Shown one piece after another: positions 1 to 8,697 of a DNA stretch of 8,697 nt; position 1 is the first letter of the stretch, and the number at the start of each line of letters is the position of its first letter. Under the pieces are notes generated by a model. The model made no database searches. It saw only the letters and a program-made list of their open reading frames with translations, and had not been told where the DNA came from. The position numbers were made by a program, and so were the translations under genes. The stretch is taken from positions 1 through 8,697 of IMG/VR virus record IMGVR_UViG_3300005977_000014; one strand, written 5' to 3'.

Positions 1-731
1 AAGCCCTCAGTTCCAGAAGGAACAATTGTAAAATCCATAACTTTGTAAAATGCATAAATATACTCTCTTGGATTTAGTCCAAATTCTGAAACAAAATGTA
101 CATTTTCAGGAACTTCAAAATCTTTAAATTGTTTATGAGAAATTATAAAGAAGTGAACTTTTTTGGCTAATTCTGGAATTTTAGTATTTATCTCCTGAAA
201 AACTTTAAGCATTAAATCCATATTTTTTCTCTTAGTTAAACCACTAACAATTCCAAATTTTACAGTATTTGGAAAATCTTTATCCAACTTTTGCTTTAAT
301 TGAATAGCTAATTTTTCAGCTTTTTCTACAATTTCAAAATTAATTCCATGGAAAACTGGAAGATCAGTTTGAAGACCGACTTCTTGAAGATTTTGAGCTG
401 TAAATTTACTATTTGGTATAAATGTTATATTTTCTAATAGATATTGATTTACAATATTTAAATTTGGAATTCCATCACATGTAGTATAAAAATACTTAAT
501 TCCGCGAAATTCATGAAATGTGTAAAGATATGGATTTAAAGATGGCGGATGAAATGGGACAAAAACAATTAATTTATCACTTTGTGGAATTAAATATGGA
601 TTTGTTGAAATTGTAACAATTTCACCATTTTTTCTGAGAACTGTAGCTATATCTTCTGCTACATTTCGAATCGAAGAATAATTCATAGTCAAAATTACGG
701 TTTTGTGGCGAACTGTGTTCGACACTTCCAT
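1..731 (-). CDS. Glycosyltransferase, GT-B fold (SIRV ORF335-like), 3' end outside the window
   Basis: Manual translation from ATG at 731: MEVSNTVRHKTVILTMNYSSIRNVAEDIATVLRKNGE...VFHGINFE...RKNMDLML...MDFTIVPSGTEG, open to base 1. The P-S-x-x-E-G motif is typical of GT4/GT-B enzymes. Rudiviruses carry this gene next to the capsid gene. Alternative ATG at 686. Confidence 0.9.
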   Translation of the reverse strand, partial: MEVSNTVRHKTVILTMNYSSIRNVAEDIATVLRKNGEIVTISTNPYLIPQSDKLIVFVPFHPPSLNPYLYTFHEFRGIKYFYTTCDGIPNLNIVNQYLLENITFIPNSKFTAQNLQEVGLQTDLPVFHGINFEIVEKAEKLAIQLKQKLDKDFPNTVKFGIVSGLTKRKNMDLMLKVFQEINTKIPELAKKVHFFIISHKQFKDFEVPENVHFVSEFGLNPREYIYAFYKVMDFTIVPSGTEG

Positions 732-737
732 GAGATT

Positions 738-760
738 TTTTTATTTGTCATGACACTAAA
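738..760. promoter_or_regulatory. Divergent promoter centred on the perfect palindrome TGTCATGACA (746-755)
   Basis: TTTTTTATT-TGTCA 17 nt before ATG 768 on +; TTTTTAG-TGTCA 19 nt before ATG 731 on -. Confidence 0.6.
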
Positions 761-767
761 AAATCAT

Positions 768-938
768 ATGCGTCAAGTTTTATATGAATGTCCAATTTGT
801 AAAATAATATACAAAAGTAGAAGCGGAATTATACATCATATAAAAAAATTCCATAAAAATATAACAATTAGGGATTGTAAAAGAATTAACACAAGAACTT
901 ACGAATATATTGAAATCAAGACTGAAGATGATGATTAA
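768..938 (+). CDS. C2H2 zinc-finger protein, 56 aa (SIRV ORF55-like), copy 1
   Basis: YECPIC-x12-HIKKFH. Start moved from GTG 705 (overlaps the glycosyltransferase) to ATG 768, which follows the TATA/GTCA motif. Confidence 0.85.
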   Translation: MRQVLYECPICKIIYKSRSGIIHHIKKFHKNITIRDCKRINTRTYEYIEIKTEDDD

Positions 939-995
939 TTTCAAGTTAAAAAGCCAAAAGTGACTTTTTTAAATGTCATTAATCAAAAAAATCAT

Positions 996-1166
996 ATGGG
1001 AATGTTTTTGTACGAATGTCCAGTTTGCGGATTCATAAGCAGAAATAGAAATAGTATGATTAATCATATAAAAAGACATAACAAAAATTTAAAATTAAGT
1101 GACTGTAAAAGGATTAGTAAAAAAACTTATGAATATATTGAAACAAAAGTAGAAGATAATGACTAA
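996..1166 (+). CDS. C2H2 zinc-finger protein, 56 aa, copy 2
   Basis: YECPVC-x12-HIKRH; same length and same DCKRI..TYEYIE.K.ED.D tail as copy 1. ATG 996 lies 17 nt after TTTTTAAA-TGTCA. Confidence 0.85.
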   Translation: MGMFLYECPVCGFISRNRNSMINHIKRHNKNLKLSDCKRISKKTYEYIETKVEDND

Positions 1167-1177
1167 AAGTTAAAAAT

Positions 1178-1225
1178 AATTTTTTTAAAAATTTAAATCC
1201 TAAAATAGAAAAAATAAAAAAATAG
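1178..1225. terminator. Probable bidirectional oligo(T) terminator region between convergent ZnF2 and capsid genes
   Basis: T7 at ~1180-1186 on + and several A-runs (T-runs on -) at ~1202-1222; archaeal intrinsic terminators are oligo(T). Confidence 0.4.
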
Positions 1226-1253
1226 AATAGCTTTAAAGATAATATAGAATTTT

Positions 1254-1658
1254 TTAGCTCACGTATCCAGTTGGAGATCCAGTTATAATATTAGTTACTG
1301 CATCTAATACTGTAGGATTTGCATTAAAGGCATTTATGTAATAAGCTTTCAAACCGTTAATCATGTTAACAAGAGCAGGACCACTGCCTAACCTATTCAA
1401 AGCTCTAGCAATTTTTAATCCAAAACCTTGATAAATGGCTCTTTGTGGACCAGTAATCCCATATTGTGTCAAGACCGCACTAACTTGCTCATTTACGGAA
1501 GTAAACTTTGGAACATGTGTTTGGAAATTTTGTTGTGCAACTGGAGATACATTAGCTAAAATTGTTGAAGCAACTGTTGGATTTGAAAATGATGCAAATT
1601 TAGCTTGCCATTTTGCATATCTTTGTGAATAGCTTCTTGGTGTTCTTCCTTTCGCCAT
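1254..1658 (-). CDS. Rudivirus major capsid (nucleocapsid) protein, 134 aa (SIRV ORF134-like)
   Basis: MAKGRTPRSYSQRYAKWQAKF...GFGLKIARALNRLGSGPALVNMINGLKAYY...IITGSPTGYVS is the recognisable SIRV-type coat protein sequence and length. Confidence 0.97.
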   Translation of the reverse strand: MAKGRTPRSYSQRYAKWQAKFASFSNPTVASTILANVSPVAQQNFQTHVPKFTSVNEQVSAVLTQYGITGPQRAIYQGFGLKIARALNRLGSGPALVNMINGLKAYYINAFNANPTVLDAVTNIITGSPTGYVS

Positions 1659-1666
1659 TTTTGGTC

Positions 1667-1701
1667 AATTAAAAATTTTAATTTCTACAATATAAATTTT
1701 C
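1667..1701 (-). promoter_or_regulatory. Capsid gene promoter (BRE/TATA GAAAATTTATA) with downstream 17-bp palindrome
   Basis: TTTATA on - at 1696-1691, ~32 nt before the ATG; AATTAAAA-A-TTTTAATT at 1667-1683. Confidence 0.55.
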
Positions 1702-1705
1702 ACGT

Positions 1706-1807
1706 CTTATATGTAATATGATGAATAATAATTGTTATAATTGGCGTAAAATTCAAGACAAAAGCTATATACATAATATTTTGTATATGAGCTGATTATA
1801 ATGTAAG
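1706..1807 (+). ncRNA. Candidate box C/D-like (K-turn) small RNA
   Basis: Box C ATGATGA 1718-1724, box D CTGA 1792-1795, closed by terminal stem CTTATATGTAA (1706-1716) / TTAT(A)ATGTAAG (1796-1807) with 3-nt bulge geometry. No clear C'/D' boxes. Confidence 0.4.
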
Positions 1808-1906
1808 TTGAAAAATTGGGATAATTCTGGAAATTATTAACTATCTAATATACTATCTTCAATTTTTTAAAAAGCTATTTAATTGTCAGTCATTTATATT
1901 AAAATT

Positions 1907-2224
1907 ATGGAACAGTTTGTATTATATGAATGTAGAAAGTTTAAAGATCAAGCCTTGAATTGGTTAAACGCTTTTTATTCGACAAGTATTTACTATTATA
2001 ATGTTATAGATAATGGTAACGAATTAATGATAAAAATAAGATTAACAGTACCACATAATTTTTATATAAAAAGATTGAACGGAATTGTAAGTTATATTAC
2101 AAAAACTTTTAGATATCCGCAATATATAAGAGTAAATTATAGATATGTAAAAAATTTCTTTGATTTGACAATAATTTGTGGCAGAAAAAATGATGATATA
2201 TATTTGTCAGAAAACGAAAAATAA
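1907..2224 (+). CDS. Hypothetical protein, 105 aa
   Basis: Open frame; start moved from TTG 1883 to ATG 1907, 18 nt after TATTTAAT-TGTCA. Confidence 0.75.
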   Translation: MEQFVLYECRKFKDQALNWLNAFYSTSIYYYNVIDNGNELMIKIRLTVPHNFYIKRLNGIVSYITKTFRYPQYIRVNYRYVKNFFDLTIICGRKNDDIYLSENEK

Positions 2225-2236
2225 AAATGAGAAAAA

Positions 2237-2479
2237 ATGGATAAAGAATGCCGTTTAATAATAGTTTTTTTAATTTTTCTAGCTTTTATATTTTTAGCTT
2301 TAGTAATTTTGTCATTAGGAATTCTAACAAAAAATATATTAGAAATTATAATATCAGTAATTTTTGCATCTGGAATTTTTGCATTTATGTATTTAGAAAT
2401 TTATGTCATTTTTGCAGATATTTATGATGAAATTGATGAACTTAAAGCTGAAATTGAAAGATTAAAAAAGAAGAAATGA
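2237..2479 (+). CDS. Small membrane protein, two TM helices plus C-terminal coiled coil, 80 aa
   Basis: Hydrophobic stretches LIIVFLIFLAFIFLALVILSLGIL and IIISVIFASGIFAFMYLEIYVIF, then IDELKAEIERLKKKK. Confidence 0.75.
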   Translation: MDKECRLIIVFLIFLAFIFLALVILSLGILTKNILEIIISVIFASGIFAFMYLEIYVIFADIYDEIDELKAEIERLKKKK

Positions 2480-2517
2480 ATAAAAATATATTTGTCATAA
2501 AGTTAAAAGTAAAAATC

Positions 2518-2736
2518 ATGGAAAATTATGATAATTCAAATTCTAAAAATGAACAACATATTTTGAAATCAATTTTAGAAAATTGTGATGAAAATAGTTA
2601 TTTTTGTACAGATTGGTGTTGTTATATAAAATGTAACGGAAAATGGTATAGAATTGAATATTTTGACCCATTAGGAACTATGGATGATGAATATATAGAA
2701 ATTTTTGAAGATGAACCTCCAAATATTGATTCCTAA
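2518..2736 (+). CDS. Small acidic Cys-rich hypothetical protein, 72 aa
   Basis: ATG 2518 lies 20 nt after AATATATT-TGTCA; the track's start at 2476 translates the promoter. Five Cys, about 17 D/E versus 5 K/R. Confidence 0.7.
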   Translation: MENYDNSNSKNEQHILKSILENCDENSYFCTDWCCYIKCNGKWYRIEYFDPLGTMDDEYIEIFEDEPPNIDS

Positions 2737-2800
2737 ACTAGAAAATAAAAAATAATTAGAAATATATTTGTCATATCTTATTTTTCAAACTCGATAAAAC

Positions 2801-3343
2801 ATGATCTTAAGTGATCGTGATTTAAAATACTATCTAGAAAAAGAATGGATAAAAATAGTGCCATATTCGGAAGAAATAGTAAGAGAAAATGGCGTAGATT
2901 TAAGAATTGGAAATCATTTTGCTAGATTGAAAAAAACAGATAAAGTATTCGAGCCAGATGATAATATAGAAGATTTTTACGAAATTGTAGATTCTTACGA
3001 AATTGTAATACAACCTCATGAACATTTATTAATGGAAACCCTTGAATATATAGAACTTCCAAACGATATTATGGCTTTTGTGAATCTACGTTCTACATAT
3101 GCTAGACTTGGAATTTCTATACCTCCAACAATTATAGATGCCGGATTTAAGGGTCAATTAACAATAGAAATTATTGGCTCAGAATTTCCAGTAAGATTAG
3201 CAACTGGAGAAAGATTTCTACATTTAATTTTCGCTAAAACATTATCTCCAGTAGAGAAACCATATCATGGAAAATATCAATATCAAAGAGGTGTAACTTT
3301 GCCAAGATTTGAAATATTTAAAAATAGTAACTATAAAAGTTAA
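2801..3343 (+). CDS. dcd: dCTP deaminase / trimeric dUTPase family protein, 180 aa
   Basis: [46 protein letters not shown] motifs of the Dcd/Dut superfamily; the SIRV homologue is described as a dUTPase. Confidence 0.92.
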
Positions 3344-3380
3344 AAGAAAAAAAATTAATAACTTAAGATAACTTTTTTTA

Positions 3381-3557
3381 TTAAAACGTAATTTTTTCAA
3401 TTTTAACTTCATCATTTTCTTTATTTCTGACATGATTATCTAAAAATTCTATAATCGCTAATCTGACAACTTCAGATCTATGAAATCTATGATTCATAGC
3501 ATAATTATCGAGTTCATCAAGGAGTTTTTCTGGAATTTTTATACTTATTACTCTCAT
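3381..3557 (-). CDS. Ribbon-helix-helix transcription regulator, 58 aa (SIRV ORF59b-like)
   Basis: Manual translation MRVISIKIPEKLLDELDNYAMNHRFHRSEVVRLAIIEFLDNHVRNKENDEVKIEKITF; CopG/RHH pattern; ATGA overlap with the upstream gene. Not in the ORF track. Confidence 0.88.
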   Translation of the reverse strand: MRVISIKIPEKLLDELDNYAMNHRFHRSEVVRLAIIEFLDNHVRNKENDEVKIEKITF

Positions 3558-3715
3558 TTTGATTGCCTCTTTTGTAAATATTCCTCTAACGCTTCCTCTA
3601 TAGCTTCAGTCATGGTAATGTTATTATTTACACAATAGATCTTTAGCCTTCTCTTTAGCTCTTTATCTATATGTATCCCAAACGTAATTCTTTCCTTTTT
3701 TGTTTTCTCCATCAT
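3554..3715 (-). CDS. svtR: SvtR-like RHH repressor, 53 aa (SIRV ORF56b-like)
   Basis: Manual translation MMEKTKKERITFGIHIDKELKRRLKIYCVNNNITMTEAIEEALEEYLQKRQSK matches the recalled SvtR pattern FGI..DK.LK.RLK.YC..NN....AIEEA..EYLQKR; SD-like GAGGAG upstream. Not in the ORF track. Confidence 0.88.
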   Translation of the reverse strand: MMEKTKKERITFGIHIDKELKRRLKIYCVNNNITMTEAIEEALEEYLQKRQSK

Positions 3716-3813
3716 TTCTCCTCAGTTTATAAACATACATTATGACAAATTTATATATTTCGAATTTTTGCACAAACTTTATTATTAAGTAATTTGTAAA
3801 TAACAGAATTGAA
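3716..3813. promoter_or_regulatory. Divergent svtR / PVAP promoter region
   Basis: ATATATAAAT-TTGTCA on - (TGACA 3743-3747); AAAC-TTTATTA at 3774-3784 on +; palindromes GTTTATAAAC 3725-3734 and TTTG-CA-CAAA 3767-3776. Confidence 0.6.
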
Positions 3814-4113
3814 ATGTCAACAATACAATATGCAGTAGAAGGATTTCTAGTACTAATGGGCGTATTAATAGGAAGCTATGTAGTCGGAGAAATAGTACAT
3901 CTTTACAATCAAAAACAAACAAATGAATCATTCCAATTAGCTATTGATCAAATGACAAAATCTACAATCTCAGCAGTTGAAAGTATTAAAGATACTACAA
4001 CTCTTGGAATTAATTCACTTTTGAACATGGATACACTTAGAGATGTAAATGCATTAGCACAGAAAAAAGCTGAACAAAATTCAAACTCTCAACAACAGTC
4101 ACAAAGTAAATAA
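3814..4113 (+). CDS. Virus-associated pyramid protein PVAP (SIRV2 P98 / STIV C92 family), virion egress
   Basis: N-terminal TM helix then GEIVHLYN.KQ.NE.F..AIDQM.KST..A.ESIKDTT..GIN.LLNMDTLRDVN, the conserved PVAP core. Confidence 0.93.
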   Translation: MSTIQYAVEGFLVLMGVLIGSYVVGEIVHLYNQKQTNESFQLAIDQMTKSTISAVESIKDTTTLGINSLLNMDTLRDVNALAQKKAEQNSNSQQQSQSK

Positions 4114-4114
4114 T

Positions 4115-4459
4115 TTATTTTTGATTTTTTAACATATAAGTTAAAACTTTTTTTATATCTTTTTTTGTTTTCGGAACTAATTGAATTCTAATATCCGAAT
4201 GTTTTGGCATTCGTTTATGAACTCTGGAATAGTCAAGTTTTTTATTCGTGAAAACTAAAACATGGTAATGAAGTCCATGTAATCTTGTTGTATATTCTTT
4301 TACGCTAAATACATGAGAATTTTTATCATGATTATAGATATATTGCCGAAATTTTTTATAGATTTTTGTCGTATCATTATAGCGATAATTCGTAGAAATT
4401 GTAACAAAATAAGTATAACTATAAAGAAAATGATAGCTAAAAACTTTTTCACAGTTCAC
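4115..4459 (-). CDS. rep: HUH endonuclease Rep (SIRV ORF119c-like), 114 aa
   Basis: Motif I FVTIST, HUH motif GLHYHVLVF, catalytic YMLK; GTG start 17 nt after TTTAAA-TGTCA. Confidence 0.92.
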   Translation of the reverse strand: MNCEKVFSYHFLYSYTYFVTISTNYRYNDTTKIYKKFRQYIYNHDKNSHVFSVKEYTTRLHGLHYHVLVFTNKKLDYSRVHKRMPKHSDIRIQLVPKTKKDIKKVLTYMLKNQK

Positions 4460-4476
4460 ACATGTAAATGAAAATC

Positions 4477-4498
4477 TGACATTTAAATGTATATGTCA
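4477..4498. promoter_or_regulatory. Overlapping divergent promoters/operator for rep and the 90-aa RHH gene
   Basis: TGACAT-N10-ATGTCA inverted repeat containing the perfect 12-bp palindrome ACATTTAAATGT (4479-4490). Confidence 0.6.
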
Positions 4499-4530
4499 TC
4501 TTTATATATTTTATAAAAATAAAGAAATAT

Positions 4531-4803
4531 GTGAAGCGCCAAAAGAACAAATATATAGAAATTCGCATACCAAGTAAATATAAAAATATTTTTTACGAAA
4601 AAAGAGACTTAATAAAACAAGAAATTGACAAAATACTAAATGGAGAAAAACAATTTAAGCCAATAGAAAGTACAGATAACTATGATGAACGTGTTTTCTT
4701 CACAATTGATGAATTGTACTATCAAAAACTTGAAGAATTAGCTAAAAAATATAATCTCAAAATCTCAAAAATCATAAGATCCATATTCTTCAAGTTAATT
4801 TAA
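4531..4803 (+). CDS. Putative RHH DNA-binding protein, 90 aa (possibly tandem RHH)
   Basis: C-terminal RVFFTIDELYYQKLEELAKKYNLKISKIIRSIF is RHH-like; N-terminal KYIEIRIPSKYK resembles a second ribbon. GTG start; T-rich tract follows. Confidence 0.75.
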   Translation: MKRQKNKYIEIRIPSKYKNIFYEKRDLIKQEIDKILNGEKQFKPIESTDNYDERVFFTIDELYYQKLEELAKKYNLKISKIIRSIFFKLI

Positions 4804-4804
4804 A

Positions 4805-4826
4805 TCTTTTTTTATTTCTTTTTTCT
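4805..4826 (+). terminator. Oligo(T) terminator candidate
   Basis: TCTTTTTTTATTTCTTTTTTCT directly after the stop at 4803. Confidence 0.45.
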
Positions 4827-4904
4827 CATGGAGAATATATTAAGCTATTAAATTCTTAAATATTTAAATTTGTCATATTTCAAACTTTTAATTCGGGAAA
4901 CAAG

Positions 4905-5306
4905 ATGGCAAGCCTGAAGGAAATAATAGATGAATTAGGTAAAACTGCAAAAGAACAGAATAAAATAGTTAGCAGAATTTTAAAGATAAAAGGATTAAAA
5001 AGACTAGTAGTACAACTAAATGCAGTTCCACAAGATGGCAAAGTAAGATATTCTATGACCATTCATAGCCAAAATAACTTTAGAAAACAGTTAGGAATAA
5101 CTGCTAATGATGCTGAAGATTTAAGATTAATCTCAGAATTTTTAAATAAATATAAAGATATTTTAGATGAATATGTAAAATTTACACCAAGAAATAATTC
5201 AATATCACAAGTTGAGGAATTAGAACTAGAAGAAAAAGAAGAAAAACAAAAAGAGGAAAAAAAGGAGAAAAAAACACAAAAGAAAAACGTAGAAGATGAA
5301 TTTTAA
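4905..5306 (+). CDS. Single-stranded DNA-binding protein (SIRV2 gp17/ORF131b-like), 133 aa
   Basis: MASLKEII...SRILKIKGLKRLVVQLNAVP...YSMTIHS.NNFRKQ.GI pattern, long charged tail ending VEDEF; first gene of the known gp17-18-19 operon. Confidence 0.88.
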   Translation: MASLKEIIDELGKTAKEQNKIVSRILKIKGLKRLVVQLNAVPQDGKVRYSMTIHSQNNFRKQLGITANDAEDLRLISEFLNKYKDILDEYVKFTPRNNSISQVEELELEEKEEKQKEEKKEKKTQKKNVEDEF

Positions 5307-5331
5307 AACGTCATAAGTTACGATTTTTTTT

Positions 5332-6639
5332 ATGAGTAGTGATTTTCAGTTTTTGGATAAAGTCAAAACTCATTCTTTTTTTTACAATCCCCGTGATACA
5401 GAAAGAGTTTTAAATATAATTCTCTCTGGAAAACAGATTGAAGAAAGAAAAAAAATTGAGATTTTAAAAGCTTATAAACGCGGAATTGATCAACAATATT
5501 TTCAAAGCTATTTATTATTTAATGATGAAGTTAAGTTTATTTCAAAAATTACAAGTTTTAAAGTAAAAGATGGTTCAGTAATAGCGAAATTTCAAAATGG
5601 ATTTACTGGTGAATTTGACCCACATCTTATAGCTGATAATCCTGAAGATTTCTATAACCTAATAACTTCTTATATGTTTGTTAAAATTAGAAAAGGCATA
5701 AATGACTGGCATATTTATGATATCTATTCAATTGAACCGCCGAATAATTATGAAATTGCAAAAGAATTATTTGACTTAGGAAATCAGGAACATCAAACAT
5801 ATGCTCTTCTACTTCAAAGCTTTGGATATGATGTAACAAAAATGGATACAACTGACATATTTTTATTTTTGCCAAGACTATTTCCACTTTTCAAATCACC
5901 AATTACAAAGAGACAGATAAATTATATTGAAATTTCTAATAGAGGAACTGGAAAAACTACAACTTTTATGATTTTACAAGAAGTTTTCAATTTTCGTTAT
6001 TATACTGAGCCTCCAACTTACGCCAATTTAGTCTATGATGCCCGAAACAATATGTATGGAGCTGTATTTTTATCGAATGGCTTAATTTTTGATGAAATTC
6101 AAACTTGGAAAAACGGATTTTCAGCAAAAGAATTAAATACTATAAATTCAACATTAAGCACTGGAATTGAGAATTGTATTTGGACTAGAGGAGCTGGAAC
6201 AGAGTCAAAATCTGCTACTATTCAAAAATGTATTCCAATAATTTACGCAGGTAATCCTTATGCTTACACAATTAATAGACTAATAGCTCCAGATGTAGAA
6301 GATTATTTACAAAATTACGAAATTTTCACTTCTGCAATTTTAGATAGAATTCATATTATTCAAATCGCAATTAAAAAAACTTATGATAAAATTATAAATG
6401 CCCAAGTTTTATATCCCTCAATTTTAAAAGCTTTAATTGAATTAATTCAGCAGAAGATAAATAGCATCAATAATTATGTAAATTGCGAAAATTTAGAATC
6501 TAGAAGACAAGAACAAAGTATTGATATCCAAATTTTATTGCAAGCATTAGATGTTGATTTACAAATTGGAAAAGTTCAAAATGAAGAAGTTTGCAATAAA
6601 ATAATAAACTTAATGAGATTTTTCAATTTAGGAGAGTGA
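5332..6639 (+). CDS. AAA+ P-loop ATPase (SIRV2 gp18/ORF436-like), 435 aa
   Basis: Walker [10 protein letters not shown], Walker B LIFDE, sensor IIYAGN, arginine finger AILDRI; position between SSB and Cas4-like nuclease. Confidence 0.92.
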
Positions 6640-6643
6640 AACT

Positions 6644-7258
6644 ATGAATTATGAAGAATTTGTGAAACAAAGCTTCAAAATGAAATATCCAGAGGATACA
6701 ATATTTCCTAGTGAAATTGGAATTTGTTTCAGAAAAAGTTATCTTAGTAGAAAATTTGAATTTGAGAGAGGAATTAATGAAATTAGTTTAGATCTAGGAG
6801 AACAACATCATGAAAGAGTAGAAAATTATTTTGTTGAAAAATTAGGCTGTAAAAGTGAAGTTGAAGTGAAAGGCGAAATTGAAGGATTAAAAATTTCTGG
6901 AAGAATTGACTTAATTTGTAATAACGATCTTATAGAACTAAAAACTATCACAAGTAACTATTTTAATATAAAGGAATATCATCTTTATCAAGTTTCAATT
7001 TACTATTACTTATTACAACAACAAAACTATAAAATTGATAATGTCTATATCATATATTTAAATAGAATAAATAAAGAAGTTAAGCAATTCCAAATAAATA
7101 AAAAAGTATTAGACGAATATATGAAAAAAACAATTGACTGGATTAGAAAATTTAAAGAATTTATGAAATCACAAGATTACAAAACTATACCTGGCGCGAA
7201 TAATTATCTATGCAAAGCCTGTGAGTTCAGAGCAAAATGTTACGGTTCCTTATTTTGA
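6644..7258 (+). CDS. cas4: Cas4-like (RecB family, Fe-S) nuclease (SIRV2 gp19/ORF207-like), 204 aa
   Basis: N-terminal Cys ([10 protein letters not shown]), G..HH, GRID, ELK, QVSIY and C-terminal [10 protein letters not shown]. Confidence 0.93.
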
Positions 7259-7310
7259 AAAAATAAAAATATTTTTATTTGTCATGTAACATAACGTTAA
7301 TCGTGAAAAC

Positions 7311-7574
7311 ATGTCAGACATATATGAAGTAAAAAAACAACAAATTAAACAAAAAATAGAAGAAATGGATGATAATCAAATATTAAAACTTCTAGAAAAT
7401 GCTTTTATCTTCAATAGAAAGGCAGAATTAATACTATATACAAAATCTGATAATTCAATTTCTGGATATATTAAAATTGCTAATAAAATGATAAAATTTA
7501 AAATATGGTTTTCAACTTTTGGAAATACAAAATCTATAACTATTGGCAATATAACAAAAATTGTGAAAGGTTGA
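7311..7574 (+). CDS. Hypothetical protein, 87 aa
   Basis: Open frame with own TTTTTATT-TGTCA promoter (7280-7284) and GTGA SD-like element. Confidence 0.78.
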   Translation: MSDIYEVKKQQIKQKIEEMDDNQILKLLENAFIFNRKAELILYTKSDNSISGYIKIANKMIKFKIWFSTFGNTKSITIGNITKIVKG

Positions 7575-7580
7575 CAGAAA

Positions 7581-7796
7581 ATGATAGACTACGAATTTGA
7601 CTATAACGAAATAAAAAGTGAATTGGAAAATGTGGTAAATGAGTTAATAGAAATTAAAGAAAAACTAGAAGAATTAATGAAAGTTGCTAATTATTATGAT
7701 GAACTATATGATTACTATGAATTTGCAAAAAGTAAAATTGAAGAATTAGAAGATGTGATATTTCAAATAGAAAATATAATTTATAGCTTTAAATAA
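7581..7796 (+). CDS. Small acidic coiled-coil protein, 71 aa
   Basis: Starts 6 nt after previous stop; heptad pattern; about 20 D/E versus 7 K. Confidence 0.72.
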   Translation: MIDYEFDYNEIKSELENVVNELIEIKEKLEELMKVANYYDELYDYYEFAKSKIEELEDVIFQIENIIYSFK

Positions 7797-7973
7797 AAAA
7801 TATATTTACTTTTTTATTTTATATTATCAAATATTATTACAAAATTGAGAAAAATTATTGATAAAAATAGAATTGACATGTTGAAAATAATAAATTAAGA
7901 AAATGAAGAAGATATGAAGAATGAAACTAGAAAACTAAAAGATAAAATTAGGAAAAAACAAAAAATAAAAAAA

Positions 7974-8222
7974 TTATTGCTTTAGATAAACACGTTTTTT
8001 ATATCTACCGCTCTCCGGATTAAGTTCATAACGAATTTCTATAAGTCCTTTTTTCTCTAAATTCTGTAACCTCTTATTGACAACTCCATCATACTTGTTA
8101 GCCCACGAAAACTTTCTTATCAATTCATCTTTCCATATTCCCTCGGGATATTTAGCTAAAAAATCTAAAACCGCTTTTTCTTTTCTCCCAAGACGACTTT
8201 TTTGACTTTTTGCTTGATTCAT
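7974..8222 (-). CDS. Winged helix-turn-helix protein, 82 aa
   Basis: LGRKEKAVLDFL...IWKDELIRKF...VVNKRLQNLEKKGLIEIR...KKRVYL is a wHTH pattern. Start moved from TTG 8273 to ATG 8222, which has a GGTGA SD (8231-8227) and a TATA box upstream. Confidence 0.82.
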   Translation of the reverse strand: MNQAKSQKSRLGRKEKAVLDFLAKYPEGIWKDELIRKFSWANKYDGVVNKRLQNLEKKGLIEIRYELNPESGRYKKRVYLKQ

Positions 8223-8246
8223 CTTTTCACCAATATAATCTATGTA

Positions 8247-8268
8247 AAAACTTATATTTAAAGTTTTC
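8247..8268 (-). promoter_or_regulatory. Consensus BRE-TATA promoter (GAAAAC-TTTAAATA) embedded in an inverted repeat
   Basis: AAAACTT (8247-8253)-N7-AAGTTTT (8261-8267) brackets TTTAAATA on -. Confidence 0.6.
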
Positions 8269-8490
8269 TTCAAACTTTTACGTTTTCATTTTACGTTATC
8301 TAAATTCCTTCAAATTAGAAATAGTATGACAAACTTGAAAAAAATAAAACAAAAAAATAGAAAATAAAGAATCAAAACTAAAAAAGAAAAAAATTAACTT
8401 TATTTTGGCAAAACATCAAAATAAGAAGCAGAAAAATGTTACGTAAAAAATGAAAAAATCGAAAAATAAAAAAGAAAGATAAAATTGACA

Positions 8491-8673
8491 TTACTCTTTA
8501 ATTAAATCTATTGGATAATGTTTTTTCAAAATATGATATAATTTGAAAACTATCGGTTCCGCATAATCAATATTCGACTCTGGTAATTTTTTCAAAATGT
8601 TAATAATATCTTCCGAAACATCGTATTCTTTAAAATATCTTAATTGTAATCTTTTTGATAATTGAATATTCAT
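8491..8673 (-). CDS. Hypothetical protein, 60 aa
   Basis: ATG-started ORF with normal composition followed by long T-tracts on -; no recognisable motif. Confidence 0.6.
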   Translation of the reverse strand: MNIQLSKRLQLRYFKEYDVSEDIINILKKLPESNIDYAEPIVFKLYHILKKHYPIDLIKE

Positions 8674-8697
8674 AGAAATAATATGCTTTATTATTTA

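What the first reader, a model, noticed from the sequence alone, without database searches (positions are those of the whole stretch)
3381..4113. Putative lysis-timing switch: svtR + second RHH operon head-to-head with the pyramid gene
Two RHH genes missed by the ORF track are translationally coupled (ATGA) and share a 98-bp divergent control region with PVAP that contains two palindromes. In SIRV2, as I recall, ORF56b, ORF59b and ORF98 are at separate loci; SvtR is an autorepressor and has been reported to act on late genes. This layout suggests a self-contained module in which RHH levels (or an RHH heterodimer) gate production of the toxic egress protein.
Basis: partly seen in the sequence, partly recalled or inferred. 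Interest (0 to 1): 0.62.

Follow-up and report, generated by a model that had tools for sequence, protein, structure and literature searches.

The report
Rudivirus regulator operon facing pyramid gene
In this Yellowstone-type archaeal rod virus, two small DNA-binding regulator genes sit back-to-back with the gene for the cell-bursting pyramid across a tightly conserved 98-bp double promoter; this layout is normal for the virus group, and nothing yet shows that the regulators time lysis.

Summary
Window 3554-3715(-) is the SvtR/ORF56b orthologue. Window 3381-3557(-) is a second ribbon-helix-helix (RHH) gene overlapping it by ATGA. PVAP, the pyramid-forming egress protein (3814-4113,+), starts exactly 98 bp away on the other strand.

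The second RHH is the SIRV2 gp21/ORF59b orthologue, a member of the published aCcr1 cell-cycle-regulator clade that mainly targets host cell-division genes.

The layout is not a one-off. It is the standard arrangement of genus Usarudivirus (SIRV4-11) and of about 25 distinct metagenomic relatives, and the spacer is exactly 98 bp in 24 of 25.

The spacer is two back-to-back core promoters:
- a canonical rudiviral TATA+GTC promoter for the RHH operon, collinear with the SIRV1/2 svtR promoter;
- a BRE/TATA promoter for PVAP, collinear with the SIRV2 ORF98 promoter.

The two "palindromes" occur no more often than chance, and their sequences vary between relatives. Neither the published SvtR site nor the aCcr1 box occurs in the spacer. 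Some relatives have a 1.1-1.5 kb insert between svtR and PVAP, and others keep aCcr1 elsewhere, so the parts can be separated.

The lysis-switch idea is untested, not refuted. One new lead: aCcr1-type RHH genes also neighbour PVAP in SRV and STIV1.

The parts
3381..3557 (-). 58-aa RHH gene, the orthologue of SIRV2 gp21/ORF59b and SIRV9 gp19 (aCcr1 clade). It is the second gene of the operon.
   Evidence: Pfam RHH_1. It is 43% identical to SIRV2 gp21 over 58 aa and 41% identical to SRV ORF58. PHROG 876 'transcriptional repressor', 4e-15. SIRV9 gp19 (YP_009362571) is named as an aCcr1-clade member in PMC9976892.
3554..3715 (-). 53-aa RHH gene, the SvtR (SIRV1 gp08 / SIRV2 ORF56b) orthologue. It is the first gene of the operon.
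   Evidence: Pfam 56B_RHH 2.8e-14. PDB 2KEL 6.2e-17. It is 62% identical to SIRV2 ORF56b.
3554..3557 (-). ATGA overlap: the svtR stop codon overlaps the start codon of the aCcr1-like gene.
   Evidence: Read directly from the sequence. The same 4-nt overlap (ATGA, twice GTGA) occurs in all type-A relatives.
3566..3569 (-). GAGG Shine-Dalgarno-like motif 8 nt before the start of the aCcr1-like gene, inside svtR.
   Evidence: Read from the sequence. Its function is inferred.
3718..3723 (-). GAGGAG Shine-Dalgarno-like motif in a short svtR leader.
   Evidence: Sequence. The TGAGGA-type motif is kept in most relatives and in SIRV1.
3725..3734 (.). Perfect 10-bp palindrome GTTTATAAAC. It is a candidate SvtR auto-operator by positional homology only.
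   Evidence: It lies between the GTC box and the Shine-Dalgarno motif. This is the position occupied in SIRV1 by the sequence that best fits the published SvtR consensus, with one N fewer. It is not conserved across relatives and is not enriched in related genomes.
3739..3746 (-). GTCATAAT, the rudivirus-specific 'GTC' promoter element downstream of the TATA box.
   Evidence: It is invariant in 25 relatives. The 18-mer containing it has 13 matches in SIRV2 against 2.0 expected and 4 in the window against 0.48 expected. The GTC element is described in PMC5569661, citing Kessler 2004.
3749..3758 (-). TATA box of the leftward svtR-aCcr1 promoter. The inferred transcription start is near 3727.
   Evidence: Pairwise identity is 0.94-0.97. 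It is collinear with the SIRV1/SIRV2 svtR promoters, with the same 24-nt distance from the motif to the ATG. The transcription start is inferred from the usual Sulfolobus TATA-to-start distance.
3759..3770 (.). Conserved A/T-rich spacer (TTCGAATTTTTG) between the two TATA boxes. It is the BRE side of the leftward promoter and stays with PVAP in the insertion variants.
   Evidence: Identity 0.83-0.84. It is retained upstream of PVAP in L014, L025, L033 and L034.
3771..3786 (+). BRE-like CACAAAC(T) plus TATA box TTTATTATT of the rightward PVAP promoter. It has no GTC element. The inferred start is near 3808, so the mRNA is nearly leaderless.
   Evidence: The TATA core has identity 0.93. It is collinear with, and similar to, the SIRV1/2 ORF98 upstream region. 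The transcription start is inferred.
3772..3797 (.). Inverted repeat ACAAA-N16-TTTGT flanking the PVAP TATA box.
   Evidence: The arms are the least conserved columns (0.58-0.65). Some lineages carry AGAAA/TTTCT or AGAAAG/CTTTCT at the same place, which hints at a compensatory change but is not significant.
3807..3813 (+). Conserved AATTGAA immediately before the PVAP ATG, in the probable initiation region.
   Evidence: Identity 0.86; alignment.
3814..4113 (+). PVAP, the protein that forms virus-associated pyramids. It is the orthologue of SIRV2 P98 and STIV C92.
   Evidence: PHROG 8367, 1.4e-52. It is 92% identical to SIRV4, 66% to SIRV2 and 57% to STIV1. Metatranscriptome contigs lie on 3836-4077.

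Best explanation
This locus is the normal regulatory hub of a Usarudivirus-type rudivirus.

Leftward unit. A canonical rudiviral promoter drives a bicistronic mRNA. The promoter is a TATA box at 3749-3758 plus GTCATAAT at 3739-3746. The inferred transcription start is near 3727, giving a short leader with a GAGG ribosome-binding motif. The mRNA encodes SvtR and then, through a 4-nt ATGA overlap, an aCcr1-family RHH protein. By homology with SIRV1, SvtR shuts off this promoter by binding between the GTC box and the start codon. By homology with SIRV2 gp21, the aCcr1-like protein acts mainly in trans on host cell-division genes such as cdvA, and may also feed back on its own promoter.

Rightward unit. 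PVAP is transcribed from its own BRE/TATA promoter (3771-3786) as a nearly leaderless mRNA. This promoter travelled with the gene, because it is collinear with the SIRV2 ORF98 promoter.

Spacer. The two core promoters are packed upstream edge to upstream edge, which fills the 98 bp and explains the invariant length.

Any effect of the RHH proteins on PVAP would be a proximity effect: SvtR spreading about 45-55 bp from its operator. The sequence gives no sign of a dedicated switch.

Shown: the gene identities, the overlap, the conservation, the promoter motifs and the synteny. Inferred: the transcription start sites, the operator position, autorepression and trans-action on the host.
For: - Gene identities.
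- Synteny: the same layout is found in SIRV4-11 and in about 25 distinct IMG/VR relatives.
- Spacer: it is exactly 98 bp in 24 of 25 relatives. Its mean pairwise identity is 0.78, against 0.65 and 0.49 at third codon positions of PVAP and svtR.
- Conserved core: it is a generic promoter. The 18-mer ATTATGACAWATTTATAT is enriched in SIRV2 (13 matches against 2.0 expected) and marks the SIRV2 svtR, gp17 and gp20-21 promoters. It has four copies in the window, each in front of a gene. The GTC element is documented.
- The svtR promoter is collinear, base for base in length, with those of SIRV1 and SIRV2.
- The PVAP promoter resembles that of SIRV1/2 ORF98.
- Promoters are separable. Insertion variants keep a promoter with each gene.
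- aCcr1 is movable. Type-B relatives have aCcr1 after gp20, as in SIRV2.
- Literature: aCcr1-clade function and targets; SvtR autorepression and spreading.
- RNA: metatranscriptome contigs lie on PVAP but not on the RHH genes. This fits a strongly expressed PVAP next to a weakly expressed, possibly self-limited operon, but contig data cannot rank expression.
Against: - No transcription start site, footprint or expression time course exists for any usarudivirus. The start sites and the operator are inferred.
- There is no length change in the spacer across relatives whose flanking proteins differ by up to about 45%. That is stronger constraint than two independent promoters strictly need, and it could reflect cooperative protein binding across both promoters.
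- SvtR is reported to repress gp30 from a site about 80 nt from its TATA box, so a reach of 45-55 bp to the PVAP TATA box is realistic.
- SIRV2 gp21 binds its own operon's promoter. The aCcr1-like protein may therefore also occupy this spacer.
- aCcr1-type genes neighbour PVAP in three lineages, which hints at selection for linkage.
Confidence: 0.55

Rival explanations
1. SvtR, alone or with the aCcr1-like protein, binds in the 98-bp region and spreads over both TATA boxes. PVAP stays low until RHH levels fall or are titrated, and this sets the time of pyramid formation.
For: - The two TATA boxes are only about 30 bp apart centre to centre.
- SvtR autorepresses and is proposed to polymerise along DNA over about 80 nt.
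- AvtR of AFV6 protects about 100 nt between two promoters.
- The spacer is invariant at 98 bp, and the region is more conserved than synonymous sites.
- The PVAP promoter lacks the GTC element carried by most rudiviral promoters, so it may be regulated differently.
- A variable inverted repeat flanks the PVAP TATA box, with possible compensatory variants.
Against: - There is no match to the published SvtR consensus in 3716-3813, even with 3 mismatches. That consensus is also uninformative: 16 hits in the window against 15.7 expected.
- The palindromes are at chance level, and their sequences vary between relatives.
- In 5 loci (L014, L025, L026, L033, L034; L025/L026 and L034 look identical where compared) a two-gene insert puts 1.1-1.5 kb between svtR and PVAP, and PVAP keeps its own promoter.
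- SIRV1/2/3 and SSRV1 form pyramids without this layout.
- PVAP transcripts rise steadily and pyramid formation is gradual in SIRV2.
Confidence: 0.22
2. Selected neighbourhood of aCcr1 and PVAP. The aCcr1-like repressor shuts down host cdvA and cell division and enlarges the cell. PVAP has been proposed to act as a CdvA analogue that recruits ESCRT-III/Vps4. Keeping the two genes together would ensure co-inheritance and coordinated dosage, with or without direct regulation through the spacer.
For: - aCcr1-type RHH genes lie next to PVAP in three different configurations: behind svtR in type-A usarudiviruses; directly upstream in SRV, ORF58 then ORF92; and directly downstream in STIV1, C92 then A61.
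- The position of aCcr1 is polymorphic among US rudiviruses. The operon position is therefore a relocation, probably derived because the alternative matches SIRV2.
- In STIV1, C92 occupies the slot beside A61 where STIV2 has an unrelated gene.
- aCcr1 proteins repress cdvA. C92 interacts with CdvB, and CdvC localises to pyramids.
Against: - The genomes are small, so chance adjacency is not rare. My own rough estimate is about 0.1 per lineage for a rank distance of 2 or less, and about 0.01-0.02 for three of six lineages. This is post hoc.
- The genes are far apart in SIRV1/2/3, in SSRV1 and in type-B relatives.
- The orientation differs in each case, so no shared regulatory design is evident.
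- aCcr1 genes occur in many virus families that lack PVAP.
Confidence: 0.15
3. SvtR and the aCcr1-like protein form an RHH heterodimer with a new DNA specificity that controls PVAP.
For: - The genes overlap and are probably translationally coupled, giving near-equimolar synthesis.
- The complex prediction scored 0.47 against a best control of 0.00. The verdict was 'weak support', with partner pLDDT of 68-69 and at least 95% contact agreement between runs. At scores of 0.60 or below, only 5 of 78 solved complexes passed, as did all 4 of the mismatched pairs that passed.
Against: - The two proteins have no detectable sequence similarity to each other.
- Solved and modelled members of both families are homodimers (2KEL; AlphaFold models in PMC9976892).
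- Any two RHH monomers may be docked generically, and the controls were not RHH proteins.
- Type-B relatives separate the two genes.
Confidence: 0.04

Closest known systems
SIRV1 SvtR (gp08, PDB 2KEL) and its autoregulated promoter
   Same: The protein is orthologous (62% identity; Pfam 56B_RHH). The promoter has the same TATA + GTCATAAT core and the same length from the GTC box to the ATG.
   Different: The stretch where the SIRV1 site lies has a different sequence here. In SIRV1/2 svtR sits directly behind the Rep gene (ORF119c) with a 24-bp gap. It has no divergent partner and no second cistron.
SIRV2 gp21/ORF59b and SIRV9 gp19, viral aCcr1 cell-cycle regulators (PMC9976892)
   Same: It is a 58-aa RHH protein, 43% identical to gp21, and its position is orthologous to SIRV9 gp19. 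Like gp21, it is the distal gene of a small operon.
   Different: In SIRV2 and in type-B relatives the gene follows gp20, not svtR. Binding to AGTATTA and the cell-division phenotype have not been tested for this protein. No AGTATTA occurs in the spacer.
AFV6 AvtR gp29/gp30 control region (Peixeiro 2013, as summarised in PMC5569661)
   Same: An archaeal-virus RHH regulator autorepresses and also controls the neighbouring gene. It covers about 100 nt between two promoters by spreading from high-affinity sites.
   Different: AvtR is a single-chain double RHH from a lipothrixvirus, and its neighbour encodes another RHH protein, not an egress protein. No footprint exists here.
Phage P22 immI region (Arc and Mnt RHH repressors at the overlapping divergent promoters Pant/Pmnt). 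This comparison comes from my own knowledge and was not checked here.
   Same: Two small RHH repressors are encoded beside a compact divergent promoter pair that controls a potentially harmful gene.
   Different: It uses bacterial sigma-70 promoters with well-defined operators, and the controlled gene is an antirepressor, not a lysis protein. Any homology is at fold level only.
SIRV2 P98 / STIV1 C92 (PVAP) loci
   Same: The PVAP is orthologous. The proximal promoter has a TATA box about 35-45 nt before the ATG and no GTC element.
   Different: In SIRV2 the upstream neighbour is the co-directional ORF73 (DUF1374), and no RHH gene is nearby.

Membership tests
SvtR / 56B-like RHH (Pfam PF21432) | Sequence match to the 56B RHH domain and to the solved SvtR structure | tested here: met
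   PF21432, E 2.8e-14, 53.2 bits against a cut-off of 27.2. PDB 2KEL, E 6.2e-17. 62% identity to SIRV2 ORF56b.
SvtR / 56B-like RHH (Pfam PF21432) | Published SvtR binding consensus (ATnnTTCAAnAnnnnnAAAATG) present in its own promoter | tested here: not met
   No match in 3716-3813 with up to 3 mismatches. The pattern is uninformative in this AT-rich DNA, with 16 hits against 15.7 expected. As printed, the consensus does not match even SIRV1 at 2 mismatches or fewer. By my reading it fits SIRV1 with one N fewer.
SvtR / 56B-like RHH (Pfam PF21432) | Binds and represses its own promoter and a late structural-gene promoter | not testable with these tools
   This needs EMSA, footprinting or in vitro transcription. 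The ORF1070 homologue is not on this 8.7-kb fragment.
aCcr1 clade of RHH regulators (PMC9976892) | Single RHH domain of about 58 aa, orthologous to SIRV2 gp21 / SIRV9 gp19 | tested here: met
   RHH_1. 43% identity to gp21 over the full length. Syntenic with, and 64% identical to, SIRV9 gp19. SIRV9 gp19 is listed as a clade member.
aCcr1 clade of RHH regulators (PMC9976892) | Binds the aCcr1 box AGTATTA, for example in the cdvA promoter | not testable with these tools
   No binding assay is possible. The motif is absent from the spacer, and its 4 copies in the window match the chance expectation of 3.15.
aCcr1 clade of RHH regulators (PMC9976892) | Overexpression blocks cell division (growth retardation, enlarged polyploid cells) | not tested
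   Published for SIRV2 gp21, STIV A61 and SMV3 gp63. For SIRV9 gp19 the paper reports reduced transformation efficiency, small colonies and growth retardation.
PVAP (P98/C92, PHROG 8367) | Sequence membership, about 90-100 aa, hydrophobic N-terminus | tested here: met
   PHROG 8367, E 1.4e-52. 57-92% identity to characterised PVAPs. The hydrophobic N-terminal stretch is visible in the translation.
Canonical rudiviral TATA+GTC promoter (Kessler 2004) | TATA box followed by a GTC element about 24 nt upstream of the start codon, recurring across the genome | tested here: met
   The svtR-side promoter at 3739-3758 matches. The PVAP-side promoter does not carry GTC.
Dedicated lysis-timing switch (regulator gating an egress gene) | Regulator operator overlapping the egress-gene promoter, conserved with it | tested here: inconclusive
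   No known operator motif was found. The inverted repeat around the PVAP TATA box is variable and at chance level. The layout is broken by inserts in some relatives. Binding itself was not tested.

The most novel reading that the evidence does not exclude
The svtR-aCcr1 operon and PVAP form a selected functional unit. The aCcr1-like repressor, with or without SvtR, occupies the invariant 98-bp double promoter. It thereby couples shutdown of host cell division (cdvA repression, cell enlargement) to the production of PVAP, which uses the remaining ESCRT machinery. The same pairing of aCcr1 with PVAP arose independently in usarudiviruses, SRV and STIV1.
Probability: 0.15. Interest if true: 0.65.

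Novelty: new member of a known kind. Interest (0 to 1): 0.36.

Why it matters
What decides when virus-associated pyramids are made and opened is unknown. A 2024 review of archaeal virus entry and egress never uses a word beginning with 'regulat'. An earlier review states that the opening signal has not been identified.

If the RHH operon did control PVAP, it would be the first known regulator of archaeal virus egress. It would also link egress to viral manipulation of the host cell cycle.

As it stands, the locus gives a compact 98-bp bidirectional template that can be tested in culturable viruses (SIRV8, SIRV9). Natural variants already exist as controls: type A, type B and insert-bearing genomes. 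On its own the window adds one more example of a genome layout already deposited for SIRV4-11.

Tried and rejected
- SvtR consensus. I scanned the window for the published consensus. It gave chance-level hits and none in the spacer. As printed, it does not hit SIRV1 either.
- aCcr1 box. I scanned for AGTATTA. Hits were at chance level, with none in the spacer and one inside PVAP at 3982-3988.
- Palindromes. I tested enrichment in the 98 bp and found none.
- Regulon search. I searched for GTTTATAAAC in the window and in three related genomes. There was no enrichment over the control, and the motif resembles a TATA box.
- Sigma-70 and intrinsic-terminator scan. It is not relevant to an archaeal virus and showed nothing above shuffles.
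- Covariation. I looked for covariation between the SvtR beta-strand (ITFGIHID versus VVFGINID) and the putative operator segment. There is no clean pattern, and the comparison is confounded by phylogeny.
- Heterodimer fold. SvtR with the aCcr1-like protein scored 0.47 against a best control of 0.00. The verdict was 'weak support', with partner pLDDT of at least 68 and at least 95% contact agreement. The mark was reached by 51 of 78 solved complexes and 2 of 108 mismatched pairs. At 0.60 or below it was reached by only 5 of the 78 solved complexes and by all 4 passing mismatches. Generic RHH-RHH docking cannot be excluded, so I make no binding claim.
- RNA evidence for transcription starts. 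Only assembled contigs were available, so no starts or ends could be seen.
- Primary papers. Guilliere 2009 and Kessler 2004 were not held. Their content is cited only through the review PMC5569661.
- STIV2 A103 as a divergent PVAP. It shows no similarity to C92.
Full report
**What the window is.** The window is an 8.7-kb IMG/VR virus fragment. It carries:
- the rudiviral major capsid protein (1254-1658, Pfam Sulf_coat_C, 1.5e-75);
- a dCTP deaminase/dUTPase;
- the Rep protein (ORF119c family);
- the gp17/gp18/gp19 homologues.

Its closest deposited relatives are the Yellowstone viruses SIRV4-11, genus Usarudivirus, at 77-85% nucleotide identity over the region.

**Check of the observation.**
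- ORFs 3554-3715(-) and 3381-3557(-) exist and overlap by ATGA at 3554-3557.
- PVAP is 3814-4113(+) (PHROG 8367, 1.4e-52), and the gap between the divergent start codons is 98 bp.
- The upstream 53-aa gene is the SvtR orthologue (Pfam 56B_RHH 2.8e-14; PDB 2KEL 6e-17; 62% identical to SIRV2 ORF56b).
- The downstream 58-aa gene is the ORF59b/gp21 orthologue (43% identity over its full length).
- The two RHH proteins have no detectable similarity to each other.
ORF56b, ORF59b and ORF98 lie at about 8.8, 12.5 and 31.7 kb.
- The 'two palindromes' are present, but inverted repeats are no more frequent in the 98 bp than in shuffled sequence: 6 against 6.96 +/- 2.6.

**What the second RHH is.** PMC9976892 defines the aCcr1 clade of RHH regulators.
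- SIRV2 gp21 and its host homologue bind AGTATTA in the promoters of cdvA and other cell-division and replication genes, and they block cell division.
- gp21 additionally binds the viral gp17 and gp20-21 promoters.
- The paper names SIRV9 gp19 (YP_009362571) and STIV A61 as clade members.
- SIRV9 gp19 is the positional orthologue of window 3381-3557.

The second cistron is therefore a viral cell-cycle regulator with documented host targets, not an uncharacterised partner of SvtR.

**How widespread the layout is.** A scan of IMG/VR with PVAP returned 43 loci. Mapping six window proteins onto them shows three states:
- Type A has dUTPase, then aCcr1 and svtR on the minus strand, then PVAP, then Rep. 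It is found in the window, in all of SIRV4-11 and in most contigs. The 4-nt overlap is present in every type-A locus.
- Type B is the same but has no aCcr1 behind svtR (L027, L029, L035-37, L039). In the one such contig long enough to tell, aCcr1 sits after gp19-gp20, exactly as in SIRV2.
- Type C has a two-gene insert of 232 and 188 aa, with no Pfam match, between svtR and PVAP (L014, L025/26, L033, L034).

The head-to-head pairing of svtR and PVAP is therefore typical of the lineage, the aCcr1 position is polymorphic, and the pairing can be broken. Bautista et al. 2017 already noted that non-central core genes are syntenic among the Yellowstone SIRVs but rearranged relative to the Icelandic ones. 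I found no paper that discusses this particular juxtaposition.

**Anatomy of the 98 bp.**
- The spacer is exactly 98 bp in 24 of 25 distinct relatives.
- Its mean pairwise identity is 0.78. Third codon positions score 0.65 in PVAP and 0.49 in svtR.
- Conservation is concentrated in three places: 3737-3771 (0.83-0.97), 3779-3785 (0.93) and 3807-3813 (0.86).

The first conserved block, read on the minus strand, is a TATA box followed by GTCATAAT.
- The 18-mer containing it is strongly over-represented in SIRV2, with 13 hits against 2.0 expected. It marks, in the correct orientation and about 24 nt from the ATG, the promoters of SIRV2 svtR, gp17, gp20-21 and other genes.
- In the window it occurs four times against 0.48 expected, each time in front of a gene.
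- This is the virus-specific 'GTC' promoter class described by Kessler 2004, as reported in PMC5569661.
- The window's svtR promoter has the same length from the GTC box to the ATG as those of SIRV1 and SIRV2.
- In SIRV1, the segment between GTC and the Shine-Dalgarno-like motif carries the sequence that best fits the published SvtR consensus. In the window, the collinear segment holds the palindrome GTTTATAAAC (3725-3734). That segment differs between lineages.

The second conserved block is a BRE-like/TATA element, CACAAAC-TTTATTATT at 3771-3786, about 35 nt before the PVAP ATG.
- It has no GTC element.
- It resembles the SIRV1/2 ORF98 upstream region in sequence and position.

With the usual Sulfolobus TATA-to-start distance (established knowledge, inferred here), the starts fall near 3727 and 3808. 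The two pre-initiation complexes would then abut at about 3767-3769. This accounts for most of the 98 bp and for why nothing can be deleted.

**Bearing on the switch hypothesis.** Evidence against, or neutral:
- No SvtR consensus or aCcr1 box occurs in the spacer.
- The palindromes are at chance level and lie in the least conserved columns.
- The conserved core is generic promoter sequence.
- In type-C genomes each gene keeps its own promoter after separation. PVAP keeps about 65 bp of upstream sequence, and svtR keeps TATA+GTC.
- PVAP-encoding viruses without this layout exist.
- In SIRV2, PVAP transcripts rise steadily, and pyramid formation is not a threshold event.

Evidence in favour:
- The total absence of length change in the spacer.
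- The short distance, about 45-55 bp, from the presumptive operator to the PVAP TATA box, set against the reported about 80 nt reach of SvtR at gp30.
- The precedent of AvtR covering about 100 nt between two promoters.
- gp21 binding to its own operon's promoter.
- A variable inverted repeat around the PVAP TATA box, with possibly compensatory variants (ACAAA/TTTGT, AGAAA/TTTCT, AGAAAG/CTTTCT).

The heterodimer idea received only 'weak support': score 0.47, best control 0.00, partner pLDDT 68-69 and at least 95% contact agreement. The mark was reached by 51 of 78 solved complexes and 2 of 108 mismatched pairs. At 0.60 or below it was reached by only 5 of those 78 solved complexes and by all 4 passing mismatches. 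The controls were not RHH proteins, so generic RHH pairing is not excluded.

**RNA data.** Two hot-spring metatranscriptomes hold parts of the region. Their contigs lie on PVAP (3836-4077) and not on the RHH genes. Contigs cannot give starts, strands or levels, so this shows only that PVAP-like RNA, or DNA carried in the library, is present.

aCcr1-type RHH genes neighbour PVAP in three lineages, each in a different configuration:
- type-A usarudiviruses (this window);
- SRV, where ORF58 lies directly upstream of ORF92;
- STIV1, where C92 lies directly upstream of A61.

In STIV2 the slot beside the A61 homologue holds an unrelated gene. The genes are far apart in SIRV1/2/3, in SSRV1 and in type-B relatives.

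aCcr1 proteins repress cdvA. C92 has been proposed to act as a CdvA analogue that recruits CdvB and CdvC. A functional reason for linkage is therefore conceivable. My rough, post hoc estimate of the chance of three such adjacencies among six lineages is about 0.01-0.02. That is suggestive only.

**Verdict.** However, the layout is the ordinary one of a known virus genus, and the second RHH belongs to a published family with host targets. The sequence evidence fits two abutting, separable promoters better than a dedicated switch.

Cross-regulation of PVAP by SvtR or the aCcr1-like protein remains an open hypothesis. It can be tested cheaply in culturable viruses, and natural variants can serve as controls.

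Noticed in passing
window 3712-3751, 3831-3869, 4162-4202, 4302-4340, 4348-4389, 4874-4909, 5072-5110: Short contigs (85-93 nt) from a hot-spring metatranscriptome consist of a 36-42 nt match to the window flanked by GCTAATCTACTATAGAATTGAAAG. I recognise this as a Sulfolobus-type CRISPR repeat, from memory only. If so, host CRISPR arrays in nature carry spacers against this region, including one across the svtR start and conserved promoter block.
   Followed up: partly
L054 308-475 (contig of L027); window 7581-7796: The aCcr1/gp21-like gene has two alternative positions among US rudiviruses: behind svtR (the window, SIRV4-11) or after gp19-gp20, as in SIRV2. In the window the post-gp20 slot holds an unrelated 71-aa ORF.
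   Followed up: yes
L025 1116-2383; also L014, L026, L033, L034: A two-gene insert lies between svtR and PVAP in some relatives. It encodes a 232-aa protein and a hydrophobic 188-aa protein, neither with a Pfam match, and it has its own TATA+GTC promoter facing away from PVAP.
   Followed up: partly
window 4531-4803 (+); L003 (SIRV2) 9477-9722: A third RHH-type gene (90 aa, C-terminal RHH_3, E 1e-3) diverges from the Rep gene. It appears to correspond to the 'SIRV4gp10 homologues' RHH cluster named in PMC9976892. A 63%-identical reading frame exists in SIRV2 between gp16 and gp17 but is not annotated in NC_004086.
   Followed up: partly
window 705-938 and 960-1166 (+): Two tandem paralogous small C2H2 zinc-finger genes lie next to the glycosyltransferase and capsid genes. 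SIRV5 and SIRV9 have a single small gene at that place.
   Followed up: no
window 2476-2736 (+): A TATA+GTC promoter match at 2484-2501 lies inside the listed ORF. The real start is therefore probably the internal ATG near 2518 (MENYD...), giving a near-leaderless mRNA.
   Followed up: no
aCcr1-like proteins of the window and of L010-L041: The C-terminal tails of the aCcr1-like proteins fall into three unrelated variants...NKENDEVKIEKITF as in SIRV2 and SRV...RTNVRMTKAMYNS, and ...RPNTTTYDS. The RHH core is conserved throughout.
   Followed up: no
L008 (STIV1) 2992-3721; L057 (STIV2) 881-1646: STIV1 C92 (PVAP) occupies the slot immediately upstream of the aCcr1-type gene A61. STIV2 has an unrelated gene (A103) in that slot and no detectable PVAP.
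   Followed up: partly
window 3344-3380 and 4113-4115: Convergent gene ends are tightly packed. Only 37 bp of T/A runs separate the dUTPase stop from the aCcr1-like stop, probably serving as terminators in both directions. Only 1 nt separates the PVAP stop from the Rep stop.
   Followed up: no
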